This document shows positions 1 through 64,000 of a stretch of 64,000 nt of DNA, piece by piece. The notes under the pieces were generated by a model. That model ran no database searches. It was not told the DNA's origin and saw nothing but the letters and a program-made list of their open reading frames with translations. How positions within the stretch are numbered: position 1 is the stretch's first letter; each line of letters begins with the position of its first letter. Made by a program: the position numbers and the translations under genes. The stretch comes from Bdellovibrionales bacterium (lineage in GTDB: Bacteria; Bdellovibrionota; Bdellovibrionia; Bdellovibrionales; JAGQZY01): NCBI GenBank assembly GCA_964230555.1, contig CAXRIX010000078.1, positions 10 through 64,009 of the forward strand, read 5' to 3'.

Positions 1-73
1 CATTTTGCGAGCTAAAAACAAATGGGTTTCCGTTCAGACAAATGGTCACCCATTCACACAAATAGTCCTTCAT

Positions 74-3000
74 TTATTGCTCAATAAAATCTTCCTCAAT
101 CCCAATGTTATCGTCGTCGCCATCAGACAATACGCCTGACTCGACAAGTTCGACATTAAGACCCAAACTCTGCAATTCTTTAACAAGTACGTTAAAGGAT
201 TCAGGCAATCCAGGCTCGAGAATGTTTTCACCCTTAACAATGCTCTCGTACATTCGCGTTCGTCCAGCAACGTCATCTGACTTCACTGTTAAGAACTCTT
301 GTAGAGAGTAGGCGGCACCATAAGCTTCGATAGCCCAGACCTCCATCTCCCCGAGACGCTGACCACCGAATTGGGCTTTACCACCCAATGGCTGCTGCGA
401 AACAAGTGAGTAAGGACCGATAGAACGTGCGTGAATTTTTTCTTCAACCAAGTGGTGAAGCTTCAGCATGTACATGATTCCAACCGTTACAGGGTTCTCG
501 AAAGCCTCTCCTGTACGACCATCGAACAGAACCATCTGTCCTGATGTCGGCATGTGGGCTTTCTTCAAAAGATCTTTTACTTGAGATTCTTTGGCACCAT
601 CAAAAACGTGAGAGGCCAAGTGAATCCCTTTATCAACGGCTCTAATCATCTTCTTTAATGAAGCTTCGTCAGCGCCGTCGATTTGTCTGGATAGTTCAGG
701 GTCATCGAAAGTGTCCTTCATGGCCTGACGAGCATTTTCTTCGTTCCAGTTATCCAATTGCTCTTGCAATTGCACACCCAAGTAACGAGCGGCCAATCCC
801 AAGTGGATTTCTAGAACCTGTCCAATATTCATCCGCGATGGAACCCCAAGTGGGTTTAACACCATATCAACAGGTGTTCCATCTGCCAGGTAAGGCATAC
901 TTTCGGCAGGTAAGATTTTAGAAACAACACCTTTGTTTCCGTGACGTCCAGCAAACTTATCTCCAACCTGAAGTTTACGTTTAATCGCAACGTAAACCTT
1001 AACCATTTTGATCACTCCAGGAGGAAGCTCATCACCTTTGGTTAGGCGATCGACTTTCTCGTCGAAGACCAATTTAATGGCATCCAGTTGGTTTCGAGCT
1101 TTATCAACAACACGTGAGACTTGATATTCGATCTCTGATTCCATGGGAATATAAGAAAGAAGTTCAAAGGCGATCGACTCAAGATCTTCACCAGCGATGA
1201 CTTGACCTTTTTCCAATAGCTTTTCAGAGCCGTCTTCATTAAGAAGTGCGCCCGTTGTTTTCTTGCCGACAAGAATGTTTTTCAAGTCCTCAAGAGCGTT
1301 GTTTTTAATAACGTTTTGCTCAACATCAAAATCTTTTTCAATTTTCTTTTTCTTTTGCTCAATGATCGATTGCAAACGGGTGTCGCGATCGACACCTTCG
1401 CGGCTATAAACCTGAGCGTCGATAACGGTTCCAGAAACACCAGAAGGAACACGTAAAGAGGTATCCTTCACGTCACCCGCTTTCTCACCAAAGATCGCTC
1501 TTAAGAGTTTTTCTTCCGGAGACAGCTGAGTTTCACCTTTTGGAGTGACTTTACCGACCAATATATTTCCAGGTCGAACTTCGGCACCAATTCGAATAAC
1601 ACCGGACTCATCCAGATCTTTCAGGGCCTCTTCACCCACGTTGGCGATATCACGAGTGATTTCTTCTTTTCCAAGCTTCGTATCACGCGCCACACACTCG
1701 AACTCTTCGACGTGAATGGAGGTGTAAACGTCATCACGGATCAGACGCTCAGAGATAAGAATAGAATCCTCAAAGTTGTAACCCATCCAAGGTGTGAACG
1801 CGACCAGGATATTTTGCCCAATCGCCAACTCACCAAATTCTGTGGAAGGACCATCAGCAATGATGTCGGTCTTCTTCACACGGTCACCTTTTTCAACAAT
1901 TGGTTTTTGGTTGAAACAGGTATTTTGGTTGGTTCTTTGATATTTTGTTAAGTTGTAGATATCGACGTTGGCACCAAGACCTCCGCCTTTGGCTAAACGA
2001 CGAACGACGATACGAGAGGCATCAACCTCTTCAACAATTCCGTCGTTCATGGCTACAACTGAAGTTCCAGAGTCACGAGCGACAAGCTTTTCAACTCCCG
2101 TTCCTACAAGAGGAGAGTGAGAGCGCAAGCACGGAACCGCCTGCCGTTGCATGTTCGATCCCATCAAGGCACGGTTGGCATCATCGTGCTCAAGGAAAGG
2201 AATCAATGAGGCGGCAATTGAAACCAACTGCGACGGCGAAACATCCATAGAGGACACTTTTTCAGCCGGAGTCATCTGGTACTCACCATTACGACGGGTG
2301 GTGAGCTGCTCCACCTTAAGAGATTCAGCACCTTCACGTGTCGCCGGAGCGATATAATGGTCCGTCTCTTCTAAGGCCGAGAGATAAAGAACTTCTCCAT
2401 CGGTTTCCTTTTCCTCAACTTTTACATACGGAGTTTCAATAAATCCATGGTTGTTAATTCGAGCATAGGTCGCCAATGAAGCAATCAAACCAATGTTTGG
2501 TCCCTCTGGAGTCTCGATTGGACAAATTCGACCATAATGCGTGGGATGAACGTCACGAACCTCAAACCCAGCGCGCGAACGCTCAAGTCCACCTGGGCCG
2601 AGAGCGGATAAACGACGCTTGTGGGTGATTTCTGAAAGTGGGTTGGTTTGGTCCATAAACTGAGACAACTGAGAAGATCCAAAAAATTCCTTCACAACAG
2701 CATTCACAGGTTTTGCATTCACAAGATCGTGAGGCATCATGGTTTCAACATCTTGCAGAGACATTCTTTCACGAATGGCGCGTTCCATACGAACCAAACC
2801 GATTCGGTATTGGTTTTCTAGAAGCTCACCCACAGAACGCACACGACGGTTACCAAGGTGATCGATATCATCGACATTCCCTTTACCGTTACGTAGGTTC
2901 AGCAAAGTGCGAGCCACTTCCATGATGTCTTTTTCTGTTAGAGTCCGATGCTCAACAGGACACTCATCGAAAGGAATGTTGAAGCGGTGATTGATTTTTA

Positions 3001-4240
3001 ATCGGCCCACTTCAGAAAGATCGTAAGTTTCAGGATCGAAAAACAAGCGCTGAAAAAAGTTGGTGGCCGCTTCGATGGTTGGTGGCTCGCCAGGACGCTG
3101 TCTTTTGTAGATTTCGATGATGGCTTCTTCTTTGGTTTCCACTTTATCAACTAACAAGGTGTTGCGAAGATAAGGTCCCACAGCCAATCCATCAAAAAAG
3201 ATAAGATTTATAGTTTTAAGCTTCATTGCGTTCACCGCTTCAAGGACTTCTGGAGTCACTTCAGTGTTTGTATCAGCAATGATTTCGCCGGTGGATTCAT
3301 TAACGATCGGAGCGGCCACCACTTTACCCATAAGGTCATCAGCCGTGAGCTTCAGTTCGTTAATTCCAAGTTCTTTAACTTTGCGAACAGCGGCTCGAGT
3401 GATTCGACGCCCAGCCTTTACAATGGCTTCTCCGCTGTTGGGATCCACGATATCCACGATGGCTCTTTGACCCGCGACTTTTTCGACGTCGAAAGGTCGA
3501 AGGTACTCACCGTTTTTGCCAATTTTTACGGCATCAATATCATGGTAATATTCTAGAATCTGTTGAGTGTCATAACCCAAGGCTTTGAGAACGATGGTGG
3601 CTGGCAATTTACGGCGACGATCAATACGAACGTGCAGAAGATCTTTTTGATCAAATTCAAAATCCAACCAAGATCCACGGTAAGGAATCACACGAGCGGA
3701 ATAAATGTATTTTCCACTGGTTGAGCCTTTTCCTGAGTCGTGATCAAAAAAGACACCGGGTGAACGGTGCAACTGGGAGACAACAACGCGCTCGGTTCCG
3801 TTGACGATAAAAGAACCATTTTTTGTCATTAACGGAATTTCACCGAGATAGACTTCTTGCTCTTTAACATCACGAATGCTGCGAGCTTCGGTTTCTTCAT
3901 CGACATCAAAGACGATCAAGCGAAGGGTCACTTTTACAGGTGAGGCATAGGTCATCCCTCTTTGACGACACTCCTCCACATCATATTTGGGAGGCTCGAG
4001 CACATAACTGACGAACTCCAAGCTTGATGTGTTGTTAAAATCGCTAATCGGAAAAACAGACTTAAAAACTCCATTAAGCCCATCTTCACCACGACGATCA
4101 GAATCTACATTTTTTTGCAAAAAGGCTTCATAAGAGCTTTTCTGCATCTCAATAAGATTTGGAATATCGATAGCGACGTTGTTTTGAGAAAATGATTTCC
4201 GTAAACGGACATTCGAAGCGGTCACCGGACTGGTTGCCAT
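74..4240 (-). CDS. rpoB: DNA-directed RNA polymerase subunit beta
   Basis: ORF 74..4291 (1405 aa) is RpoB end to end ([46 protein letters not shown]). The preferred start is ATG 4240 (MATSPVTAS...), with a GAGGGAGAG Shine-Dalgarno-like run just upstream. The ORF-track start at 4291 adds 17 non-conserved residues. Confidence 0.97.
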
Positions 4241-4360
4241 TCGCTCTCCCTCTTTCAGTGACAAACCCCGTTTTGGCGGGTGTTCGTCCATTTTTTAAGC
4301 CAGGGTCCTTTGCGCACGAGCACCCGAGCCTAAATCCACATTAATCCACAAGCACATAAA

Positions 4361-4385
4361 GGGAAGACCCTTCAAAGACCTTCCC
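4361..4385 (-). terminator. Hairpin in the rplL-rpoB spacer, a possible attenuator or processing hairpin
   Basis: gggaagacccttcaaagaccttccc has a 6-bp GGGAAG/CTTCCC stem. Two G-U pairs and a C-G pair extend it in the minus-strand RNA, and TTTAT follows. E. coli has a partial terminator in the equivalent spacer. Confidence 0.35.
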
Positions 4386-4518
4386 TTTTTGCCAAGTCTT
4401 GTTCCGAATTCCTGTTTTCGGCTCCTGCCGCGTATTTTAACGCGGCGATCGCCTTTTTTCGGGATTCAGACCAATTCTCGGCCTTTCATCTTACTAAAAA
4501 TTATCAAAAATCAAAGTC

Positions 4519-4896
4519 TTACTTAACTTCAACTTTTGCACCAGCTTTTTCTAGAGCTTCCTTGATTTTATCAGCTTCTTCTTTAGGAACTCCTTCTTTA
4601 ACTGGCTTTGGGGCACCTTCAACCAAGTCTTTGGCTTCTTTTAGGCCAAGACCAGTGATGGTACGAACTTCTTTAATAACGTTGATTTTCTTGTCTCCAG
4701 CAGAAGCCAAGATAACGTCAAATTCAGTTTTCTCTTCAGCAGCAGCACCACCAGCAGCAGCACCACCAGCAGCAACAGCCACAGGAGCGGCAGCAGAAAC
4801 GCCCCACTTTTCTTCTAGTTCATTTACAAGGTCAGCGATTTCCATTACTGACATGTTCTAAAGAAAATCAATTACTGCATCTTTATTTAAAGCCAT
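4519..4896 (-). CDS. rplL: 50S ribosomal protein L7/L12, with the reading frame interrupted by an in-frame TAG at 4858..4860 (the uninterrupted ORF is 4519..4854)
   Basis: ORF 4519..4854 starts [24 protein letters not shown] and ends [14 protein letters not shown], typical of L7/L12. Upstream in the same frame, ATG 4896 with GGAG at 4904..4907 encodes [12 protein letters not shown], then TAG, then N-MSVMEI. This is collinear with canonical L12 N-termini. Confidence 0.9.
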
Positions 4897-4939
4897 TTTA
4901 ATACTCCGTTTATTCTTTAATATTTAAGTTCAAATTCAA

Positions 4940-5467
4940 TTATTCGCCTTTAGTGTCTTTATAGGCATTCATCACATTCAAGAAACCACTTGGCACAGCG
5001 TTCATGACGCGAACCGCACTGGTTGCTGGAGCCATAAATACACTGAGTAGTTTCGCTCTAAGCTCATCTTTTCCAGGTAGCGTGGCAAGATATTGAATCT
5101 TACCCTCATCCAACTTAGCGCCTTCCATAACACCTGTTTTTACCTTTAAGGCCTCAACCTCTTTGCTAAACTCAGTAAGAGCTTTGGCAGAAGCTGAAGG
5201 ATCTTCATAGGCAAAAACAAAGGCATTTGTGCCAACAAACTCACCATCAAGGGCTTTATCCGTATCTGGATGATCTTTTAGAGCCAATTTGGCGAGAGTG
5301 TTTCTAACCACCTTCATCTCAGAGTCGATATTACGAAGGCCTTTGCGCAAGTTTGTTACCTGCTCAACGTCCATTCCAGTAAAATCAACGAGAAAAGTGG
5401 CTTTCGCACGAGAAAGGTTGCTGGATAGCTGGCTGATTCGCTCCGCTTTTTGCGCGCGTGTTAGCAT
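4940..5467 (-). CDS. rplJ: 50S ribosomal protein L10
   Basis: MLTRAQKAERISQLSSNLSRAKATFLVDFTGMDVEQVTNLRKGLR is typical of L10. ATG 5467 is preceded by AGGAGG (5475..5480) at 7-nt spacing. The ORF-track TTG start at 5473 is less likely. Confidence 0.95.
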   Translation of the reverse strand: MLTRAQKAERISQLSSNLSRAKATFLVDFTGMDVEQVTNLRKGLRNIDSEMKVVRNTLAKLALKDHPDTDKALDGEFVGTNAFVFAYEDPSASAKALTEFSKEVEALKVKTGVMEGAKLDEGKIQYLATLPGKDELRAKLLSVFMAPATSAVRVMNAVPSGFLNVMNAYKDTKGE

Positions 5468-5473
5468 TGGCAA

Positions 5474-5657
5474 TCCTCCTTTCAGTCCCGTTTTGGCGAT
5501 TCAGAAATTTTGCGGAGGCCTTCATTGCTCACGGAGCATCCGGCTTTCCCACAATCTCAATAGGCCCTATGGTTTAAACCCGCTCACCGGGCACCTATCG
5601 TCTTCGATCGCGATTAATCCATGGAGGCTCACCGCTTGCGGGGTGAGCTACCAAAGA
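5474..5657 (-). promoter_or_regulatory. Probable L10 (rplJL) autoregulatory leader RNA region
   Basis: A 184-nt structured spacer lies between rplA and rplJ. It contains the hairpin GCTCACC-CCGCAAGC-GGTGAGC (about 5628..5650). The position matches the known L10(L12)4-binding leader, but the structure was not modelled. Confidence 0.45.
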
Positions 5658-6356
5658 TTAAGTCATTTTAAAGCTGCTGGTATCAACAGAGACACCAGGG
5701 CCCATGCTTGAAGAAACATCCACTTTTCTGAAGTAAACTCCCTTAGAAGAGGAAGGCTTGGCTTTAGAAAGGGCATGAATCAAGCTCATGAAGTTGTCTT
5801 TTAATTTATCAGAACCCATGGATTTCTTACCGATTCCGGCATGAACAATTCCAGCTTTTTCAACTCGGAAGGAACACTTTCCTTTTTTCTCAGCCGAAAC
5901 TGCGTCACCAACGTTCATGGTAACAGTACCCACCTTAGGGTTTGGCATCAGACCACGTGGGCCTAAAATCTTCGCCACTTTCGAGACTGTCGCCATCATG
6001 TCTGGTGTTGCAATGGCCTTGTCAAAATCAAGCCAGCCGCCTTTGATTTTCTCAACCAAATCGTCGGCTCCAACAAAATCCGCTCCAGCTTCTTGAGCTT
6101 CTTTTTCTTTTGGTCCTTTTGCGAAAACCAAAACACGAACGTCTTTACCGACGCCATGGGGAAGAGAAACGGATCCACGCACTTGCTGATCACTTTGCTT
6201 CGGGTCAACACCCAAGCGAATTGCAACATCAACGTTTTCGTCAAACTTAGCCGTTGAAGTTTCTGTTACAAGTTGGAAAGCTTCGGCCACACCATAACGA
6301 TTGGTACGATCGACTTTTTCTTTATTACTTTTTGTTCGTTTTGATAGCTTACCCAT
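5658..6356 (-). CDS. rplA: 50S ribosomal protein L1
   Basis: 232 aa with [33 protein letters not shown] and [15 protein letters not shown]; sits in operon position after rplK. Confidence 0.96.
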
Positions 6357-6367
6357 TTTCTAATCCT

Positions 6368-6793
6368 TTACCCAACGACTTCAATGCCCATGCTTTTGCA
6401 AGTTCCAACAACTTGATTGATAGCACTTTCAACAGTGACACAATTCAAGTCAGGTAGTTTGGTCTCAGCAATCTTTTTAACTTCGTCCATTTTAATTTTT
6501 GCTACTTTGTCTTTTTGAGGCATTTTTGAACCACTTTTCAATTTGCAAGCCTCTTTGATCATGACTGACGTTGGAGGTGTTTTGGTGATGAAAGTGAATG
6601 AACGATCTTGATAGACAGTAATAACCACAGGAATAATTGTATTTCCCGCTTTTTGCGTTTTCGCATTGAACTGCTTACAAAAATCCATGATATTCACACC
6701 ATGCTGACCAAGAGCGGGACCAACAGGAGGCGCTGGATTTGCTTTACCAGCAGGAATTTGCAGCTTAATCATTCCGGTGACTTTTTTAGCCAT
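6368..6793 (-). CDS. rplK: 50S ribosomal protein L11
   Basis: 141 aa starting [43 protein letters not shown]. Confidence 0.96.
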
Positions 6794-7030
6794 TTTAGAA
6801 CTCCAATTTTTTTCGACAATGAAATGACCGATATAGTCGATAAAGTCCAGTGGATCAAGGGCGATTTAGGAATTCTCTTATATTTTTCAGAAACTTGAGG
6901 GGCCAGAAAAACTGTTCTTTTTCCCGCGCGCTGTGCGCGTCATTTTTACCGGGTTATTTTATTCAAATCAGTCCCCAGGTAAACTCTTTCTTGGATGTAA
7001 CCCTTTTTATTTCGATCTGACGGAGCTTCC

Positions 7031-8020
7031 ATGAAAAAAATTTTAGTGACGGGTGGCGCCGGCTACATCGGCAGTCATACTTGCAAAGCTCTGCATAGGA
7101 AAGGCTTTCTTCCGGTCAGCTACGATAATTTATGCCGCGGCCATCGATCGGCGGTCCGCTGGGGCCCCCTGATTGAGGGCGACCTCCACGATCACGCCAA
7201 ACTGACCGAAGTTTTGAAAACTGAGAATATCGATGCGGTCCTGCATTTTGCCGCCTTCGCCTACATTCAAGAGTCTGTGGAAAATCCACAGATGTACTTT
7301 CAAAACAATGTTGAAGGCAGCATTCTGTTGTTTGAGGCCATGGCTCAAGCTGGGGTAAAAAAAATAATTTTTTCAAGCACTTGCGCCACCTACGGGGAGT
7401 CAAAACAGGCCCTCATCGACGAAAACCATCCGCAAAACCCCATCAACCCTTATGGCCTCAGCAAACTGATGGTGGAAACAATTCTTCAGAAATATAAGGA
7501 ACTGGGTGTTATGGATTTTTGTGCTCTTCGATATTTTAACGGAGCCGGTGCTGACCCCGAATTGGAAATCGGCGAAACCCACAACCCCGAACCCCACCTT
7601 ATCCCCAGTCTGATTCAAAAAGTTTTAGACGGCGAACCTCTGACCATCAATGGCAAGAGCTATCCAACGGCCGACGGCACTTGCGTTCGAGACTTTATTC
7701 ATGTTGCAGACCTGGCCAACGCCCACGTTTTAGCCCTGGAGGCTTTATTGGAGCAACGCCATCAACGGAGTTTCTATAATTTGGGGAGCCAACAAGGCTA
7801 TTCTCTTCTAGAAATTGCGGCTGCCATTGGCGAAAGCCTTGGAACTTCTCCCACTCTGGAATTTCACCCACCGCGCTCAGGCGACCCCGCCCGCCTGGTG
7901 GGTGATGCGCAACGTTTCAAGGAAGAATTCCACTGGCAACCAAAACACTCTGATTTAAACACCATGATCGACACCGCCGTCCGTTGGCAAAAAAGACTTA
8001 GAGAAGAGACAGGGCTATGA
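7031..8020 (+). CDS. galE: UDP-glucose 4-epimerase
   Basis: 329 aa with the Rossmann motif VTGGAGYIGSH, an SDR YxxxK (YGLSKLMVE), and GalE-like length and C-terminus. GGAG lies upstream of the ATG. Confidence 0.85.
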   Translation: MKKILVTGGAGYIGSHTCKALHRKGFLPVSYDNLCRGHRSAVRWGPLIEGDLHDHAKLTEVLKTENIDAVLHFAAFAYIQESVENPQMYFQNNVEGSILLFEAMAQAGVKKIIFSSTCATYGESKQALIDENHPQNPINPYGLSKLMVETILQKYKELGVMDFCALRYFNGAGADPELEIGETHNPEPHLIPSLIQKVLDGEPLTINGKSYPTADGTCVRDFIHVADLANAHVLALEALLEQRHQRSFYNLGSQQGYSLLEIAAAIGESLGTSPTLEFHPPRSGDPARLVGDAQRFKEEFHWQPKHSDLNTMIDTAVRWQKRLREETGL

Positions 8021-8596
8021 TTGTTTCCAGTCTTCAAAAAGAGTGCGGATGCTCCCCTTGGGGGGAGGACTGGGCCATAAAGGAATCCATTGAGCCAAGA
8101 AATGGCCTTTGGTTTTTTTTCTAAAAAATACTTCGTGATCCCACTCAAGCTCTCCGAAGGCGAGAAGCTCATCGATATATTGGTGATGTCCCGCCGAATA
8201 AGCGAGACGAGCAGCGACTTCATACTCAAAAATATTCGTACTCTCTAACTTCCCGGCTCCATACATTGGAATGAACCAGCCACCGAAAAGACATAAAAAA
8301 CCAATGGTGAGGCCGATACAAGCAAAGGTCAACTCTCGCAAACGACGAGGCTTAGCGCCTTGTTCTTGCAGCATCTCGCAAATGCGTTGTCGATGATGAA
8401 GCTCTTCGTCGCGAATCTTTTTAATTTCCTTTTTCTCAATCGCACTGGTCACAAACAAGGATTTATAATGACCCGTATAAGCGTAAGCTGCGGCCAGCTC
8501 ACCAGCGTGAGCATTTTGCAGCACTCGCACAAACTGGCTCTGCGCCTCAGTTTGAGACAGTTTTGGAAAATGAGTCAACTGGCTGGGCTTAAACAT
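8015..8596 (-). CDS. Ferritin-like di-iron carboxylate family protein with a central hydrophobic segment
   Basis: 193 aa with an E...ExxH pattern twice (GELAAAYAY, DEELHH, YEVAARL, ELEWDHE) and a hydrophobic stretch CIGLTIGFLCLFGGWFIPMY. Specific function unknown. Confidence 0.5.
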   Translation of the reverse strand: MFKPSQLTHFPKLSQTEAQSQFVRVLQNAHAGELAAAYAYTGHYKSLFVTSAIEKKEIKKIRDEELHHRQRICEMLQEQGAKPRRLRELTFACIGLTIGFLCLFGGWFIPMYGAGKLESTNIFEYEVAARLAYSAGHHQYIDELLAFGELEWDHEVFFRKKTKGHFLAQWIPLWPSPPPKGSIRTLFEDWKQS

Positions 8597-8792
8597 GTCT
8601 CTTTATAGCACGACGATTTCAATTTAAGTATTTTTTAGTTCTTTCTTGGATTTCTAACCTTTCGTTTGTGACTTTGATTTCAAATCAGAAATTCCCCTAT
8701 CTCGTCGTCATCGATGGACTGAATGGTCACAGGAGCCGCCCCTTGGTAGAGGTTTTCACAGCTTTGCAGCGCCACTCGAACCTCCCTTGTTA

Positions 8793-8819
8793 TTAAGCGA
8801 TCTCAGCAACTGACCGAAC
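8793..8819 (+). promoter_or_regulatory. Sigma-28 (FliA)-like promoter: TTAAG-N16-CCGAAC, with the -10 element 7 nt before ATG 8827
   Basis: TTAAG at 8793..8797 and CCGAAC at 8814..8819. The geometry matches that upstream of both fibre genes. There is no Shine-Dalgarno sequence between it and the ATG. Confidence 0.4.
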
Positions 8820-8826
8820 AATTTTT

Positions 8827-10599
8827 ATGTCTACTTTAAAAGTTTTTCTCACCACTGTTGTATTCGCTAGTTTTCAACTTTTTACTTTTCAAGCTCATGC
8901 CTTTGAAGCCTGGTGGCAATGCTCCAGTCGAATCGGCGGAGACTGGACTTTCGGCCGCGCCCCTTATTCCTGCCTAGTCGATCATATGCAAACCCAATCG
9001 ACGGTTAAGAATCAATATGGGCCCATCCTTTTTGAGGACGCACGATCTCGAAACACCGAGCGTGGACGCTACATGAACGAACTGAACGCTGTTGCTAAAG
9101 AGATGGCGCGATTTTATTTACAAAAAAGAAAGCCGCAAGCCAGTGAAGCTGAAATTCAAGCTTTTACAAAAGGTCTTTTGACACTTATGCACCAAGAAAC
9201 TGTGTGGTCCCATTTTCGTGTCGGCACCGACAATCGCGTGCGCTACATGCGTGGAGACAGTGGCCACGGTCACGGACTGATGCAAGTCGATGATCGCTCG
9301 CACCAGTCGGCTCTGTTGAGTGGCAAAGGCGTCGACCTGGCCCACAATATGGTTTACGGGTTGGATATTTTTTACGATGCTTGGCAACGGGCTCCGTCGC
9401 AAAGCTGTGTCAGTAGCTCGTCCAACTATACGGCGCGAACTCGCTCGGCATGGGCGGCTTACAATGGTGGGCCCGCACGCATCTGTCGATGGGCCAATCC
9501 GTCGAGCCCCTTTGCTCACCATGACGAACAGTTTTTAAGTAAATTGCGCAACCAGACCTTTAAAAGTTGGATCAGTTCAGAGACTCACAAAACTGATCTT
9601 AATATTTCTTGTCTGGTTGACGGCTCACGCCCCTGCGCCAACACCGGATCTGGCCCTGTTGTGCCGTCGGAGAATGAGGCTTATCAAATTGGCGATCTTT
9701 TCTGTCGATGGGGACAGTCGCTTTACTGTGTTGAGAGATTGAACGACCTTAAGTGCTTGGAGCTGGCTGACAACAGATCCTATCCCGTGCGTGGATCTCT
9801 TGACGAAGACCAAGTCGGCAACCGCCCTGTGGTGATCGCCGATCGTAATCAGCTTTGTGGTGAAAACGTGCAGGGACTTTTTGAAGTAAGCCAGCAGGTG
9901 GAACTTTTAAAAAATATCAACGTTCGCAAAACACCCGGTGGAGAGCTTTTAACAACCGCCAGCAGCGGCTTGCAGACGCGAGTTCTTGACTTTGCGGTGA
10001 CAAGCTCTTCGGATCAAAAGCGCTATTACAAAATTAACAGTGACGGCACTGAAGGCTACGTCTACGCCGGTGACAAACAAAGCTTTTTGGAGTGGGTCAC
10101 CGATGTCGAGGAACCGGTTGAACCAGAATCTTTGATTGCGCGCGTGGGAGACGACATTGAAGTGGTTGCTCCCTTTGGAATCAATTTACGAACATCACCC
10201 GGTGGCCGACTGCTTGTGCGTGTTCCTAATAGCGAGACTGTAGAGGTTGTTGATCGGATCGTCCAAGGCAGTAAAAACTATCTTTACTACAAAGTGCAGT
10301 ACCAAAACAGCGTTGGCTACATTTACTCGGGCTACCTTGATGATATGGAAACGGTTCCGCAATGGACTGTTGTCGTTAAAAGTTCCAACTTTTTGGCTCT
10401 TAATAGCAGCGTGCCATTCCGCTTTTTAAAGGCCTGCCCCAGCGACAGTTGTGATTTCACCTCGTCGGCTCTTCGCAGCGGCAGTGAACTTGATCAAGTG
10501 GAAGTTCTTGCAAGCCAAGGCCCTTGGGTGCGTGTTGCTAACACTGACAAGACCAAACAAGGCTGGATTCTGCTGTCTGACCTTCAGGAACAAAACTAG
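8827..10599 (+). CDS. Secreted goose-type (GH23) lysozyme / lytic transglycosylase with C-terminal SH3b-like repeats
   Basis: Signal peptide ending AHA-F. Catalytic-region signature HQETVWSHF...GDSGHGHGLMQVDDRSH...AWAAYNGGP, which matches g-type lysozyme GDxGxGxGLMQVDxRxH. The C-terminal half has three SH3b-like segments (NVRKTPGGELL..., NLRTSPGGRLLVRV...YYKVQYQNSVGYIYSGYL, WVRVANTDKTKQGWILLSDL). Confidence 0.75.
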   Translation: MSTLKVFLTTVVFASFQLFTFQAHAFEAWWQCSSRIGGDWTFGRAPYSCLVDHMQTQSTVKNQYGPILFEDARSRNTERGRYMNELNAVAKEMARFYLQKRKPQASEAEIQAFTKGLLTLMHQETVWSHFRVGTDNRVRYMRGDSGHGHGLMQVDDRSHQSALLSGKGVDLAHNMVYGLDIFYDAWQRAPSQSCVSSSSNYTARTRSAWAAYNGGPARICRWANPSSPFAHHDEQFLSKLRNQTFKSWISSETHKTDLNISCLVDGSRPCANTGSGPVVPSENEAYQIGDLFCRWGQSLYCVERLNDLKCLELADNRSYPVRGSLDEDQVGNRPVVIADRNQLCGENVQGLFEVSQQVELLKNINVRKTPGGELLTTASSGLQTRVLDFAVTSSSDQKRYYKINSDGTEGYVYAGDKQSFLEWVTDVEEPVEPESLIARVGDDIEVVAPFGINLRTSPGGRLLVRVPNSETVEVVDRIVQGSKNYLYYKVQYQNSVGYIYSGYLDDMETVPQWTVVVKSSNFLALNSSVPFRFLKACPSDSCDFTSSALRSGSELDQVEVLASQGPWVRVANTDKTKQGWILLSDLQEQN

Positions 10600-10608
10600 G
10601 GAGTTGTC

Positions 10609-11442
10609 TTGAACCGTAAGATTTTTGGATCAACATTTGTCATTCTTTTGATAGGTCTTTGGTTTTTTTCTGATCGCGTTTCAGAAAATCAAAACCAAGG
10701 ACACTCTGATCAAAGGGTCCTTCGGCGGGTTGCAAACACAAAACCAAAAACGGCCAAAAAAACCAAGCCAACTCCTCAAGCAACAGCGTCGACTTCAGCC
10801 CCCACGCAAGCACCCGCAGCCCCCACGCAAGCACCCGCAGCCTCAATGCCGCAGTCTGCAGTGAAGGCTGAGGATCGCCTGCAGCAACTTGAAGACTGCT
10901 ACCAGACAGAGGGACAGTGCGGTTTTGATCTATCAGATCCAAAGGCAGAGCACTTTGCCATTGGTCAGGAAATCAAAAAAGAACTTTTAAAAATTCAGTT
11001 TCAAGCTCAGAAATACAAACTGCAATCCCCTGAGTTTGCGGAGATCGCCCGTCACCACTTAAAAAACCCGGATGGACACGTAAAAGCGGCCGCCTTGCAC
11101 CTGATGTCGACCCAAGAGATCAGCGCAGAGAACCTGGATAGCATCCTCAACGAAATTATTCTGTATCACGACGCTCACCTTATCCAACATGCGATGCTAG
11201 AGCTGACCCGTTATTTGGGACAAGCTTACGATCAAAAAATACATCATGGATTAAGTCGCGCCTTGGCGCAGGGAGCTCCTTTTGTAAGCCTGGAGATCGC
11301 TAAAGGACTTCAACCTTTTATAAACTCTGCTAGTTTCGGTATTTATAGCCATCTGATGACTCAATTGGGCGCCGGATCAAAAACGCGGAGCCTTTTAAAA
11401 GTCAGCTTAGAGGAATTTGAGAGAAGACAATCGGCCGGTTAA
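10609..11442 (+). CDS. Membrane-anchored helical-repeat (HEAT-like) protein with a Pro/Ala/Thr/Gln-rich linker; function unknown
   Basis: 277 aa with a TTG start 9 nt after the lysozyme stop and GGAG 5 nt upstream. It has an N-terminal TM segment FGSTFVILLIGLWFF, a low-complexity linker, then about 190 aa of helical repeats (HLKNPDGHVKAAALHLM, HDAHLIQHAMLELTRYLG). Confidence 0.6.
   Translation: MNRKIFGSTFVILLIGLWFFSDRVSENQNQGHSDQRVLRRVANTKPKTAKKTKPTPQATASTSAPTQAPAAPTQAPAASMPQSAVKAEDRLQQLEDCYQTEGQCGFDLSDPKAEHFAIGQEIKKELLKIQFQAQKYKLQSPEFAEIARHHLKNPDGHVKAAALHLMSTQEISAENLDSILNEIILYHDAHLIQHAMLELTRYLGQAYDQKIHHGLSRALAQGAPFVSLEIAKGLQPFINSASFGIYSHLMTQLGAGSKTRSLLKVSLEEFERRQSAG
10798..10839 (+). repeat. 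Perfect 2 x 21-bp tandem repeat (gcccccacgcaagcacccgca) encoding APTQAPA twice
   Basis: Read directly: 10798..10818 equals 10819..10839. Confidence 0.95.
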
Positions 11443-11453
11443 TAGACGGCCGA
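11431..11453. terminator. GC hairpin between convergent genes (possible terminator)
   Basis: tcggccg-gttaataga-cggccga has a 7-bp stem and overlaps the stop codon of 10609..11442, 7 nt from the nusG stop. It has no strong U-tract. Confidence 0.35.
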
Positions 11454-11459
11454 GTATAA

Positions 11460-11993
11460 TTAATTCTTTTCGACCTGGATGAAATCCAACTCAACAGGCG
11501 TGGGCCGACCAAAGATGGAGACGGAAACTTTCACTTTCGCTTTCTCGTCGTTAATTTCTTCCACAGTTCCATTAAAGTTCGCGAATGGTCCATCGATAAC
11601 GGTCACGGACTCACCCACTTCAAAGGTCACATGAGGACGGGCTTTTTCAGTTCCTTCAACCATTTGTTTGGTGACTTTTTCAACTTCATGCTGAGGAACA
11701 GGCTGAGGTTTTTGGCCTCCGATAAAACCTGTGACTTTGGCTGCACTTTTTACCAAATGCCAAGTGGTGTCTGTCATCACCATGTTGACAAAAATGTAAC
11801 CGGGGAAAAACTTGCGTGCTCGTGTTTGTTTTTTACCCTTAATCAATTGCACGACGTTTTCAGAGGGCACAAGGATGTCTCCAAAATACTCCTGCATATT
11901 TTTAGTTGTAATACGCTCTTCGATGGCCGTTTTGGCGACGTTTTCACAACTGGTTTGAGTATTAACAATGTACCACTTTTTTTCTTGTTCCAC
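11460..11993 (-). CDS. nusG: Transcription termination/antitermination factor NusG
   Basis: [24 protein letters not shown]..., a KOW region [21 protein letters not shown]. The preferred start is GTG 11993, with GGGAGAG upstream and just after the secE stop. The ORF-track TTG start at 12017 would overlap secE. Confidence 0.93.
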
Positions 11994-12003
11994 TTCGCTC
12001 TCC

Positions 12004-12387
12004 CTAGCTCCACTCAATGATGAACTGAATCACCTGACTTGAGAAGAAATCAAAAAGTCCAAGGAGCACCCCAGACATGAGCATAAAAATACAAACAAAG
12101 ATTGTCATCGCTGTCGTGTCTTTTTTAGACGGCCAAACCACTTTACTGACCTCGACGATCACTTCGTTGGCCCAACCTTTTACTTTCTTAGAGGAGTAAC
12201 AGTAGATGAGAAAAACAATTCCACAGGCCACTGGCAACAAGTTGCTGATCAACTCCGAGTCCATCACTCGTGCATAGGGGCCCCAGGAGCTTGAAAGTAA
12301 CGTATTGAGGACTTGAACTGTGTAACCAACCAAAAAGGCCCCACAGACAAAACTGACAAACATGATTTTACCAATTAATTTTTCCAT
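12004..12387 (-). CDS. secE: Preprotein translocase subunit SecE (three-TM form)
   Basis: 127 aa with three hydrophobic segments and the conserved [13 protein letters not shown] motif; sits between tRNA-Trp and nusG. Confidence 0.88.
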
Positions 12388-12456
12388 CCAATACGCTTCC
12401 TCTAAGGTTCGCAGTTGTTGGTTTTAAGACCCGACAACGGCGTCTTTTTTTTAAAA

Positions 12457-12532
12457 TGGCAGGGCAGGAGGGACTCGAACCCCCAACCAACGGATTTGGA
12501 GTCCGTTACTCTACCAATTGAGCCACTACCCT
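12457..12532 (-). tRNA. tRNA-Trp (anticodon CCA)
   Basis: The reverse complement folds as a cloverleaf: AGGGTAG acceptor, anticodon loop CTCCAAA, T-arm GGGGGTTCGAGTCCCTC, encoded CCA end. Confidence 0.93.
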
Positions 12533-12555
12533 ACACATAAGCTAGTATTCCTAAC

Positions 12556-12587
12556 AAAAAAAGGCCCCCATGACTAGAGACCTTTTT
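12556..12587 (-). terminator. Rho-independent terminator downstream of tuf
   Basis: The minus-strand RNA reads AAAGGUCUC-loop-GGGGCCUUU, a 9-bp stem including 2 G-U pairs, followed by a run of 7 U. Confidence 0.6.
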
Positions 12588-12612
12588 ACAAAATCGCAGT
12601 AATTCTGGAGAA

Positions 12613-13803
12613 TTACTCTACGATTTCGGTAACGACGCCGGCACCAACGGTACGGCCACCTTCACGAATGGCAAACTTAAGACCTTTTTCCATGGCGATA
12701 GGAGCAATTAGCTCAACGCTCATTTCAATGTGGTCACCAGGCATAACCATTTCAGTTCCTTCTTTCAAAGAACAAACACCAGTGACATCAGTTGTACGGA
12801 AGTAGAACTGAGGACGGTAGTTAGTGAAGAATGGAGTGTGTCGTCCACCTTCTTCTTTAGTAAGGATATAAGACTCGCATTTGAATTTTTTGTGAGGAGT
12901 GATTGTTCCAGGCTTGGCAAGAACTTGTCCACGCTCAACATCTTTTTTCTTAGTACCACGAAGAAGACAACCAGCGTTATCTCCCGCCATACCTTCATCA
13001 AGAAGCTTACGGAACATTTCGATACCAGTCACAGTTGTTTTAGTGGTTGGCTTGATTCCGACGATTTCGATCTCTTCACCGACTTTTACGATACCACGCT
13101 CGATACGACCAGTAACAACAGTACCACGACCAGAGATAGAGAAAACGTCCTCGATAGGCATCAAGAAGGTCTTATCAACATCACGCTCAGGCTCAGGAAC
13201 TGTGGCATCGACAGCGTCCATTAACTTCATGATCGCTTGAGTACCCATTTCGCTGTCTTCACCCTCAAGAGCTTTAAGAGCCGAACCACGAACGATTGGG
13301 ATATCATCACCAGGGAACTCGTATTTGTTAAGAAGCTCACGAATCTCAAGCTCAACAAGCTCAAGAAGTTCTTCGTCGTCCACTTGGTCACATTTGTTAA
13401 GGAAAACAACGAGAGCTGGAACACCAACCTGACGAGCCAAAAGAATGTGCTCGCGAGTTTGAGGCATAGGTCCGTCAGCAGCAGAAACCACAAGGATTCC
13501 ACCGTCCATCTGAGCCGCTCCGGTGATCATGTTTTTCACATAATCGGCGTGTCCGGGGCAATCAACGTGAGCATAGTGACGTTTCTCAGTCTCGTACTCA
13601 ACGTGAGCGGTCGAGATCGTGATTCCACGCTCTCTCTCTTCAGGGGCTTTATCGATCATGTCGTAATCCATGGCCTGCCCACCACCGTTCACAGATAGAG
13701 TTTTGGTGATTGCAGCCGTCAAAGTTGTTTTACCATGGTCAACGTGGCCAACAGTACCGATATTCACATGGGGTTTTCCCCGATTAAACTTCTCTTTAGC
13801 CAT
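12613..13803 (-). CDS. tuf: Elongation factor Tu
   Basis: 396 aa starting [33 protein letters not shown], with DCPGHADY and NKCD. AGGAGG RBS. Confidence 0.98.
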
Positions 13804-13843
13804 TCAAAGCCTCCTGAAAATTATTTATTTTGTATTTCATGTT

Positions 13844-13872
13844 TAATTAAACGCCTTTACCAATGTAATCAA
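13844..13872 (-). promoter_or_regulatory. Candidate sigma-70 promoter for tuf (TTGATT-N17-TAATTA)
   Basis: On the minus strand, TTGATT (13867..13872) and TAATTA (13844..13849) have a 17-nt spacer, about 40 nt upstream of the tuf ATG. Confidence 0.3.
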
Positions 13873-13901
13873 TAAAAAAATCCACTTGCAGAGCCATAAA
13901 A

Positions 13902-13976
13902 TGGTGCTGATGGAGAGAATCGAACTCTCGACCTCGCCCTTACCAAGGGCGTGCTCTACCACTGAGCCACATCAGC
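13902..13976 (-). tRNA. tRNA-Thr (anticodon GGT)
   Basis: Reverse complement GCTGATGTGGCTCAGTGGTAGAGCACGCCCTTGGTAAGGGCGAGGTCGAGAGTTCGATTCTCTCCATCAGCACCA. Confidence 0.93.
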
Positions 13977-14009
13977 AGGTTCCTCTCCAAAGAGACTTTT
14001 TTTAAAATT

Positions 14010-14085
14010 TGGAGCGGGAGACGGGTCTCGAACCCGCAACATTCAGCTTGGAAGGCTGACACTCTACCAATTGAGTTACTCCCGC
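14010..14085 (-). tRNA. tRNA-Gly (anticodon TCC)
   Basis: Reverse complement GCGGGAGTAACTCAATTGGTAGAGTGTCAGCCTTCCAAGCTGAATGTTGCGGGTTCGAGACCCGTCTCCCGCTCCA. Confidence 0.92.
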
Positions 14086-14190
14086 TCGTGTTGTCTTTTC
14101 CTTTTTGACTCCCCTTGCTTTACACCCCCACAGGTGCTTCTAGCAAATGGTCCGTCAAAATGGCCGAAGCCAAAAATCCACCTTAAAAAA

Positions 14191-14275
14191 TGGTGGAGGA
14201 GAGAGGATTCGAACCTCTGAAGGCTAAGCCAGCAGATTTACAGTCTGCCCTCGTTGACCGCTTGAGTACTCCTCC
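14191..14275 (-). tRNA. tRNA-Tyr (anticodon GTA), long variable arm
   Basis: Reverse complement GGAGGAGTACTCAAGCGGTCAACGAGGGCAGACTGTAAATCTGCTGGCTTAGCCTTCAGAGGTTCGAATCCTCTCTCCTCCACCA. Confidence 0.92.
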
Positions 14276-14374
14276 TCGAACCAATAAGACTCTATTACTT
14301 AGAGCTTCAAGGCAAATTGTTTGATCCATCTACCCGAAATTTCGACCCAAGTTATGGAACCCGATGTCAAAATT

Positions 14375-14450
14375 TGGTGCTGAATGAGGGACTCGAACCC
14401 CCAACCTACTGATTACAAATCAGTTGCTCTACCAATTGAGCTAATTCAGC
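14375..14450 (-). tRNA. tRNA-Thr (anticodon TGT)
   Basis: Reverse complement GCTGAATTAGCTCAATTGGTAGAGCAACTGATTTGTAATCAGTAGGTTGGGGGTTCGAGTCCCTCATTCAGCACCA. Confidence 0.93.
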
Positions 14451-14526
14451 CTGTCGATTTCGATCAGACTGACGGGTTTAAAAAAAAGGGCTGATTAAGT
14501 CAATATGAAAAGGCATTTAGGTTGAT

Positions 14527-15252
14527 CTAAATGTAGCGATGCCGGGTGTACTCGTAAGCACAGAGTGCAAAAGCCACCGAGGCGTTGTAGCTGGAGCCTG
14601 ACTCCACTTGCGGAATGCTTACGAATTGGTCACAAAATTTTTCAGTGGAAGACCGCATTCCCTTGCCCTCAGCGCCAACCACTAAAACCGTTTTGCCTCC
14701 GGGCTTTTGCTGGGGCAACTGAATATCGCCCTTTTCACGCAAACCATGAACCCAATAACCTTGATCCTTGAACCATTGCAACTGTGACCCAAAATGGCAG
14801 GATTCAACAGCCACATGCTCGGCCCCACCCGAGGCCACTTTGCAAACCACAGGGGTCAGATCGACCCGTCGATTTTTAGGAATGAAAATACCATCGACCC
14901 CCAATAGCCAACTGCTGCGGAGAATGGCGCCCATATTCTGCGGGTCGGTGATGCCATCAAGAAAAACCACCAAGCTTTCGTTTTTTTCGGCCGCTTGATC
15001 CTGCCAACGTGGTCGCTCGTTTAATAAAACGGCAATGCCCTGATGACCTTCCGCTAAGGCATTAAAAAATTTTTTTCCTCGAACTTTTGTTTTCAGTTTC
15101 TTTTTTTGGCAGAGATTGGCCAGGGATTGCCAATCTTTTTCTTTGCCTTCCATAAAGTTCACTTCAACGACCCACTGAGAGTTCACCTTGACGGCTTCTT
15201 CGCAAGAATGAATTCCGACGACGGTTCTGTCTTCACCACTGCTTCGACTCAA
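14527..15252 (-). CDS. rlmB: TrmH/SpoU-family 23S rRNA 2'-O-ribose methyltransferase (RlmB-like)
   Basis: 241 aa with VVGIHSCEEAVKV, DGITDPQNMGAILRSSWLLGVDGIFIP and SYNASVAFALCAYE. The TTG start overlaps the proS stop (TTGA). Confidence 0.8.
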   Translation of the reverse strand: MSRSSGEDRTVVGIHSCEEAVKVNSQWVVEVNFMEGKEKDWQSLANLCQKKKLKTKVRGKKFFNALAEGHQGIAVLLNERPRWQDQAAEKNESLVVFLDGITDPQNMGAILRSSWLLGVDGIFIPKNRRVDLTPVVCKVASGGAEHVAVESCHFGSQLQWFKDQGYWVHGLREKGDIQLPQQKPGGKTVLVVGAEGKGMRSSTEKFCDQFVSIPQVESGSSYNASVAFALCAYEYTRHRYI

Positions 15253-16970
15253 AAGGCACCGTCCATTAATTCTTTCGATTTTGTAAGCGCTTCTTCTAAA
15301 GGAACTTTGTATTTGTCTTTTGATTTACGCACAAACAGCTCGACTTCATTGTTGTCAAAGCCACGCTTACCCACGACAACGCGGATCGGGAAACCTAAAA
15401 GGTCGGCATCTTTAAACTTGATTCCTGGTCGTTCTTTGCGGTCATCGACAAAAACATCAAACCCCATACGTTCCATGGACGAACGATAGACGTCCAGCCA
15501 ATCGACAATGGCTTGATCGTCGGGATCTAGCAAACACACGTGGATGTGAAAGGGGGCCACACTTTTGGGCCAACACATTCCATCGTCGTCATGGCTTTGC
15601 TCGATGATGGCTTGCAGACTGCGGGTGACGCCGATACCGTAACACCCCATTTCCACAGTTTGTGCCTTTCCATCTTCATCAAGATATTTTAAACCCATGG
15701 CCTTTGAGTACTTTTGACCAAGATAGAAAATATGACCCACTTCAATCCCACGCTTGGCGGCTAATTTTTTGCCACAATCGGGACACGGATCTCCGCTTTC
15801 GACCTGAGAAATATCAGCATCAAGGGTGACTTTAAAATCTCTTTCGGGCACCACATTCTTTAAATGGAAATTGTCTTTATTAGCGCCAACTACAAAGGAA
15901 TTCAATTGCTTGAGGGCTGGGTCTTGAACGATGGTCACGTCCAACCCCACCGGCCCACAGCTACCGGGACTGGCACCGGTGAGCTTACGAACCTCTTCGT
16001 CATTCAAAGGTTCCACATCAGAAGTCGCCTGCAAAACTGTTTTGGCTTTGATCAAGTTAACCTCGCGGTGCCCCGGCAGTAACAAGGTGGCCTCTTTCCA
16101 CTTGCCGGCTTGATTCTGATATTTTACGAAAAAAGTTTTTACCAATTGCGAGGCGGGAGTTTTTAAAGACTTTTCTAAGTCTTCGATAGATCGGAGCCCC
16201 GGAGTGGCAAACTCCAGCATCGGCTCATCGGTCCAAACCGACGTTGTTTCAGGCAATACAAGGGGAGCCACTTCTGAGTTGGCCGAGTAGCCACAGGCCT
16301 CGCACAACAAAACATGGTCCATCCCATGTTCGGCCACCACTTGGAACTCATTGGAAAGATCACCACCGATGGCGCCAGAATCGGCTTTAACGACGGTATA
16401 ATCCACCCCGAGTCGCTTGAAAATGGCATGGTAGGCGCGTTTCATGGCTTCGTAGGACTCCATGGCTGCATTGCGATCAAGATCAAAAGAGTAGGCATCT
16501 TTCATTATGAACTCACGGCCGCGCATGAGCCCAAAGCGAGGTCTGATTTCATCACGATACTTGGTCTGAATCTGGTAGGCGTTGGTCGGTAGGTCACGAT
16601 AACTTTTAATGTCGTTTCTCATAAAGTCGACCACCACTTCTTCGTGGGTGGCTCCCAAACAAAAATCGTGGTCATTCTTGTTTTTAAACTTTAGTAACTC
16701 TCCCATTTTCGGCCAACGTCCGGACTCTTTCCAAAGCGACGCTGGCTGCACCATCGGCATCAAAATTTCATGACTCCCCTCTTTCCCCAACTCCTCGCGT
16801 AAGATTTGTTCGAATTTTCTAATCGAGCGTAAAAAAAGATAACCGTAGGAGAAAATACCGGGAGCGATTTTCTTTATCATACCTCCTCGGACGAAAAGGC
16901 GGTGGCTTTCCATTTCGGCATCGGCGGGGTTTTCTCTGAGAGTTTTAAGGGTGACTTGTGACCATCTCAT
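15249..16970 (-). CDS. proS: Proline-tRNA ligase (bacterial type with editing insertion)
   Basis: 573 aa starting MRWSQVTLKTLRENPADAEMESHRLFVRGGMIKKIAPGIFSY, with class II motifs FRDEIRPRFGLMRGREF and GCYGIGVTR. Confidence 0.95.
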   Translation of the reverse strand: MRWSQVTLKTLRENPADAEMESHRLFVRGGMIKKIAPGIFSYGYLFLRSIRKFEQILREELGKEGSHEILMPMVQPASLWKESGRWPKMGELLKFKNKNDHDFCLGATHEEVVVDFMRNDIKSYRDLPTNAYQIQTKYRDEIRPRFGLMRGREFIMKDAYSFDLDRNAAMESYEAMKRAYHAIFKRLGVDYTVVKADSGAIGGDLSNEFQVVAEHGMDHVLLCEACGYSANSEVAPLVLPETTSVWTDEPMLEFATPGLRSIEDLEKSLKTPASQLVKTFFVKYQNQAGKWKEATLLLPGHREVNLIKAKTVLQATSDVEPLNDEEVRKLTGASPGSCGPVGLDVTIVQDPALKQLNSFVVGANKDNFHLKNVVPERDFKVTLDADISQVESGDPCPDCGKKLAAKRGIEVGHIFYLGQKYSKAMGLKYLDEDGKAQTVEMGCYGIGVTRSLQAIIEQSHDDDGMCWPKSVAPFHIHVCLLDPDDQAIVDWLDVYRSSMERMGFDVFVDDRKERPGIKFKDADLLGFPIRVVVGKRGFDNNEVELFVRKSKDKYKVPLEEALTKSKELMDGAF

Positions 16971-17097
16971 TTTGATATTCCTTATTGAAATTTTAAGATC
17001 CCTAAACTAGCAAGTTCAACGCTAAGTCTCAATCAAAGAATTGCTTAGCTTGATTGGTAAAACCTATGAAAAAAGTGCTTCAAAAGGAGACTTAACA

Positions 17098-17124
17098 TCA
17101 AGCTTTTTGTAAAAATTCCCGATA
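17098..17124 (+). promoter_or_regulatory. Sigma-28 (FliA)-like promoter: TCAAG-N16-CCGATA, with the -10 element 7 nt before GTG 17132
   Basis: TCAAG at 17098..17102 and CCGATA at 17119..17124, followed by catagac then GTG. The spacing is identical to the fibre-2 promoter. Confidence 0.5.
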
Positions 17125-17131
17125 CATAGAC

Positions 17132-19720
17132 GTGGTTACGTTCGTGCAATTTATTAAATTTAACAGACCTTTGCGTTGTCTCTTTCGATTTCCAACATCG
17201 ACATCGGTGTTCTTGGCCCCCTTAATCTTTGCTTTTGTTTTATTTCACCACCCAGCGATGGCACAAATGGATACCGACTTTTCCGGCGGTGGAGCGGTTC
17301 GCGTCGGCGATTCCACTTCGACTTGTGACAGCGCAACCGCGGGCGCCATCCGTTATGATGCTGATGGCACCAACCTTGTCGGGTTCTGTGACGGATCGAC
17401 GTGGCTCGACTTTGTGACCTCTTCGGTGTCGGGGGTGGTTAATAACGGAAATAGTTTTGCTGCGCCGATGATAATCGGAACCAATGACGCCAATATTCTG
17501 CAGTTTGAAACTGGCGGCACAACACACGTGACCATCGACACCGCTGGTAATGTTGGAGTCGGTACCACCTCTCCTGGCCAGGCCTTAGATGTGCGAGGAT
17601 TCAATAGTCTACCTGCGTCTTCTGGCAGCACCCAAAATGGAGCCCTGAGGGTCTCTTCAACCGGTACCACCATGACCTTAGACGCCGGTGTTCACAGTGG
17701 CTCAGGGGCCTGGATTCAAGCCACCCAGCGCAACCTTTTGAATAACTCATTTAACTTATTACTGAATCCGAATGGCGGAGATGTTGGAATTGGCACTACA
17801 GATCCAGCTGGAAGACTTGAAGTTCAAAGCGCTACAAATGATGACACCAGCTCCGCTCTGATCCTTAAAAATTCGTCGGCCAATAATATTTTGAACGCTC
17901 GCAGTGACGGAAAACTTATCGTTGGCAATGTGAGCGATCCTCACGACGGCCTGGTGGCAATTGGTCATGCCTCATCCCCGACTTATCCCTCGATCGGAAC
18001 TTGGGGAGGCGCCGTCCATATTCTTCCCAGTGGTGGTATCAACGGCAATACCGCTTCAATCACTTTTGGTGCAAATGCTTCTGGCGGCGTTGAAAAAAGA
18101 GCTGAGGCCGGATTGTACGTACAATCGAGCGATGCGTACGGAACGCGGATGCACCTTGCCACCACCAACAGTTATGCCACCGGTTCACAGGCCCGTTTGT
18201 CGATCATGGAGGATGGGAAGGTGGGAATTGGCACTTCAACTCCAGCCGTCGAACTTGATGTGGGCACAGGCTCGATCAATGCAGCCGAAATTTGTGATGA
18301 AAACAATGCCAACTGTTTAGACCTTTCAGCCGGCGCTGGAGGGGGTGGCTACAGTGCTGGTGACACAATTTTATTTGCCGACGGAACCGGAGCCAATCCA
18401 GGATTGGCTTTCAACTCGGATCCGGACACTGGAATTTTCACTCAAGGCAGTGGCGAAATTCGTTATTCAATTAACGGAGGAAATATTGCCACCTTAGACG
18501 GTGGCGGCTTTGTGTCTTGGGGCGGATTGATGGCCGACAATGGTGATGCCACAACCCCTGATTTTCGCTTTGGGCTTGATCCGAATACGGGAATGTTTTC
18601 ACCGGCACCTGACACAATCGGCTTTTCAACGGGCGGCAACGAAGCTCTAACAATAGCCTCTTCCGGTTATGTTGGTGTCAATGAACCTTCGCCCACAAAA
18701 ACTTTACAGGTGGGAGGAGATTTTGGTGCTAGCTCGGTTGAGGTGTATAATGCCTCTGCTGGTGCCAGCCTGACCGCCATGGGTGCCGCAGCGGATGCTT
18801 ACAACTATTCGTACCTGAATCTAGCGAACACCGCGAACAGTAATCAATGGAGTCTTGCCTATAGAAATGGAACCACGATTGGAGCTGACGCCAACAAGTT
18901 AATGTTCAATTATTTTGATGGTAGTACCTATAATGACTTTTTAACATTGGACCCCAGCGGGAACATTGGGATTGGAACCACAGCTCCTTGGGCTCTATTG
19001 CAAATAGAAGACTCAGGTGATGCGCCTCTTATCGCGTTTACCAGCCCAAGTAATCTTAATGGTGGATTGATTATTGGTTCTGATGCAACTTCAGCGTACA
19101 TCGACCAAGTCGAGAATGAACCGCTCTTTATAATGACAAATGATACCACTCGCATGACAATTCTTGCCGGTGGTGATGTTGGAATTGGCACTTCGAGCCC
19201 CAGTTATAAACTGCACGTGAATGGCTCAGTGGCCGGAGTTGGCGCCTACAACAACCTTTCTGACCGACGCCTGAAGCGTGATATCGCGTCGGTGGAAAAT
19301 GCTTTGGACAAATTACTGCAGATTAATGGGGTGCTCTACAATTGGCGACGAGACGACTATCAAGACTACGATTTCCCGTCTGGCCATGACATGGGGGTCA
19401 TAGCCCAAGATGTGCAAAAGGTTTTCCCGGAAGCGGTCTCGCAAAGCGACCAAGGTCTTTTGTCGGTGGCTTATAGTAAGCTGATTGCTCCGATCATTGA
19501 AGCGATTCGTGAATTGAATTCTCGACTACAAAAAACTGAAAAAACTTTGCAATTAGAAGTTTCCGAATTAAAGGCTTCTCAGCAATTGAATGCAACTCAA
19601 AAAGACGCCGAGATCCAAAAACTTAAAAAAGATCTTGAACAAAAGAATGAGAAAATAAACCTTTTGTTAGAGCGAATTGAGATTATTGAGAAGCGACTTT
19701 CAGAAGGCGATAAAAATTAA
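17132..19720 (+). CDS. Secreted tail-fibre-like repeat protein (fibre 1) ending in an intramolecular-chaperone / peptidase S74-type autoprocessing domain
   Basis: 862 aa with a long signal region ending AMA-Q. Six modules end in G(N/D)VGIGT(T/S)xPxxxLxV. The C-terminus reads NNL-SDRRLKRDIASVENALDKLLQINGVLYNWRRDD...GVIAQDVQKVFPEAV...LSVAYSKLIAPIIEAIRELN followed by a coiled coil, the classic S74 chaperone signature. The start is uncertain (GTG 17132, GTG 17144 or TTG 17171). Confidence 0.8.
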   Translation: MVTFVQFIKFNRPLRCLFRFPTSTSVFLAPLIFAFVLFHHPAMAQMDTDFSGGGAVRVGDSTSTCDSATAGAIRYDADGTNLVGFCDGSTWLDFVTSSVSGVVNNGNSFAAPMIIGTNDANILQFETGGTTHVTIDTAGNVGVGTTSPGQALDVRGFNSLPASSGSTQNGALRVSSTGTTMTLDAGVHSGSGAWIQATQRNLLNNSFNLLLNPNGGDVGIGTTDPAGRLEVQSATNDDTSSALILKNSSANNILNARSDGKLIVGNVSDPHDGLVAIGHASSPTYPSIGTWGGAVHILPSGGINGNTASITFGANASGGVEKRAEAGLYVQSSDAYGTRMHLATTNSYATGSQARLSIMEDGKVGIGTSTPAVELDVGTGSINAAEICDENNANCLDLSAGAGGGGYSAGDTILFADGTGANPGLAFNSDPDTGIFTQGSGEIRYSINGGNIATLDGGGFVSWGGLMADNGDATTPDFRFGLDPNTGMFSPAPDTIGFSTGGNEALTIASSGYVGVNEPSPTKTLQVGGDFGASSVEVYNASAGASLTAMGAAADAYNYSYLNLANTANSNQWSLAYRNGTTIGADANKLMFNYFDGSTYNDFLTLDPSGNIGIGTTAPWALLQIEDSGDAPLIAFTSPSNLNGGLIIGSDATSAYIDQVENEPLFIMTNDTTRMTILAGGDVGIGTSSPSYKLHVNGSVAGVGAYNNLSDRRLKRDIASVENALDKLLQINGVLYNWRRDDYQDYDFPSGHDMGVIAQDVQKVFPEAVSQSDQGLLSVAYSKLIAPIIEAIRELNSRLQKTEKTLQLEVSELKASQQLNATQKDAEIQKLKKDLEQKNEKINLLLERIEIIEKRLSEGDKN

Positions 19721-19882
19721 ATCGAAAAAAATAATGCTGTCTTTTTTAGAGTACAATTGTTCTAAACCTCATCCCAGAGCTCCTTGTCTTGGGGGAAAAA
19801 TCTTATTTTGACAGGACCACACTGTGCTTTTTTTATTCAAATTAAAAATCACAAATAATTCGTCTCGATATTGGACTTTAGG

Positions 19883-19909
19883 TCAAGACTTTACCTAAAT
19901 AAACCGATA
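19883..19909 (+). promoter_or_regulatory. Sigma-28 (FliA)-like promoter: TCAAG-N16-CCGATA, with the -10 element 7 nt before GTG 19917
   Basis: TCAAG at 19883..19887 and CCGATA at 19904..19909, followed by gttacac then GTG. Confidence 0.5.
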
Positions 19910-19916
19910 GTTACAC

Positions 19917-22900
19917 GTGGAGACGTTGAGCGGTTTTATTAAAATGTTAAAGATTTCAAAGGCACAGTCGTTTTTCAAAAAACCGACAGGTCCACTTTTC
20001 TTTTTTCTTGTTTTCACCTTATTTTTTAATCCAAACTCTTTCGCGCAAGTCGACACCGACTTTTCGGGTGGTGGTGCCGTGCGTGTTGGTGACTCCACAT
20101 CAACCTGTGATTCTTCAACGGCTGGTGCCATCCGCTACGATGCTGATGGAACCAATTTGGTTGGGTTTTGTAATGGTTCGACTTGGCTCGATTTTGTCAC
20201 GTCTTCCGTATCCGGCGTCGTGAACAACGGCAATAGCTTTTCTGCACCGATGATTATTGGAACCAACGACGCCAATGTTTTACAGTTTGAAACGGGCGGT
20301 TCCAATCGAGTGACTATTGATACTTCCGGGAATGTTGGGATAGGCACAGACAGCCCCAGTGAAAAATTAGAAATTTTGCGAAATTTTGCAGGAATATCTG
20401 ACTCCTTGAAACTTACCAACACCAGCGCTTCGGATAGTCGTGGGTCTGGAGTCTTGTTCCACAGCGGAGCTGTCGACTCGGCTCGCTTGGCCTCAACTCG
20501 TGGATCCAACGATGCTTCAGGAGACCTTCATTTCTTCACTCGACAATCAAATGCTTTGGTGGAGTCTTTGTCGATTGTTGGTGCTAGTGGTTTTGTTGGT
20601 ATTGGCACGACCAGTCCGGCGGTTTCATTGGACGTCAATACAGGATCTATCAATGCAGCGGAAATTTGTGACGAAAACAACGCCAACTGTTTGGACCTGT
20701 CAGCCGGTGTTGCCGGAGACAATCTTGGTAGTCATCTTGCAACCACTTTTCTTAATATGGATGGAAATAATATTCGCCATCTTGGAATTGGAGATGCCGC
20801 CAGTCCCGGTTTGACATTTAGCTCTGACCTTAACACCGGTCTCTGGGCGCCAGCCGGTGACACTATCGCGGCCTCGACCGGAGGGGTTGAACGCTTCAGG
20901 ATCGACTCATCCGGCAATGTCGGGATCGGCACTGGAAACCCTACCGACTTGCTTCACATGTACGGCAGTAGCCCCAACTCCATAGGAATGACCATTGAAA
21001 ACAATAGTTCGGGTGCCAACTCCTATGCTGGAACGCTCTACACGGGTTCGACCGCTAACAATTACCTGTGGACGGGTATTGGAAATGCCGGCTCCGGCTA
21101 CCCTGGTGAGGCCTTTATTGAGGCCGGTGGCGGAGCCGCGGCACTGAACATCGGTTACTCTCCTCCCTTGAAACTATTGACTGGCACAACGGAAAGAATG
21201 CGAATCGACACCTCAGGCCGGGTTGGGATTGGAACAACCGCGACCACCAGTTTGTTGGAAGTTTATCGCAATGAAGATGTTGATCACTCCGATGGCGGTA
21301 TTGTGGCGACCAATGCCAATGCTGGAACAGCTTCAGCCATTGGAATGGGACTCGTCAACGACGAGGGCCCTATTGGTGGTATTACGGCCGGTAGCTCCAA
21401 CTATTCCAATGCCCTTTATCAGTCTCGACTGTCTCTGTATTCCAATGATTCGCTTTCCACCGGTGTGAATATAATCGCACCCCGAGCCGACGCCGACATT
21501 CGATTTGTGACAGGTGGCTTAGGTTCAGGCAATGAGAGAGTTCGAATCGATGCCTCCGGAAATGTTGGTATTGGAACAACTTCGCCCGCTGTTGAGTTGG
21601 ATGTTAACACCGGGTCAATCAATGCGGCTGAAATTTGTGATGAGAACAATGCCAACTGCTTGGACTTATCGGCGGGCGCTGGTGGTGGTGGTTACAGTGC
21701 TGGCGACACAATTTTATTTGCCGACGGAACCGGGGCGAATCCAGGTCTCGCTTTTAACTCGGATCCAGACACAGGGATATACACTCAGGGTAGCGGTGAA
21801 ATCCGGTACACGATCAATGGAGGAAACACGGCCACCTTGGATGGTAATGGCTTCGTCTCTTGGGGCGGACTGATGGCTGACAATGGAGACGCTACGAATC
21901 CCGATTTTCGTTTTGGACTCGATACAAATACCGGAATGTTTTCGCCAAGCGCTGATGCCATTGCTTTTTCCAATGGCGGTACAGAGACATTTCGAATTGA
22001 TTCCGCTGGTGATGTTTGGATTGGGAGTGCCAACCCTAACGTAGAACTTGATGTTAATGGTACAATCAAATCCAACTATATTGATGTTAGCTCAACCTCC
22101 AGCCCCCCCGGCTTCCAATATACCTATAATAACTTTTCCCATGAATTTGATGGCGGAGGAATAGGACCTGACGAAACAATTGTATACGGGTTTAATTCTG
22201 AGATAAATAACATCAGTATTGATTTTCAGGATTATGTCATCACAGGGCAATTTACCAATCGACTGACCGCTGGTTTGGCCGCGGGTCAAGTCGCAGTGGA
22301 TGCTCTCAGTTTCATAAGTACAGGAATGAGTACTTACGAAACCACAGGGGTCGCATCAACAGTGAGTGGCTCCGGTAATATCAATCAAGCCTATGGACTC
22401 AAATCCAGAATTCTTAATTCCAACACGTTGGACTCCTACGGGCTTTACATTGGAACGATCAACGGCGGTGACCAATGGGGAGTTTATCAATCGGGTGCTG
22501 ACGACACCAACTATTTCGCCGGCAATATTGGTATTGGCACAGCCACACCAGAGGTGGAGTTGGATGTTCACACCGGCTCGATCAATGCGGCTGAAATTTG
22601 TGACGAGAACAACGCTAATTGCTTAGATCTTTCGGCCGGAGTCGGTGGAGGCAGTGGCGATATTTCTAACGGCGGTAATACCAACGGAGCGGATATTACT
22701 ATTGGTACCAACGATGCTTACGATTTGAACTTAGAAGCCAGTGGTTCAACTGTTGCGACTGTCTCAAGCGATGGCGAGTTTATTGTTGGATCTCCTAACG
22801 CGATGTTTAGTGGTACCAAAAAGTTAAGAGTTGAATCCAATCCCTGGGATGCGTCAGGTGATTTTGCACACATTAATAACGAAATGTATAAAAACGGTAA

Positions 22901-23738
22901 CGCCCACTTCGGAAAAATTATAGGGATTCGCAATCAAATTCGGGGTGACTCTGGTAACAGTCAGGATGAGCAAATCGCAACCTACAATATGATCACCACT
23001 TGGGCGAACAGTCTGAATTCAGGGATGGGGACCTACAATGAACTGGAAAGCAAAGCTGGGAGTACCACTGACATGACCGGCTCCCTATCCAACTTAACAG
23101 TGGATGGCGGTACAGTACAAAATTACTATGGCTTTCGAGCCATGGCTTCAAATTCGGCCACCCTAACTAACGCCTACGGTCTTTATATCGACGACCTTCC
23201 TGGCACCACAACCTACGGGATTTACCAGGATGGCTCTTCAGATGATAACTACTTTTCAGGAAATGTTGGAGTTGGAACAAATGCTCCTTCAGCAAAGTTG
23301 GAAGTGGTGGGAGAGGTTCGCCCCGTGGATAGTTCCGGCAACAATCGACTTTGGGGTCAAGGTCGCCCGGGGGTTGCTCGGTACGGGACATCCGGCGTCG
23401 AAGCCGGGCTTTGTACCAATGGTGGTGTTTCGTTTGGCTTGAGCTACAGTGCTGTGAATTGGGAAGGCTCAGCCTCGGCTTGTCCTCAAGGGACCTGGGT
23501 TTGTACAGCTGCTGAGAAAGGGACTGCCACTTGCAATACGGCCCGTCCTGACCATGTTTCCAACGATGGAACTGACTGCACTGGGAGCTTTGTAAACTAT
23601 CCATCCAATAATCATCAAGGTTGGGTCGCTGATATCGGTGGCTACGTCAATTCCGGTTATACAATTTCAGAAAATGGCACAACAGACAACGGGCTGTTTC
23701 CATGTAATGCGCAACCCGTTTGGTGTTGTAGTGAATAA
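19917..23738 (+). CDS. Secreted tail-fibre-like repeat protein (fibre 2), a paralogue of fibre 1 with an 8-Cys C-terminal domain and no S74 domain
   Basis: 1273 aa with a signal region ending SFA-Q. The first 83 mature residues are nearly identical to fibre 1. Eight GNVGIGT..P...L.V module ends and three copies of GSINAAEICDENNANCLDLSAG. The C-terminal roughly 115 aa contain 8 Cys and end in WCCSE. An alternative start is ATG 19944. Confidence 0.8.
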   Translation: METLSGFIKMLKISKAQSFFKKPTGPLFFFLVFTLFFNPNSFAQVDTDFSGGGAVRVGDSTSTCDSSTAGAIRYDADGTNLVGFCNGSTWLDFVTSSVSGVVNNGNSFSAPMIIGTNDANVLQFETGGSNRVTIDTSGNVGIGTDSPSEKLEILRNFAGISDSLKLTNTSASDSRGSGVLFHSGAVDSARLASTRGSNDASGDLHFFTRQSNALVESLSIVGASGFVGIGTTSPAVSLDVNTGSINAAEICDENNANCLDLSAGVAGDNLGSHLATTFLNMDGNNIRHLGIGDAASPGLTFSSDLNTGLWAPAGDTIAASTGGVERFRIDSSGNVGIGTGNPTDLLHMYGSSPNSIGMTIENNSSGANSYAGTLYTGSTANNYLWTGIGNAGSGYPGEAFIEAGGGAAALNIGYSPPLKLLTGTTERMRIDTSGRVGIGTTATTSLLEVYRNEDVDHSDGGIVATNANAGTASAIGMGLVNDEGPIGGITAGSSNYSNALYQSRLSLYSNDSLSTGVNIIAPRADADIRFVTGGLGSGNERVRIDASGNVGIGTTSPAVELDVNTGSINAAEICDENNANCLDLSAGAGGGGYSAGDTILFADGTGANPGLAFNSDPDTGIYTQGSGEIRYTINGGNTATLDGNGFVSWGGLMADNGDATNPDFRFGLDTNTGMFSPSADAIAFSNGGTETFRIDSAGDVWIGSANPNVELDVNGTIKSNYIDVSSTSSPPGFQYTYNNFSHEFDGGGIGPDETIVYGFNSEINNISIDFQDYVITGQFTNRLTAGLAAGQVAVDALSFISTGMSTYETTGVASTVSGSGNINQAYGLKSRILNSNTLDSYGLYIGTINGGDQWGVYQSGADDTNYFAGNIGIGTATPEVELDVHTGSINAAEICDENNANCLDLSAGVGGGSGDISNGGNTNGADITIGTNDAYDLNLEASGSTVATVSSDGEFIVGSPNAMFSGTKKLRVESNPWDASGDFAHINNEMYKNGNAHFGKIIGIRNQIRGDSGNSQDEQIATYNMITTWANSLNSGMGTYNELESKAGSTTDMTGSLSNLTVDGGTVQNYYGFRAMASNSATLTNAYGLYIDDLPGTTTYGIYQDGSSDDNYFSGNVGVGTNAPSAKLEVVGEVRPVDSSGNNRLWGQGRPGVARYGTSGVEAGLCTNGGVSFGLSYSAVNWEGSASACPQGTWVCTAAEKGTATCNTARPDHVSNDGTDCTGSFVNYPSNNHQGWVADIGGYVNSGYTISENGTTDNGLFPCNAQPVWCCSE

Positions 23739-23741
23739 AGA

Positions 23742-24698
23742 CTAAGTGTCCCACTGCTCTAAAGCACTGTCATACCCGTAGAATAAGATAATTAAAGCTC
23801 GGACTCCGGATTTGGTGTCGCCGTTTTCTGACTTCAAGCGCATTTTATTGTTCAGGTCAGGAAGATCGTCAGCCCAGTAGCCACCATCGTTTATCAAGTT
23901 TTCGTACATCAAGTTGGCGACTGGTTTTTTCACGCGCACGCAACCATGGGAGTCTTGATGTTTTCCAAGCAAACTGTACTTGTTAGTGCTGGTTCCGTGC
24001 ACGGCCAGTCCAGACCATTTTCCCCATGGGTAAATAAGATCAAAGTAAAGCGAGTGCCACATACCGGTGCCATACCGTTTAACATCTGATTTTGAATGAT
24101 TGATGCGATAGATCCCCGTCGGTGTATCGACATAAGGCTGCGGGTCCGCCGCTTTATGGCTGGCGCCACTGGATACGGGAATAAGGTCTCGCATAATTCC
24201 ATGGCCGTTAATCATGGTACCGTCTAAAGCTTTGATCGTGGTTGCGAAAGCGGGCTGTCCGTTATTGCCAGAGACATCGCTGCGGATACCGACAACCTGC
24301 CCCGCTTTTCTTACAAAAAGTTTTTGATTGGCTTCGGTGCGCTCAATGACCTTCATGTGCTGAGCAGGAATTGGATCAGCCATATTTTGGCGACCTTCGT
24401 AATCAACATTGATAATAAGATAAACGTCAAATTCCTCTTCCATTGTTGGAGTAATATAGGAGGCCACTGTCTCCCAAGACATTTTGTAGTTAAAGAAACT
24501 CACCAGGTGTTTCATGTACTGGCGCCCCGACATTTCAAAATATTCTTTTTCAGATAAGGTCACCATCTCACCGGCGTCGTTGACCTCTAAAATCACGCGA
24601 CCATCGACGAACTTTGGACCACCGGTCTCAAGCTTGACTTGTGCTGATGAAAAAGAAAATTGAACTAATATAGCAACTGCCAAAAGAATTCGGCTCAT
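23742..24698 (-). CDS. Secreted L,D-transpeptidase (YkuD-domain) family protein
   Basis: 318 aa with a signal peptide ending SSAQV and the catalytic signature LAVHGTSTNKYSLLGKHQDSHGCVRV. Confidence 0.8.
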   Translation of the reverse strand: MSRILLAVAILVQFSFSSAQVKLETGGPKFVDGRVILEVNDAGEMVTLSEKEYFEMSGRQYMKHLVSFFNYKMSWETVASYITPTMEEEFDVYLIINVDYEGRQNMADPIPAQHMKVIERTEANQKLFVRKAGQVVGIRSDVSGNNGQPAFATTIKALDGTMINGHGIMRDLIPVSSGASHKAADPQPYVDTPTGIYRINHSKSDVKRYGTGMWHSLYFDLIYPWGKWSGLAVHGTSTNKYSLLGKHQDSHGCVRVKKPVANLMYENLINDGGYWADDLPDLNNKMRLKSENGDTKSGVRALIILFYGYDSALEQWDT

Positions 24699-24985
24699 AG
24701 GCTCCCCCCAAGAAATGATTCGTATGGACCCGTCGAGACAGGCCTCTCCCTTGCCCCTATGTGCCTGGATTGCTCGGGGAATGCAAACGAAAAGCCCTAA
24801 CCGACTGAAGTTCCTAATCTTTGCAAAGTCTTTATGAGAGAAATTGAAAGATTTATACGAGACTCCAACACAGCCAAGCGGCGAAATTCAGATTCTGAAT
24901 TCTTTGACCAAGGGCTTCGAGTTGACTGCGGTAAGAAATCGGAATTTTTCTTGAGACCTTTTATTTTTAGTATAAATTGGTCTCC

Positions 24986-25498
24986 ATGAAACTTCGTAAA
25001 GCCGTCTACGCCGGTAGCTTTGATCCTCTTACCAACGGCCATGTTTGGGTTATCCAGCGGGCTGTCACTTTGTTTGACGAACTGACTATCGCTATTGGAG
25101 TTAATCCTGACAAAAATTACTTTCTTTCTGCCGAAGAAAGAAAAGAAAATATTCAAGACCTTATCGATCAGGAGAATTGGTCGTCTTGTAAAGTTGATGT
25201 GACTATTATTAAAAATCAATATTTGGCTCGCTTTGCAGAATCGAAGAATGCTTCATGCCTGATTCGAGGTATCCGCTCGGAGGCTGACTTTAGTTATGAG
25301 TATGCAATGGCCCAAGCCAATCGCGCCTTAGCTCCGTCGATTGACAGTATCTACTTAATGCCCCCACCGAGCTTGGCTCAAGTCAGTTCTTCCCTCGTCA
25401 AAAGCATGATTGGACCCGATGGCTGGCAAGACCTGATTCGGCAATACCTTCCTGACGCCGTTTATGAGTCGATTTTAAAAAAGAATCGCAACGCCTAA
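24986..25498 (+). CDS. coaD: Phosphopantetheine adenylyltransferase
   Basis: Starts MKLRKAVYAGSFDPLTNGHVWVIQRA, with RGIRSEADFSYE. ATG 24986 is preferred over the ORF-track TTG at 24977. Confidence 0.9.
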   Translation: MKLRKAVYAGSFDPLTNGHVWVIQRAVTLFDELTIAIGVNPDKNYFLSAEERKENIQDLIDQENWSSCKVDVTIIKNQYLARFAESKNASCLIRGIRSEADFSYEYAMAQANRALAPSIDSIYLMPPPSLAQVSSSLVKSMIGPDGWQDLIRQYLPDAVYESILKKNRNA

Positions 25499-25586
25499 AG
25501 ACTGCATTCACTTGCAATTCTTATAAATAGGACGACTGTCAGTTAGGGTTGCCAAATTTAAAAAAAACACTTATGTTCAAATTCAT

Positions 25587-26240
25587 ATGAACAAAAATGA
25601 AGATATTGAAATTGCTATGTTTCCCATTCCCAACGTGGTGACGTTTCCCCAAGCTGTAGTTCCCCTGCACGTTTTCGAACCTCGCTATCGAAAATTGATT
25701 ACCGATAGCCTCGAACAGAATCGTCGCATTGGAGTGTGCCATATCGTTCGCCTTCTTCACGAAGCTGAAAAGCCATCCACCTTGGAAGAGAAGCTAAAAT
25801 CCAATCAAGACACCTATGAGCCTCAGTCTATTTTTTCGGCTGGCTTCTGTGAGCTTAAAGAAACCACTGAAGACGGTCGAATGATGATCGAGGTCAAAAT
25901 GGATGGACGCTATGAACTACAAGAACGAATTCAAGAAGTCCCCTACCAAATTTATCGGTGTCGAGAATACACCGATGACACCAGCGATGAATCCAAGGCA
26001 AAAGAAAAGCGCGAAGCGATTGATCGGTTTTTATTGAAGTTCGCTGACCAGAAAGACAGCGAGAAAGTTCAGAAAATGATCGAAGCGCCTTCTTGGCAAG
26101 GACTATCGATGCAAGACTACAGTTTTCAATTATTTAATATGCTGCATTTTGATGCTGAAATTTCGCAGACAATTTTAGAGATGAAATCCAGCGAAGAACG
26201 TCTTGATTTCGCCTGTCGCGTACTCAATATACCGACCTAG
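25587..26240 (+). CDS. Lon N-terminal (LON substrate-binding) domain protein
   Basis: 217 aa with IAMFPIPNVVTFPQAVVPLHVFEPRYRKLI, typical of stand-alone Lon-N domain proteins. Confidence 0.7.
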   Translation: MNKNEDIEIAMFPIPNVVTFPQAVVPLHVFEPRYRKLITDSLEQNRRIGVCHIVRLLHEAEKPSTLEEKLKSNQDTYEPQSIFSAGFCELKETTEDGRMMIEVKMDGRYELQERIQEVPYQIYRCREYTDDTSDESKAKEKREAIDRFLLKFADQKDSEKVQKMIEAPSWQGLSMQDYSFQLFNMLHFDAEISQTILEMKSSEERLDFACRVLNIPT

Positions 26241-26250
26241 AAAAGTTCGA

Positions 26251-27615
26251 CTATTCTAGGTCAATTCCAAACGACTTAATTTTGCGATGCAAATACGAAC
26301 GCTCAAGACCTATGGCTTCTGCTGTTTTCGAAATATTACCATTGTTCTCGTTGATTTTCTTGATGATGTACTCTTTTTCGAACATCGATCGGGCCTCTCG
26401 AAAACTGCCAGCATCGGAAAAGACGGAGCCCGCGTCTTTTTGATTGAGACCCGCGAATGTTAAGTCGTGAACATCGACGACGTCTTCCTCTGTCAGAATG
26501 TAAATACGCTCAATGAAGTTTTTTATCTCTCGCACATTTCCGGGCCAATCATGTTTGACTAACTCCTTCATGGCCTTAGCTGAAAACTTCTTTTCAGGAT
26601 AGCCGCCACTGAGGCAGGATTTTTCAGAGAAATGACAAACCAAGGGTTCAATATCTTCCCGTCGATCTCGCATCGGGGGAATATTGAAAGGCACGACATG
26701 CAGGCGGTAGTAAAGGTCTTCACGGAATTGTCCTTTGGACACCATATCCTGCAGGTCTTGGGTGGTGGCAGCAATCACTCGCACATCCAATTCCAATTGT
26801 CGACTGCCACCAACGCGCTGAATTTTATGATCTTCTAAATATTTGACCAATTTGGCTTGAACCGCCATCGGAAGTTTATCAACATCATCAAGGAACAAAG
26901 TCCCTTTGTCAGCATGGTCAAAAGAGCCTTTGCGCTCATCGCCATTGCCAATAACAGCCCCTTGCTCGTAACCAAACAACTCACCTTCAATCAGGTCTTC
27001 AGTATTGTGGGCACATTTAAAATCAACAAACGACTGACCGGCACGAGGGCTGAGGTAATGAATGTTCATAGCAACAAGTTCTTTGCCAACACCCTGCTCG
27101 CCTTTAACCAAAACCCAGGAGTTGGTCGGAGCAATGCGAGAAATCAATTCTTTTATTTTCTTTGCCTCATTGGAATTACCAATGATCGCCATATTTTGCC
27201 GTAGCTTATTGAGCAAGGATTTTTTCTCTGTACGGATAGTTCGAACATCGATCAGGTTTTTCAAAAGAATCGTGATCTTGTCCATCGATATGGGCTTTTC
27301 GACAAAGTCCCAGGCTCCTAATTTGGTGGCCTCAACAGCGGTCTCAATGGTTCCATGGCCAGACATCATAATCACATCGGGCCGATTCGGTTGCGGCGAT
27401 AGTTCTCTTAACAGGTCCATCCCATCACGATCACCGGGCATCCAAATATCCAAAAGGACAATATCAGGTTGAAAACGTTCGATTTTCTGGAGTCCCACCT
27501 CAGCGTTTTCTGCAGAATCGACGACAAACCCTTCGTCAGCCAGCGATGCGCAAAGAACTTCACGGATCGGGGCTTCATCATCAATCACCAAAATCTTTTC
27601 TGTTTTATATTCCAA
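26251..27615 (-). CDS. NtrC-family response regulator (REC + AAA+ + Fis HTH) with a degenerate GAFTGA loop, NtrX-like
   Basis: 454 aa with a receiver domain (ILVIDDE...DIVLLDIWMPG), Walker A GEQGVGKE, RED(L)YYRL and a C-terminal HTH. The sigma-54 contact motif reads GAVIGN instead of GAFTGA. Confidence 0.8.
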   Translation of the reverse strand: MEYKTEKILVIDDEAPIREVLCASLADEGFVVDSAENAEVGLQKIERFQPDIVLLDIWMPGDRDGMDLLRELSPQPNRPDVIMMSGHGTIETAVEATKLGAWDFVEKPISMDKITILLKNLIDVRTIRTEKKSLLNKLRQNMAIIGNSNEAKKIKELISRIAPTNSWVLVKGEQGVGKELVAMNIHYLSPRAGQSFVDFKCAHNTEDLIEGELFGYEQGAVIGNGDERKGSFDHADKGTLFLDDVDKLPMAVQAKLVKYLEDHKIQRVGGSRQLELDVRVIAATTQDLQDMVSKGQFREDLYYRLHVVPFNIPPMRDRREDIEPLVCHFSEKSCLSGGYPEKKFSAKAMKELVKHDWPGNVREIKNFIERIYILTEEDVVDVHDLTFAGLNQKDAGSVFSDAGSFREARSMFEKEYIIKKINENNGNISKTAEAIGLERSYLHRKIKSFGIDLE

Positions 27616-27682
27616 AATGACTCCTGGTTTTTTTTGGTTCTACACTAGGCTCTCAACCTTGCAAAGTCCTTTATAACTCACT

Positions 27683-29869
27683 TTAGCCTCGACTGTAAGG
27701 CAGCTCAATACGGGCGACAAGCCCCACAGGCTGATTTCTTTCCAACTTCACGTAGCCACCGTGGTCTTCGACGATCTTTTTCACAATGGTAAGGCCAAGA
27801 CCCGAGCCTCCTGGACGCTTCGAGTAATACGGCTCAAACATTCGACGCATCTCCTCATCAGAGACCGCCTTGCCGTTGTCGATCACACTGATGGTGACTA
27901 AATTATTACTTTCATCCGACTCAACCTCAATACGAATTTCTGGCTTGGCGGCCTCGGAGGTGGCGTTAACAGCATTCTCAACTAGATTGAATACCGCTCG
28001 CTTCAACTGTTCAGGGTCAAAATAGCAAGGTTTTAAGTGATTATCGAGGGCACCAACGAAACGAATTTTTCGGTGGGCGTGCTCATAAAAGGCAATCACT
28101 TTTTCTATCATTTCATTGAGATCACCAAGGCGAGCATGGGTCTCGGGAAGGCGAGCAAATTGGCTGAACTCATTGATGAGATATTTTAATGAATCTGTTT
28201 GCTCGATAATCATGTTGGTGCAAGAGGTGAAGGCGGGGTCATCGATCTCTTTTGAAAACTTTTTCTGCAACCGTTGTGCCGACAGCTTAATGGGAGTCAG
28301 GGGGTTTTTGACCTCATGAGCGATTCGTCTGGCCACTTCTTTCCAAGCTGCGGCTCTTTGCCCTTGCACGACATCAGTTAAGTCGTCAAACGCCACCACC
28401 TTACCAAGATCCTGACCCCGGTCATTATAGAGAGTCGAAATTTTTAACATCGACGGGATACTGGTATTTTTACGATCGATGATGATCTCTTTCTCAATGG
28501 TATTGAGCTTGTGGGTTTTCATTTTACTAACCATCTGGCGATACAATCGAAAGTACTTTTCGTCTAAAACTTCTTGGGCATTTTTATTGATGTAATCTTT
28601 GGTGTTAATCTGCAAAAGTTTGGAGGCCTTTTCATTGATCATTGTGATGCGATCACTTGAGTCTAAAGAAATAACACCGGTGTTGACGTTCGACAAAACC
28701 ACATGCATGTAACGTCGGCGCTGATCCAGTTCCTGCAAAGTGGCCTTTAAGCTATCATTGGCTTCGCTGGTTTCACTTCGATATCGCTCGAGTGCATCGA
28801 CCATGACATTAAAATGCTGAGCCAAGGTGTCGACTTCCGTCTCGCCCGCATCGAGCTCCACTTTTTGATAATTGCCTTCAGCAATTTTTTGCGTGGCCTG
28901 CCCTAAGGTCTCTAGAGAATGAGACAGATGTTTTGAAATATAAACGCCAAACCAGACCGAACAGAATAAAATCATCAAGGTCATTAACACCAGAACGATA
29001 ACGTAGATCGATTTTAAAGGATACTCTAAGGGATTCACTCCCTTCATTTCTTCGTAGGCTAAAGAAACATCGTTCATTTTTGAAATAACAGAGACTGGAA
29101 TAAATGTTGAAATAGCCACCAAGCCTCGCTCATCACCCATTGGCACCATCACTCGTACCAAATTGCCTTGGTTCAATGTGTTGATCGCACTTTTTTCTAA
29201 TCCATCACTGATGACTCGCTTTAGAAGATCCATGGAGGGCGGCGGTATTATCGGTACTGTGGCGTCATCAACAATAGAGATCAACCGCTCACTTTCAAGG
29301 TCAGGATAATACTCGACAACGTCCAGGCTTTGCTCTTTTCTAAAATCGATCAACACTTTCTTTTTTTCATCGCTGCCTCCGGCCTCACGCAGACGTTCAG
29401 CGAGAATAAAAGCGGCATTAAAATTCTTCTTTTTTGCGGTCGAATAGTACTCATCCTGAATCACCACCGCACTTTTTAGAACACCTTGCATTTTGTCACT
29501 GAACCATCGATCAAAGCTTGAGTTGATATAAAACAAGGAGATTACGAACATCAGAGCCGTTGGTACCAAACTGAAAACTAAGAAAGTGGCGATGAGTCGC
29601 GATTTTAAAGAATTACCAATCCAACCTTTGCGGTTGTCGACAAAAGCCTTAAATAAATTTCGAAGAATAAAAAAGGAAAGAAGTAAAAGAAGTATAAGGT
29701 TAAAATTGATGAGCCCAAAAAAGAAAATGGATTGGTTGAGAGGGAGTTGCTCACCAAAACTAAAAATTTTGATTTCAAACCAGGCTAAAATACAGAAAAC
29801 AATGGCAAGAACGATCGACAGAGTGATTTCTCTGTTTTTCTTTCTTGCCTCCAGTCTTTTTATCTTCAT
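27683..29869 (-). CDS. Membrane sensor histidine kinase (TM-HAMP-PAS-HisKA-HATPase), NtrY-like
   Basis: 728 aa with N-terminal TM helices, H-box HEVKNPLTPIKLSAQRL, N-box NLVENAVNA and G-box GSGLGLTIVKKIVEDHGG. Confidence 0.8.
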   Translation of the reverse strand: MKIKRLEARKKNREITLSIVLAIVFCILAWFEIKIFSFGEQLPLNQSIFFFGLINFNLILLLLLSFFILRNLFKAFVDNRKGWIGNSLKSRLIATFLVFSLVPTALMFVISLFYINSSFDRWFSDKMQGVLKSAVVIQDEYYSTAKKKNFNAAFILAERLREAGGSDEKKKVLIDFRKEQSLDVVEYYPDLESERLISIVDDATVPIIPPPSMDLLKRVISDGLEKSAINTLNQGNLVRVMVPMGDERGLVAISTFIPVSVISKMNDVSLAYEEMKGVNPLEYPLKSIYVIVLVLMTLMILFCSVWFGVYISKHLSHSLETLGQATQKIAEGNYQKVELDAGETEVDTLAQHFNVMVDALERYRSETSEANDSLKATLQELDQRRRYMHVVLSNVNTGVISLDSSDRITMINEKASKLLQINTKDYINKNAQEVLDEKYFRLYRQMVSKMKTHKLNTIEKEIIIDRKNTSIPSMLKISTLYNDRGQDLGKVVAFDDLTDVVQGQRAAAWKEVARRIAHEVKNPLTPIKLSAQRLQKKFSKEIDDPAFTSCTNMIIEQTDSLKYLINEFSQFARLPETHARLGDLNEMIEKVIAFYEHAHRKIRFVGALDNHLKPCYFDPEQLKRAVFNLVENAVNATSEAAKPEIRIEVESDESNNLVTISVIDNGKAVSDEEMRRMFEPYYSKRPGGSGLGLTIVKKIVEDHGGYVKLERNQPVGLVARIELPYSRG

Positions 29870-29872
29870 CGC

Positions 29873-30340
29873 CTATAGTTTAAGGATGGATTCTATGACT
29901 TGCAACATATCTAAGGCGACTTGTGCCGCCTCTTCGCCTTTGTTGCCTTTGGCGCCGCCACAACGCGACTCAGCTTGTGAGCGATTCTCAGTGGTCAGAA
30001 CCCCGAAGGCGACCGGCTTGTTGTATTGCAGTTGTAACTGAGAGCAGCCTCTTTCTACCGCATTGCAGACATAATCGTAATGGCTGGTCTCGCCACGAAT
30101 CACGATACCGAGGGCCACGACAGCATCGCAATCGCCTTTTTCAAGAAGATTTTTAACCGCCAAAGGGATTTCTACAGCTCCAGGAACGTACACCCGTGCA
30201 TAAGGTTGCATATCGTGCTTGGCCAACTGTTCAATGGCACCCGACTCTAATTTTAAAGTTAATTCCTCGTTAAACTTCGCCGTAACAATGGCCACTTTTT
30301 TTTGTGAACTCACACCTGGCTTTGCTTGTATTACACTCAT
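29873..30340 (-). CDS. ribH: 6,7-dimethyl-8-ribityllumazine synthase
   Basis: 155 aa with VAIVTAKFNEELT, VPGAVEIPLA, IRGETSHYDYVC and FGVLTTE. Confidence 0.93.
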   Translation of the reverse strand: MSVIQAKPGVSSQKKVAIVTAKFNEELTLKLESGAIEQLAKHDMQPYARVYVPGAVEIPLAVKNLLEKGDCDAVVALGIVIRGETSHYDYVCNAVERGCSQLQLQYNKPVAFGVLTTENRSQAESRCGGAKGNKGEEAAQVALDMLQVIESILKL

Positions 30341-30348
30341 AATTTCAC

Positions 30349-31491
30349 CTAGTTTAAGACTCGTTCAGATTCTTCTGTCACTGGCACTGATTCTTCACCG
30401 GTGGAAGTGACCGACACTATTTCAAGGCCAAAGCCTTTAAGACCAATATTTTTCGGCGGCATTCTTGAAACCAAATTGATTTTGCCAACACCAAGAGCGC
30501 GCAGAATTTGCGCGCCAATACCATACTCACGAGGGTCCATTTTTCTTGGCTTCGGCTTTTTGCCAAAGGAATTCACCTGGTCAGCAATAATTGAGCTCAT
30601 TCCCTCTTTACGAAGATAGACAAAGACTCCACTGTCCTGCTTGGCCAACTGTTCTAATATTCCGTGAATTCTTGACTGCGAGTCGTAATTTCCGCCGCGC
30701 AAAACATCACCAAGTACATTTTCGACCTGGACTCTGACAAAGGTGGGCTCGTCCTTTTTAATCTGGCCTTTCTGAATCACAATATTTTCAGAACCATCCA
30801 TGACATTCTTAAACACTTTAACGCGAAAGTCTGAACTGAAAGGATTGGGAAGAGGTTCGTCAGCGACTTCCTTGATGAAGGTTTCGTTTTCAAGACGATA
30901 AGAAATAAGATCTTCAATCGTACCAATCTTTAAATCAAATTTTTTAGCAAACTCGCGCAAATCAGCAAGCCGGGCCATGGTGCCGTCTTCTTTCATGATC
31001 TCACAAATAACAGCCGCTGGATTTAAACCCGCGAGTTTGGCAAGGTCGACACTGCCTTCAGTATGCCCCGCTCTTTTGAGCACCCCACCGTTTTGCGCGC
31101 GAATAGGAAACACATGTCCGGGCATAATCACATCCTGCGGCTCCGCACTGGGACTGGCGGCAACCCGAATCGTGTGGGCTCGATCAGCGGCCGAGATTCC
31201 TGTAGAAACCCCCTTAGAGGCTTCGATACTGACTGTAAAGGCTGTCTTGTTTGGAGAGTTGTTGGTGCGATTACCAACCATTAATGGAATTCCTAACTTT
31301 TCAATCTGGTTGGCGGTTAAAGCCAAGCAAATCAAACCGCGGGCCTCCTTAGCCATAAAATTGATCATTGCCGGGGTGACGAAGTCAGCGGCCAGTACAA
31401 TATCTCCCTCATTCTCTCGATCCTCATCATCGACCAAAATGACCATTCGTCCATTTCGAATATCTTCTATGAGTTCTCTAGCACTATGCAT
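30349..31491 (-). CDS. ribB: 3,4-dihydroxy-2-butanone-4-phosphate synthase fused to a GTP-cyclohydrolase-II-like domain that lacks the zinc cysteines
   Basis: The N-half is RibB (VDDEDRENEGDIVLAA, GHTEGSVDLA). The C-half aligns to RibA, but the SECLTGD...CDCG region reads VENVLGDVLRGGNYDSQSR. Confidence 0.85.
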   Translation of the reverse strand: MHSARELIEDIRNGRMVILVDDEDRENEGDIVLAADFVTPAMINFMAKEARGLICLALTANQIEKLGIPLMVGNRTNNSPNKTAFTVSIEASKGVSTGISAADRAHTIRVAASPSAEPQDVIMPGHVFPIRAQNGGVLKRAGHTEGSVDLAKLAGLNPAAVICEIMKEDGTMARLADLREFAKKFDLKIGTIEDLISYRLENETFIKEVADEPLPNPFSSDFRVKVFKNVMDGSENIVIQKGQIKKDEPTFVRVQVENVLGDVLRGGNYDSQSRIHGILEQLAKQDSGVFVYLRKEGMSSIIADQVNSFGKKPKPRKMDPREYGIGAQILRALGVGKINLVSRMPPKNIGLKGFGLEIVSVTSTGEESVPVTEESERVLN

Positions 31492-32083
31492 TTATTGCTC
31501 CTTGGGATTTCAACAGCCCCTTCATGTAATAATCCGTCTCTATATTTACTTTTGACGATTCATTGATCTCTTCAAAATTGGTCTTACGTAAAGTTTCTGG
31601 AATAAGACAGACCTGGAAAACATTATCTTTAATACTATTGACCGTTAACGAAACACCATTGATAGCCACACTTGATTTTTCCCATATCAATTTAGAAAAG
31701 CTTGCAGGAACTTCGAAATCCAACAATAGACACTCACCGGCCCACTGTTTTTTTACTAAAGTTGTCGTCGTGTCGACGTGTCCTGACACCAGGTGACCGT
31801 GGATTCGATCGCCAAACTTCAATGATCTTTCTAAATTTAGAGTCTGAGACTCCAACTGCTGCGGATTCCAGTTTGTTATTTGTAAGGTTTCAAAGCCAAT
31901 CGTAAAGGTAATTGTTTCGGAATCAAAGGCTTCAACAGTTAAGCAGACGCCATTGCAAGCAACACTGTCGCCGATACTGAGGTCATCAAAATCTCGCGGT
32001 CGCCCCACCACAATCTGAATCGATTGGTCCTTGGGAAGAACCTGCAAGATTGTTGCTTTGTCTTCTATAATTCCAGTGAACAA
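31484..32083 (-). CDS. ribE: Riboflavin synthase alpha chain
   Basis: Canonical MFTGIIE N-terminus if TTG 32083 is used, with GGAGGA 8 nt upstream. The ORF-track start is 32098. Two lumazine-binding repeats (GDSVACNGVCLTV, SSVAINGVSLTV). Confidence 0.9.
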   Translation of the reverse strand: MFTGIIEDKATILQVLPKDQSIQIVVGRPRDFDDLSIGDSVACNGVCLTVEAFDSETITFTIGFETLQITNWNPQQLESQTLNLERSLKFGDRIHGHLVSGHVDTTTTLVKKQWAGECLLLDFEVPASFSKLIWEKSSVAINGVSLTVNSIKDNVFQVCLIPETLRKTNFEEINESSKVNIETDYYMKGLLKSQGAINA

Positions 32084-32190
32084 GAGTCGTTCCTCCAACA
32101 GCCTGAATTTGCTGGGAGAATATGGTTTTTGATTCCCATTGTCAATAAGCGTCGAAAAGCTTTTTTAAAGTGATTTCAATAACTTAACTT

Positions 32191-33084
32191 CTAGATCTCG
32201 AGAAAGTTGGCCAAAGATTTAATATCAACGGCACAATGACCACCGGTATTGGGACGCCAGTAGGTCATGGCGCGGGTTTTTTGCAGGTTCATTACAAACG
32301 ATTCGACACCCTCAAAAAGACCAAATTCATCACGGGTACCGGCGGTGATATAAAATTTTGGACGCGATTCAAAAGCCACTCGCTTTACTTTTTCAAGTGG
32401 ACTGAACTGGAGCCATTCATCCACATTAACAAACATGCTGCGACCCAAACCAATGACTGTGAAGATTGATTTGGGCTGAGCTCCGGTTCGATAGGCAAAG
32501 TTCATAAACTTATGCCAACGATCAAAAGGGCTGATTTTAAAAAGTGGAGGACATAAGGCTGCGACTTTTTGAAAATGCCGAGGCATCTCAAGAGCCACGG
32601 TCAAGGCATTCAAAGCGCCCATGGAGTTACCAATCAACCAGCGTTGTTTTGGGTGACCCACTTTTTTTTCAATAACCGGAAAAACTTCATTCTGAAACCT
32701 TTCCATCAACCCAGTATTGTTCTTCGTCATTTTTTTACTAATAACCCAGGTTTCACCAAAAGAGACCGTTATCACTAGGGGGACTTTCGCTAACTGTTTT
32801 TGCCAAATATTTTGCAATAGACCTGTGTAGCCTTTGCCATCACTCCAAAAATTTTCATCACCTCCCCGCCCGTGAAAGCTATAGAGAAAGGCGGTGGTAT
32901 CGGTGGTTGGAGTTAAGTGAACGCAGTACTTCCAATCTTCGCCACCCTGATAGCACTTTTTTTCTGGAGCTACGAATGGAACTTTAAGGGTGCCAAAGCT
33001 GCGAACGAGGAGTCCTTTGTATGTGACAAAGCAAGCCAAAATTATGACGTAGGCATAAAACAAGTATTTGATGGCTTTCCACAT
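32191..33084 (-). CDS. Putative esterase / alpha-beta hydrolase
   Basis: 297 aa with an N-terminal TM or signal segment, HGRGGDENFW and the nucleophile elbow GNSMGA. Confidence 0.65.
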   Translation of the reverse strand: MWKAIKYLFYAYVIILACFVTYKGLLVRSFGTLKVPFVAPEKKCYQGGEDWKYCVHLTPTTDTTAFLYSFHGRGGDENFWSDGKGYTGLLQNIWQKQLAKVPLVITVSFGETWVISKKMTKNNTGLMERFQNEVFPVIEKKVGHPKQRWLIGNSMGALNALTVALEMPRHFQKVAALCPPLFKISPFDRWHKFMNFAYRTGAQPKSIFTVIGLGRSMFVNVDEWLQFSPLEKVKRVAFESRPKFYITAGTRDEFGLFEGVESFVMNLQKTRAMTYWRPNTGGHCAVDIKSLANFLEI

Positions 33085-33134
33085 GAAAATAGTTTAGCCA
33101 CTTTTGCGAGGAATGCAATCAGAGGTTCTGGGCC

Positions 33135-35717
33135 TTAGGAAAATTTCAGACCCAGATCATGCCCTGACACCTTGACCGTGTCTCCCTTGTTGATCTCACC
33201 GGAGAGCAACTTTTTAGAGAGTACGTTGACAATTTCTTTCTGAATCACTCGCTTCAATGGCCGCGCTCCAAAAGTGGGGTCGTAGCCCTTTTTGGCAAGA
33301 TATTCGACCGCGGCATCATCGAGTTCGATATTGATTTCTTGTTCCGCCAGTCTCTGGGTAAAGCGTTTCAACTGAATTTTCACAATACCATGAAGATTTT
33401 CTTGGCTGAGCTTTTTAAACACCACCCGCTCGTCAATTCGGTTTAAAAACTCTGGACGAAAATAACTGGCAAGAGTTTCATCGATCTTTTCTTCAATCTG
33501 GTCGTCCGTGAGCTTATCATCCATAATAAATTCCGATCCTACATTGGAGGTCATGATGATAATTGTATTTTTAAAGTCAACGGTGCGACCCTGACCATCG
33601 GTCAATCGACCTTCATCAAAGACCTGCAACAGGATATTGAAGACGTCCTTGTGAGCTTTTTCGACCTCATCGAGTAAAACCACAGAATAGGGGCGGCGCC
33701 GGACGGCCTCAGTCAACTGACCGCCTTCATCGTAACCAACGTATCCCGGAGGAGCTCCGATCAAGCGGGAGACCGAATGCTTTTCCATGTACTCACTCAT
33801 ATCAATGCGAACAATATTCTCCTCAGTATCAAACATGAATTCTGCCAAAGCTTTAACGACTTCGGTTTTTCCGACACCGGTTGGGCCTAGGAAAAGAAAG
33901 GATCCAATGGGTTTATTAGGATCTGACAAGGCGGAGCGTGATCGACGAATCGCATCGGAAACCACTTCAAGAGCTTGGTCTTGTCCAACCACTCGGCCCC
34001 CGAGCAGCTTTTCCATTTCAAGAAGTTTCTCAGTCTCACTTTTGATCATCTTGTCGACAGGAATACCGGTCCAGCTGGAGACCACCTGCGAAATCAACTC
34101 GGGATCAACAATCTCGCGCAGTAGTTTATTATCATCATCCTCTTTTTCTTTTTCAGATGAGGCTTGATCAAGGCTTTCTTTTTCCTTTTCTAAATTTGGT
34201 AGCTCGCCATATTTTAGTTGCGCGGCTTTTTCGAGGTTACCTTCACGCTCGGCAATTTCAATCTGCGCTTTGGTTTCTTCAATTCTCTTTTTAACCTCTT
34301 TTAATCCTTCAATGCTCTGACGCTCTTTGTTCCACTGGTGTTCAAGGGTTTCTAACTGAGCTTGCAGTTCCTTAATTTCACTTTCTAGCTCACTCAGGCG
34401 TTTGGGGTTGGAGTTTTCATTTTTTAGAGCCTGCTCTTCAATCTGTAGTTGCATGATATCACGCTGGACGCGGTCAATTTCGACCGGCACGGATTTGATC
34501 TCCATACTCAATTTACTGGCGGCTTCGTCAACCAGATCAATGGCCTTGTCTGGCAAGAAACGGTTGGCAATGTAACGGTCAGACAATTGAGCCGCTGCGA
34601 TCAAAGCCGCATCGGTGATTTTCACACCGTGATGAACTTCATACTTGTCTTTTAGGCCCCTAAGAATAGTGATGGTGTCTTGGACTGAAGGTTCGCCAAC
34701 AAAAACGGTTTGGAACCGTCTTTCAAGGGCTTTGTCTTTTTCTATATATTCACGATACTCATCAAGAGTTGTGGCTCCGATACAGCGTAACTCTCCCCGC
34801 GCCAATGCCGGCTTTAGTAACTGCCCAGCATCCATGGCGCCGTCGGACTTACCAGCACCGACAAGAGTATGGAGCTCATCAATAAATAGAATGATCTCAC
34901 CATTCGCATTTTGAACTTCTTTGATGACGCCTTTTAAACGCTCTTCAAATTCTCCGCGGTATTTGGCACCCGCCACCAACGAGCCCATGTCAAGACTGAG
35001 GATTTTCTTATCGTTTAAGACTTCTGGCACATCTTTGCTAATAATCCGCAAGGCCAGTCCCTCGGCGATGGCGGTTTTACCAACGCCCGGCTCACCAATT
35101 AATACAGGATTGTTCTTTTTACGGCGGGCGAGAACTTGAATGGTGCGACGAATCTCTTCATTGCGACCGATCACGGGGTCTAGCTTTCCTTCGCCGGCCA
35201 ACTGGGTCAAATCTCGTGTGTATTTCTCAAGAACTTTGTAGTCACCGTCAGGGTTTTCACTCTGTATGGTCTCTCCACCTCTTAATTCAGTGTAGGCTTC
35301 CATCACTTTCTTTTCTTCGATATTAAGCTTTTTATACAATTGATTGAGTTCGCGATCTCCCATTTTTAGGGAACAAACAAAAAAATGTTCAACAGAAATA
35401 AAACCATCGCCAAGTTCGCCAGCCAAACCTTCACTAAATTTAAACAGAGATTGTAAGCGTTGACTGGCCAATAGGTTCGACTGTCCCGCCGTCACTTTCG
35501 GCATTCCATCAAGCCGACCTTTTAACGCCGCAATCAGCTCACTGCGGTTGGCGCCAATCGCCTTTAACAGATCAGAAATCCGATGAGTCGGCTCAGAGAA
35601 AATTTGAGCCAGTAAATGCTCGGGCTCTACCGAAGAGTGAGACAACTTTTCTGCCGTCTTGGCTGCCTTCTGCATTGTTTGTTTTGCTGGAACTGTCATT
35701 TTTTCTATATCGTTCAT
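33135..35717 (-). CDS. clpB: ATP-dependent chaperone ClpB
   Basis: 860 aa with two AAA+ modules ([19 protein letters not shown]), a long middle coiled coil and a Clp-N domain. Confidence 0.97.
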
Positions 35718-35784
35718 GCTGTCCTCAAAGTGGTTTACAACTTCATTCTATATACTTAAGATGGGGCCGATTTCGGAGTTGTCA

Positions 35785-36042
35785 ATGTCACAAAATGGTC
35801 AAAATCCAGGGGCCTTTACGCCCAAACGAATCCGTCGAACGATCAAACTCGATCGAGTCCAGGCCTCTGATTTCAATAACTTACCATTAACCTATGCCTG
35901 TGAGCACTGCTCTTTTTTTGATCCCGAAAAAGACCGGTGCCTGATGGGAATGCCCACAGCTCCGCATCGTCTCAGCCAACAACACAAAACCTTTGATCTG
36001 ACCGGTCACATGGCGTTTTGCCGCTTTTTAGAGATTGATTAG
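35785..36042 (+). CDS. Small Cys-containing hypothetical protein (85 aa)
   Basis: ATG 35785 with GGAG 6 nt upstream. Cys pattern CEHC-x11-C...FC. The TAG stop overlaps the GTG start of the next gene by 1 nt. The ORF-track start at 35659 would overlap clpB. Confidence 0.55.
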   Translation: MSQNGQNPGAFTPKRIRRTIKLDRVQASDFNNLPLTYACEHCSFFDPEKDRCLMGMPTAPHRLSQQHKTFDLTGHMAFCRFLEID

Positions 36043-36941
36043 TGAGTCATACTCTGACCTTAATTTTGCTATTGATTTGTGTTCTCTTGGTTGTCGGCCT
36101 TGCCATCATCATTCTTTATTTAAAAAAAGACGCCGGCGAGCCTTCCGAAGGTTTGCAGTTTGAAAGTCAGCAAGGCTCTATATATTACAAAGTTTATGGA
36201 AAAAAAGGGCCGGCGGTTGTTTTAGTCCATGGTCTTGGGGCCTCCACCTACTGTTGGCGAAACATTGCCCCCGAACTTGCGTCAAAGTATCAAGTGATCT
36301 GCATTGACTTGTGGGGTTTTGGAGCCAGTTCAAAAAAAATGTTAGCGCCGATGACTCTTGATTCACAAGCGGATGTGATTATCGAACTCATGGACTATTT
36401 AAAAATCAAAGACTTTCACCTGGTTGGACACTCGATGGGTGCGGAGATTGGTTTATGGCTCAAGCATAACAATAACAGAGTTAAAAAATGTGTTGCCATT
36501 ACACCTTCAGCTCACCCCAGCTTGGTTTCAGACTGGTTGCGACGCTTTGCCTGGATCGCCAAACTCACCCCTTTGGTGCTGACCGCTGCTGCCATTAAAA
36601 GGATTTTAGTTCGTTCTTTAAAAGATCCGGGGCAGATTTCAGAGGAGATGATTCAATCCTATTACCGTCCCTATACTGATCCCGCCGCGCATGTGAGTTT
36701 TGCCTCGGCCCTCAATATTATTAGCGATTGGCGAGTTTGGGATTGTCTCGATCAACTGGATAAAGATGTTTATGTCATTTTTGCGGATCATGACCAGGTT
36801 ATTAACCGCAGGCTCACCAAAATGATGATTGATAAATTCGCCACTAAAAACATTGTGGTGCACCCGTGGGCTGGACATTTGCCCATGGAAGATGACCCAC
36901 AGTGGTTGGTCGAGCAACTGTTTTTGACGCTAAAACAATAA
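36042..36941 (+). CDS. Alpha/beta-fold hydrolase with an N-terminal membrane anchor
   Basis: 299 aa with VVLVHGLGASTYCW, the nucleophile elbow GHSMGA, and a C-terminal H in WAGHLPMEDDP. Confidence 0.75.
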   Translation: MSHTLTLILLLICVLLVVGLAIIILYLKKDAGEPSEGLQFESQQGSIYYKVYGKKGPAVVLVHGLGASTYCWRNIAPELASKYQVICIDLWGFGASSKKMLAPMTLDSQADVIIELMDYLKIKDFHLVGHSMGAEIGLWLKHNNNRVKKCVAITPSAHPSLVSDWLRRFAWIAKLTPLVLTAAAIKRILVRSLKDPGQISEEMIQSYYRPYTDPAAHVSFASALNIISDWRVWDCLDQLDKDVYVIFADHDQVINRRLTKMMIDKFATKNIVVHPWAGHLPMEDDPQWLVEQLFLTLKQ

Positions 36942-37078
36942 AAAAACCTCCTATCGACTTTAGATTTGTTGGATTCTTGCTACTTTTTTCCAAGACCTTC
37001 CACTTGAAATCAAGACCTATGCCTTAAGACGTCGGCCTAGAATATAGACGTAAAGTCCTATTCCAGACTCAAGTCTCG

Positions 37079-37106
37079 TCAAGAAGCCAACACAACTCCC
37101 GAATAG
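37079..37106 (+). promoter_or_regulatory. Weak candidate sigma-28-like promoter upstream of flagellin (TCAAG-N15-CCGAATAG)
   Basis: TCAAG at 37079..37083 and CCGAATAG at 37099..37106, about 50 nt before the ATG. The -10 deviates from CCGATAA. Confidence 0.3.
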
Positions 37107-37157
37107 TGGGGTGTTAAAAGTGACAAAAGTTTTTTAAAAAAAACGGGAGGAAACAAT

Positions 37158-37991
37158 ATGTCTATGCGAGTTGCTACAAATATGTCGGCGATCAATGCTC
37201 ACCGAACGATGCAAAAGAATAACCTGGCGATCCAAAGCAGTTTCGAAAAACTGTCTTCTGGTAGCCGAATCAACAAAGCTGCGGACGATGCTGCTGGTCT
37301 AGCCATTTCTGAAGGCTTGAAAGCGCAAATTCGTTCAGCCAGCCAAGCTAAAAGAAACACCAACGATGCGATCTCTTTAGTGCAAACTGCTGAAGGTGGT
37401 TTAAACGAAATTGGAAACATCGTTATCCGTCTTCGCGAGTTGGGAATCCAGGCCGCTTCTGATACCGTTGGAGCTGACGAAAGAGGCTTCATCAACGCAG
37501 AGGTTGCTCAACTTAAAGAAGAAATGCAACGAATCGCCGAAACAACAAAATGGGGAACGACCAACTTACTTGATGGATCAACTCCACAGTTTGATTTTCA
37601 AGTGGGAATCTTCAACAGTGACTCATCTGATCGAATCAGCTGGGATGGCGGAGCGAATGTCGCAACGATCGATGCTCTTGGTTTGTCCGCACTTGATTTC
37701 TCAGACAAAGTCGGAGCACAAAACGGCTTGGCTGAGCTTGATGCAGCACAAACTGAAGTGAACAGAATCCGCGCCAACATTGGTGCTGTTCAGAACCGTT
37801 TCAACTCCACTGTTTCGAATCTATCGAGCATGGAAGAGAACCTTTCTGCTGCGAACAGTCGAATTCGCGATACAGACATCGCTGCTGAGACTGCAAACTT
37901 AACTAGTAATCAAATTTTAATGCAGGCAAATACCGCAACATTAGCTCAGGCTAATCAGAAGAATCAACTTGCTTTGCAACTTCTAGGATAA
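37158..37991 (+). CDS. fliC: Flagellin
   Basis: 277 aa with N-terminus MRVATNMSAINAHRTMQKNN...LSSGSRINKAADDAAGLAISE and C-terminus TANLTSNQILMQANTATLAQANQKNQLALQLLG. GGGAGG RBS. Confidence 0.95.
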   Translation: MSMRVATNMSAINAHRTMQKNNLAIQSSFEKLSSGSRINKAADDAAGLAISEGLKAQIRSASQAKRNTNDAISLVQTAEGGLNEIGNIVIRLRELGIQAASDTVGADERGFINAEVAQLKEEMQRIAETTKWGTTNLLDGSTPQFDFQVGIFNSDSSDRISWDGGANVATIDALGLSALDFSDKVGAQNGLAELDAAQTEVNRIRANIGAVQNRFNSTVSNLSSMEENLSAANSRIRDTDIAAETANLTSNQILMQANTATLAQANQKNQLALQLLG

Positions 37992-38007
37992 ACTTTATTG
38001 CCCGTTT

Positions 38008-38041
38008 CAGGGGGGATCATGGGGGTCCCTCCTGTTTTTTT
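38008..38041 (+). terminator. Rho-independent terminator after flagellin
   Basis: A caggggggatc...gggtccctcctg hairpin followed by a T7 run. Confidence 0.6.
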
Positions 38042-38196
38042 GTCTGGGTAAATAAGACCAACTGTTCGATTTAAGCCAAAATGACCTGCCGGTATTCTGT
38101 GGCGGGCGCGTTAAATCGGTTTCCTTTTGACAATTTTAGCCACCTATCGAAAATAAGCCTTTCGCAAATGTAAATCCGACGGGGGATTTCTATAAT

Positions 38197-39000
38197 ATGG
38201 CTAAGAAGAAGAAAACCACACGCAAAAAAGTGATCAAAAAGAAGGCACCAGGTCGTAAGAAGAAGACCAACAAGAAAAAGGCGCCTGGACGCAAGAAAAA
38301 GGCTCCAAAAAAGAAAGCGTCTCGCAAGAAGGCTTCAAAAAAAGTCTCCAAAAAGAAGGCGAAAAAGAAAACGACCCGCAAAAAAGCCAAAAAAAAGGTA
38401 AAGAAAAAGGCGAAGAAAAAAGCCACCAAGAAAGCTTCTAAAAAGAAAGCTAAGAAGAAAGCCACATCTAAAAAGAAGGCTAAGAAAAAAGCGGCTAAAA
38501 AGGCGAAGAAAAAAACCTCTAAGAAAAAAGCTAAAAAGAAGGTTTCGAAAAAGAAAGCCAGTAAAAAAGCGACGCCTAAAAAAACAACCAAAAAGAAGGC
38601 GGCTCCAAAAAAGAAAAAAGATGAGAAAAAAGAAGTGGCTAAGGCCAACGATGAGGCCGCTAGTGGTGGTTTAACCAAACCCGCAGTCCCCTCCTTTGAG
38701 GACATCTTGTCTTCAGACACTGATGAAAAGCCAATCCTTGGAGCCAACCCGTTTAAAGTTGAAGAAGACAAAGATAAGCAACGCTCTTTCTTTGACGACG
38801 AAGACGATTTGAGTGACATGGAAGAGCTTCGTGGCGATATGGACAGCCTGGGTAGCACTGAAGATTCCGATGAGTTTGAAGAAGCTGAAGAAGACGAACA
38901 GGACGATGATGATCTGTTTGATGATCCTGAGCTCAACCCCTTCGACGATCTTGATGATGACAACGATTTTGACGAAGATGACGAAGGCTCCTACTTCTAG
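38197..39000 (+). CDS. Charge-bipolar protein: histone-H1-like poly-Lys/Ala N-half plus poly-Asp/Glu C-half
   Basis: 267 aa. By my count residues 1-150 hold about 84 Lys and 5 Arg (KKKA/KKAS-type repeats). Residues 151-267 hold about 49 Asp/Glu, ending DDLDDDNDFDEDDEGSYF. The gene is monocistronic between two terminators. Confidence 0.75.
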   Translation: MAKKKKTTRKKVIKKKAPGRKKKTNKKKAPGRKKKAPKKKASRKKASKKVSKKKAKKKTTRKKAKKKVKKKAKKKATKKASKKKAKKKATSKKKAKKKAAKKAKKKTSKKKAKKKVSKKKASKKATPKKTTKKKAAPKKKKDEKKEVAKANDEAASGGLTKPAVPSFEDILSSDTDEKPILGANPFKVEEDKDKQRSFFDDEDDLSDMEELRGDMDSLGSTEDSDEFEEAEEDEQDDDDLFDDPELNPFDDLDDDNDFDEDDEGSYF

Positions 39001-39037
39001 CCTTCATAAACCCAAAAAGCCCGTCCCATTTTTCAAC

Positions 39038-39066
39038 AAACCACCAGTCATTGGTGGTTTTTTTTA
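39038..39066 (+). terminator. Rho-independent terminator
   Basis: ccacca-gtcat-tggtgg stem-loop followed by a run of 9 T. Confidence 0.75.
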
Positions 39067-39143
39067 TCCACTCCCCCATTAAATATCTCAACCTTAGAAC
39101 CCGACCCTAATCGACGTACCGTTTGGGTTTTAATAAATACGTG

Positions 39144-39902
39144 CTATTCGATGCAGAGTTCGCCTTGGCTGTGGAACAGGGCCGTCAACCAACCTTGTGA
39201 TTCATTGATCTCTTTTTGACGTTGAGTGAATTCGGGGATAATCGCTCCACCTTGCTTTTTAAGGTTGAATGTTAGTCCTAGATAACTGGAATTTTCGATC
39301 AATAAATCAATGACATGGGCGTGGAATGGCTGAACGAATTCTTCGTACTCTTCGGCTGTGAAGTCGCGACGAATCTTGTCTGCCAGTTGTTGTTCTAAGT
39401 CTGAGTCGACGTCACTAAATATATTGTGACTCTTTAGCTCTGGGCACTCTGTCTCTAATAGCTCTTGCAAGGGCAGAATCCCCTCCTCCAATCGTTCTCC
39501 CAGATTAAAGTGAGTGGCGGTGCAGATGGGTTGTTCAATACGCACTTGAAGCCGGCTCGGAGTCAACCTGTTGACTCTCAAGAGACTTCTAATTTGGCTT
39601 TCTTTTTGCGCCTGGGTTGACCAGCTCACGCTTCTGAACAGATCGATATAACGACGGCGCACCGTTACTGCTGGATTCATACTATAGGAAAAATCGACGC
39701 GATCTTGCTGCAAATTGACGTAAGCGGAAAGATCACATTGATGAATAATTTTAACTTCTACCGGTGGTGCTGAGGACGTTACGGTCGAAGCCGACTGCTC
39801 TTGGCTGGCCGTCCCGTTGCTCTGATTGACGCCCTCTACGACGCCACAGGCTCCTACAATAAGTAACATGAAATAAGAGATAATTTGTATGGCTACCTTC
39901 AC
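39144..39902 (-). CDS. Hypothetical lipoprotein
   Basis: GTG 39902 gives MKVAIQIISYFMLLIVGAC (lipobox LIVGAC) with a GGGGGG run upstream. The ORF-track TTG start is at 39914. No recognisable domain. Confidence 0.6.
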   Translation of the reverse strand: MKVAIQIISYFMLLIVGACGVVEGVNQSNGTASQEQSASTVTSSAPPVEVKIIHQCDLSAYVNLQQDRVDFSYSMNPAVTVRRRYIDLFRSVSWSTQAQKESQIRSLLRVNRLTPSRLQVRIEQPICTATHFNLGERLEEGILPLQELLETECPELKSHNIFSDVDSDLEQQLADKIRRDFTAEEYEEFVQPFHAHVIDLLIENSSYLGLTFNLKKQGGAIIPEFTQRQKEINESQGWLTALFHSQGELCIE

Positions 39903-40136
39903 AATGCCCCCCAATGCTTGGTTTCCGCTATACCTTTATCATTATGCCCCCGCTCGTCACATTATGACATGTCTCATTTTAAGATAGGATTCTCATTGAT
40001 TTTAAGGGTTTAGCCACGTTTTCGTCGGTAGCAAGCGAAGCTCGATCGTAGAGTTTAGACAACAATAGAATTTTTATAAGCCCTATGCCCCTTAGGTTTT
40101 TTTTACAATATAACCAACGGAGCAGGAGTTATTGCC

Positions 40137-41018
40137 ATGGGATCTTTTTTTTCAATCATTTTATTAATGCTAACCAGTTTTGCGTCGACGGGTTTTTCCC
40201 AGTCCATGCTTGTCGACGACGGCTTGAGTCCCCTGCAACGTTTCGAATCGGGCTATCGAATTTCCGGAGTCTACAATGCCAATAGTATTTTGTATTGCTC
40301 CCCACAAGCCCAGCGGACACACATCCCCCAGTTGCTCCCCGATTTGTACGTTTTAAAACAACTTCCCTCTGGAGCCCTATTAACAACTCAGAATCAGATT
40401 CAAAACTATAACAATCTTATCAAACGTGCTTTGGATACTCTTTCAGAGCAAAATGATGTGGCAACATTGAACAAACATATATGTACAGGATTTTATATCG
40501 ATCGAGACAGTCACATTGGCAACGCCTTATCTTTCATCCATGGTTATTTGATATTTGACTACAAGATGATCGAACACCTGTTTTCACTCCCCGATGAAAA
40601 GCGTACTTTTTGGGTCGAGGATTTTTTGGTGCTACATGAACTGGCTCACCAACTGCAATACTGGAATAATGATGGCGAAGTTTTAAAAACTCTCAATGGT
40701 GAGCAAAGCGCAAAAAGGCCCGAACTTGCGGCCGATTGTGCCGCCGGCGCTTTGATTAAACTCATGAATCTTGATCTTCCCTTAGAGTTATACACCCTCA
40801 GTTTTTCCGGTGTCGAAAATGCAGCCGAGTTGATTGGCGATGATGCTATTGACGACCCCACTCACCACGGGCTTCCCGATGAGAGAAGACAGGCTGTTCG
40901 ATACGGATCGGATATGATTACAGCCTTACGCCCCTTTATCAAAAATAAGACTTTAAAGGTGTCCAGCCGGTACATCCTTGACAACTGCAACCAATTTGTC
41001 CGCGACCAGCTTGACTGA
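40137..41018 (+). CDS. Secreted YpfJ-like putative neutral zinc metallopeptidase
   Basis: Signal peptide, then in order HELAH (HExxH), PELAADCAAG, AELIGDD and THHGLPDERRQAVRYG. This matches the YpfJ/Zn_peptidase motif order HExxH...ELQADCxAG...IGDD...THG..R..F..G. Confidence 0.65.
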   Translation: MGSFFSIILLMLTSFASTGFSQSMLVDDGLSPLQRFESGYRISGVYNANSILYCSPQAQRTHIPQLLPDLYVLKQLPSGALLTTQNQIQNYNNLIKRALDTLSEQNDVATLNKHICTGFYIDRDSHIGNALSFIHGYLIFDYKMIEHLFSLPDEKRTFWVEDFLVLHELAHQLQYWNNDGEVLKTLNGEQSAKRPELAADCAAGALIKLMNLDLPLELYTLSFSGVENAAELIGDDAIDDPTHHGLPDERRQAVRYGSDMITALRPFIKNKTLKVSSRYILDNCNQFVRDQLD

Positions 41019-41156
41019 TTGAAAGATTTTAATAAATAGAGCTTTTAACAGTGATCGGCTTGAGATTAGTCGCGCCGAAGTTCCAAGCCCCGACGTCGTT
41101 GGACTCAATCAGCAACCGAGCCAATCTGAAGGAAAAAACCTCGACAGCGTTTCCGA

Positions 41157-42500
41157 TCAGTTTGCCGATAGTGTGACTGCATTTTTCTGGTTGCGTTCCG
41201 AAAGATATTTGGCGACATAAACCAAAGTCAGAAAAGTAAAACCCCAGATCAGTTTGTTATTATATCGCGACAGTGGTTCAGAAAAGAAACCAATGGCAAT
41301 ACAGTTTAAAATATAGGCGGCGATGTAATAATAGACGACTTTTTTTTCGTCATCAAAAATAAGGTTTTTAATAAACAATAGGCATAAAACCAGCAAGGTC
41401 ACTAATGAAACTGCAAAAAATATAGAACCCGAAATATTCGTATAGTTTTCAAAAGAGATTGTGCGACCATTAAAAATGTTTTGATTAGCAAAAGCCATAA
41501 TACTGGCTTCACCGGCATATTTGCCGTATTGCCGATACAGAGTGATATCGTCCAAAATTATTGGCATTGGCTTGGCGAAGAGAACGGCTTGCAAAAGGCT
41601 TTGCTCCACCCCCTTAAAGAGGTACGACCAAATCAATCTTGATTTTAGAATCTCCTGATTGGCCTGTACCACACTCGGTAAAATATTGAGACCTGGTGCC
41701 ACGCTGTTGGGAGACCTATCACTATTCCAGATAGCGAAATGTCTATTTTTTGATTCACAAAAGACCATCTTTTCGTCAGGACACTTTTGTGAAAAATAAA
41801 CCTCAGTGATTTGAAAGGCTACCAAACGTGAGTAAACAAAGTAATGTGCAGACTCCTCAAAACTCTTTTTTGGGAAGAAAAACAGGAACCGCACCGACAA
41901 AATTGTTAGAACGACGCCAACCCCAGCAAACAAGGCCCGCCGATAGTTTTTTGAGAAATGAAAAATGACCAACGGGATAACACAGATAAAGTTTGAAAAA
42001 TGCATGAATGAGAAAAACGCCGTAGCTAAAAAGTAAAAAGGGCGTTCGGAGGTCCGACATAAAAAGAACCCAATCATCGCGAAAAATGCCAGCGGGCTGA
42101 AAATGTCAGGCATGATAAAGTTACTGACATGAAGCAAAGGCGTCAGCATCAGCAAGATTCCGATAGCAAAAAATACTTTTCTTTGGCATTCCGGCCAGAT
42201 AAGGCGGCTGAACTTAAAAAGGAAACCGACCACCAGAGCGTTCTGCAGAAAAACCACTCCCAAAAAACCGGCCACTTCAAAGGGAGCCCTTAAAAAAAGA
42301 CTGTAAGTCAAAGGACGCCAGGCAATGCTGGCTGGCTCCAAAAGATGAAAAGCATTATAAACATAATAGGCGGAGTCGTAGTAACTTAATGGAAACCCAT
42401 TCAACAAGCTTGGCAGAGTCCAGAGACCTGCAAGAATAAAGCAGACCAACCCATCGAGGATGTGGCTCAGACCACCTAGACCTTTTCTTAGATTTCCCAT
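41157..42500 (-). CDS. Polytopic integral membrane protein (possibly a GT-C-type glycosyltransferase)
   Basis: 447 aa with at least 10 hydrophobic segments. The functional guess rests on topology only. Confidence 0.4.
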   Translation of the reverse strand: MGNLRKGLGGLSHILDGLVCFILAGLWTLPSLLNGFPLSYYDSAYYVYNAFHLLEPASIAWRPLTYSLFLRAPFEVAGFLGVVFLQNALVVGFLFKFSRLIWPECQRKVFFAIGILLMLTPLLHVSNFIMPDIFSPLAFFAMIGFFLCRTSERPFYFLATAFFSFMHFSNFICVIPLVIFHFSKNYRRALFAGVGVVLTILSVRFLFFFPKKSFEESAHYFVYSRLVAFQITEVYFSQKCPDEKMVFCESKNRHFAIWNSDRSPNSVAPGLNILPSVVQANQEILKSRLIWSYLFKGVEQSLLQAVLFAKPMPIILDDITLYRQYGKYAGEASIMAFANQNIFNGRTISFENYTNISGSIFFAVSLVTLLVLCLLFIKNLIFDDEKKVVYYYIAAYILNCIAIGFFSEPLSRYNNKLIWGFTFLTLVYVAKYLSERNQKNAVTLSAN

Positions 42501-42785
42501 CCCTCTATTGTCTTATAGCCCTTCGTGGAAAACAAATTTTCAGGGCCTCGATCAGAAAAGACCCTCTTTTAGACTGGGATCTTTGGTCGCCTGATTTCTT
42601 ACAACCCGAGGTTTGAAAGTTTTGTATAGGGATTGCTCGGTGGCGCTTGCAAAAAATAGTGATTCTAAGAGGTTGAGTGCGATTCCGTGATCCAAAATTG
42701 ATACTTATCAAAGTTTCCGTCAAAACAGGCGCTTGCCGGCTCACCTGACATTTTGCTATGAAGACCCCAATAGAGGAGACGACCC

Positions 42786-43085
42786 ATGCGAATACTCAGT
42801 TTAATTTTTTCTTTAGCCTTAACGATGAACGCCAACGCTGCCAACATATCTTGTCAAAATGTGGATGATTCTTTTGAAGAAGACACTCTTGAGTTTGTTC
42901 AAGAGGGTAAAACCACTTACGCTTACTACTTTGACAACGACAGTTACTACTCCATCCCGTGTGAGACAACAGCCCTGGATGGTTATATTTGCGAAGATGC
43001 CAACGTTACCGTTCGGATGTATGAAAGCGGCGAAGCCTATGTCGATTACGCTGGTGAGGCCTCCGTCGAGTTCAACTGCTTTTAA
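42786..43085 (+). CDS. Small secreted Cys-containing hypothetical protein
   Basis: 99 aa with a signal peptide MRILSLIFSLALTMNANA, GAGGAG RBS and 4 Cys. Confidence 0.6.
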   Translation: MRILSLIFSLALTMNANAANISCQNVDDSFEEDTLEFVQEGKTTYAYYFDNDSYYSIPCETTALDGYICEDANVTVRMYESGEAYVDYAGEASVEFNCF

Positions 43086-43217
43086 GTTTTCACTCTTATA
43101 CTTTTTGAATCTTCGTAAGAGAGGTTGCAGCCACCTTTTGGTTGTACCGCTCAAAGAGTCGCCAACTTTACTGGCCTTTAATACAAGCCACAAACGGCAT
43201 CCTAGTCAGATTTAGGT

Positions 43218-43252
43218 AAAAAAAAGGAGCCAATCGGCTCCTTTGTTATTTT
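43218..43252. terminator. Bidirectional rho-independent terminator
   Basis: An A-run, then aggagcc-aatc-ggctcct, then a T-rich tail, between convergent genes. Confidence 0.6.
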
Positions 43253-43267
43253 AAAATGTGTATTTCC

Positions 43268-44299
43268 TTAAGCTTTTTTCGGTTTGCTGTGGATTGCAAA
43301 CTTCTCAAACTCACCGTACTCGTGCAACTTGTTGTAAAGTGTCTTGATGGTGATTCCAAGAGCGTTAGCGGCTTGGGTTTTGTTTCCTTCAAAGTAGTTC
43401 AGCGCTTTAATAATGTGGCGCTTTTCAAGCTCATAAAGAGTCATTGAAGGATCATACTCATCCATCGAGATGCGATTCTCAGGATTCACTATGGAGTTTG
43501 GTAGATCACTGGCAACAATGATTTCGCCATCCGCTAAGATTTGCAAACGCTCACAAAGGTTTTGCAATTCACGAATGTTTCCTGGCCAGTCATACTTCAT
43601 CAAAATTTGCATTGCTTCTTCGCTCATTTTGCGACCGCGGTTCAAAATTCTTGACGTGTTTTTGGCAAGAAAATGCTCCACTAACAATGGAATGTCTTCC
43701 TTACGTCGACGCAATGGCGGCGAGTGAACCGTAATCGTGTTGATTCGGTAATAGAGATCTTCACGGAAAGTGCCCTTCATAACTTCAGCATCCAACTCGC
43801 GGTTGGTTGCTGAGATCAATCGGATATCAACCTGGATAGGCTCTTTACCACCGACTCGGTAAACCTCTCCTTCTTGGATGAAGCGCAAAAGCTTGGCTTG
43901 CATTCCTGGGCTTAACTCACCAATCTCATCAAGGAACAGGGTTCCTCCAGAAGCCATCTCGGCCAAACCGATTTTCTTGGCATAGGCTCCAGTAAAAGCG
44001 CCTTTTTCATGACCAAATAGCTCACTTTCAAGGAGAGTCTCGCGGAGAGCTCCACAGTTGATAGCGACAAAAGGTTTGTCACGACGTTGGCTTTTTGAGT
44101 GGATGGCATGGGCTAAGAGCTCCTTACCGGTTCCACTTTCACCTAATATCAGCACAGAAGCGTTGCTAGGAGCGACTCGGTCAACCATCCTCATGACCTG
44201 TTTCATTAGGTCCGATTTGTGTATAACCTGGTTTCCAGCTAAAATTGGATTAGAGGCACCACCAGTAATAGGGCTACCCGGAAAAGTTGTATTTGACAT
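43268..44299 (-). CDS. Sigma-54-dependent transcriptional activator without an N-terminal sensory domain (PspF/HrpS-like architecture)
   Basis: ATG 44299 (MSNTTFPG...) with GAGGTGG upstream. Walker A GESGTGKE, intact GAFTGA (ELFGHEKGAFTGA), REDLYYRIN and a C-terminal Fis-type HTH. Only about 30 aa precede the AAA+ core. Confidence 0.85.
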   Translation of the reverse strand: MSNTTFPGSPITGGASNPILAGNQVIHKSDLMKQVMRMVDRVAPSNASVLILGESGTGKELLAHAIHSKSQRRDKPFVAINCGALRETLLESELFGHEKGAFTGAYAKKIGLAEMASGGTLFLDEIGELSPGMQAKLLRFIQEGEVYRVGGKEPIQVDIRLISATNRELDAEVMKGTFREDLYYRINTITVHSPPLRRRKEDIPLLVEHFLAKNTSRILNRGRKMSEEAMQILMKYDWPGNIRELQNLCERLQILADGEIIVASDLPNSIVNPENRISMDEYDPSMTLYELEKRHIIKALNYFEGNKTQAANALGITIKTLYNKLHEYGEFEKFAIHSKPKKA

Positions 44300-44357
44300 A
44301 CGTACCACCTCATTTGTTTCTTTTTGATACAACGTATCATTTTGACACGGAGTATAT

Positions 44358-45362
44358 GTGCAGCGCGTAAAAAATGCAAGAAAAAATTCAAAAACATGCA
44401 CTTTTTCCAATGAAATCGAAATAAACGGTAGTTCAGGTTCTCTGGATCTTGGGGAGTACCTATGCAAATACCTGGAATATCTCGATTTCCAGTCTGGTCT
44501 CTCCCCACACAGCCTCCGCGCCTATAGCACAGATGTACTGCAAGTTTTTCAACTTGATACTTTATATATTCTTTCTGGTCCGAAAATCAATGGGGACAGC
44601 CACTATTTTGTGCAATCTAACGAAAAACAAACAATTACAATGGGATATAAGGATTGGGCGGCGCGCGGGATGGAAAAGCTCCGATCTTGGGACGATATCT
44701 CAATAAAATCCCGCAAAAGGAAAATATCCAGCCTCAATGGATTTCTAAATTGGCTGCGCAGTTTTCACAATATTGATCTGGGCCTGAAGGTCGAGGCGCC
44801 GCGCGGGGTTCACCGAAAGCTTCCTCACTTTATCTCCATGGACGAATGCCTGGGTGTTCTGCAATTCCTGGCCAAAGATCCCATCACAAGTAAAAAAATC
44901 CAACAGCGTAAATTGTTTTCTCTTCTCTATGGGTGTGGGCTGCGGATTTCAGAAGCTTGCCAAGTGCAATGGTCTGACTTCAAGTTTGAGAAGCGGACTT
45001 TGTTAGTGCGAGGAAAAGGCAATAAGGAACGCCTGGCGATCATACCGAAAAGCGTTTGCCTGTCTTTGCAAAAAGAAGAACGAAAAGGCCCCTTTCTATG
45101 GGGTGACAAGCCCTTACCCACTCGCAGCGCTTATCAACGCATCAAAGACTTAGGCAAGGAAAGCGGATTGTTAAAGCCACTTCATCCCCACGCTCTTCGC
45201 CACAGCTATGCCACACACCTTCTAAGTAGTGGATCAGATTTGCGAGTTCTGCAGCAACTTCTTGGTCACCAGAGCCTTGCAGCCACTGAACTTTACACCC
45301 ATCTGGATATGGATCAATTGGCTAATACTATGGAGGCTCACCATCCCCTATCAAAAAAATAA
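44358..45362 (+). CDS. Tyrosine site-specific recombinase, XerC/XerD family
   Basis: 334 aa with a GTG start and GGAG 5 nt upstream. N-terminal SAM-like LSPHSLRAYSTDV. Catalytic region GLRISE...HALRHSYATHLLSSGSDLRVLQQLLGHQSLAATELYTH. Confidence 0.85.
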   Translation: MQRVKNARKNSKTCTFSNEIEINGSSGSLDLGEYLCKYLEYLDFQSGLSPHSLRAYSTDVLQVFQLDTLYILSGPKINGDSHYFVQSNEKQTITMGYKDWAARGMEKLRSWDDISIKSRKRKISSLNGFLNWLRSFHNIDLGLKVEAPRGVHRKLPHFISMDECLGVLQFLAKDPITSKKIQQRKLFSLLYGCGLRISEACQVQWSDFKFEKRTLLVRGKGNKERLAIIPKSVCLSLQKEERKGPFLWGDKPLPTRSAYQRIKDLGKESGLLKPLHPHALRHSYATHLLSSGSDLRVLQQLLGHQSLAATELYTHLDMDQLANTMEAHHPLSKK

Positions 45363-45858
45363 GGCGTTTTTCTACTCTCTGATACTTGCTCTTGCTTTCA
45401 CCTGCGGAGTCGCTTCTGGGAAAAGCACCAAAGCGCATCCGGTCCAAGCCTTTACAACCAACAGACTTCCTGAGATGAAATTTTTATTTAAAACTAAAGA
45501 TATGACTCTCAGAGATGTCCAGAAAAACTTAAAAAACATGTCTCAGAAAAAAGATCGATGGACCTATGAAAATAAAGGCCACAGGGTTTTTGTTTGGGTT
45601 GACGATAAAAATAGAGTCCGTGCTCTTCGCATTAAACTGAAAGTCGATAGGACTTCAAATACTTCGGACGAAATTGCAATTCTCAAACCCTATTTAAAGA
45701 AAATTCGTGAAGGCTCCTTTAAGCCCACGCCCCATAGCTTTGTTTCAGTGATACCTAACAAAGACAAAAGTTTTGCTTTGAGTGTTTTAGATCGAAAAAA
45801 ATATGGAGCTCCTCTTAAGATTGTTGAACTGTTTTTTGATAGGAAGTTTTTCAAATGA
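45343..45858 (+). CDS. Hypothetical lipoprotein (start codon uncertain, possibly ATC)
   Basis: The frame contains ...PYQKNKAFFYSLILALAFTCGVASG (lipobox AFTC). No ATG/GTG/TTG lies just upstream, but GGAGG (45332..45336) sits 6 nt before ATC 45343. Alternatives are GTG 45229 (ORF track) or ATG 45475. Confidence 0.5.
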   Translation: MPYQKNKAFFYSLILALAFTCGVASGKSTKAHPVQAFTTNRLPEMKFLFKTKDMTLRDVQKNLKNMSQKKDRWTYENKGHRVFVWVDDKNRVRALRIKLKVDRTSNTSDEIAILKPYLKKIREGSFKPTPHSFVSVIPNKDKSFALSVLDRKKYGAPLKIVELFFDRKFFK

Positions 45859-47072
45859 AAAAATTAATAGGACTTTTTATTTTCACCATTAGTCTTGATG
45901 GCCATTCACACTTTTCAGTGGAAGAGCATGAAATGCAAAATTTCTACCGACAGTGTGTGCGTCGCGAGTCCGATGAAGTCCTTGTTGCAGGTTTGAATAG
46001 CAGCTTTGAAACTCAAAGAAACCAACCCTTTAGTCCTCACCCGATCTTTGCCCAAGACACCCAGTACGCAAACCTTTTTCAGTTCTACGAAAATCTACCG
46101 GAAAACATAGATCAGGTTGAAATCGATGGATTTCGAATGGAAAGGCCAAGCCTCTTCGACCTGGAAATGGTGCTTCGGCTGACTGAAATCGATGAGGCGG
46201 AGATAAGCTGGGATCCCGATAATAATTTTAGTCTTGAGTATACCGTTTCAAATGGGGTCCTTTCGATCAGACGGAGCTGTCGACCAGGGCACCGCTATCG
46301 AGATTGCCCTGAAAATCAAACTTCCGCACGTCCTGCCTATCAACTGGCTCGTTTTAATCGAGGGGCTGAACCCTGCAGTGACGCGATTTGTGCGGCTCAA
46401 AGGATTTTTGGCGCTTCAGCCACCGAGATTTTGACAAATCAATCCCGCTACCAATTAAATACATCGCCCTACCGCGACCCTGATGTTGCTGACTCCAACG
46501 GATTAAGTGCTCCGACATCAATGGCTCTACGTAACGCCGCCCGTGCACTTCCCGTTCACCTTTACCCTCAAGCATTACACTTTGAACAATTTTTTGCTAT
46601 GGAACCGGGTCAAGGCAGACCTGGCCTTATTGCCAATGCCTCTGGGCGAGTCTTTGATGAAATAGAGTCTTATTCGCCTCCACGAAGAATTCAGGTTTTC
46701 TACCATGAGCTGGGGCACCGTGCTCATGGCTTCGGTGATGATAATCATACTCGTTCCGAGGAGTGGCTGTCGATCTCTGGCTTCGAACAAATTGGAGAGG
46801 ACAGCTTTTTGCCAGACTACAGAACTGTCGAGGGACGCTCGTCCGTGTCCCCTTACGGCAACACCAACCCCAATGAGGACTTCGCCGAGGCCTTCACGAT
46901 GTACCGGTTCGCCCCACAACGACTGCAAGAAATCTCGCCAGAACGATATCGTTATTTAAGAGACAACATCTATAACGGATTGGAGTACACAACCGACATT
47001 TGTAATGGAACGCGACTACCAATCCCGCAGTCAGACAATCCCAGCCGCGACGAAACCCAAGTGGTATTTTAA
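45855..47072 (+). CDS. Secreted HExxH zinc metalloprotease-like protein
   Basis: 405 aa with a signal-like N-terminus, HELGH and a downstream NEDFAEAF motif. Its start overlaps the previous stop (ATGA). Confidence 0.6.
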   Translation: MKKLIGLFIFTISLDGHSHFSVEEHEMQNFYRQCVRRESDEVLVAGLNSSFETQRNQPFSPHPIFAQDTQYANLFQFYENLPENIDQVEIDGFRMERPSLFDLEMVLRLTEIDEAEISWDPDNNFSLEYTVSNGVLSIRRSCRPGHRYRDCPENQTSARPAYQLARFNRGAEPCSDAICAAQRIFGASATEILTNQSRYQLNTSPYRDPDVADSNGLSAPTSMALRNAARALPVHLYPQALHFEQFFAMEPGQGRPGLIANASGRVFDEIESYSPPRRIQVFYHELGHRAHGFGDDNHTRSEEWLSISGFEQIGEDSFLPDYRTVEGRSSVSPYGNTNPNEDFAEAFTMYRFAPQRLQEISPERYRYLRDNIYNGLEYTTDICNGTRLPIPQSDNPSRDETQVVF

Positions 47073-47156
47073 AATAAGTAGGCTTCTGGTGAAGATTATT
47101 AAATTTATGTCCGGAGTTAGTGACCTACAGGTCTTCCTATACTATAACAATGGTAA

Positions 47157-47705
47157 GTGATGAAAAAAGTTGTATTTTTTGATCGTGATGGAACCTTGAT
47201 CGTTGACAAGATTTACCTGAATGATCCTGAGCAGATTGAATACCTTCCTGGCGTTTTTCAAGGCCTTCGCCTGCTACGTGATCAGGGTTTTGAGTTTATC
47301 GTGGTCACCAACCAATCGGGCGTGCCACGTGGCCTTGTCGACGTCAAAAATCTGCATCAAATCCATAAGAACATTCGAGAGGATTGCGCCCGAGCTGGAA
47401 TCGACATTCTTAGTTTTTATTACGCCCCTTTCATGGTGAATTCCGGGCACCCCATGCGTAAGCCTGGCCCTGGCATGCTGGAGGCTGGTGTCCGCGACCA
47501 CAATGTGGACCGCACTGTTTCGTGGATGGTGGGCGACCGCATGACTGATGTTGAAGCCGGTCACCGTGCCCATATGAAAAGTGTCTTCCTTCACGGAACT
47601 GAAGATCCGGCTGAATCCAGTTTTGACGACGCTGAATACTACGCCCAAGACTTTTTAGAACTCAGCCGCTATATCTGCGCCCAAGACCTGAGCCTTAATT
47701 CTTAG
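47157..47705 (+). CDS. gmhB: D,D-heptose 1,7-bisphosphate phosphatase (HAD-IIIA, GmhB-like)
   Basis: FFDRDGTL, VVTNQSGVPRG, RKPGPGML and MVGDRMTDVEAG. Confidence 0.75.
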   Translation: MMKKVVFFDRDGTLIVDKIYLNDPEQIEYLPGVFQGLRLLRDQGFEFIVVTNQSGVPRGLVDVKNLHQIHKNIREDCARAGIDILSFYYAPFMVNSGHPMRKPGPGMLEAGVRDHNVDRTVSWMVGDRMTDVEAGHRAHMKSVFLHGTEDPAESSFDDAEYYAQDFLELSRYICAQDLSLNS

Positions 47706-47798
47706 ACGCTTCAATTTGCAACACCCCTTGAGACCGTGCAAAACAGACAATTGTGCCAGCCGTGGCTGTCTCAAGGTGGCGCAAATATTGGATTTATT

Positions 47799-47825
47799 TT
47801 AAGTTCCCCACCCAGAAACCGATAA
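47799..47825 (+). promoter_or_regulatory. Sigma-28 (FliA)-like promoter: TTAAG-N15-CCGATAA
   Basis: TTAAG at 47799..47803 and CCGATAA at 47819..47825, the closest match in the window to TAAAG-N15-CCGATAA. It lies 36 nt before ATG 47862, which has a GAGGAG RBS. Confidence 0.55.
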
Positions 47826-47861
47826 ATCCTTTAGAAGAATAACCCTAAATTCGAGGAGCCT

Positions 47862-49025
47862 ATGGTTCGTTTATTGATCATCTCCATTGCCTTCTTCTTT
47901 TCTTTTCAAGCAATGGCTGCCGACTGCGGTGTATTTAAAGTCGTCAAAGGCGACGTAACCTACTCCAAAAAAGGCAATAGCAAATTCAGAAAGGCTCGTA
48001 AGAATAAAAAAGTTTGCCAAGGCTATACAGTCAAAACGGCCGTCGATAGCCGAGCGAAAATTCAAATGGCCGACAAAAACGAAATTAACATTTCACCCGA
48101 TTCCGAACTGATCATCGAAGCTTATGAAACTGGCAAAAAAGCGGTTCTTAATGTTATCAACGGTAAAGTTCGCTCTGATGTAAAACAAAAATACAATGAT
48201 ACAAAGCAAAGTCATTATCGAGTTAAAACCAAGTCTGCTGTCGCCGGAGTTCGTGGAACCGAATTCTTAACCAGTTACAGCCGTGCCACCAACCGGTCAC
48301 GAGTCGTGACCTTCGAAGGGGAAGTGGCCGTTGGTCAAATTAAAGGTGGAAACTTCATTCCGCAAGTCACAGTCAAGCCAGGACAATACACTTCCAATAG
48401 CGTTGGTACGGCTCCACACCCTGCTCGCGATGTTCCACCCGCCGAGTTTGCCCAGATGGATCAAGAATCAAAAGTTGATGACGCCAGCCCAAGCAAACAA
48501 CCGGCAAGCGCGACTCAGCCTGAAAAGAAACCGAGTGATGACAAAGGCAGCAAACCTGAACCTAAACTTGAACCCAAAAGTGGCAAAGGCCAGAAAGGTC
48601 CTCAGGGAGCCCGTGGCAATCCGAAGCCGGGCATCGCAGTCAACGGCGATGGTTCGGATGGAATCGTCGGCAACGGTAACCCTGGCGAAGTTAGCGACGA
48701 TCAGTCTTACCGTGACGATGAACAGTATGGCGACCCCAACTTTGATCCTTCGCTGGAAGATGGTTCGGGCGGCGAGCGAGATATCGCCTCGATTGAGCCC
48801 GACGGAGGTATGAACAATCTTTTACCACCTCCAGATCTTGAAGCCGGCCCAGCTATGGAAGATATGATCGGCATCGAACCCAATATAGGGATTGTCGATA
48901 TGGACAACTTCGCTCCGGTGGACTCGCCAATGGACAACCCCATCATTCAAGATGGAGTTATCAACACTTCTGATCGTGTTCAGGTGATCATCAACCCCTG
49001 CCTTCCCGGGCAATGCGGTAACTGA
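47862..49025 (+). CDS. Secreted FecR-domain protein with a Pro/Gly/Asp-rich disordered C-half
   Basis: Signal peptide ending AMA-AD. FecR-like core (GDVTYSKKG...VKTAVDSRAKIQMADKNEINISPDSELII...VKTKSAVAGVRGTEF). The low-complexity C-terminus is about 190 aa. Confidence 0.65.
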   Translation: MVRLLIISIAFFFSFQAMAADCGVFKVVKGDVTYSKKGNSKFRKARKNKKVCQGYTVKTAVDSRAKIQMADKNEINISPDSELIIEAYETGKKAVLNVINGKVRSDVKQKYNDTKQSHYRVKTKSAVAGVRGTEFLTSYSRATNRSRVVTFEGEVAVGQIKGGNFIPQVTVKPGQYTSNSVGTAPHPARDVPPAEFAQMDQESKVDDASPSKQPASATQPEKKPSDDKGSKPEPKLEPKSGKGQKGPQGARGNPKPGIAVNGDGSDGIVGNGNPGEVSDDQSYRDDEQYGDPNFDPSLEDGSGGERDIASIEPDGGMNNLLPPPDLEAGPAMEDMIGIEPNIGIVDMDNFAPVDSPMDNPIIQDGVINTSDRVQVIINPCLPGQCGN

Positions 49026-49035
49026 GGTTTGTTGG

Positions 49036-49055
49036 GAGCCTTTGAGAGAAGGCTC
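49036..49055 (+). terminator. Hairpin after the FecR-domain gene (weak terminator candidate)
   Basis: gagcctt-tgagag-aaggctc has a 7-bp stem; the downstream sequence is only moderately T-rich. Confidence 0.3.
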
Positions 49056-49234
49056 TCTGTTGACTAAATTTCTTGTTTTTTAAGCCGTCGCTCAGCTCCC
49101 TACCTAGGTCGAGAACTGAGACTCTACAAAATGTGCAAATAAGCACAGTCTTTTGCCTATTCTTAGACGCCAATTCATTGTCATAAACTATTGATCACCT
49201 TAGACTATTTAAAAGATAAAACGAGGACTTATAG

Positions 49235-51364
49235 ATGAAACAACTTGTATTGTTCGCCCTTGTGGCTGGACTCGCGCAAACTTCCTTGGCTGCTAAAAGT
49301 CGATTCAAAATTTTCAAAGAGAATAGTGACAAACGGGCTGTTATTGTCAATTCTCGCCCCGTCTCCTTCTTTTACGAAAAAGTTGCCTGGAATCAAAAAC
49401 CGACCTCTATAGAATCTGGATATGTTTATCTAAGGAACAAGAATACAGAGAAATTGTATGAATTGAATATGGTCGAAACGGCGCCGAACTCTGGGGTGTT
49501 TAGTGTGGCCTTTCCTATTGGAGTGCTTGAATCACAAGAAGTGGCCGCCGAAATATACTCCGCTCCACAATCTATGCTGCAGGTTGAAGACAGAATTGCA
49601 CTCATGAAAGATTTTATCGAAGATGGCTCGGTTAAACGAAAACCTTTTTTACTTAGAGTTTTGCGAGTTGAAGGACAAATTGTCGATATTTTTGATGACA
49701 AACAAGTCGCTTTAGCGGCGTACAATAATTACCGCGCCGATATGGGACTGTCTCCAGAGCAATCGGAAAGTCAAAGTATCATCGAACTAGCCAATCAACA
49801 AAAAGTTGAAAATAAAAAGGTGATCGATACGTCAACTTTGCAATCACTTTTTCTAGCCAACGAAAATGACTTGCAAGCCACCAATGCTAAAAATGAAGAA
49901 ATTCGTGAAGTGATGAGGAATATTGAGGAGAAACGCAGACGCGAAGTAAAAAAACAAGCCTCTTATTGGACACGCGCTCAAGTGCGCAGAAACACAGAGC
50001 TCGCAAAAGAACAGATTGTCGAGGGAGTTGCAGCGTTAAAAGCCGATCAGCTAGAAAAATCGATGAATGAATTTTTCGAGGCTTCCAATCTAGCTCCGTC
50101 TGAAGAAAATATCTACGAACAGTATGGTGTAAGCCTTTTTCGTCACAAGAAGTTTAACCAAGCTATAGTCGCTTTGAGCATTTCACAACCAACAAAAGAA
50201 AGAGTTCCTGAAAAACATTTTTATATAGGAATGTCATTTTACAAACTGAAGGATTATGAAAAGGCGATCAAACACTTCGACGAAGTTATAAAAGCAAAAG
50301 ATCGAGCCCTCGCACCGACCGCATCTTTCTATAAGGGGTTGTCTCTCATTGAAATCAACGAGTTTGATAAATCAAAGGAAGCCTTTCAATTCGTTCTTGA
50401 TACCTCTGAAAATCCTGAAATGGACAAAAAAGCTGAAAAATACATTGAGTACGGCCTTGATAGAAAAGCATTGGCAAAAAAGCGCGCCAATTGGTTTCGA
50501 ATCAGTGGCGTCATGGGACTTATGTATGATTCCAATATTATCTTAGCCGACGATCAATTAACCCAGAACAATGACGTCACCGACGAGAATGGTTGGCGTC
50601 TTCTGGCGCAAGTCGCGCCTAAATTTCGCCCCTATTATTCTCAGTCTGATGAAATCAACATCGAACTTAACGTCACGACCCTCAAAAGTTTTGACGAAGG
50701 CTTCCAAAGCAATGAGGTGGCTGAAACAGCCGACCCCTTGGTTCTAGGTGCGAACGTGCCATGGACTCACCGAGGAACTCTGGGTGGTAAAGGTTATGTT
50801 TTTGATCTTATCCCTGGTTATGAGCAAATTATCATGGATCTCGATGGTACCGGTGCAGCCACGATCTCGAATTCCATCAAACTTGGAATTAACAACACGC
50901 TGGTTGTAAACCGCAACTGGATCGCCAAAGGGGATTATACTTTTGCCTCTGTCGATTCAAACATTCTTGGTGAAGAAACTGTCGCGGATGCCTTCAGCGC
51001 CAAAATGAAGTTATCCAGCATTATTGTTTTAAATAAGGATTTGGAGAGATATCTTATTCCGGAATTCTCTTATCGAATTCATGATGCCAAATCTTCAACC
51101 TATGCCTTTAACAGAATGGATATTGGAGTCACCTTTACGACAGCGCTTTGGTCTTCTTTTGTGTGGAACAACAGGTTGGCCTATTTTATTTCCAACTATG
51201 AGAGTACACGAACCGACAATAATTATACGGTTGCCACCGGACTTTCGCGCCGCTTGAACTCGAATTGGAACTGGGGCGTGATTGCTTCTTATATTGTCAA
51301 CGATTCAACAACCAATCGCTACAACAAATACAATGTCCTGACTAACTTTTCTTTCAACTACTAA
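49235..51364 (+). CDS. Outer-membrane protein: N-domain, TPR repeats and a C-terminal beta-barrel of about 285 aa (Slam/DUF560-like architecture)
   Basis: 709 aa with a signal peptide ending SLA-AK and TPR-like helices around residues 260-410. Alternating-pattern beta strands run from RANWFRISGVMGLMYDSNI to the C-terminal NVLTNFSFNY, an aromatic terminus typical of OMPs. Confidence 0.55.
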   Translation: MKQLVLFALVAGLAQTSLAAKSRFKIFKENSDKRAVIVNSRPVSFFYEKVAWNQKPTSIESGYVYLRNKNTEKLYELNMVETAPNSGVFSVAFPIGVLESQEVAAEIYSAPQSMLQVEDRIALMKDFIEDGSVKRKPFLLRVLRVEGQIVDIFDDKQVALAAYNNYRADMGLSPEQSESQSIIELANQQKVENKKVIDTSTLQSLFLANENDLQATNAKNEEIREVMRNIEEKRRREVKKQASYWTRAQVRRNTELAKEQIVEGVAALKADQLEKSMNEFFEASNLAPSEENIYEQYGVSLFRHKKFNQAIVALSISQPTKERVPEKHFYIGMSFYKLKDYEKAIKHFDEVIKAKDRALAPTASFYKGLSLIEINEFDKSKEAFQFVLDTSENPEMDKKAEKYIEYGLDRKALAKKRANWFRISGVMGLMYDSNIILADDQLTQNNDVTDENGWRLLAQVAPKFRPYYSQSDEINIELNVTTLKSFDEGFQSNEVAETADPLVLGANVPWTHRGTLGGKGYVFDLIPGYEQIIMDLDGTGAATISNSIKLGINNTLVVNRNWIAKGDYTFASVDSNILGEETVADAFSAKMKLSSIIVLNKDLERYLIPEFSYRIHDAKSSTYAFNRMDIGVTFTTALWSSFVWNNRLAYFISNYESTRTDNNYTVATGLSRRLNSNWNWGVIASYIVNDSTTNRYNKYNVLTNFSFNY

Positions 51365-51607
51365 TCCCCACCTCCACCGCAACAGCCTGGTTGCGGCGGA
51401 ATAGAATAACGTTGTCTACGAACGAACCTGCTGTCCTTCTGTATCATCACCTTCTGGGTCTTGGTCTCGACTTGAATTTGCAGTTGGCCAACTCGCATGG
51501 CGCATAACCGAATAAACACAGTCTTTGTAATCTTCCAAGGAAACTTGTCGGAATCCCGGCTGCACAATAATAGAATAGAAACCACTGCTTAAGGGCAGAA
51601 TTAGCGG

Positions 51608-52210
51608 TCAAACTTGTAAACCGGATGATCGTTCCAACAAATCACCCTCGCGCAAAAGTTTTTGTGTGAGTTGATTGAGGTACAGATATTCGTCTTCAGT
51701 TAAATGAATTTCATGGTGGGATCGAACCGGCTTGGCAATAAACTCACCGGTGTCATCGTTAAGAGCTAAAAATCCAAGGTAAAATAAATATTTCAATTCA
51801 AATTGTAACCGCAACAGATGAGGAGTGTCAGAAGTTTCTAGAGTCTTTAACGAGTTGCCGAGCAAATCAAACAGATTTTTATTGTCGGACAGGCCCTCGT
51901 AAGTTCCCTTCGAGATAAGTTTCACAAAATGAAAGGCCAACTCCAATTTTCGATAATCTTTTCTAAGGCCAGCGAAGGCTTCGATAACTCGCGCCTCTTG
52001 AACGTAATAGAACCCTGATTTGGCTTGAGTGTAGAAGATCTCTACAAAATTGAACGGCTCAAGGACCCCACCACTAAAACGTCGTCGGCTATTCAATGCA
52101 TTTTTAGCGGTGAATACAAAACGCTCGCCCTCTTTGCTCAGAACATCTAGGATTAAGTCAGCATCTCGAAAGGGTTTGGCTCGAAGGTTGATGAATCTAC
52201 CAGACGGCAT
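51608..52210 (-). CDS. recO: DNA repair protein RecO (short form)
   Basis: 200 aa with FINLRAKPFRDADLILDVLSKEGERFVFTAKNALNSRRRFSGGVLEPFNFVEIFY. Confidence 0.75.
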   Translation of the reverse strand: MPSGRFINLRAKPFRDADLILDVLSKEGERFVFTAKNALNSRRRFSGGVLEPFNFVEIFYTQAKSGFYYVQEARVIEAFAGLRKDYRKLELAFHFVKLISKGTYEGLSDNKNLFDLLGNSLKTLETSDTPHLLRLQFELKYLFYLGFLALNDDTGEFIAKPVRSHHEIHLTEDEYLYLNQLTQKLLREGDLLERSSGLQV

Positions 52211-53537
52211 AATAAAGAACCAAAATTCCTACAGAAAAAATGTTGGAAAGAATCATGCTGATGGAGGGGGCTGAGACAATGGGATCAAAATCCAAGCGAC
52301 CAATCAACAAAGGCAAACCCACCGATACAACAATCGAAGCTAACATCTGCAAACCCAAAACCACGGAAAGAACCAGCGGCACGTGCATCCATTGGGTGGT
52401 CGAAAAAACTCCCACTAAAAAAAGAATACAAGTTAAAATTGTTAAACTGAGCCCGACAGCGAATTCTTTTTTCAGATCCGCCCAGGATCTTTGTGTGGTC
52501 GCCGCGTGAGTTCTGAGGAAACTGACGATCATCGTCACAGTTTGGCTACTGACTGTTGAGACGACAAAAAAGGCCAGTGGCAAAAGACAAATCGCATTGC
52601 GGAGTCGATTGTCGATATCAAAAGGTTTCAGAGTCGTCCACAGCATAAAGAAACAGATCGCGCCACCGGCATAGGCCAACAGCAACCAGGGGATTCGCGC
52701 CTTCATATGAGTCCAATAGGACTCTTCAAGATTGGCACCACCCATCCCCATGGCCTGGATGTCTTCAGCGGCTTCTTCACGAATCACGTCGATCACATCG
52801 TCCACGGTGATCACTCCCACCAAGTCGTTATTGTCGTCAATCACCGGCAAAGAAAGGAAATCATACTTTTCGACGACTCGAGCCACTTCGTTCTGGTCGG
52901 TTTGAATATTCACAGAGATCACATCGGTAGACATGATATCTTTTAAAATATCTTGTGGTCGGGACAGAAGAAGCTGTTTCAAACTTAACACCCCAACCAG
53001 TCTCTGGGTGTCGTTGATAACGTAAATATAAAAAGAGATAAGGTCTTCATCCATACTCTGGATTTTCTCAATGGATTGTTTCACGGAAAAAGATTCATCG
53101 ATGGTCAAAAACTCAGAGCTCATCAAGCCACCGGCTGAGTCCTCTGGATAGCTCATCAGCTCTTCGACTTCTTGCAACTCATCTCGGTTTAAACCACTGA
53201 GGATCTTTTGAGACATCTCATCGGGCAAGTTACCGAGCAGATCCGCCGCATCGTCACTGTCCATGAAACCTAAGAGCTTTTGCAGCTTACCCACTTCGTA
53301 AACATGAGCAATTTCCAATTGAAATTTCTTATTCAAGTGACTCAAGATTTCGGCTTGGCGATCCGGGTCGGAAATCAATTGAAAAACTGAGATTCGAGCT
53401 TCTGTATCAAGGACCTCTAGAACACTGGCGACATCGGCGTCGTGGGTTTTATTGATCATTCGACGAATATTCCGTTCGGCGCCCCGGCGTAATAATTTCG
53501 AAATGCTGTTTGCTAATAATTTGGTTTTCTGATCCAC
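52197..53537 (-). CDS. mgtE: Magnesium transporter MgtE
   Basis: 446 aa with an MgtE N-domain, two CBS domains (VINDTQRLVGVLSLKQLL, VIDDNNDLVGVITVDDVIDVI) and a 5-TM C-terminus. Confidence 0.9.
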   Translation of the reverse strand: MDQKTKLLANSISKLLRRGAERNIRRMINKTHDADVASVLEVLDTEARISVFQLISDPDRQAEILSHLNKKFQLEIAHVYEVGKLQKLLGFMDSDDAADLLGNLPDEMSQKILSGLNRDELQEVEELMSYPEDSAGGLMSSEFLTIDESFSVKQSIEKIQSMDEDLISFYIYVINDTQRLVGVLSLKQLLLSRPQDILKDIMSTDVISVNIQTDQNEVARVVEKYDFLSLPVIDDNNDLVGVITVDDVIDVIREEAAEDIQAMGMGGANLEESYWTHMKARIPWLLLAYAGGAICFFMLWTTLKPFDIDNRLRNAICLLPLAFFVVSTVSSQTVTMIVSFLRTHAATTQRSWADLKKEFAVGLSLTILTCILFLVGVFSTTQWMHVPLVLSVVLGLQMLASIVVSVGLPLLIGRLDFDPIVSAPSISMILSNIFSVGILVLYYAVW

Positions 53538-53539
53538 GG

Positions 53540-54493
53540 TTAAGCCTCTTTCTTCTTGTATAACACAAAAAGCAGGCCTCCGAGAAGACCCACTAAGAAT
53601 TGCACGGCCTGGAAAAAGGTTATGACAAGAACTCCAAACTCTCCGTTACCGGCGACTTTATCAAAAAGATAGAGGAAAGCCGCCTGCCCGACCCCAACGC
53701 CCGCTGGTGAGATCGGAAGTATTGTCGCCAAAAAACCGAAGGGAAAAATCAACATTAAGACCCAAATCGGAAAATCCATCTTTAAATAGAAGATTAGAAA
53801 CACGCCCAGACCGATCACCGTGCCCTGTGAGATTAAACTCAAAAAGAAAGGAAGAATCACCTTCTGGGGACGCTGGAAGAAGAAAAACAGCGGATGCAGG
53901 ACCTTTTCCAATAAAGGGTGGGAGCGAAGCAAGACTCCGATCTTGTCTTTAGGGCTTAAGATTAAAAAGGCAATCAGAAACACAAAGCCAATAAGGATCA
54001 TCACACTCAAAGATAGAAAACTGGCTTGCAGGCTGGGTTGCAGCTGAGAATAAAAGATAACACCGGTCAGGCCCGAATAAAGGAGCAGGGCCAGCAGGCC
54101 AAAAATACGATCAATAAGAATGCTCCAACCGATGAAGACACGTTTGCTTTTTTGGTCGCGCATCAGATAGCCGGCCTTGATAACATCTCCACCGACTCCG
54201 CCAGGCATGAAGAAATTAAAAAAGATTCCCATCAGCGACAGGCGAAAGACTTGCATATAGGGCACCTGAACGTCTTCGAAGCGCAACAGGACTTGCCAGC
54301 GCTTGGAGTTGACAACCAAAACGAACAAAAACATAAGAACGCCAGTGACCCATACTTGAAGGTCACTGATCTTCTTAAGGGCGTTGAGATCGAAGCGTCC
54401 TGAAGCAATCAGCCAATAGATAAGACTACCCGCCAATGCCACCTTTAAAATCGGCATAAGCCATTGCTTAAGGCGTATTTCCTTGCTAACCAT
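53540..54493 (-). CDS. Flippase-like / lysyl-phosphatidylglycerol-synthase-TM-region family membrane protein (UPF0104)
   Basis: ATG 54493 (MVSKEIRLKQW...). The ORF-track start at 54613 would overlap ugd. Multi-TM with the FFNFFMPGGVGGDVIKAGY motif. Confidence 0.65.
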   Translation of the reverse strand: MVSKEIRLKQWLMPILKVALAGSLIYWLIASGRFDLNALKKISDLQVWVTGVLMFLFVLVVNSKRWQVLLRFEDVQVPYMQVFRLSLMGIFFNFFMPGGVGGDVIKAGYLMRDQKSKRVFIGWSILIDRIFGLLALLLYSGLTGVIFYSQLQPSLQASFLSLSVMILIGFVFLIAFLILSPKDKIGVLLRSHPLLEKVLHPLFFFFQRPQKVILPFFLSLISQGTVIGLGVFLIFYLKMDFPIWVLMLIFPFGFLATILPISPAGVGVGQAAFLYLFDKVAGNGEFGVLVITFFQAVQFLVGLLGGLLFVLYKKKEA

Positions 54494-54541
54494 AGACCCT
54501 GTATCTAAGCTTTTGATAGGACTCTTGCCAAGGTAAAGATT

Positions 54542-55852
54542 ATGGAAATTGCTGTAGTAGGAACAGGTTACGTCGGATTGGTTGCCGGAGTCTGTTTTGC
54601 CGACGTGGGTCATAAGGTCACCTGTGTGGACAACAACCCCGACAAAATCAACGCATTGAATGACGGCAAGATTCCCATTTTTGAACCGGGTCTCGAAGAC
54701 ATCCTACGGTCCGCCAAAAGTCGAATCACATTCACTTTGGATCTAAAAAAAGCACTGCAACAGTCAGAGGTTGTGTTTATCGCCGTCGGTACCCCAGAGA
54801 CCGCCGACGGAAGCGCCGACCTGGGGCCCACTTTCAGCGTCCTTGAGGGTATTTGTAAAAATGCCACCTCGGCAAAAATTGTGGTTTTAAAAAGCACCGT
54901 CCCGGTTGGTACCAGTAAAAAAGTAAAAGACTATATCGATGCCAACAGCGAGTGGCCCCACGAGGTTGTGAACAATCCTGAATTTCTAAAAGAGGGTGCC
55001 GCCATTGATGACTTCCTGCGTCCCGACCGAGTGGTGATAGGATGCCAGAGTGAGGCCGCCGCCAAAGTCATGGGGAAAATCTACGCTCCCTTTGTTAGAA
55101 ATGGGCACCCCATTCTGTTTATGTCGAACACATCAGCAGAACTCACTAAATACGCCGCCAATTCATTTTTGTCGGTCAAAATTTCCTTTGCCAACGAACT
55201 CGCCGCACTGGCTGATCAAGTGGGTGCTGATATTGACGAAGTTCGAGCTGGGTTTACCTCAGACAGTCGCATCAACCCGTCTTTTTTCTACCCGGGCTCA
55301 GGCTATGGCGGCAGCTGTTTTCCAAAAGACGTTCAGGCTCTTATTCACACCGCCGAGGACAGTGGCACAACAATGAACATTGTGAAAGCCGCCGACCAGG
55401 TCAATGATAAACAAAAGACAGTCATTTTCGACAAGGTGATGGCAAAGTACGGCAATATCGAAGGCAAGACTTTCGCGCTTTGGGGATTATCATTTAAACC
55501 GCGCACCGATGATGTTCGTGAAGCTCCGGCTGGATATATTATCGAGAAATTGACGGCCGCTGGCGCCAACGTCGTGGCCTACGACCCCATTGCGACTGAA
55601 ACCGCAAAAGCCTATTTCAAAAGTGATTTTAAAATAGCTGAGTCGGCCAACGCAGCCTGCAAAGGGGCTGACGCCTTGTTGATCGTGACCGAATGGAATG
55701 AGTTTCGCAACCCGGATTTTGATGGAATTATTGCAAACTTGAAAGAAAAAGTCATATTTGACGGACGCAATGCTTTGAACCCCAAAGACGTAAAGAAACA
55801 TGGCTTTGAGTATTACTGCATTGGTCGCCAATCTTTTTTCAATGAGGTTTAA
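54542..55852 (+). CDS. ugd: UDP-glucose 6-dehydrogenase
   Basis: 436 aa starting MEIAVVGTGYVGLVAGVCFADVGHKV, with NPEFLKEGAAIDDF and the catalytic GGSCFPKD. Confidence 0.93.
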   Translation: MEIAVVGTGYVGLVAGVCFADVGHKVTCVDNNPDKINALNDGKIPIFEPGLEDILRSAKSRITFTLDLKKALQQSEVVFIAVGTPETADGSADLGPTFSVLEGICKNATSAKIVVLKSTVPVGTSKKVKDYIDANSEWPHEVVNNPEFLKEGAAIDDFLRPDRVVIGCQSEAAAKVMGKIYAPFVRNGHPILFMSNTSAELTKYAANSFLSVKISFANELAALADQVGADIDEVRAGFTSDSRINPSFFYPGSGYGGSCFPKDVQALIHTAEDSGTTMNIVKAADQVNDKQKTVIFDKVMAKYGNIEGKTFALWGLSFKPRTDDVREAPAGYIIEKLTAAGANVVAYDPIATETAKAYFKSDFKIAESANAACKGADALLIVTEWNEFRNPDFDGIIANLKEKVIFDGRNALNPKDVKKHGFEYYCIGRQSFFNEV

Positions 55853-56779
55853 ATGAAAGTTTTAGTAGCTGGCGGCGCAGGATTTATTGGAAGTCACCTG
55901 GTCGATGCTCTTTTAAAAGAAGGTCATAGCGTTGATGCCGTAGACAACCTGATTACGGGTCGCAAGGAAAACATCGCTCACCTGAGCCAAGAGTCGAACT
56001 TTAATTTTGTGGAAATGGACATCTCAAAAGAGGTTCCCGATCAAACTTATGATCGAATTTACAATCTAGCCTCTCCGGCCTCGCCGATTGATTTCTCGAA
56101 AATTCCCTTAGAAATTTTAATGGTGGGTTCGTATGGTCATAAAAATCTATTAGATCTCGCGTCTAACACCGGTGCTCGTATTCTTTTTGCCAGCACCAGT
56201 GAAGTTTATGGCGACCCATTGGTCAACCCGCAGCCAGAAACCTACTTTGGCAACGTCAACTGTCGAGGCGCAAGGTCTTGCTATGACGAAGCCAAACGTT
56301 TTGGTGAAGCCCTAACGGCTGTCTACCAACGTACTGGTAAAGCCGAGACTCGGACCATTCGTATATTCAATACTTACGGACCTCGTATGGCCCCCAATGA
56401 TGGCCGTGTGATTCCAAACTTTTTTATGCAAGCTTTGCAGAATAAAAAATTATCCGTCTATGGTGATGGTAAACAGACTCGTAGCCTTTGTTATGTGTCG
56501 GATATGGTTAACGGAATGATCCGCCTGATGGAGAGTGAGGTTTCCACTCCGGTCAATGTTGGAAACAATGATGAAATGACAGTGCTAAAGATTGGTGAAA
56601 TTATTAATGAGCTCACTGGCAACACCGCTGGCTTTGATTACCACGAGCTTCCAGAAAATGATCCAAAAGTCCGTCAGCCTGATACTCAAAAGGCCAAAGA
56701 GCTCCTCGGCTGGCAAGCCGAAGTCCCGGCTCAAAAGGGATTAGCAGAGACCATGGAGTATTTTAAGAGCTTTCTATAA
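55853..56779 (+). CDS. UDP-glucuronate decarboxylase (UDP-xylose synthase-type SDR)
   Basis: 308 aa with VAGGAGFIGSHLVD, STSEVYG, YDEAKRFGE, RIFNTYGPRM and DGRVIPNF. Confidence 0.8.
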   Translation: MKVLVAGGAGFIGSHLVDALLKEGHSVDAVDNLITGRKENIAHLSQESNFNFVEMDISKEVPDQTYDRIYNLASPASPIDFSKIPLEILMVGSYGHKNLLDLASNTGARILFASTSEVYGDPLVNPQPETYFGNVNCRGARSCYDEAKRFGEALTAVYQRTGKAETRTIRIFNTYGPRMAPNDGRVIPNFFMQALQNKKLSVYGDGKQTRSLCYVSDMVNGMIRLMESEVSTPVNVGNNDEMTVLKIGEIINELTGNTAGFDYHELPENDPKVRQPDTQKAKELLGWQAEVPAQKGLAETMEYFKSFL

Positions 56780-57694
56780 TTCCAACGGCAGCAAGAACAT
56801 CCCGGCTGTTGGCACGAACCAGCCTCGACTGAGCAGGTCTCCGAAAGGAGAATTGACCAAGTCCGGCTGATACCCAGGACTTGGGTACTCGCCAAAAAAT
56901 TGAAAGCCGTTTTGCGCATCTCTTTGGCCACAAAGCTCATCTTCGGAAAAATGATTTGGATCGACTTTTTTCATCAACAGAGTCAAAGCGATCACATTGC
57001 GTGGCCCTTGGAAATATCGCAAACGCATGTTCATTTTTGAGTTGCTACCTATTTTGACAGGAGTGACAGAGCATTTTAATTGCGGGGAATGGTATTCATC
57101 ATTGTCGATCAGTGTTTCGAAAGTTCCATCGCCATCAACATCAAGATCTAAAATCGATCCATCATCAGAGATCACTCCAAAAAGATAGTGACCCGGTTGC
57201 TGTCCGGCGAGCTGCAGACGACCTTTTAAATCCATCGCAAAGGCTTCGACCAAAACCTGATCATTGTGATCTGTTAAATAAGTGGACTCATCAATTTGAA
57301 AGCCATCACTAAAAATTTGAGAGGGAAAGAAAACCTCAGGTACTAAAACTTTATAATCGGCTTCATATCCGGTTTCTAGAATCACATTGACACTGGTAAT
57401 GTGAGAGGCATTGAATGGGACCTCTTCATCAAAACGATTGAATAAGGTCTCGGGACGAACGGCCCCATCGGTTCGGTCTTGCAAGTAGAAAAGCGATCCC
57501 AAAAGACCGTAGGTGGTGTCTTTACAATCAGTCTCTTGTTTCTTATCTGAAAATGTCAGGCAGTCGATATCGCCAAATCGCTCTTGAACCGACGGTTCTT
57601 TCGAAAATCGAACCCCCGAGTTGGTGATAGACCCACAACTTTGAATAAATAAAATGGGTATAACAAATGTTAACATCAAACATTGTTTAGACAT
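56774..57694 (-). CDS. Hypothetical lipoprotein (possible PA14-like fold)
   Basis: 306 aa with lipobox LFIQSC. The segment GHYLFGVISDDGSILDLDVDG resembles the PA14 core; this is weak. Confidence 0.5.
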   Translation of the reverse strand: MSKQCLMLTFVIPILFIQSCGSITNSGVRFSKEPSVQERFGDIDCLTFSDKKQETDCKDTTYGLLGSLFYLQDRTDGAVRPETLFNRFDEEVPFNASHITSVNVILETGYEADYKVLVPEVFFPSQIFSDGFQIDESTYLTDHNDQVLVEAFAMDLKGRLQLAGQQPGHYLFGVISDDGSILDLDVDGDGTFETLIDNDEYHSPQLKCSVTPVKIGSNSKMNMRLRYFQGPRNVIALTLLMKKVDPNHFSEDELCGQRDAQNGFQFFGEYPSPGYQPDLVNSPFGDLLSRGWFVPTAGMFLLPLEL

Positions 57695-57768
57695 AAAGCC
57701 CCCAGCTTTAGCTTTAAATTTAGAGGCTTAAGACGTCATAATTTGACACGTTTCAATTTGAGACAGTT

Positions 57769-58734
57769 TTACTGCGAGAGACCATTCAATTTGACAAGAC
57801 AGTCTTTGAAGACCTGAGCAAAGGCGGTGTTGACCACTTGCCCATCCAGGATCAGAGTCCCTTGCATTTGCTCAGGAGGTAGGCCTTTTTTTTCGGCCTG
57901 GTCAAACCAGGTTTGATTTTGCCAACGACAAAGACTGGTGGTTTCAAATTTGTTGTTTTCTCCCAGCGGAGTTTTCTCGACAGATAGGGTTTTCTTTAAT
58001 AACTCCATCATCGCTGCGCCATCGTGGTCTTGCAAGACCACCACCGACCGATCGTAGAGTCGTCTGGCCGTTCTCTCTCGAAACCAAGGCCGCACCCCGC
58101 CGGGCAGAGTCGATTCAAACTGAGCAATTTCTGGTTGAAAAAGATCGGTTTTCTTTTCTAGCGCCTTTGCCACCCGAACCAAATCGGTTTCTATGGTCCA
58201 AGGGAGTTGCGAAACCGTGAGAATTGGCAAACTGACTTTGTCGCCTGTAAAGACCAAGGCGTAGTTTTTATTGACTGATGCAATGATGATGTCAAATTCG
58301 CTGAGGTTTTTTACAAAACCTTTATTGACGCTGAACAGATGATGCGCCAAATGAATTCGATAGATCTTGTGCTTCTGAAGACTTTTTAGAGTTTCTATAT
58401 TATTGTAGAGCTCTCCGGTAATAGCGTCGTCAAGATCATGGACATAAGCCAGGACGGCTTTTTCTTCTTTTGCCATTTCTTTTTCAAAGCTGTCTTTACA
58501 GCGCACGCCCAGTTTTGCCAACTCCAACTCAACATGGGTGAGGTGATCGCCAAAGCCTGTGCTCTTTACAACTTTTCTTTTGTGGGTGAATCTTAAATGC
58601 AGCCCCAGCAAAGTCTCGAAAAGAGCGTGATGCAAACCTCGGTACAAGTACACGTTGTTGGGGCTTCCCAACTTGTTTTTAATGAATTCATTCATCTGAC
58701 GCCAAACAAATGGCGGCTGGGCATCCAAACGCAT
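57769..58734 (-). CDS. Hypothetical cytoplasmic protein
   Basis: 321-aa ORF with no signal peptide and no motif I can recognise. Confidence 0.55.
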   Translation of the reverse strand: MRLDAQPPFVWRQMNEFIKNKLGSPNNVYLYRGLHHALFETLLGLHLRFTHKRKVVKSTGFGDHLTHVELELAKLGVRCKDSFEKEMAKEEKAVLAYVHDLDDAITGELYNNIETLKSLQKHKIYRIHLAHHLFSVNKGFVKNLSEFDIIIASVNKNYALVFTGDKVSLPILTVSQLPWTIETDLVRVAKALEKKTDLFQPEIAQFESTLPGGVRPWFRERTARRLYDRSVVVLQDHDGAAMMELLKKTLSVEKTPLGENNKFETTSLCRWQNQTWFDQAEKKGLPPEQMQGTLILDGQVVNTAFAQVFKDCLVKLNGLSQ

Positions 58735-58771
58735 ACTTTATTTTACGCGATTCAAACTACCCGTCAATCCT

Positions 58772-59821
58772 TCAAAGCGAGTAACCGAAAGTGGCCAGGG
58801 AGAAGCTTTCTCGGGTATAAACCACTTGATCGTCCACGGAATAAAGAAAACAGTCTCGGCGGCGTCCCCCTGGAGCAGGAGGTGGAATTTTGGCATTGCA
58901 GTCCGCTATCATTTGATTGATCTCGGCTTGGGTGACAGCTTGGGTCGACTGAACCGACTCCCAAAAACCATAGCGATCAAGGGCTAAAGCATAAAAGGCG
59001 CTTTGGCTTTGCTCGGCACGAATGATTTCACGAACATTATCATCGACAAAAGGAATGGTGTCGGCATTAAAAGCAGCGGGACCATATATGATCCTTTTTT
59101 CATCCCATTGATAATCATTCAAATCAAAAACCACATTCATCCCAACAGCGTACAAAGTGCAGGGCTCGTCGATGATGGCCTCACAAAACTCCATAGCGCG
59201 GCGAGTGGCATCTTCTTGACTGACGCGACTCCAACCAGAGTGGGTGGCACCATGCCGACCGACGGCATAAGATTTGAACTCGCCAGGATCAACGTCAGGA
59301 TAGGTCTGTTCTGCATGGTTTTGCCAGTGGTTGATATTACCAGGAATAAATTGCCCACTGAATGTCTCGGGCACAGTAATCACTGAATTGAAGTTTACTA
59401 AAAAATCATTCCGATCTTGCGCAATCAAGTCGCCTGAAGCAAACAAAGAACAGGGTCGATTCATGTATTGAAGTTGGCATCTTTCTAAAACGGCTTCGTC
59501 CCAGTCCGCTTGATCTTCGACATTTTGATTATCACCTGAACTTGAAACATACATCTCACCAATTTCGGTGAAAGCCATAGCACGAAACCCATTTCGATTA
59601 TTATAAAATCGAGCCGCATTAATAGCATCCTCAGTCGTGATTTTAAATGGGATCAGAGATGGGTCATAGGGGTCACCTTTAAAAAACGAGGTGTCAGCCA
59701 AACCTTCAATATTAGTAGACTGCGAAGATTCTCCTTTAGAAACCAATTTGCCACAGTTTTGAAAGCTGATAACAGTAACAAAAAGACCAAAAAATAGAAA
59801 AATTCGTGATTTCAAACCCAT
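58772..59821 (-). CDS. Lipoprotein with three DUF4189-like Cys-pair repeats
   Basis: ATG 59821 with GGGGAGAG upstream gives MGLKSRIFLFFGLFVTVISFQNC (lipobox). Three segments have the pattern (hydrophobic)A(hydrophobic)...C-x(6-20)-C-x-L(F/Y): ...VLERCQLQYMNRPCSLFA, ...AMEFCEAIIDEPCTLYA, ...IADCNAKIPPPAPGGRRRDCFLYS. Confidence 0.55.
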   Translation of the reverse strand: MGLKSRIFLFFGLFVTVISFQNCGKLVSKGESSQSTNIEGLADTSFFKGDPYDPSLIPFKITTEDAINAARFYNNRNGFRAMAFTEIGEMYVSSSGDNQNVEDQADWDEAVLERCQLQYMNRPCSLFASGDLIAQDRNDFLVNFNSVITVPETFSGQFIPGNINHWQNHAEQTYPDVDPGEFKSYAVGRHGATHSGWSRVSQEDATRRAMEFCEAIIDEPCTLYAVGMNVVFDLNDYQWDEKRIIYGPAAFNADTIPFVDDNVREIIRAEQSQSAFYALALDRYGFWESVQSTQAVTQAEINQMIADCNAKIPPPAPGGRRRDCFLYSVDDQVVYTRESFSLATFGYSL

Positions 59822-60072
59822 TCTACTCTCCCCACCATTGAAAGATGTCTTGAAGTTAATTTTAACAAACTCCAGCACTGAAACCATCGTGTTCTTGGAA
59901 TTCTCAAAATGAAAACTGAAAGTCCTTTTAGCGCTCCCTCGTCTAACTCCATGAATCATACTGAGCCATACTTAGGCACAGGACTGGACTATCCCAAAGT
60001 TTGAGATAACAACACTTATGTTACAAATTAGGGCTTTACTTTGCGACCCTAGCAATGGTTACCTAAAATAGA

Positions 60073-60573
60073 ATGATGAGTGCTCGATTTCTTTTAGGCC
60101 TATTATTATTGCTATCAGCTTGTGCCGTTAACAACAATGAGGTTGATGGACCGGTGTTTTGTAGTATTGATCAGACCGACACCTACGAACTTGGAACAAG
60201 CCCAGCCGGTGACTTCAACGTCACCAACCTTTCCAGAACCCGCGTCTTTAATGGCACCGACTGCCCGAATATAAACACCGACTCGTTTACGACTCTGGTG
60301 AGTCGAGCCAAACGTGTGGATGATGAATTACAGATTTTCGTCAACCAGTATCAAATCGGTCAGTTTCTTCTGGAAATGCAGGTGTCCGGAACCGACCTGC
60401 AGGCCGTCAAAAGGAATGTTAATATTTCAAATTGTAGTATTGTTCGCGAGTGGGACGGCACTCTTAATACAGCCGGCACAACCATTACAATCAACGAGCT
60501 GGTCACTTACCGAGGCGCTTGCCAATCCACCTTTTATAACCCAGATTTAGACACTACGAATCCGGGCAGCTAA
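60073..60573 (+). CDS. Hypothetical lipoprotein
   Basis: 166 aa starting MMSARFLLGLLLLLSAC (lipobox LSAC). Confidence 0.6.
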   Translation: MMSARFLLGLLLLLSACAVNNNEVDGPVFCSIDQTDTYELGTSPAGDFNVTNLSRTRVFNGTDCPNINTDSFTTLVSRAKRVDDELQIFVNQYQIGQFLLEMQVSGTDLQAVKRNVNISNCSIVREWDGTLNTAGTTITINELVTYRGACQSTFYNPDLDTTNPGS

Positions 60574-60629
60574 AAGTTATCGAGTACAATTTTTACTTTA
60601 GTTTTTAATTAAAAAAGTGAGGCCCCGAT

Positions 60630-60649
60630 GGATTCTCTATAGAGAATCC
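60630..60649. repeat. Perfect 20-bp palindrome GGATTCTCTATAGAGAATCC between convergent genes
   Basis: Read directly. It could be a bidirectional terminator hairpin (no U-tract) or a dimeric protein-binding site. Confidence 0.9.
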
Positions 60650-60702
60650 GCAACGGACAACCCGGATAGGCTTGAGTTCTATTCTTTCATTTTTTTTCGC
60701 AA

Positions 60703-61239
60703 TCAAATACCCATTTTGTGGCGATCTTTATCCGAGACCACCGAGGGCACACCTTTGCCTTCATTGAGATTGTCTCGATAAGCCAAATGACGAATGTCAT
60801 AAACAAAATTGTCACCGTTGTTGCCGGGGGTTTGCCACTCGGGCCCCATGCGAATGGCGTCCACCGGGCAGGCCTCTTCGCAGTAACCACAAAATACACA
60901 GCGAAGCATGTCGATTTCATAGTTGATAGGGTATTTTTCAACACTGGGGTCTTCATCTTCTGAAGCCACAATGGTGATGCAATCCGCCGGGCAGGCCGTC
61001 GCACAAAGCATGCAAGCGGTACAGCGAATATCACCATCTTCTTTAACGGTTAAGACATGGTTTCCTTTAAAGCGCGCCGAATACTCATATTTTTGTTCTG
61101 GATAGTTCAGAGTGGCCATTTTCTTTTTGTTAAAAAGATTTTTAAACATGGTACTGAATGTGAAACCCATTCCAGAAAAAATTCCCGGTAAATACCAAAG
61201 ACTGTTTACATTCGGTTTTTGAACTTTAACAACGGCCAT
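60703..61239 (-). CDS. nuoI: NADH-quinone oxidoreductase subunit I (2 x [4Fe-4S])
   Basis: 178 aa with YPEQKYEYSARFKGNHVL, CTACMLCATACP and CVFCGYCEEACP. Confidence 0.88.
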   Translation of the reverse strand: MAVVKVQKPNVNSLWYLPGIFSGMGFTFSTMFKNLFNKKKMATLNYPEQKYEYSARFKGNHVLTVKEDGDIRCTACMLCATACPADCITIVASEDEDPSVEKYPINYEIDMLRCVFCGYCEEACPVDAIRMGPEWQTPGNNGDNFVYDIRHLAYRDNLNEGKGVPSVVSDKDRHKMGI

Positions 61240-61241
61240 AA

Positions 61242-62810
61242 CTATCCTCTCTCATGCACGAATTCATTGTGAATTCTTTCGGTCTGATTCACAGGATCCA
61301 ATTTAACGAAATCGCCCTTCAGGACAGTGGCAATTTCCGACAGGCTCAACGCCTGCTCCACAAAAATATCAATTTTTTCGAACTTCTGCTCTTTACCCTC
61401 AAAGTTCACGAAGGTTCCGGACTTTTCAGCAAATGTCTTAACCGGTATAAATTGAAAGTTTCCACCGGCTTGCTCGGCAGATTCAACATGGGTCGCCGAC
61501 AACCAAACCACCGATTTATTACTTGCTAATGATTGGGCCACACTGGGGATATCATCAAATGTCCATGGATTCTCTGGACCAGCGACAACCACAAGATCCA
61601 TATCACTGATATTGGAGATATCTTTTTTAGCGGTGATGCCGGCTTTTTCAAAGGCTTGCTGCAAGCCTTTGGTGTTTGGATTTTTATCTCCTCGGATCAA
61701 TAAACCATCAAATTCGTTCATTTGATCTTCATGGTTGATCCAGTGATAAACATTGTCGACTCCAAACTGACTCTTCCAGAAGCCGAGCAGGTCCGTGTAC
61801 TCTTCCGAGGTGTACTGGCCCGTCAATACCAAGGCTGCCTTTTTCACACCGTTCATTTTTTCACGCAAAAGCCCCAATGAGTCCAGAGCTGTCTTGTAAA
61901 CGGTTTTGCCACTCTCTTTGTGGATGGCTTGAGTTAGACGATTTTCTTTTTTAATGGCGCGCTTTTTATTGTCGTCGCGCTCGCCAACAAATTCAGTGGT
62001 CATGACGTTGGTGGACTTAAAAATCTTTCGCCCCTCATCACACATCCAGTATCCATTGACTTCTGAATACCTTGGTTTAACTCGCCACAGGCCTTCTTTA
62101 TTGAAATAAACATCAACATGACAGCCTGTTGAGCAACCAGTACAAACCGAAGGCTTATCTTTCAAAAACCACACCCGTTGTCGGAAGCGAAACTCTTTAG
62201 AGGTCAAAGCTCCCACTGGGCAGATATCAACAGTATTCACTGAGTAATCATTTTCAAGGGGCTTACCAGCGTAAGTGCCGATCTCTGAATGATCCCCGCG
62301 ATTAAAGATACCTAATTCATTGGTTTTAGAAACTTCCTCGGTAAAACGCACACAACGAGAACAAAGAATACAGCGTTCAGAATCCAAAACAATTTTAGAT
62401 CCTAAGTCGACTACTTTTTTCTTTTTAACTTTTGGCTGTCCCATTTCAGAATCATAGCGCCCAAATTGCATGTACTGATCTTGTAAGCCACACTCCCCAG
62501 CCTGGTCACAAATAGGACAATCCAACGGGTGATTGATCAAATGGAAATCAAGGCCCCACTTAACCGCATCTTTAACCATTTCACTTTGGTTGGTGACAAC
62601 CATACCTTCAGTGACTGGTGTGTTACAGGCAATTTGCAATCTTGGATTGCCTTCGATTTCAACCATGCAAAGGCGACAAACGCCAGCAACACTAAGACCA
62701 GGGTGCCAGCAATAGTGGGCAATGTCCTGATCGACTTTTTTAAAGGCTTCAATTATTGAGGTGCCTTCTTCAACTTCAACTTCTTTGCCATTTATCTTGC
62801 ACTTAAGCAT
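61242..62810 (-). CDS. nuoG: NADH-quinone oxidoreductase subunit G, short (about 522 aa) form
   Basis: ATG 62810 (MLKCKINGKEVEVEEGTSIIEAF...) overlaps the nuoF stop by 8 nt. It has a 2Fe-2S region (HYCWHPGLSVAGVCRLCMVE), HPLDCPICDQAGEC and CILCSRCVRF. It is much shorter than the roughly 900-aa E. coli type. Confidence 0.85.
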   Translation of the reverse strand: MLKCKINGKEVEVEEGTSIIEAFKKVDQDIAHYCWHPGLSVAGVCRLCMVEIEGNPRLQIACNTPVTEGMVVTNQSEMVKDAVKWGLDFHLINHPLDCPICDQAGECGLQDQYMQFGRYDSEMGQPKVKKKKVVDLGSKIVLDSERCILCSRCVRFTEEVSKTNELGIFNRGDHSEIGTYAGKPLENDYSVNTVDICPVGALTSKEFRFRQRVWFLKDKPSVCTGCSTGCHVDVYFNKEGLWRVKPRYSEVNGYWMCDEGRKIFKSTNVMTTEFVGERDDNKKRAIKKENRLTQAIHKESGKTVYKTALDSLGLLREKMNGVKKAALVLTGQYTSEEYTDLLGFWKSQFGVDNVYHWINHEDQMNEFDGLLIRGDKNPNTKGLQQAFEKAGITAKKDISNISDMDLVVVAGPENPWTFDDIPSVAQSLASNKSVVWLSATHVESAEQAGGNFQFIPVKTFAEKSGTFVNFEGKEQKFEKIDIFVEQALSLSEIATVLKGDFVKLDPVNQTERIHNEFVHERG

Positions 62811-64000
62811 GGGCTTGTCCTTTAACTTTAGAATAACCTTCTCGGATGAAGAACTGAAACTCGTCTCGAAACTTTGGCACAATTCCCAAAACGGGAAGAG
62901 CCGCGGCGTCAGACAACGCGCAGATGGTTCGGCCTTTCATTTTATTGGCCACTTCACATAACAAATCGATATCAGTCTCTTGTGCTGTGCCCTCGACGAC
63001 ACTGCCAACCAATTTGTGAAGCCATCCCGTACCCTCACGGCAAGGTGTGCACTGTCCACAGGATTCATGGTGATAAAAATGTGAAATCACTTTTAACATG
63101 TCCACCATGCACCGTTTGTCGTTCATAATAACAATGGAACCTGAACCAAGCATAGTTCCCATCTCGGCCAGACATTCATAATCAAGAGTCGCTTTTTGAA
63201 TTTCTTCAGCGGTAATTATAGGCGCCGATGTTCCACCCGGAATCGCGGCCTTAAGCTCGCCGCCTTTCATGCCACCACACTCATTGTTGATAAGGTCCAT
63301 CAACGGATAGCCCAAAGGAACTTCGTAGTTTCCTGGTTTGTTGACATCACCGGCCACAGAGAAAAGTTTGGTACCAGCCGATTTCTCGGTGCCATGTTTT
63401 TTATAGGCCTCGGCCCCATCGCGAATAATGTATTTAACGGCTGCCAGAGTTTCAACGTTGTTGACGATCGTTGGTTTTTTTAAATAACCCTGCACCGCCG
63501 GAAACGGAGGTTTTAATTTGGGTTGACCTTTTTTGCCCTCAAGTGAAGAGATCATACCCGTCTCTTCACCACAAATGTAAGCACCCGCTCCTAAGTAAAT
63601 ATCCATGTCGTGATCAAAACCACTGCCCATGATGTTTTTTCCTAATAGGCCAGCGTCATAGGCCTCTTTGATGGCCTTTTCCACAACCTTCGCGGCATAG
63701 ACATACTCACCGCGAATATAAATGTAACTTTTTGGTGAAGAGATCGCGAAGGCGGAAATAATCATGCCCTCTATCAATTGGTGTGGCGCTCTTTCCATCA
63801 TCATACGATCTTTAAACGTACAAGGCTCACCTTCATCAGCATTACAAAGAAGATAACGAGTCTCACCGTTATTTGGCAAAAACCCCCACTTCACACCGGT
63901 AGGAAATCCGGCCCCACCACGGCCACGCAACCCCGAAGCTTTCACTTCAGCGATGATGTCTTCAGGTTTCATCTTAAAAGCTTTTTCAAGCTCGACGTAA
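62803..64000 (-). CDS. nuoF: NADH-quinone oxidoreductase subunit F (5' end beyond the window edge)
   Basis: GLRGRGGAGFPTGVKW, CNADEGEPCTFKDR and ESCGQCTPCREG. The frame stays open upstream of M at 63972 (...YVELEKAFK-M), so the gene is partial here. Confidence 0.93.
   Translation of the reverse strand, partial: YVELEKAFKMKPEDIIAEVKASGLRGRGGAGFPTGVKWGFLPNNGETRYLLCNADEGEPCTFKDRMMMERAPHQLIEGMIISAFAISSPKSYIYIRGEYVYAAKVVEKAIKEAYDAGLLGKNIMGSGFDHDMDIYLGAGAYICGEETGMISSLEGKKGQPKLKPPFPAVQGYLKKPTIVNNVETLAAVKYIIRDGAEAYKKHGTEKSAGTKLFSVAGDVNKPGNYEVPLGYPLMDLINNECGGMKGGELKAAIPGGTSAPIITAEEIQKATLDYECLAEMGTMLGSGSIVIMNDKRCMVDMLKVISHFYHHESCGQCTPCREGTGWLHKLVGSVVEGTAQETDIDLLCEVANKMKGRTICALSDAAALPVLGIVPKFRDEFQFFIREGYSKVKGQAHA

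Follow-up and report, generated by a model that had tools for sequence, protein, structure and literature searches.

A conserved two-gene module of a predicted goose-type muramidase and a putatively membrane-anchored helical-repeat protein in Bdellovibrionota and Proteobacteria

Introduction

Bacterial predators and competitors face a central problem in protecting themselves from the wall-degrading enzymes that they make. To our knowledge, few solutions to it are understood: the ankyrin protein Bd3460, deacetylation of the prey wall for DslA, and the immunity proteins of type VI secretion systems (T6SS). In Bdellovibrio bacteriovorus, Bd3459 and Bd0816 are DD-endopeptidases from which the ankyrin protein Bd3460 protects the producer (Lambert et al. 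2015, PMC4686830). In Pseudomonas aeruginosa, Tse3–Tsi3 (Tge1–Tgi1) consists of a type VI muramidase effector and a periplasmic immunity protein; Tse3 has been compared with SLT-domain and goose-type lysozyme structures, and Tsi3 occludes its substrate groove (Wang et al. 2013, PMC3792639).

Here we analyse two adjoining genes, ORF1 (590 aa) followed by ORF2 (277 aa), at positions 8793–11453 (+ strand) of a 64,000-nucleotide stretch of DNA from a Bdellovibrionales bacterium, hereafter the window. Like Bd3459/Bd3460, the pair would place a Sec-exported peptidoglycan hydrolase beside a periplasmic α-helical repeat protein, and both systems are found in the Bdellovibrio group. ORF1, however, is a predicted GH23 muramidase, whereas Bd3459 is a PBP4-like endopeptidase; ORF2 is HEAT/ARM-like, without an Ank match, and is predicted to be membrane-anchored through a long spacer. 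Bd3460 binds its hydrolase and protects the producer, whereas ORF2 is proposed to inhibit, and the ORF1–ORF2 module is not restricted to predators. Unlike Tse3, which has no signal peptide and is T6SS-delivered, ORF1 appears to be exported by Sec, and ORF2, an all-α solenoid in the model, has no sequence relationship to Tsi3, a small β-sandwich.

ORF2 may also be likened to PliG, Ivy and MliC/PliC, Gram-negative periplasmic proteins that neutralise lysozymes (PliG being g-type-specific), if its role is indeed a neutralising one; those proteins, in contrast, are aimed at the lysozymes of hosts, and their genes are not known to neighbour one for a lysozyme. PliG, Ivy and MliC/PliC are small and β-rich. 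A further bicistronic arrangement is SleB–YpeB of Bacillus spores, in which a GH23-type lytic enzyme carrying a wall-binding domain is paired with an N-terminally membrane-anchored partner. SleB, from Gram-positive spores, is a lytic transglycosylase, and YpeB is built of PepSY domains; the two are mutually dependent, and YpeB keeps SleB silent until a trigger. Neither protein is known to be homologous to ORF1 or ORF2, but the combination of bicistronic enzyme and anchored partner is alike.

Layout of the locus

Both reading frames of the initial annotation are real, and the sequence agrees with its description, including the 9-nt gap and the GGAG and TTG start belonging to ORF2. The two genes share one reading frame. 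The locus contains:

8794–8820, + strand: sigma-28-like promoter motif TAAG-N16-CCGAACA (pattern search), ending 6 nt before the ORF1 ATG
8827–10599, + strand: ORF1, ATG start, 590 aa, stop TAG at 10597–10599
10600–10608, + strand: 9 nt between the two genes, including the Shine-Dalgarno sequence GGAG of ORF2 at 10600–10603
10609–11442, + strand: ORF2, TTG start, 277 aa; homologues use the same start

A sigma-28-like promoter had been taken to fit attack-phase expression of the operon. The motif itself is present (the pattern has three matches in the window against 0.45 expected), but its conservation extends only to the closest relative (G008); it is not clearly kept in G002 or G004. Judged from the position of the motif, the ORF1 transcript is a candidate for being leaderless or near-leaderless.

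ORF1 resembles goose-type lysozymes

The features of ORF1 are as follows:

8827–8901, + strand: predicted Sec signal peptide (aa 1–25, from the sequence), cleavage predicted after AHA
8902–9606, + strand: catalytic domain, GH23 goose-type-lysozyme-like (aa 26–260, profile against the PDB)
9196–9198, + strand: Glu124; Asp144 is at 9256–9258 and Asp155 at 9289–9291
9607–9888, + strand: Cys-rich linker domain (aa ~261–354) with conserved C262, C270, C293, C301, C310 and C344
9889–10596, + strand: three tandem SH3b (SH3_3) wall-binding repeats (aa ~355–590, Pfam SH3_3)

The N-terminus of ORF1 reads MSTLKVFLTTVVFASFQLFTFQAHA up to the predicted cleavage site and FEAWW after it; pLDDT is below 55 over the signal peptide in the AF2 model. 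All long homologues have a type I signal peptide that ends just before a conserved TPDYWxC motif. Given these Sec signal peptides and the lack of conserved neighbours, the identity of ORF1 as a T6SS effector (Tge) was rejected. Short variants of ORF1 are catalytic-only, lack SH3b and carry predicted lipoprotein signal peptides, so that they would stay in the envelope. Such lipoproteins fit a regulated resident enzyme as well as a weapon.

The initial annotation had recognised a g-type lysozyme signature in ORF1, whose motifs QETVWS, GDSGHGHGLMQVDDRSH and AYNGGP are all present. Single-sequence searches of ORF1 and ORF2 against Pfam, NCBIfam, PHROG and the PDB gave nothing significant except SH3_3, and ORF1 as a single sequence reached g-type lysozymes only at E 0.14–0.6. 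When a profile of the catalytic domain (A10) was compared with the PDB, the top six matches were all g-type lysozymes (E 5e-5 to 2e-3), which shows the signature to be more than chance; these were the only significant matches among solved structures, and no lytic transglycosylase was among the PDB matches of the profile. The PDB matches of ORF1 include a salmon g-type lysozyme chain, 4g9s, from an entry that we take to be a PliG complex.

The GD..GLMQVD.RSH stretch of ORF1 aligns with goose lysozyme residues 84–101, and Glu124, Asp144 and Asp155 align with Glu73, Asp86 and Asp97 of goose egg-white lysozyme (GEWL), the two Asp residues in the HMMER alignments. Glu124, at the end of helix 107–125 in the AF2 model, lies within QET (QES in most homologues) and is invariant in the 25-, 46- and 64-row alignments; Asp144 (of GD) is likewise invariant and Asp155 (of QVD) is at least 90% conserved. 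Second and third acidic residues on the β-hairpin (Asp86 and Asp97 in GEWL) are a mark of hydrolases as opposed to lytic transglycosylases. With animal g-type lysozymes (GEWL, PDB 153l) ORF1 thus has in common the GD-x-G-x-G-x-GLMQVD-x-RSH hairpin, the catalytic Glu and AYN-G-P. However, only ~90 residues align, and ORF1 adds a conserved Cys-rich N-terminal segment (WxCxxRxGGxWxFGRAPxxC), the Cys-rich linker and the SH3b repeats.

Similarity to SLT domains is fainter. In 15 of 25 ORF1-family members, Pfam SLT matches below threshold, and an hhalign comparison of the family with the genome's own SLT domains is weak (probability 18%, P 0.0014), with the motifs correctly aligned and Glu124 paired with the SLT catalytic Glu-Ser. 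A Foldseek search of the 871-aa fused model described below against the PDB and BFVD returned SH3b-containing proteins in all of its top 50 matches; the lysozyme fold was not retrieved because these matches dominated. The order of secondary-structure elements in the modelled catalytic domain is compatible with a lysozyme fold. We regard ORF1 as most probably a genuine muramidase belonging to the goose-type branch of GH23.

The three SH3b-like repeats proposed earlier are borne out by Pfam SH3_3, which matches ORF1 in three stretches (E 9.9e-16, 58.1 bits against a cut-off of 27, best at aa 451–505) and is also matched by 22 of 25 homologues. Foldseek matches of this region in the model are tandem-SH3b endolysins and YrvJ. 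The Cys-rich linker is modelled as small β/α elements (pLDDT ~81–96) and is assigned to no family.

ORF2 is a predicted membrane-tethered helical-repeat protein

The features of ORF2 are as follows:

10621–10689, + strand: N-terminal hydrophobic segment (aa ~5–27), a signal anchor predicted from the sequence, with Arg3/Lys4 on the cytoplasmic side
10690–10857, + strand: disordered Pro/Ala/Thr/Gln/Lys spacer (aa 28–83), pLDDT ~46–52
10796–10842, + strand: 21-bp tandem repeat within the spacer, 2.2 copies, 100% match
10858–11439, + strand: HEAT/ARM-like solenoid (aa 84–277, AF2 model)
10897–10920, + strand: loop between the invariant Cys97 and Cys104 (CYQTEGQC), followed by a DPK motif

Sequence and AF2 model agree with the topology that had been described, namely an N-terminal anchor, a spacer with a perfect 21-bp repeat and an all-helical domain of ~190 aa (residues ~82–277). 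The anchor is modelled as helix 8–21 and is present in all aligned family members, and the low-confidence residues (~22–80) are rich in P/A/T/Q. The suggestion that the spacer sets a fixed distance from the inner membrane did not hold, since both repeat copy number and domain start vary among relatives: the nearest, 97%-identical relative (P0001) has one 7-aa repeat copy fewer, and the point at which the domain begins ranges from ~residue 47 to 108 within the family.

The solenoid has ten helices, with pLDDT mostly 91–98 and above 90 over nearly all of residues 91–277. Its best Foldseek PDB matches are alphaRep, HEAT and ARM proteins (TM 0.57–0.63 on the target, E ≥0.058), and the ORF2 profile likewise places alphaRep, AP-3/4 and CAND on top in the PDB, all non-significant (E ≥0.068). 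No Pfam or PDB family was matched significantly by ORF2, and Pfam HEAT_2 appears only below threshold (best E 0.012) in 3 of 17 family members. The earlier HEAT-like assignment therefore stands for the fold, a paired-helix α-solenoid, but not for membership in a HEAT sequence profile. In ORF2 and 16 homologues there is no Ank-family match at E up to 1, and with the fold matches pointing to HEAT/ARM, a Bd3460-type ankyrin identity was rejected. Nor do ORF2 and its homologues match a PliG, Ivy or MliC inhibitor family in Pfam at E up to 1, a result that follows from ORF2 matching no Pfam family at all; it is moreover all-α, and this identity was rejected as well. No enzymatic motif was seen in ORF2, and its fold is that of a generic protein-binding solenoid.

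The ORF2 family comprises 711 representative clusters of uniform architecture. In an alignment of 69 diverse members, no columns but those of Cys97 and Cys104 are invariant, and a C-x(2-9)-C motif occurs in 87 of the 89 ORF2-family ORFs of the loci, one of the two exceptions being masked. An invariant pair of this kind suggests a disulfide and therefore a periplasmic location. The loop recalls the plug of Ivy, a short disulfide-bounded loop, and might itself serve as an active-site plug.

A signal-peptide SH3b lysozyme followed by a type II membrane protein whose periplasmic part is helical superficially resembles the layout of a phage lysis cassette, and the fold matches of the SH3b region are phage endolysins. 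That the pair is a remnant of such a cassette, a secreted endolysin with an inner-membrane spanin-like protein, nevertheless seems highly improbable. ORF1 has no PHROG match and ORF2 only low-complexity, non-significant ones; no phage genes lie nearby, the pair being flanked by COQ7-like and nusG genes; and the chromosomal contexts of the module are many and unrelated. ORF2 contains a globular solenoid of 190 aa rather than a coiled coil, and no + strand ORF of at least 60 aa is embedded in it, although outer-membrane spanins can be shorter. Without a spanin match either, an i-spanin identity of ORF2 was rejected.

Linkage and distribution of the two genes

Among 41 genomes of relatives, 13 have both genes and 28 have neither (Fisher p 6e-11). 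Copy numbers of the two families match in all but one genome (G021), where inspecting the locus revealed a second partner. An ORF2-family gene is present at 74 of the 80 loci seeded with ORF1, the other six being cut by contig ends, so that all testable loci (74/74) have a partner; conversely, all seven loci seeded with ORF2 have ORF1 directly upstream. In a phylum sample of 401 genomes the enzyme occurs without the partner in none of 33 genomes, whereas an orphan ORF2-family partner occurs in six. Orphan partners without orphan enzymes are the asymmetry expected of a toxin/immunity relationship. On co-occurrence, a check called for by the initial annotation, the ORF2 family thus hardly ever occurs apart from the hydrolase, which itself never occurs without the ORF2 family. 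Across loci the flanks vary and no third gene is conserved. In two phyla, ORF1 and ORF2 remain neighbours in ~80 independent contexts, and together they make up a strict, self-contained two-gene module.

The gaps in 86 adjacent pairs are mostly −22 to +36 nt, with most genes overlapping or a few nt apart. ORF1 and ORF2 are in frame in 31 of these pairs, which is the chance rate (p 0.65), and on this ground the idea that the cell makes a read-through fusion was rejected. Catalytic-only variants of ORF1 without SH3b retain the ORF2 partner, so it is the catalytic domain that the partner goes with. The two families have co-diversified (Mantel r 0.65, p 0.001): where one genome carries paralogous pairs, these lie far apart in both trees, and the partner evolves ~1.7 times faster than the catalytic domain. 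The ~79 unique pairs are too few for direct-coupling analysis.

The pair had been presented as a candidate predatory muramidase with a self-protection protein. It is not specific to predators: conservation is just as strong in non-predatory Beta- and Gammaproteobacteria, and 28 of 40 close relatives lack the pair; carriers that are not predators include Roseateles, Paucimonas, Microbulbifer and Thalassotalea, among others.

Model of the ORF1–ORF2 complex

The two proteins were modelled with AF2 as a single chain of 871 aa, the natural in-frame read-through fusion of ORF1 and ORF2, with an alignment of 27 paired rows, among them 26 in-frame read-through fusions that occur naturally in other genomes. 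The fused model has a pTM of 0.82, and only residues 1–27 and 592–670 are disordered. By our own arithmetic, an undocked 194-residue domain would cap pTM at ~0.69, so that the value obtained requires a docked solenoid. The solenoid is thus predicted to dock on the ORF1 enzyme, with pTM as an indirect read-out, and the interaction between the two products that had been proposed earlier is recovered in the model. The DSSP string of the fused model contains isolated β-bridges at residues 36, 266, 506 and 851.

Because the complex was modelled as a single chain, it could be an artefact of fusion, and ORF1 and ORF2 could be mere neighbours with unrelated functions. We give this very little credence: the domains are joined in the model by an 80-residue disordered stretch that imposes no geometry, paralogous pairs co-diversify, and an adjacency found in two phyla and so many contexts, in which the enzyme is never alone, is not that of chance neighbours.

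Discussion

We propose that ORF2 is an inhibitor or immunity partner that restrains ORF1 in the envelope of the producer, a reading that, resting in part on the predicted complex, we hold at about even chances. ORF1 would be exported by Sec, fold in the periplasm with several disulfides, and be aimed at peptidoglycan by its three SH3b repeats. ORF2, translated from the same message 9 nt downstream, would be anchored in the inner membrane and hold its disulfide-stabilised solenoid in the periplasm on a flexible spacer, where the solenoid would bind the catalytic domain of its own enzyme one-to-one. Bound in this way, ORF1 may be kept from cutting the producer's wall until its release or export, and the two proteins would, as a hydrolase/immunity pair that depends on Sec, be the counterpart of Bd3459/Bd3460 and Tse3/Tsi3. 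The topology of the module, the block of activity on binding, the release step and other bacteria as the target are elements that we infer. A tight inhibitor tethered to the membrane would trap secreted ORF1 unless some release step exists. In a literature search we found no expression or biochemistry described for any member of the module.

The linkage, coupling, co-diversification and predicted complex would fit equally well if ORF2 were a non-inhibitory cognate partner, i.e., an anchor, stabiliser, localiser or activator that holds the muramidase at the inner membrane for controlled remodelling of the cell's own wall, as in SleB–YpeB or in adaptor-controlled Gram-negative hydrolases. The short enzyme variants with lipoprotein signal peptides, which probably stay in the envelope, agree with such a role, and export of the long form of ORF1 out of the cell is an assumption. 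We nevertheless judge a non-inhibitory partner unlikely. The module is accessory and patchily distributed, being present in 5 of the 13 genomes of the genus and in ~8% of the phylum sample; some genomes have two copies of it, and the present genome already has about nine canonical SLT enzymes. In addition, tandem SH3b repeats are typical of lysins acting on foreign walls, orphan partners without orphan enzymes are hard to explain for an activator, and ORF2 evolves faster than the enzyme.

The module is a new form of a known hydrolase–immunity theme, from two undescribed families that are found in hundreds of sequence clusters though absent from Pfam. More tentatively, and with somewhat less confidence than in inhibition by ORF2 itself, we suggest that ORF2 founds a widespread family (at least 711 representative clusters) of membrane-tethered HEAT-like proteins that serve as dedicated inhibitors of bacterial goose-type lysozymes, and that predatory Bdellovibrionota and bacteriolytic or polymer-degrading Proteobacteria use and horizontally exchange a muramidase/immunity module that depends on Sec and is independent of dedicated secretion systems. 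Culturable strains are among the carriers (Bdellovibrio sp. HCB337, Paucimonas lemoignei DSM 7445, Roseateles saccharophilus, Microbulbifer and Thalassotalea), which makes the hypothesis directly testable. If true, it would add a genuine g-type lysozyme that is bacterial in origin, an inhibitor fold new to GH23 enzymes and a mode of delivery that needs only the Sec pathway. If ORF2 is instead an anchor or activator, the module would represent a new form of muramidase control in Gram-negative envelopes.

Gene layout and promoter

In this genome and in its nearest relative (G008), the pair, a galE-like gene and a COQ7-like gene together interrupt the normally contiguous secE-nusG / rplK-rplA cluster; here the region spans positions 6794-11459 of the window. 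Other carriers do not share the adjacency to nusG. The two ORFs were found as the initial annotation had described them, with the TTG start, GGAG and 9-nt gap all present.

Features of the locus
7031-8020: galE-like epimerase gene
8015-8596, minus strand: COQ7-like ferritin-fold gene
8794-8820: sigma-28-like motif TAAG-N16-CCGAACA, ending 6 nt before the ORF1 ATG
8827-10599, plus strand: ORF1 (enzyme), 590 aa, with a typical Sec signal peptide at the N-terminus (...FQAHA/FEAWW)
10609 (TTG) to 11442: ORF2 (partner), 277 aa, starting 9 nt past the ORF1 TAG and 5 nt past GGAG

Public gene callers choose the identical ORF2 start in 97% and 74% identical relatives. The 21-bp repeat reported within ORF2 was likewise recovered (10796-10842, 2.2 copies, 100% identical); one 7-aa repeat copy is missing from ORF2 of the closest relative. 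The TAAG-N16-CCGAACA pattern has 3 matches in the 64-kb window against 0.45 expected. The proposed sigma-28-like motif is present upstream of ORF1, but the nearest relative is the only one to keep it. ORF1 has no preceding Shine-Dalgarno sequence (8794-8829), and because the -10-like element lies 6 nt from the ATG, the transcript may be leaderless or nearly so. ORF1 and ORF2 share a reading frame, with the TAG and three codons between them (10597-10611). Stop-codon read-through is not indicated, since 31 of 86 pairs are in frame, as chance would predict.

Linkage and distribution of the two genes

The strongest result of the analysis is the linkage of the two genes: (i) Among the 41 closest genomes, both genes occur in the same 13 and neither in 28 (Fisher p 6e-11), with matching copy numbers, although the second partner in one genome (G021) was found only by inspecting the locus. 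(ii) The enzyme gene is directly upstream of a 230-280 aa partner in all 16 places inspected. (iii) When 185,579 species genomes were scanned with an enzyme profile, 80 loci were retained; 74 of them contain an ORF2-family gene, and in the remaining six the contig ends too early for the partner to be seen. (iv) In an evenly drawn phylum sample of 401 genomes, both genes are present in 32 and the catalytic domain never occurs without the partner, the one seeming exception (G151) carrying the pair on inspection. The co-occurrence that the initial annotation had proposed to check holds, and chance adjacency of the two genes is an unlikely explanation. The partner is almost never found apart from the enzyme: the enzyme is upstream in 7/7 loci retrieved with the partner as query, and the orphans in the 401-genome sample are divergent partners beside pyrD in six genomes, all of a single genus. 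These orphans (L116:5810-6655 and its equivalents L117-L121) keep the anchor, spacer and Cys pair; a pyrD gene and a FlgT-like lipoprotein gene precede them, and the neighbourhood contains no lysozyme gene.

Intergenic gaps are mostly -22 to +36 nt (86 adjacent pairs), and no conserved third gene surrounds the pairs, whose flanks vary by clade. Other arrangements also occur. In an uncultured Microbulbifer (L067:1071-2530), the enzyme gene is preceded by two tandem partner-family genes rather than followed by one; at L040 a single partner is upstream, and at L090 the partner is divergent, on the opposite strand. In genome G264 (L122:6070-9940), a 789-aa protein resembles a very divergent enzyme relative, with GGKYWTFGRA, YHESRLSH and a single SH3_3-like stretch; one 304-aa gene lies between it and a partner-like gene truncated to 202 aa.

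The module was found in the Bdellovibrionia and Bacteriovoracia classes of Bdellovibrionota, and also in Roseateles/Pelomonas, Paucibacter, Paucimonas lemoignei, Methylibium, Microbulbifer, Thalassotalea, Paraglaciecola, Reinekea, Pleionea, Aliikangiella and Moraxellaceae. The suggestion of a predator-linked muramidase is not borne out by this spread, and the module is no hallmark of predation. Few between-class transfers suffice to account for the catalytic-domain tree. Culturable carriers include Bdellovibrio sp. HCB337, Paucimonas lemoignei DSM 7445, Roseateles saccharophilus and Thalassotalea profundi. Within the genus to which the window belongs, the module is present in 5 of 13 genomes, which marks it as accessory.

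The enzyme is a predicted goose-type lysozyme

Pfam identifies three SH3_3 stretches in ORF1 (E 9.9e-16), in agreement with the wall-binding repeats in the initial annotation; NCBIfam and PHROGs searches gave nothing beyond the Pfam result for either ORF. A PDB search with the single ORF1 sequence matched only g-type lysozymes, with marginal E-values. When the search used a profile built from 64 sequences and restricted to the catalytic domain, the six best PDB matches were all goose-type lysozymes (E 5e-5 to 2e-3), and no lytic transglycosylase was among the matches. The segment GDSGHGHGLMQVDDRSH aligns onto goose lysozyme residues 84-101, equating Asp144 and Asp155 of ORF1 with Asp86 and Asp97. 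The predicted catalytic residue, Glu124, is invariant across all alignments, within QET in ORF1 and QES in most homologues. Retention of both hairpin aspartates, a criterion that follows established GH23 mechanism as discussed for DslA (PMC7511926), favours a hydrolase over a lytic transglycosylase, and together with the profile matches it upholds the g-type assignment at the sequence level.

Fifteen of 25 enzyme-family members match Pfam SLT below threshold, and hhalign of ORF1 against SLT domains of its own genome is weak, yet aligns the Glu-Ser and AYNGGP motifs. The genome has about nine ordinary SLT proteins, so ORF1 would be an additional, atypical enzyme. Ten conserved cysteines in the family indicate an oxidising compartment. 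Enzyme length varies: the Roseateles/Pelomonas proteins (L088-L115) have about 680-690 aa, and a Reinekea sp. homologue (L055:2896-5955) has 1019 aa and belongs to a cluster (P0109) that also carries Pfam PF13529.

The partner is a predicted membrane-anchored solenoid

ORF2 has no Pfam match. An AlphaFold2 model built with 17 homologues has an N-terminal helix (8-21), disorder over about 22-80, and ten helices over 82-276 with pLDDT mostly 91-98. Among solved structures it comes closest to alphaRep, HEAT and armadillo solenoids (TM 0.57-0.63 on target), though no match is significant evidence of homology (all E 0.058 or higher); PDB profile searches with the family agree, again without significance. 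The HEAT-like domain proposed earlier is thus supported as a modelled solenoid fold but not by sequence, HEAT_2 being sub-threshold in 3 of 17 members.

Across 69 diverse family members, only Cys97 and Cys104 are invariant; they flank a short loop followed by DP[RK]. Together with this Cys pair, Arg3 and Lys4 ahead of the hydrophobic segment point to a type II anchor and a periplasmic solenoid. A search of 1.84 billion representative proteins recovered 711 members with E up to 1e-3, of which 335 reach 1e-30 or better. Of the best 150 of the 711, almost all are 240-290 aa long with the domain C-terminal, and none has an additional domain. Between members the solenoid domain begins at residues that vary from about 47 to 108; spacer length is thus not fixed, contrary to the fixed-distance tether first envisaged.

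Evidence for interaction and possible function

Several catalytic-only enzymes (247-312 aa, lacking SH3b) have predicted lipoprotein-type signal peptides and keep the partner, which suggests that association is with the catalytic domain. Three of their genes, all on the minus strand, overlap the partner gene:

L018:6321-7064, minus strand: signal LVTLAC/G
L019:6473-7411, minus strand: signal SITMAC/G
L020:7219-7974, minus strand: signal ILSTAC/G

Partners of long enzymes have a conserved C-terminal tail, E/D-F/Y-x-x-x-Q-S/T-A-G, which the partners at these three loci lack. Distances in the catalytic-domain and partner-domain trees are correlated (Mantel r 0.65, p 0.001). In both trees, pairs that are paralogues within a genome stand far apart, and orthologous pairs from different genomes lie near each other; G014 and G018 are examples of genomes with paralogous pairs. 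Relative to the catalytic domain, the partner has an evolutionary rate about 1.7 times higher.

Using the shared frame, we translated 8827-11439 as one chain with TAG read as Gln, and aligned this fusion with 26 in-frame read-through fusions from other genomes and 19 enzyme-only rows. The AlphaFold2 model of the 871-residue fusion (m7d58a9e711e6) has a mean pLDDT of 83.5 and a pTM of 0.82, with disorder confined to residues 1-27 and 592-670. Were the 194-residue domain undocked, pTM would be capped near 0.69, assuming d0 near 10 Å at this length. Read in this indirect way, the model would have the solenoid docked on the enzyme with confidence, in line with the interaction proposed in the initial annotation. 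The catalytic hairpin RGDSGHGHGLMQVDDRSH... (residues 141-170) is the most conserved enzyme segment and has the lowest pLDDT of the folded part (60-68). The 50 best Foldseek matches of the full fused model in PDB and BFVD were all SH3b proteins, such as tandem-SH3b phage endolysins and YrvJ, confirming the wall-binding module.

The best-supported reading, in which we place roughly even confidence, is that the partner restrains its own enzyme as in a hydrolase/immunity pair. The enzyme would be exported by Sec, and its co-translated, inner-membrane-tethered partner would capture the catalytic domain in the periplasm and restrain the enzyme until release or export. An enzyme that is never alone and a partner that sometimes is are typical of such pairs, as are faster partner evolution, an accessory multi-copy distribution and SH3b targeting domains; Bd3459/Bd3460 (PMC4686830) and Tse3/Tsi3 (PMC3792639) are known examples. 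As the main alternative, the partner would not inhibit the enzyme but would anchor, stabilise or activate it, much as in SleB-YpeB. The evidence on linkage and binding suits this alternative equally well, and it is favoured by the lipoprotein form of the short enzymes and by the lack of an identified release step; on balance we regard it as rather improbable. A phage lysis cassette is an unlikely reading of the locus.

A literature search found no published description of either family, and Pfam includes neither. The logic of a hydrolase with a cognate protective partner is already known. What is new, as read from the sequences, is the combination of a predicted bacterial g-type lysozyme with a HEAT-like, membrane-tethered partner, Sec-only export, and a spread across predators and non-predators.

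What the first reader, a model, noticed from the sequence alone, without database searches (positions are those of the whole stretch)
17098..17134. Three secreted-protein genes share a sigma-28-type promoter whose -10 lies exactly 7 nt before the start codon (candidate leaderless transcripts)
Fibre 1 reads TCAAG(17098)-N16-CCGATA(17119..17124)-catagac-GTG(17132). Fibre 2 reads TCAAG(19883)-N16-CCGATA(19904..19909)-gttacac-GTG(19917). The lysozyme gene reads TTAAG(8793)-N16-CCGAAC(8814..8819)-aattttt-ATG(8827). A fourth, leadered copy lies at 47799..47825 (TTAAG-N15-CCGATAA) before the FecR-domain gene, and a weaker one before flagellin. The FliA/sigma-28 consensus is TAAAG-N15-CCGATAA. None of the three genes has a Shine-Dalgarno sequence, and transcription starting about 7-8 nt after the -10 hexamer would begin at or within a base of the start codon, giving leaderless mRNAs. 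Both fibre proteins also keep a conserved x-T-x-x-x-F-I-K N-terminal extension ahead of the hydrophobic signal core, consistent with translation from these GTGs. Attack-phase genes of B. bacteriovorus have been reported to be enriched for FliA-type promoters. The fixed -10-to-start spacing is, as far as I know, not a described feature.
Basis: partly seen in the sequence, partly recalled or inferred. Interest (0 to 1): 0.6.

Follow-up and report, generated by a model that had tools for sequence, protein, structure and literature searches.

The report
Flagellar-sigma promoters giving leaderless mRNAs
Three genes of this Bdellovibrio-like predator, two of them prey-binding fibre genes, have a flagellar-type (sigma-28) promoter so close to the start codon that the mRNA should begin on that codon with no ribosome-binding leader, a layout found across the whole order and visible but never remarked on in published B. 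bacteriovorus start-site data.

Summary
T[CT]AAG-N16-CCGA[TA][AC] ends 7 nt before GTG 17132, GTG 19917 and ATG 8827. A leadered copy precedes the FecR-domain gene, and another precedes flagellin.

It is far from chance. In this genome the sigma-28 -10 box lies exactly 7 nt before the first start codon of 30 long ORFs, against a background of 4.8 (P 1e-14). ATG and GTG starts are enriched; TTG starts are not.

The abutment is kept in fibre homologues and in orthologues of the 8827 gene. It is over-represented across 121 Bdellovibrionales genomes.

In B. bacteriovorus HD100, the published 5'-end map places 37 of 140 attack-phase start sites on an in-frame ATG or GTG. These include nine fibre genes. 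The paper does not comment on this.

I therefore support leaderless, FliA-driven mRNAs (confidence about 0.8). No RNA data could be obtained for this organism.

Three corrections:
- Leaderless layout is not sigma-28-specific here; sigma-70-like boxes show the same peak.
- It is not tied to secretion.
- The "lysozyme" label is unconfirmed.

One new lead: an unexplained, frame-independent ACGT box lies near the 5' end of these transcripts.

The parts
17098..17124 (+). Sigma-28 (FliA)-type promoter of fibre gene 1: -35 TCAAG (17098-17102), 16-nt spacer, -10 CCGATA (17119-17124)
   Evidence: Read. Matches the B. bacteriovorus attack-phase consensus TTAAG-N16-CCGATA. The 34 nt from TCAAG to the GTG are identical in the orthologue of genome G012, although the proteins are only 73% identical.
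17132..19720 (+). Fibre gene 1 (862 aa). It is a MAT-type trimeric fibre with a C-terminal S74 chaperone/protease domain. GTG 17132 is the predicted +1 of the transcript and the start codon. ACGT box at 17138-17141.
   Evidence: ORF. Peptidase_S74 E 1e-18. PDB sequence hits to Bd3182 and Bd2133 fibres. Codons 2-7 differ from the G012 orthologue by 4 synonymous and 0 non-synonymous changes. The first 60 nt are unusually unstructured (z +2.25).
19883..19909 (+). Sigma-28-type promoter of fibre gene 2: TCAAG (19883-19887), 16-nt spacer, CCGATA (19904-19909)
   Evidence: Read. The G012 orthologue has TCAAG-N16-CCGATA-N7-GTG with a different spacer sequence.
19917..23738 (+). Fibre gene 2 (1273 aa), without an S74 domain. 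It shares the N-terminal domain and repeats with fibre 1. GTG 19917 is the predicted +1 and start codon. ACGT box at 19923-19926.
   Evidence: The first five residues, VETLS, are kept in the orthologue. The internal ATG (19944) is not kept at the same position.
8793..8819 (+). Sigma-28-type promoter of the 590-aa secreted SH3_3 protein gene: TTAAG (8793-8797), 16-nt spacer, CCGAAC (8814-8819)
   Evidence: Read. All four orthologues fetched from other genomes keep a box abutting the ATG: G012 has the identical layout; G008 and G009 have TYAAG-N16-CCGTAC-N8-ATG; G004 has TAAAG-N16-CCGTTA-N8-ATG.
8827..10599 (+). Gene for a 590-aa secreted protein with SH3_3 domains. ATG 8827 is the predicted +1. 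The lysozyme or transglycosylase nature is unconfirmed.
47799..47864 (+). Leadered sigma-28-type promoter: TTAAG-N15-CCGATAA (47799-47825), a leader of about 29 nt, SD GAGGAG (47853-47858) and ATG 47862 of the FecR-domain protein gene
   Evidence: NCBIfam gives weak hits to FecR-domain proteins Lsa33 and LipL45.
37079..37160 (+). Leadered sigma-28-type promoter of a flagellin gene: TCAAG-N15-CCGAAT (37079-37104), a leader of about 46 nt, SD GGGAGGA and ATG 37158. This is an internal positive control for the motif.

Best explanation
RNA polymerase carrying the flagellar sigma factor FliA (sigma-28) recognises T[CT]AAG-N16-CCGA[TA][AC] in front of the two fibre genes and the SH3_3 gene. It starts transcription on the purine 8 nt after the -10 hexamer. 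That purine is the first base of the GTG or ATG.

The mRNAs therefore have no 5' untranslated region and no Shine-Dalgarno sequence. They would be translated by the leaderless route, in which a ribosome with initiator tRNA binds the 5'-terminal AUG or GUG.

This is one local instance of a genome-wide and order-wide arrangement in Bdellovibrionales, in which roughly a quarter to a third of FliA-type (attack-phase) promoters abut the start codon.

What is shown:
- The motif, its spacing and its enrichment.
- Its conservation in related genomes.
- Coding-type conservation from codon 2.
- Start sites in HD100 lying on start codons of homologous genes.

What is inferred:
- That this organism's polymerase starts at N7.
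- That FliA is the sigma factor used.
- That 5'-GUG is translated efficiently.
- That the layout serves selective expression in the non-growing attack phase.
For: 1. Exact motifs and spacing.

2. Whole genome, motif-centred. Of 73 sites matching T.AA[AG]-N15/16-CCGATA, 27 have the start of an ORF of at least 100 aa 5-9 nt downstream, with the mode at 7.

3. Whole genome, ORF-centred. The sigma-28 -10 box ends 7 nt before the first start codon of 30 ORFs, against a background of 4.8 (P 1e-14). By start codon: ATG 21 (P 2e-12), GTG 8 (P 2e-6), TTG 1 (not significant). This is as expected if +1 must be a purine and the 5' codon AUG or GUG.

4. fliA is present (270.8 bits against a cut-off of 189.6). 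Flagellin genes carry the same box with ordinary leaders and a GGAGG.

5. Nine of 12 fibre homologues in three related genomes have the box with an in-frame GTG or ATG 7-11 nt after it, mostly 7. Spacers differ, and internal ATGs are not conserved.

6. Codons 2-7 of fibre 1 show 4 synonymous and 0 non-synonymous changes.

7. Orthologues of the 8827 gene keep the abutment at 45-98% identity.

8. Across 121 genomes of the order, the box followed by RTG occurs 529 times at N7 and 561 times at N8, against 222 at the control spacing N11.

9. HD100, from Karunker 2013 Table S2 read against the genome sequence:
- Mapped start sites lie 7-8 nt after CCGAxx in 76 of 81 FliA promoters.
- 25 of 140 start sites equal the annotated start. 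12 more lie on an in-frame ATG or GTG inside over-extended annotations. That gives 37 of 140, and 30 of 93 FliA-type.
[quoted passage not shown] 2024 (PMC10769870): Bd0704, Bd0705, Bd0884, Bd1130, Bd1334, Bd1712, Bd2133, Bd2582 and Bd3266.
- Three start sites lie on an in-frame GTG (Bd1283, Bd1936, Bd3241).
- RTG is the first triplet of 43 of 140 start sites, against 3 for RCG and 7 for RTA.

10. The 5' ends are unstructured.

11. [quoted passage not shown]
Against: - No 5'-end, ribosome or N-terminal peptide data exist for this organism.
- In HD100 the modal gap is N8 and all 30 FliA-type leaderless starts there are ATG apart from Bd1283. Here the mode is N7 and the two fibre genes use GTG. 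A polymerase starting at N8 here would produce a transcript beginning with UG.
- In E. coli, 5'-terminal GUG is a poor leaderless start (my own knowledge of the literature).
- Fibre 2 has an internal ATG (19944), and fibre 1 an internal TTG (17171). Each would give a more ordinary-length signal peptide.
- A plasmid study in B. bacteriovorus found that removing the RBS lowers reporter expression (PMC12622784). Those constructs were not leaderless fusions, however.
Confidence: 0.8

Rival explanations
1. Same promoters and start sites, but translation begins at downstream codons (ATG 19944 in fibre 2; GTG 17144 or TTG 17171 in fibre 1). The mRNAs would then carry short leaders of 12-39 nt without a Shine-Dalgarno sequence, and the conserved first codons would be an RNA or DNA element rather than coding sequence.
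For: - Starts at 19944 or 17171 would give signal peptides of ordinary length.
- ACGT at +7..+10 is conserved at nucleotide level, using the rarest Thr codon (13.8%) in 13 of 13 homologues. Part of the conservation after the GTG is therefore not peptide-driven.
- 5'-GUG is a weak leaderless start in E. coli (own knowledge).
Against: - The internal ATG is not conserved. It is ATT in the window's fibre 1 where the G012 orthologue has ATG, and it sits at a different codon in the fibre 2 orthologue.
- There is no SD before any internal candidate.
- Wobble-only changes occur in codons 2-7.
- GTG starts are enriched 10-fold at exactly N7 genome-wide.
- HD100 start sites coincide with the annotated ATG of nine fibre genes.
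Confidence: 0.1
2. The sigma-28 boxes are real, but the genes are mainly expressed from other, upstream promoters or by read-through (for example fibre 1 into fibre 2). The leaderless form would then be a minor species.
For: - No intrinsic terminator was found between fibre 1 and fibre 2 by the simple scan.
- In several other genes of the genome the 7-nt gap contains GGAGG-like strings. These could only act on a longer transcript.
Against: - Sigma-70-like matches upstream are at chance level.
- There is no SD at a usable distance before the three start codons.
- The sharp single-offset peak and its conservation argue that the abutting promoter is the selected feature.
- In HD100 the leaderless 5' ends are TAP-enriched primary ends with up to 9304 reads.
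Confidence: 0.07
3. Chance resemblance: short AT-rich motifs happen to lie before three start codons.
For: The motif is short, and one of the three -10 boxes (CCGAAC) is imperfect.
Against: - Poisson P 1e-14 for the offset-7 peak.
- The scrambled control hexamers ATAGCC, CGCATA and CCAGTA show no offset-7 excess (1, 0 and 8 long-ORF starts, against 26 for CCGATA).
- The pattern read backwards gives 0-2 hits per genome, against 4-19 in the window's genus.
- The layout is conserved in orthologues.
Confidence: 0.01

Closest known systems
FliA (sigma-28) attack-phase promoters of Bdellovibrio bacteriovorus HD100 (Karunker et al. 2013, PMC3627812)
   Same: Same consensus (TTAAG-N16-CCGATA), same kinds of genes (fibre or 'cell wall surface anchor' proteins, proteases, chemotaxis proteins, hypothetical proteins). 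In the supplementary table, start sites lie on the start codon for 37 of 140 promoters.
   Different: - The paper never mentions leaderless transcripts; the word stem 'leader' occurs 0 times.
- HD100 uses a gap of 8 nt (18 of 20 leaderless cases among those whose TSS equals the annotated start), and almost only ATG.
- This genome and its family prefer 7 nt and use GTG for the fibre genes.
Leaderless mRNAs of mycobacteria and other Actinomycetota (Shell et al. 2015, PMC4633059)
   Same: - ATG or GTG at +1, no SD, and a -10 box at fixed distance from the start codon.
- RTG over-represented at start sites: 22% in M. tuberculosis and 31% of HD100 attack-phase start sites.
- Annotated starts are frequently wrong.
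   Different: - There the promoters are housekeeping-type (TANNNT), and no downstream sequence is enriched.
- Here an alternative, flagellar-type sigma factor drives many of them.
- A frame-independent ACGT box is enriched just after the start codon.
Class 3 flagellar promoters of E. coli and Salmonella (sigma-28, TAAA-N15-GCCGATAA)
   Same: Same two-box architecture. A gap of 7 nt after CCGATA fits the position of the -10 element as I recall it (own knowledge). The flagellin genes of this genome use the box in the classical, leadered way.
   Different: In enterobacteria the regulon is small, flagellar, and leadered with SD sequences. Here it extends to non-flagellar genes, and a large share is leaderless.
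MAT (mosaic adhesive trimer) fibres of B. bacteriovorus (Caulton et al. 2024, PMC10769870)
   Same: The two window fibre proteins have a signal peptide, a conserved N-terminal domain of about 130 aa, repeats, and either an S74 end or a non-S74 end. There are sequence hits to Bd3182 and Bd2133 structures.
   Different: - That paper does not treat promoters or start sites; 'promoter' and 'FliA' each occur 0 times.
- The N-terminal domain here is too divergent to retrieve Bdellovibrionaceae fibres with a 96-aa query.

Membership tests
Sigma-28 / FliA-dependent promoter | -35 element TAAA / T[CT]AAG and -10 element (G)CCGATA(A), separated by 15-16 nt | tested here: met
   Two of the three leaderless copies have a perfect CCGATA. 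The third has CCGAAC.
Sigma-28 / FliA-dependent promoter | The genome encodes FliA, and the same box precedes late flagellar genes | tested here: met
   FliA_WhiG model scores 270.8 bits against a cut-off of 189.6 at C148:17580-18254. Four of five flagellin genes have the box 90-200 nt upstream.
Sigma-28 / FliA-dependent promoter | Transcription depends on FliA (genetic or in vitro test) | not testable with these tools
   Not done even in HD100 according to Karunker 2013, which says 'FliA knockouts are needed'.
Leaderless mRNA | The primary 5' end coincides with the first base of the start codon | not testable with these tools
The feature is met for homologous fibre genes in HD100 through published TAP+/- 5'-end data read against the genome.
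Leaderless mRNA | A -10 box at the fixed distance that places +1 on an ATG or GTG, with no Shine-Dalgarno sequence | tested here: met
   Gap of 7 nt in all three genes. Genome-wide peak at 7 nt, P 1e-14.
Leaderless mRNA | Translation starts at the 5'-terminal codon | tested here: inconclusive
   Indirect support only: synonymous-only changes from codon 2, a conserved +1 codon against non-conserved internal ATGs, and an unstructured 5' end. No peptide or ribosome data.
MAT-type fibre (fibre genes 1 and 2) | Signal peptide, a conserved beta-rich N-terminal domain of about 130 aa, a repeat-rich stalk, and an S74 or alternative tip | tested here: met
   S74 domain E 1e-18 in fibre 1. The two genes share an N-domain that is 91% identical. 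PDB sequence hits to Bd3182 and Bd2133. The trimeric fold was not modelled.
Lysozyme / lytic transglycosylase (gene 8827) | A recognisable lysozyme-like or SLT catalytic domain | tested here: inconclusive
   SLT scores only E 0.18, 11.8 bits against a cut-off of 21.3. No NCBIfam, PHROGs or PDB sequence match. SH3_3 domains are solid.

The most novel reading that the evidence does not exclude
Leaderless attack-phase transcripts of Bdellovibrionales, above all those for fibre and adhesin proteins, carry a previously undescribed cis element: an ACGT box, locally G-N-ACGT, 5-24 nt after the 5' end.

Evidence for the element:
- It is kept at nucleotide level in all three reading frames.
- It is invariant at +7..+10 in the window's fibre family, in 13 of 13 homologues.
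- It is present in 23 of 52 experimentally mapped leaderless or near-leaderless HD100 transcripts. That compares with 4 of 49 equivalent coding positions of leadered genes.

It would be a recognition site on DNA or RNA for a factor that adds a second layer of control on top of FliA. Examples would be choice or timing of fibre expression, mRNA stability, or leaderless initiation efficiency.
Probability: 0.4. Interest if true: 0.75.

Novelty: new variant of a known kind. Interest (0 to 1): 0.55.

Why it matters
- **Gene starts.** It fixes the true start codons of prey-recognition fibre genes and of many other attack-phase genes. Gene finders that expect an SD miscall them. In HD100, 12 of 28 start sites that fall 'inside' a gene lie on in-frame start codons of over-extended annotations.
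- **A coupled expression channel.** It shows that an alternative sigma factor and leaderless translation are coupled on a large scale in a whole bacterial order. That could let non-growing attack-phase cells express a defined gene set independently of SD-led initiation.
- **Engineering.** Promoter and RBS toolkits for Bdellovibrio take about 100 bp upstream of the 'putative start'. For leaderless genes that fragment carries no RBS at all.
- **Transcription start choice.** The shift from 7 to 8 nt between families offers a natural experiment on start-site selection by sigma-28 holoenzyme.
- **A testable element.** The ACGT box is a concrete, testable candidate regulatory element for the fibre repertoire.

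Tried and rejected
- **Link to secretion.** A crude hydrophobic N-terminus test gives 42% for sigma-28-leaderless ORFs, 45% for sigma-70-leaderless ORFs and 44% for SD-led ORFs. There is no enrichment.
- **ACGT box as a general leaderless signal in this genome.** Rejected. Only the two fibre genes among 52 predicted sigma-28-leaderless ORFs carry it.
- **ACGT as a restriction or methylation site under avoidance.** It looks depleted against mononucleotide expectation (0.44). Under a trinucleotide Markov model, however, observed/expected is 0.94, so there is no support.
- **An antisense partner for the ACGT box among the eight published HD100 attack-phase sRNAs.** Nothing convincing.
- **Literature.** 'Bdellovibrio' with 'leaderless' returns no relevant paper. 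'Leaderless mRNA' with 'FliA' returns nothing on sigma-28-driven leaderless genes. The comparative TSS paper does not mention it.
- **Terminator between the two fibre genes.** None found by the simple scan.
- **The 'lysozyme' label for gene 8827.** Not confirmed.
- **A wasted call.** One DNA alignment used loci in the wrong orientation and was discarded. The codon comparison was redone.
Full report
**Observation.** The three motifs are in the sequence exactly as described.
- TCAAG(17098)-N16-CCGATA(17119-17124)-catagac-GTG(17132).
- TCAAG(19883)-N16-CCGATA(19904-19909)-gttacac-GTG(19917).
- TTAAG(8793)-N16-CCGAAC(8814-8819)-aattttt-ATG(8827).

Each start codon is the first ATG/GTG/TTG of its open frame. 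The 7-nt gaps hold no Shine-Dalgarno sequence. The leadered copy before the FecR-domain gene is also as stated: TTAAG 47799, N15, CCGATAA 47819-47825, GAGGAG 47853-47858, ATG 47862. So is the one before flagellin: TCAAG 37079, N15, CCGAAT 37099-37104, ATG 37158.

**The organism and the genes.** The window is part of a 3.6-Mb, 45% G+C draft genome. Its nearest public relatives are labelled uncultured Pseudobdellovibrionaceae / Bdellovibrionales.
- Fibre 1 (862 aa) ends in a Peptidase_S74 chaperone domain (E 1e-18). It hits the solved fibres Bd3182 and Bd2133 of B. bacteriovorus.
- Fibre 2 (1273 aa) shares the N-terminal domain and repeats with fibre 1.
- Both fit the MAT fibre architecture of Caulton et al. 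2024: a signal peptide, then a conserved domain of about 130 aa, then a mosaic stalk and tip.
- The third gene encodes a 590-aa secreted protein with SH3_3 domains. A lysozyme-like SLT domain is only a faint hint (E 0.18), so I do not adopt the name 'lysozyme'.

**Is it more than chance?** I laid the whole genome in the script box and asked where sigma-28 -10 boxes lie relative to start codons.
- Of 73 strict sites (T.AA[AG]-N15/16-CCGATA), 27 are followed 5-9 nt later by the start of an ORF of at least 100 aa. There are 11 at 7 nt and 6 at 8 nt.
- Anchoring on the first start codon of 2884 ORFs of at least 150 aa, CCGA[TA][ACT] ends exactly 7 nt upstream 30 times. The mean at offsets 12-59 is 4.8 (P 1e-14).
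- The peak holds separately for ATG (21, P 2e-12) and GTG (8, P 2e-6), but not for TTG (1). That is what one expects if the first transcribed base must be a purine and the 5' codon AUG or GUG.
- The scrambled control hexamers ATAGCC, CGCATA and CCAGTA show no excess at offset 7 (1, 0 and 8 long-ORF starts, against 26 for CCGATA).
- The genome encodes FliA. Its flagellin genes carry the same box with 60-190-nt leaders and strong GGAGG sites. The motif is therefore the organism's real sigma-28 signal.

An important qualification follows. A sigma-70-like -10 box, TA[ACT]AAT, shows an equally sharp peak 6 nt before 32 first start codons, against a background of 5.0 (P 8e-16). Leaderless layout is thus a general habit of this genome, and sigma-28 promoters simply take part in it. 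The 'fixed -10-to-start spacing' is the geometric signature of leaderless genes, as is known for Actinomycetota. It is not a property peculiar to these three genes. The layout is also not tied to secretion: signal-peptide-like N-termini are as frequent among SD-led ORFs (44%) as among sigma-28-leaderless ones (42%).

**Conservation.** I examined twelve fibre homologues from three related genomes. Nine have T[CA]AAG-N16-CCGATA (or CCGATG / ACGATC) followed by an in-frame GTG or ATG. The gap is 7 nt in six of them, 8 nt in one and 5-11 nt in the rest. Spacer sequences differ between paralogues. All begin [M/V]-x-T-[L/F/W].
- Between the window's fibre 1 and its G012 orthologue, codons 2-7 differ by four synonymous and no non-synonymous changes. 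That argues the GTG frame is translated from the very first codons.
- The alternative internal starts are not conserved. The orthologue's ATG at codon 8 is ATT in the window. The internal ATG of fibre 2 sits at a different codon in its orthologue.
- All four orthologues of the 8827 gene fetched from other genomes, down to 45% identity, keep a sigma-28-like box 7-8 nt before the ATG, although the N-terminal peptide changes.
- The predicted 5' ends are unstructured. Fibre 1 folds at -1.8 kcal/mol against -7.2 for shuffles (z +2.25).

**Experimental support from a relative.** Karunker et al. 2013 mapped primary 5' ends (TAP+/-) in attack-phase B. bacteriovorus HD100. They reported the consensus TTAAG-N16-CCGATA in 92 of 140 promoters. 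I read their Table S2 against the HD100 chromosome.
- The mapped start lies 8 nt (63 cases) or 7 nt (13 cases) after CCGAxx in 81 FliA promoters.
- 25 start sites equal the annotated start codon.
- 12 of the 28 start sites that fall inside annotated genes lie on an in-frame ATG or GTG, so those annotations are too long.
- Together, 37 of 140 are exactly leaderless, and 30 of 93 among the FliA-type. A further 15 have leaders of 1-4 nt.
- The exactly leaderless set includes nine MAT-type fibre genes: Bd0704, Bd0705, Bd0884, Bd1130 (9304 reads), Bd1334, Bd1712, Bd2133, Bd2582 and Bd3266. A tenth fibre gene, Bd2740, has a 2-nt leader.
- Three start sites lie on an in-frame GTG (Bd1283, Bd1936, Bd3241).
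- RTG is the first triplet of 43 of 140 start sites, against 3 for RCG and 7 for RTA. This is the same kind of excess that defines leaderless translation in mycobacteria (PMC4633059).

The 2013 paper does not mention any of this. Neither does the MAT fibre paper or the 2025 promoter/RBS toolbox paper. Full-text searches for Bdellovibrio with 'leaderless', and for 'leaderless mRNA' with FliA, found nothing relevant.

**Breadth and a lineage shift.** I searched 121 genomes of the order for TNAAR-N15/16-CCGATA followed by RTG at different gaps. There were 529 matches at gap 7, 561 at gap 8 and 222 at the control gap 11.

| Group | N7 | N8 | N11 |
|---|---|---|---|
| All 121 genomes | 529 | 561 | 222 |
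| Window's family | 167 | 128 | 51 |
| Window's genus | 113 | 68 | 33 |
| Family holding HD100 | 53 | 161 | 60 |

The window's family prefers 7 nt. The family that holds HD100 uses 8 nt only. As far as I recall the E. coli element GCCGATAA, a gap of 7 nt after CCGATA is the canonical position; I did not check this in a paper. The difference means I cannot simply transfer the HD100 start position. The sharp N7 peak in this genome implies that its polymerase starts at N7, but that remains an inference.

**Mechanism.** The best-supported reading is as follows. FliA holoenzyme starts on the G or A of the start codon. The transcript has no leader. A ribosome with initiator tRNA binds the 5'-terminal GUG or AUG. 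One speculative rationale is my own inference. In the non-growing attack phase, a sigma factor that emits leaderless transcripts gives a gene set whose translation does not depend on SD-led 30S initiation. Notably, the hibernation-factor gene Bd0848 is itself in the FliA list of Table S2.

The rivals are:
- initiation at downstream codons on a short SD-less leader (about 0.1);
- dominant expression from other promoters or by read-through (about 0.07);
- chance (below 0.01).

**An unexpected extra.** As a result, ACGT is invariant at +7..+10 in 13 of 13 homologues, while the neighbouring wobble positions vary.

In HD100, an unbiased 4-mer test makes ACGT by far the most enriched word in +4..+27 of the 52 leaderless or near-leaderless transcripts.
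- It occurs in 23 of 52.
- In the same sequences 30 nt further on, it occurs in 1 of 52. In leadered 5' ends it occurs in 6 of 88 (P 6e-10).
- In the equivalent coding positions of leadered attack-phase genes it occurs in 4 of 49 (P 4e-5).
- It falls in all three codon phases (10/9/5), with G two bases upstream in 21 of 24 cases. It is therefore a nucleotide-level signal, not a peptide motif.
- It remains enriched without the fibre paralogues (13 of 42, P 0.007).
- Order-wide, leaderless-type sites followed by ACGT (about 80) outnumber those followed by TCGA (about 56), although TCGA is 3.4 times commoner in G000.

In the window's genome only the two fibre genes have the box. I found no explanation. 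It is not a word under restriction-type avoidance (Markov observed/expected 0.94). No published attack-phase sRNA is an obvious partner. Mycobacterial leaderless genes have no such downstream element.

**Earlier notes of this scan.** Notes on other genomes (e1-5127269, e1-2394658, e1-5244641) describe the same promoter-start abutment. I treat them as leads only. Everything above was recomputed here.

**Verdict.** The phenomenon is a new variant of a known kind: leaderless mRNAs driven on a large scale by an alternative, flagellar-type sigma factor. It is visible in published data but undescribed. An unexplained ACGT box is the most novel thread.

Noticed in passing
window 17138-17141 and 19923-19926; HD100 loci L052-L191 (+5..+24 of mapped transcripts): An ACGT box (G-N-ACGT) lies just after the start codon of leaderless attack-phase transcripts. 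It is invariant in 13 of 13 fibre homologues of the window's genus. In HD100 it occurs in 23 of 52 leaderless or near-leaderless transcripts, against 4 of 49 leadered coding starts. It falls in all three reading frames. Its function is unknown.
   Followed up: partly
whole genome G000 (no single window coordinate): Sigma-70-like -10 boxes TA[ACT]AAT end exactly 6 nt before the first start codon of 32 long ORFs, against a background of 5.0 (P 8e-16). Leaderless genes are therefore a general feature of this genome, not only of the FliA regulon.
   Followed up: partly
121 Bdellovibrionales genomes: The preferred gap between CCGATA and the start codon differs by lineage. The window's family uses 7 nt more than 8 nt (167/128, control 51). 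The family holding B. bacteriovorus HD100 uses 8 nt only (53/161, control 60).
   Followed up: partly
HD100 = G083, loci L052-L091: Twelve HD100 genes have annotated starts 6-252 nt upstream of a mapped primary 5' end that lies on an in-frame ATG or GTG. They are Bd0524, 0551, 0704, 0847, 1104, 1283, 1355, 1891, 1921, 1936, 2383 and 3548. Their annotated N-termini are probably too long. Conversely, Bd0217 probably starts 11 codons earlier, at its start site.
   Followed up: yes
HD100 L113 (742680) and about ten Bdellovibrio genomes: The mapped start site upstream of Bd0791 begins ATG TGG GCT GGA TGC CCT TGA, a 6-codon leaderless mini-ORF. Its promoter and ATG are identical or nearly identical in about ten Bdellovibrio genomes.
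   Followed up: no
genome G008, contigs C6, C10, C31, C35, C43: An identical 36-nt sigma-28 box plus GTG (TCAAAAAATATAATTGTGAACCGATAAGTCTATGTG) occurs at least six times, twice within 90 nt of contig ends. This suggests a multi-copy gene family or repeat that breaks the assembly.
   Followed up: no
window 17098-17134 compared with L001 1467-1503: The 34 nt from TCAAG to the GTG of fibre 1 are identical in the G012 orthologue, although the first 140 residues are only 73% identical. The promoter and 5' end are under stronger constraint than the protein.
   Followed up: partly
window 17132-17191: The first 60 nt of the predicted fibre 1 mRNA are much less structured than shuffled versions: -1.8 against -7.2 kcal/mol, with all 200 shuffles folding better. 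This is consistent with selection for an open 5' end.
   Followed up: partly

Follow-up and report, generated by a model that had tools for sequence, protein, structure and literature searches.

A tandem pair of predicted MAT-type fibre adhesins with a common base and different tips in an uncultured relative of Bdellovibrio

Two long genes that lie side by side on a contig of a Bdellovibrionales bacterium encode proteins that begin alike and end differently, which raises the question what kind of proteins these are and how such a pair is built and rebuilt. The first-pass annotation of the 64,000-nucleotide stretch analysed here (the window) had described them as same-strand reading frames of 862 and 1273 residues. 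ORF calling returned the same two neighbouring chromosomal genes with the same boundaries, and the product of the second is identical to a public protein (P0013).

17132..19720, + strand: gene 1 (P1, 862 aa), fibre of the S74-class MAT type, identified by ORF, PHROG and PDB matches and capping loops
19917..23738, + strand: gene 2 (P2, 1273 aa), non-S74 MAT-type fibre, identified by ORF, PHROG and PDB match and capping loops

Both proteins match PHROG tail-fibre families with E-values of 1e-34 to 1e-40, in agreement with the proposed tail-fibre character. The suggested resemblance to the MAT proteins of B. bacteriovorus (PMC10769870) was borne out when PDB sequences were searched: P2 matched Bd2133 (8ond, E 7e-14), and P1 matched Bd3182 (8ojn, E 1e-7), Bd2133 and Bd1334 (8oml). 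A profile of the N-terminal domain matches all five MAT PDB sequences through its capping-loop unit, with E-values of 3e-15 for Bd2133 and 3e-13 for Bd3182, and weakly for 8ol4 (Bd2439) and 8on4 (E 0.007-0.018). The shaft family has 2604 matches at E <= 1e-5 in very diverse metagenomes, including marine TARA and JGI sets. Distant tblastn matches in cyanophage and pelagiphage tail fibres are confined to the shaft (aa ~112-730, 24-32% identity) and never cover the Cys-loop half of the N-terminal module or the tip of P2.

The two proteins share their N-terminal region, which consists of a predicted signal peptide and a module of 83 residues.

17132..17263, + strand: predicted Sec signal peptide of P1 (aa 1-44), cleaved between HHPAMA and QMDTDF, from sequence features
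19917..20045, + strand: predicted Sec signal peptide of P2 (aa 1-43), cleaved between NPNSFA and QVDTDF, from the hydrophobic core
17270..17518, + strand: N-module of P1 (aa 47-129), by identity to the P2 copy
20052..20300, + strand: N-module of P2 (aa 46-128), by identity to the P1 copy

In the signal of P1 a basic n-region precedes the 12-residue hydrophobic core VFLAPLIFAFVL (mean Kyte-Doolittle 2.9) and an AxA site, and the signal is part of an in-frame region that is kept in gene 1 of the corresponding locus of a sister species, L001. The hydrophobic core in P2 is PLFFFLVFTLFF (mean Kyte-Doolittle 2.5). The true start of P1 may be a few codons downstream of 17132, and translation of P2 possibly starts at the ATG at 19944. 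In the public annotation P1 (P0015) begins at Met43 and the signal-peptide stretch is left out. The N-module begins with a Cys-loop half (C..GAIRY..C.G..W) and continues with the first shaft unit. Its near identity in the two mature proteins, already noticed in the first-pass annotation, amounts to 95.2% at the amino acid level and 77.9% at the nucleotide level. The suggested survey of N-module copies, run by tblastn on the 64-kb window, found these two only; in related metagenome-assembled genomes about 13 fibres have the module at the mature N-terminus, directly after the signal peptide. The second half of the P1 module matches a shaft unit of Bd3182 (E 7e-11), and the Cys-loop half found no match among the solved MAT fragments. 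An AF2 monomer model of the module is all-beta but of low confidence (pLDDT 62, pTM 0.39).

The shaft that follows is modular. Capping loops of MATs have the consensus NVGIGTxxPxxKL (Supplementary Fig. 18 in PMC10769870), which is present six times in P1 and eight times in P2. A regular-expression search placed capping-type motifs at aa 139, 216, 362, 512, 610 and 681 of P1 and at aa 138, 225, 333, 434, 548, 698, 869 and 1115 of P2, exactly the six and eight closed modules that had been counted by eye. Two further elements recur in both shafts.

18335..18604, + strand: 90-aa shared block of P1, by identity to the P2 copy
21678..21947, + strand: 90-aa shared block of P2, by identity to the P1 copy
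18233..18343, + strand: knot of P1 (aa 368-404), AVELDVGTGSINAAEICDENNANCLDLSAG, by sequence comparison
20607..20717, + strand: knot 1 of P2 (aa 231-267)
21576..21686, + strand: knot 2 of P2 (aa 554-590)
22539..22649, + strand: knot 3 of P2 (aa 875-911)

The near-identical 90-residue block, which was known from the earlier reading, shows 93.3% amino acid and 80.4% nucleotide identity. The second element, not listed as such before, is a Cys-X6-Cys knot of about 37 residues (containing AVELDVNTGSINAAEICDENNANCLDLSAG) that has one copy in P1 and three in P2. Its 20-residue core does not differ between the four copies, whereas the 144-nt segments that cover them show just 65-78% nucleotide identity. 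A relative of this knot was not found in the PDB, the solved MAT fragments included.

The distal ends are unrelated, as had been claimed: BLASTP aligns nothing past residue 703 of P1 and residue 959 of P2.

19259..19717, + strand: Peptidase_S74 intramolecular chaperone of P1 (aa 710-769) with C-terminal coiled-coil tail, by Pfam PF13884
23346..23735, + strand: Cys-rich C-terminal domain (tip) of P2 (aa 1144-1273), from profile search, AF2 and Foldseek

P1 matches the Peptidase_S74 model PF13884 with E 1e-18 (67.8 bits, cutoff 22), and the catalytic SDxxxK motif is SDRRLK at residue 710. A terminal Peptidase_S74 chaperone with SDxxxK defines the S74 class of MATs (PMC10769870). The tip of P2 has the pattern RLWGQGRP...W..A..ACP.G.WVCT..E...GWVAD...PVWCC with seven cysteines and an invariant C-terminal VWCC. 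No Pfam or NCBIfam model matches it, and P2 gave no match to the Pfam Lectin_C or FGE models. An exhaustive profile search collected 263 clusters; among the 150 of 263 matches listed, nearly always no more than a few residues separate the end of the domain from the protein C-terminus. Some members follow collagen triple-helix repeats (6 of 106; also P0135), and others are found on fibre, SLH and Ig-like stalks. The AF2 model of the tip (pLDDT 76, pTM 0.74) retrieved with Foldseek only C-type-lectin-like structures as top matches in the PDB, including 1bj3, 1v4l, 3ubu and the heads of SP-A and SP-D, and annotated C-type lectins dominate the top matches in BFVD. These scores are weak (E 0.01-0.1, best 0.013-0.07; TM 0.35-0.47). 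A profile of the tip run against the PDB up to E 10 found neither the tip of Bd2740 nor another C-type-lectin chain, and no calcium-site motifs were identified. The model suggests that the fold is probably C-type-lectin-like.

Comparison with other loci reveals how the genes change. In L001, which is syntenic, the order proS-fibre-fibre-ykuD is the same, and flanks and insertion site are conserved at about 83% nucleotide identity. The shafts of P2 and gene 2 of L001 are 77-80% identical, and the latter ends in a Peptidase_G2 chaperone where P2 has the Cys-rich tip, so the tip is swappable as was supposed. All large indels between the loci (336, 71 and 365 aa) run exactly from capping loop to capping loop. 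The loops at aa 333 and 698 of P2 are the exact borders of one of these segments.

20925..22019, + strand: three modules of P2 (aa 337-701), including knot 2 and the 90-aa block, missing in L001 gene 2, by global alignment

Within the window, the shared blocks differ mostly at synonymous sites, at roughly a fifth to a quarter of their nucleotides as had been estimated by eye (78-80% identity). Third codon positions hold 47 of the 55 differences in the N-module and 44 of the 53 in the 90-aa block. The suggested rate estimate (NG86) gave a dN of 0.038 with a saturated, undefined dS for the N-module and a dN of 0.043 with a dS of 1.9 for the 90-aa block. For calibration, the proS orthologues of the window and L001 have a dN of 0.018 and a dS of 1.5. 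Since dS is saturated and dN is about 0.04, these data support the proposal that the blocks are old copies held by purifying selection. Alternatively, gene conversion that is still going on between the two tandem genes could be what keeps the blocks similar. Conversion would be in line with another relative, L003, where a second tandem pair has an N-module in common and different tips: these N-modules are 96% identical over 321 nt (dS 0.17) and the similarity ends at the first capping loop, which indicates recent duplication or conversion there. In the window, however, the blocks have diverged like orthologues between species, long exact repeats linking the two genes are absent, and the knot copies are diverged too (65-78% nucleotide identity); for P1 and P2 we regard conversion as the least credible of the alternatives.

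Scarcely more probable is that the genes encode tail fibres of a prophage, a tailocin or a contractile injection system instead of cellular adhesins. The strong PHROG matches, the S74 chaperone typical of phage fibres and the distant cyanophage and pelagiphage matches would fit such an origin. Yet phage, baseplate, sheath or integrase genes are absent from the roughly 15 kb to each side of the pair; its flanks hold core housekeeping genes, namely rpoB, tuf, a SpoU methylase, proS, a Lon-N protein, an NtrC/NtrY-type pair, clpB and a cytidylyltransferase-family gene that is probably coaD. The site and its flanks are kept in the sister species, the GC content of the fibre genes is not atypical for the window, both proteins have predicted signal peptides, which phage fibres do not have, and the phage matches stay limited to the shaft. 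A more serious alternative, although we still consider it unlikely, is that P1 and P2 are general surface adhesins or coat fibres of the same architecture, for particles, biofilm, a host surface or protection, without a role in prey recognition. With more than 2600 shaft relatives in diverse metagenomes and in phage fibres, the architecture alone is no proof of a role in predation. The shaft family is widespread outside known predators, MAT-like proteins are listed in non-predators, single MAT deletions in HD100 seldom affect predation (PMC10769870), and the tip family is also mounted on SLH, Ig-like and collagen stalks. Against this stand the closest loci, which come from Pseudobdellovibrionaceae or Bdellovibrionaceae genomes, the nearest from a Pseudobdellovibrionaceae genome; the best relatives of solved structure, B. 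bacteriovorus MATs shown to be surface-displayed and to bind prey glycans (PMC10769870); and the rapid tip turnover between sister species, which fits a recognition arms race. The taxonomy of the closest locus is the sole ground for assuming that the organism itself is predatory.

In view of the above, we consider it likely that P1 and P2 are Sec-exported, phage-tail-fibre-like surface adhesins of the MAT type that have a common base and different tips and evolve by cassette exchange. After removal of the signal peptide both chains would start with the same all-beta N-module of about 100 residues, which is near-identical in the paralogues and may anchor the fibre to the surface of its own cell. 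The shaft would consist of beta-helical modules in a row, a GNVGIGT..P...L.V capping loop closing each of them, with the knots interspersed. The S74 domain and the homology to trimeric structures suggest that the fibres are trimers. In P1 the Peptidase_S74 chaperone would drive trimer folding and then cleave itself off at Ser710, after which the last beta-helix would be the working end. P2, without a chaperone, would present a small disulfide-rich and probably C-type-lectin-like head that may bind to a glycan or protein on the surface of a target cell, presumably prey. A common base with two different tips would thus give the cell two binding specificities. Whole modules are gained or lost exactly from loop to loop between sister species, and the lectin-like head gives way to a G2-type chaperone.

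Among known systems, phage fibres and tailspikes that end in an intramolecular chaperone (K1F endosialidase, T5 pb1, those of cyanophage and pelagiphage) have the type of shaft repeat and the S74 chaperone in common with the pair, whereas P1 and P2 are chromosomally encoded, carry predicted signal peptides and lack phage neighbours. The collectins SP-A and SP-D, in which a collagen stalk bears a C-type lectin head, follow a similar plan of trimeric stalk and lectin-like head, an analogy only, without sequence relationship. Closer are the S74-class MATs of HD100, for example Bd3182 (PMC10769870), whose layout P1 follows with a predicted signal peptide, a conserved beta-rich N-terminal module, a beta-helical shaft with NVGIGTxxPxxKL loops and the terminal chaperone with SDxxxK; the Bd3182 fragment directly matches a shaft unit of P1. 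HD100 likewise has adjacent MAT gene pairs (bd0704/0705 and bd3266/3267). In contrast to those MATs, P1 and P2 belong to another genus and family, show low identity outside the capping units, and carry the Cys-loop half and the knot, for which no solved MAT fragment gave a match. P2 is comparable to Bd2740, a non-S74 MAT with a C-type lectin fold, in lacking S74 and ending in a small independent head; the PDB neighbours reported for the Bd2740 tip include the same snake-venom C-type-lectin-like proteins 1bj3, 1v4l and 3ubu (PMC10769870). However, P2 is twice as long (1273 versus 627 aa), and full beta-helix modules occur in P2 and not in Bd2740. Among the non-S74 MATs with lectin-type tips, an FGE-type tip is listed for Bdellovibrio sp. 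ArHS. Bd2133 and Bd1334 combine fibres of 75% identity with tips that are unrelated (PMC10769870), the same principle of like shafts and different ends as in P2 and its L001 orthologue. Those two are paralogues in one genome, whereas here the exchange is between orthologous positions of two species and puts a lectin-type end in place of a chaperone-type end. The pair would place the MAT kind, recently described in B. bacteriovorus, in an uncultured relative, and it is a clear illustration of how a fibre of this sort can be remade module by module.

The two fibre genes are adjoining open reading frames on the same strand, encoding proteins of 862 aa (P1) and 1273 aa (P2), and their lengths and coordinates agree with those in the first-pass annotation.

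Features of the fibre gene pair
17132..19720, + strand: gene 1, 862-aa ORF encoding P1
19917..23738, + strand: gene 2, 1273-aa ORF encoding P2
18233-18343: Cys-X6-Cys knot of P1
20607-20717: Cys-X6-Cys knot of P2, first copy
21576-21686: Cys-X6-Cys knot of P2, second copy
22539-22649: Cys-X6-Cys knot of P2, third copy
P2 aa 1144-1273: C-terminal tip of P2, with seven cysteines

Both products share an N-terminal block of 83 aa (the N-module; 17270..17518 and 20052..20300), with 95.2% identity in protein and 77.9% in DNA, and a second block of 90 aa (18335..18604 and 21678..21947), with 93.3% and 80.4% identity, respectively. Third codon positions hold 47 of the 55 nucleotide differences in the N-module and 44 of the 53 in the 90-aa block. 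The dN/dS estimates suggested for these blocks were obtained by NG86 and show, for the N-module, a dN of 0.038 at saturated dS and, for the 90-aa block, a dN of 0.043 at a dS of 1.9, to be compared with a dN of 0.018 and a dS of 1.5 for the proS orthologues of the window and L001, the syntenic locus of a sister species. Duplication of the blocks therefore dates back at least to the divergence of these two species, and strong purifying selection has maintained the copies, in line with the initial reading that they are old duplicates rather than products of recent conversion. A regular expression for the capping-loop motif that closes each shaft module (GNVGIGT..P...L.V) finds exactly the 6 copies in P1 and 8 in P2 that had been counted, and BLASTP of P1 against P2 detects no similarity between the C-terminal ends, which had likewise been called unrelated.

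A segment of about 37 aa, AVELDVNTGSINAAEICDENNANCLDLSAG, is also common to both genes, with a single copy in P1 and three copies in P2. This Cys-X6-Cys knot had not been singled out before as a shared element. Its 20-aa core INAAEICDENNANCLDLSAG is identical in all four copies, and the 144-nt segments spanning them have 65-78% nucleotide identity; recent conversion tracts were sought among the knot copies and none was convincing. Each knot is directly preceded by a capping loop and followed by a Gly-rich stretch. Profile and sequence searches against PDB sequences, run with the knot plus 90-aa block and with the P2 tip, gave no meaningful match. An interchain disulfide and a hinge are possible roles of the knot.

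The N-termini of both proteins look like Sec signal peptides. In a heuristic test, a basic n-region is followed in both by a hydrophobic core averaging 2.5-2.9 on the Kyte-Doolittle scale across 12 aa and then by an A-x-A|Q site, and the predicted cleavage (AMA|Q in P1, SFA|Q in P2) falls directly before the conserved mature N-terminus. P0015, a public protein of 820 aa that matches P1, is called from Met43 ('MAQMDTDF...') and drops the predicted signal peptide (window 17132-17263). Since the 42 in-frame codons upstream of Met43 are conserved in the sister species, the annotated start of P0015 is probably wrong.

Right after the signal peptide comes a module of 100-115 aa in P1, P2 and about 13 distinct relatives, the latter being fibres from related metagenome-assembled genomes; one genome, GCA_964351315.1, carries at least two dispersed copies of such fibres. 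The first half of this N-module contains a Cys loop (GD...C....GAIRY......L..C.G..W) for which no match was found in PDB sequences or phage, and the second half is the first shaft unit and the only part that matches MAT (mosaic adhesive trimer) shaft units of Bdellovibrio bacteriovorus HD100. The AF2 model of the N-module monomer is all-beta with 8 strands, at low confidence (pLDDT 62). Short-domain queries can severely undercount relatives in a word-index protein search: a 140-aa N-domain query returned only 2 proteins and missed those of the window itself, so that this count is not an estimate of family size. With the full-length query, both P1 and P2 were recovered, along with about 10 further fibres that carry the N-module. 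In a scan of genome contigs L001 was the one true relative, and a weak match in Saccharibacteria ran through a capping loop only.

The comparison with fibre families by BLASTP and HMM that had been suggested gave matches on two sides. P1 and P2 match PHROG tail-fibre families (E 1e-34 to 1e-40), and their best matches among PDB sequences are fragments of HD100 MATs. For P2 these are 8ond (Bd2133, E 7e-14), 8oml (Bd1334) and 8ojn (Bd3182), and for P1 8ojn (E 1e-7) followed by 8ond and 8oml; P1 also matches phage fibres and MYRF through its S74 domain. The N-domain profile matches all five MAT sequences in the PDB through the unit GTND..L.FETN..R.TID.SGNVGIGT..P...L.V, with E values of 3e-15 for Bd2133 and 3e-13 for Bd3182 and weakly, at 0.007-0.018, for 8ol4 (Bd2439) and 8on4. 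The matches to the solved Bd2133, Bd3182, Bd1334 and, weakly, Bd2439 pass through capping-loop units, for which the MAT paper gives the consensus NVGIGTxxPxxKL (Supplementary Fig. 18, PMC10769870). MATs possess a signal peptide, a conserved beta-rich N-domain of about 130 aa and a trimeric beta-helical shaft with capping loops, and end in either an S74 domain with an SDxxxK motif or a non-S74 tip (PMC10769870). In P1 a Peptidase_S74 domain ('chaperone of endosialidase', PF13884) is found at aa 710-769 (E 1e-18, 67.8 bits against a cutoff of 22), in which the catalytic Ser-Lys dyad motif S710-D-x-x-x-K715 reads SDRRLK and starts at Ser710. A Pfam search of P2 found no domain, S74 included, and its end is an independent C-terminal domain family of 130 aa; NCBIfam has no model for either protein. 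P1 fits the S74 class of MATs and P2 the non-S74 class, and the resemblance to chimeric MAT fibres noted at the outset is borne out by the capping loops, the S74 domain with its SDRRLK motif and the matches to Bd2133, Bd3182 and Bd1334. As judged by sequence, the two proteins extend the MAT kind to a different lineage. We infer a homotrimeric state for both fibres because of the S74 chaperone and the homology to trimeric crystal structures.

The chromosomal setting bears on the origin of the pair. The fibre genes are located between a divergent proS and a convergent gene for a YkuD-type L,D-transpeptidase, with rpoB, tuf, a SpoU methylase gene, a cytidylyltransferase-family gene (probably coaD), a gene for a Lon-N protein, an NtrC/NtrY-type pair and clpB as further neighbours. 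Within about 15 kb on either side there are no phage genes and no phage-tail or baseplate cluster, the GC content of the fibre genes is unremarkable, and phage matches in tblastn, with 24-32% identity, are confined to the shaft (aa ~112-730). We therefore reject a prophage or tailocin origin, also in view of the housekeeping flanks and the synteny in L001. A scan for promoters and terminators performed no better than on shuffled sequence.

The YkuD-type gene (23742-24698, - strand) encodes a protein with a signal-peptide-like N-terminus, converges on gene 2 with a gap of 3 bp from its stop codon, and is syntenic in L001. Bdellovibrio uses L,D-transpeptidases to remodel the wall of its prey, which makes a functional link between this gene and the fibres conceivable. 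About 2.5 kb downstream of the fibre pair, genes for an NtrC-type sigma-54 activator and an NtrY-like histidine kinase (26251-29869, - strand) are also conserved in L001.

In L001, which belongs to an uncultured Pseudobdellovibrionaceae genome, the order proS-fibre-fibre-ykuD-cytidylyltransferase is kept and the flanks have about 81-83% nucleotide identity to the window. The fibre genes themselves differ as follows.

Differences between the fibre genes of the window and L001
Gene 1: segment of 336 aa present in L001 only; bounded by the L001 capping loops at aa 457 and 793
Gene 1: segment of 71 aa present in P1 only; bounded by the P1 capping loops at aa 610 and 681
Gene 1: unrelated sequence in place of the segment behind the first loop; starts at the first capping loop on the left, with homology returning about 27 aa ahead of the next loop
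Gene 2: segment of 365 aa present in P2 only (aa 337-701, three modules including a knot and the 90-aa block); bounded exactly by the loops at aa 333 and 698
Gene 2: tips differ after the last loop (aa 1115); Cys-rich head in P2, Peptidase_G2 intramolecular chaperone in L001

Each of the three large indels has both of its ends in capping loops, and the gene 2 tip is replaced from about 17 aa after the last loop onwards. The tip thus is swappable, as the first-pass annotation had proposed: gene 2 ends in a Cys-rich head in P2 and in a Peptidase_G2 chaperone in the sister species. A second hot spot for fibres in relatives lies at another housekeeping site, between EF-G/dCTP deaminase and CNNM/CutA1 genes (L003 8001-12316 and L005 7001-11068, loci of two other relatives). 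L003 has a tandem pair at this site whose N-modules are 96% identical in nucleotides up to the first capping loop and whose tips differ, one being a head of the P2 type. The L003 fibres measure 825 aa, with the P2-type tip, and 613 aa, with the other tip. GCA_964351315.1 has a single S74 fibre of 1355 aa at this site. From the window, L001 and L003 it follows that tandem pairs in which the base is shared and the tips differ are a recurring layout and that the capping loop is the recurrent junction. The N-modules of such pairs may be old and diverged, as in the window, or recently homogenised, as in L003. Adjacent MAT genes occur in HD100 as well (bd0704/0705, bd3266/3267; PMC10769870), and Peredibacter has 29 MAT genes that are largely contiguous and species-specific (PMC13147790).

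The P2 tip has nearly invariant motifs (RLWGQGRP; W..A..ACP.G.WVCT..E; GWVAD; terminal PVWCC) and is covered by no Pfam or NCBIfam model. A word-index search gave 10 relatives, and an exhaustive profile search of 1.84 billion representative proteins gave 263 clusters, 231 of them at E <= 1e-10. Among the 150 hits listed, the tip is followed by no more than a few residues in nearly every protein. Most of these proteins measure 150-550 aa, and a few are long fibres; one long fibre, P0022, combines an N-module as in P1 and P2 with a near-identical tip. Upstream partners among 106 family members include Ig_Rha78A_N (18/106), collagen repeats (6/106) and SLH (3/106), and these 106 proteins have no Pfam match to Lectin_C, FGE or DUF1566. 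The succession of collagen and a lectin-like head in some members recalls the layout of collectins. Among the tip-family proteins (P0133-P0274), P0133 carries two tandem tip copies. At L008 (971-6492) in GCA_016719575.1, a Pseudobdellovibrionaceae genome, a 163-aa tip ORF (P0001) is preceded on its strand by ORFs of 1040 and 632 aa; the ORFs overlap or abut and probably are one long fibre gene that is frameshifted, by assembly errors or as a pseudogene.

An AF2 model of the tip from 11 sequences (pLDDT 76, pTM 0.74) has C-type-lectin-like domains as all of its top 50 PDB matches in Foldseek, including the snake-venom snaclecs 1ixx, 1bj3, 1v4l and 3ubu, EBV gp42, SP-A and SP-D. In BFVD, most of the top matches are annotated C-type lectins of herpes- and poxviruses. 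The scores of these Foldseek matches are weak (E 0.013-0.1, TM 0.35-0.47). Two motifs of the tip, W..A..ACP.G.WVCT..E and GWVAD, are similar to those of the CTLD core. The tip profile retrieved no solved C-type-lectin chain from PDB sequences at E values up to 10. Taking the fold neighbours together with their weak scores and the profile result, we consider the tip, with moderate confidence, to be probably C-type-lectin-like. Its PDB neighbours are the same as those reported for the C-type-lectin tip of the MAT Bd2740 (PMC10769870).

These data suggest how the fibres may be formed. P1 and P2 would be exported by Sec, after which the shared N-module would hold the fibre on the cell surface; anchoring by the N-domain has been proposed for the HD100 MATs (PMC10769870). 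The shaft would trimerise, in P1 with S74 acting as a chaperone that subsequently cuts itself at Ser710, and the P2 tip would fold on its own, like those of other non-S74 MATs. In P1 the distal beta-helix and in P2 the lectin-like head may then provide two different binding surfaces, probably for target-cell glycans. The tip family, with 263 clusters and no Pfam model, may represent a new glycan-binding head.

For the recognition of many kinds of prey by Bdellovibrio-like predators, MAT fibres are at present the best candidates, and their characterisation has until now come from essentially a single strain. With the locus described here, the family reaches into an uncultured Pseudobdellovibrionaceae lineage. 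The locus also offers a natural experiment, in which one chromosomal site in two species carries the same shafts with loop-to-loop indels and with a chaperone end in one and a lectin-like head in the other. The comparison reveals the points at which such fibres can be cut and joined again, which helps in engineering prey range. As far as could be checked, four features are not described for the HD100 MATs: the Cys-rich tip family lacking a Pfam model; the invariant Cys-X6-Cys knot, a shaft element with very strong conservation; the Cys-loop half of the N-module; and the exchange of a chaperone for a lectin-like tip at an orthologous position. They extend the published picture of MATs and neither depart from nor overturn current understanding. 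We regard it as possible but rather unlikely that the coding repeats of the capping loops and the invariant Cys-X6-Cys knots serve as built-in joints for in-frame recombination, so that these loci would be hot spots of cassette shuffling where whole shaft modules and tips are swapped between paralogues and between genomes. If so, exchange would be fast enough for sister species to differ and would also move the lectin-like head family, which had no name before and is found on collagen, Ig-like and SLH stalks as well, and the loci would form a system for diversifying target range. Such shuffling would be analogous to the mosaicism of phage tail fibres, but located in a cellular predator.
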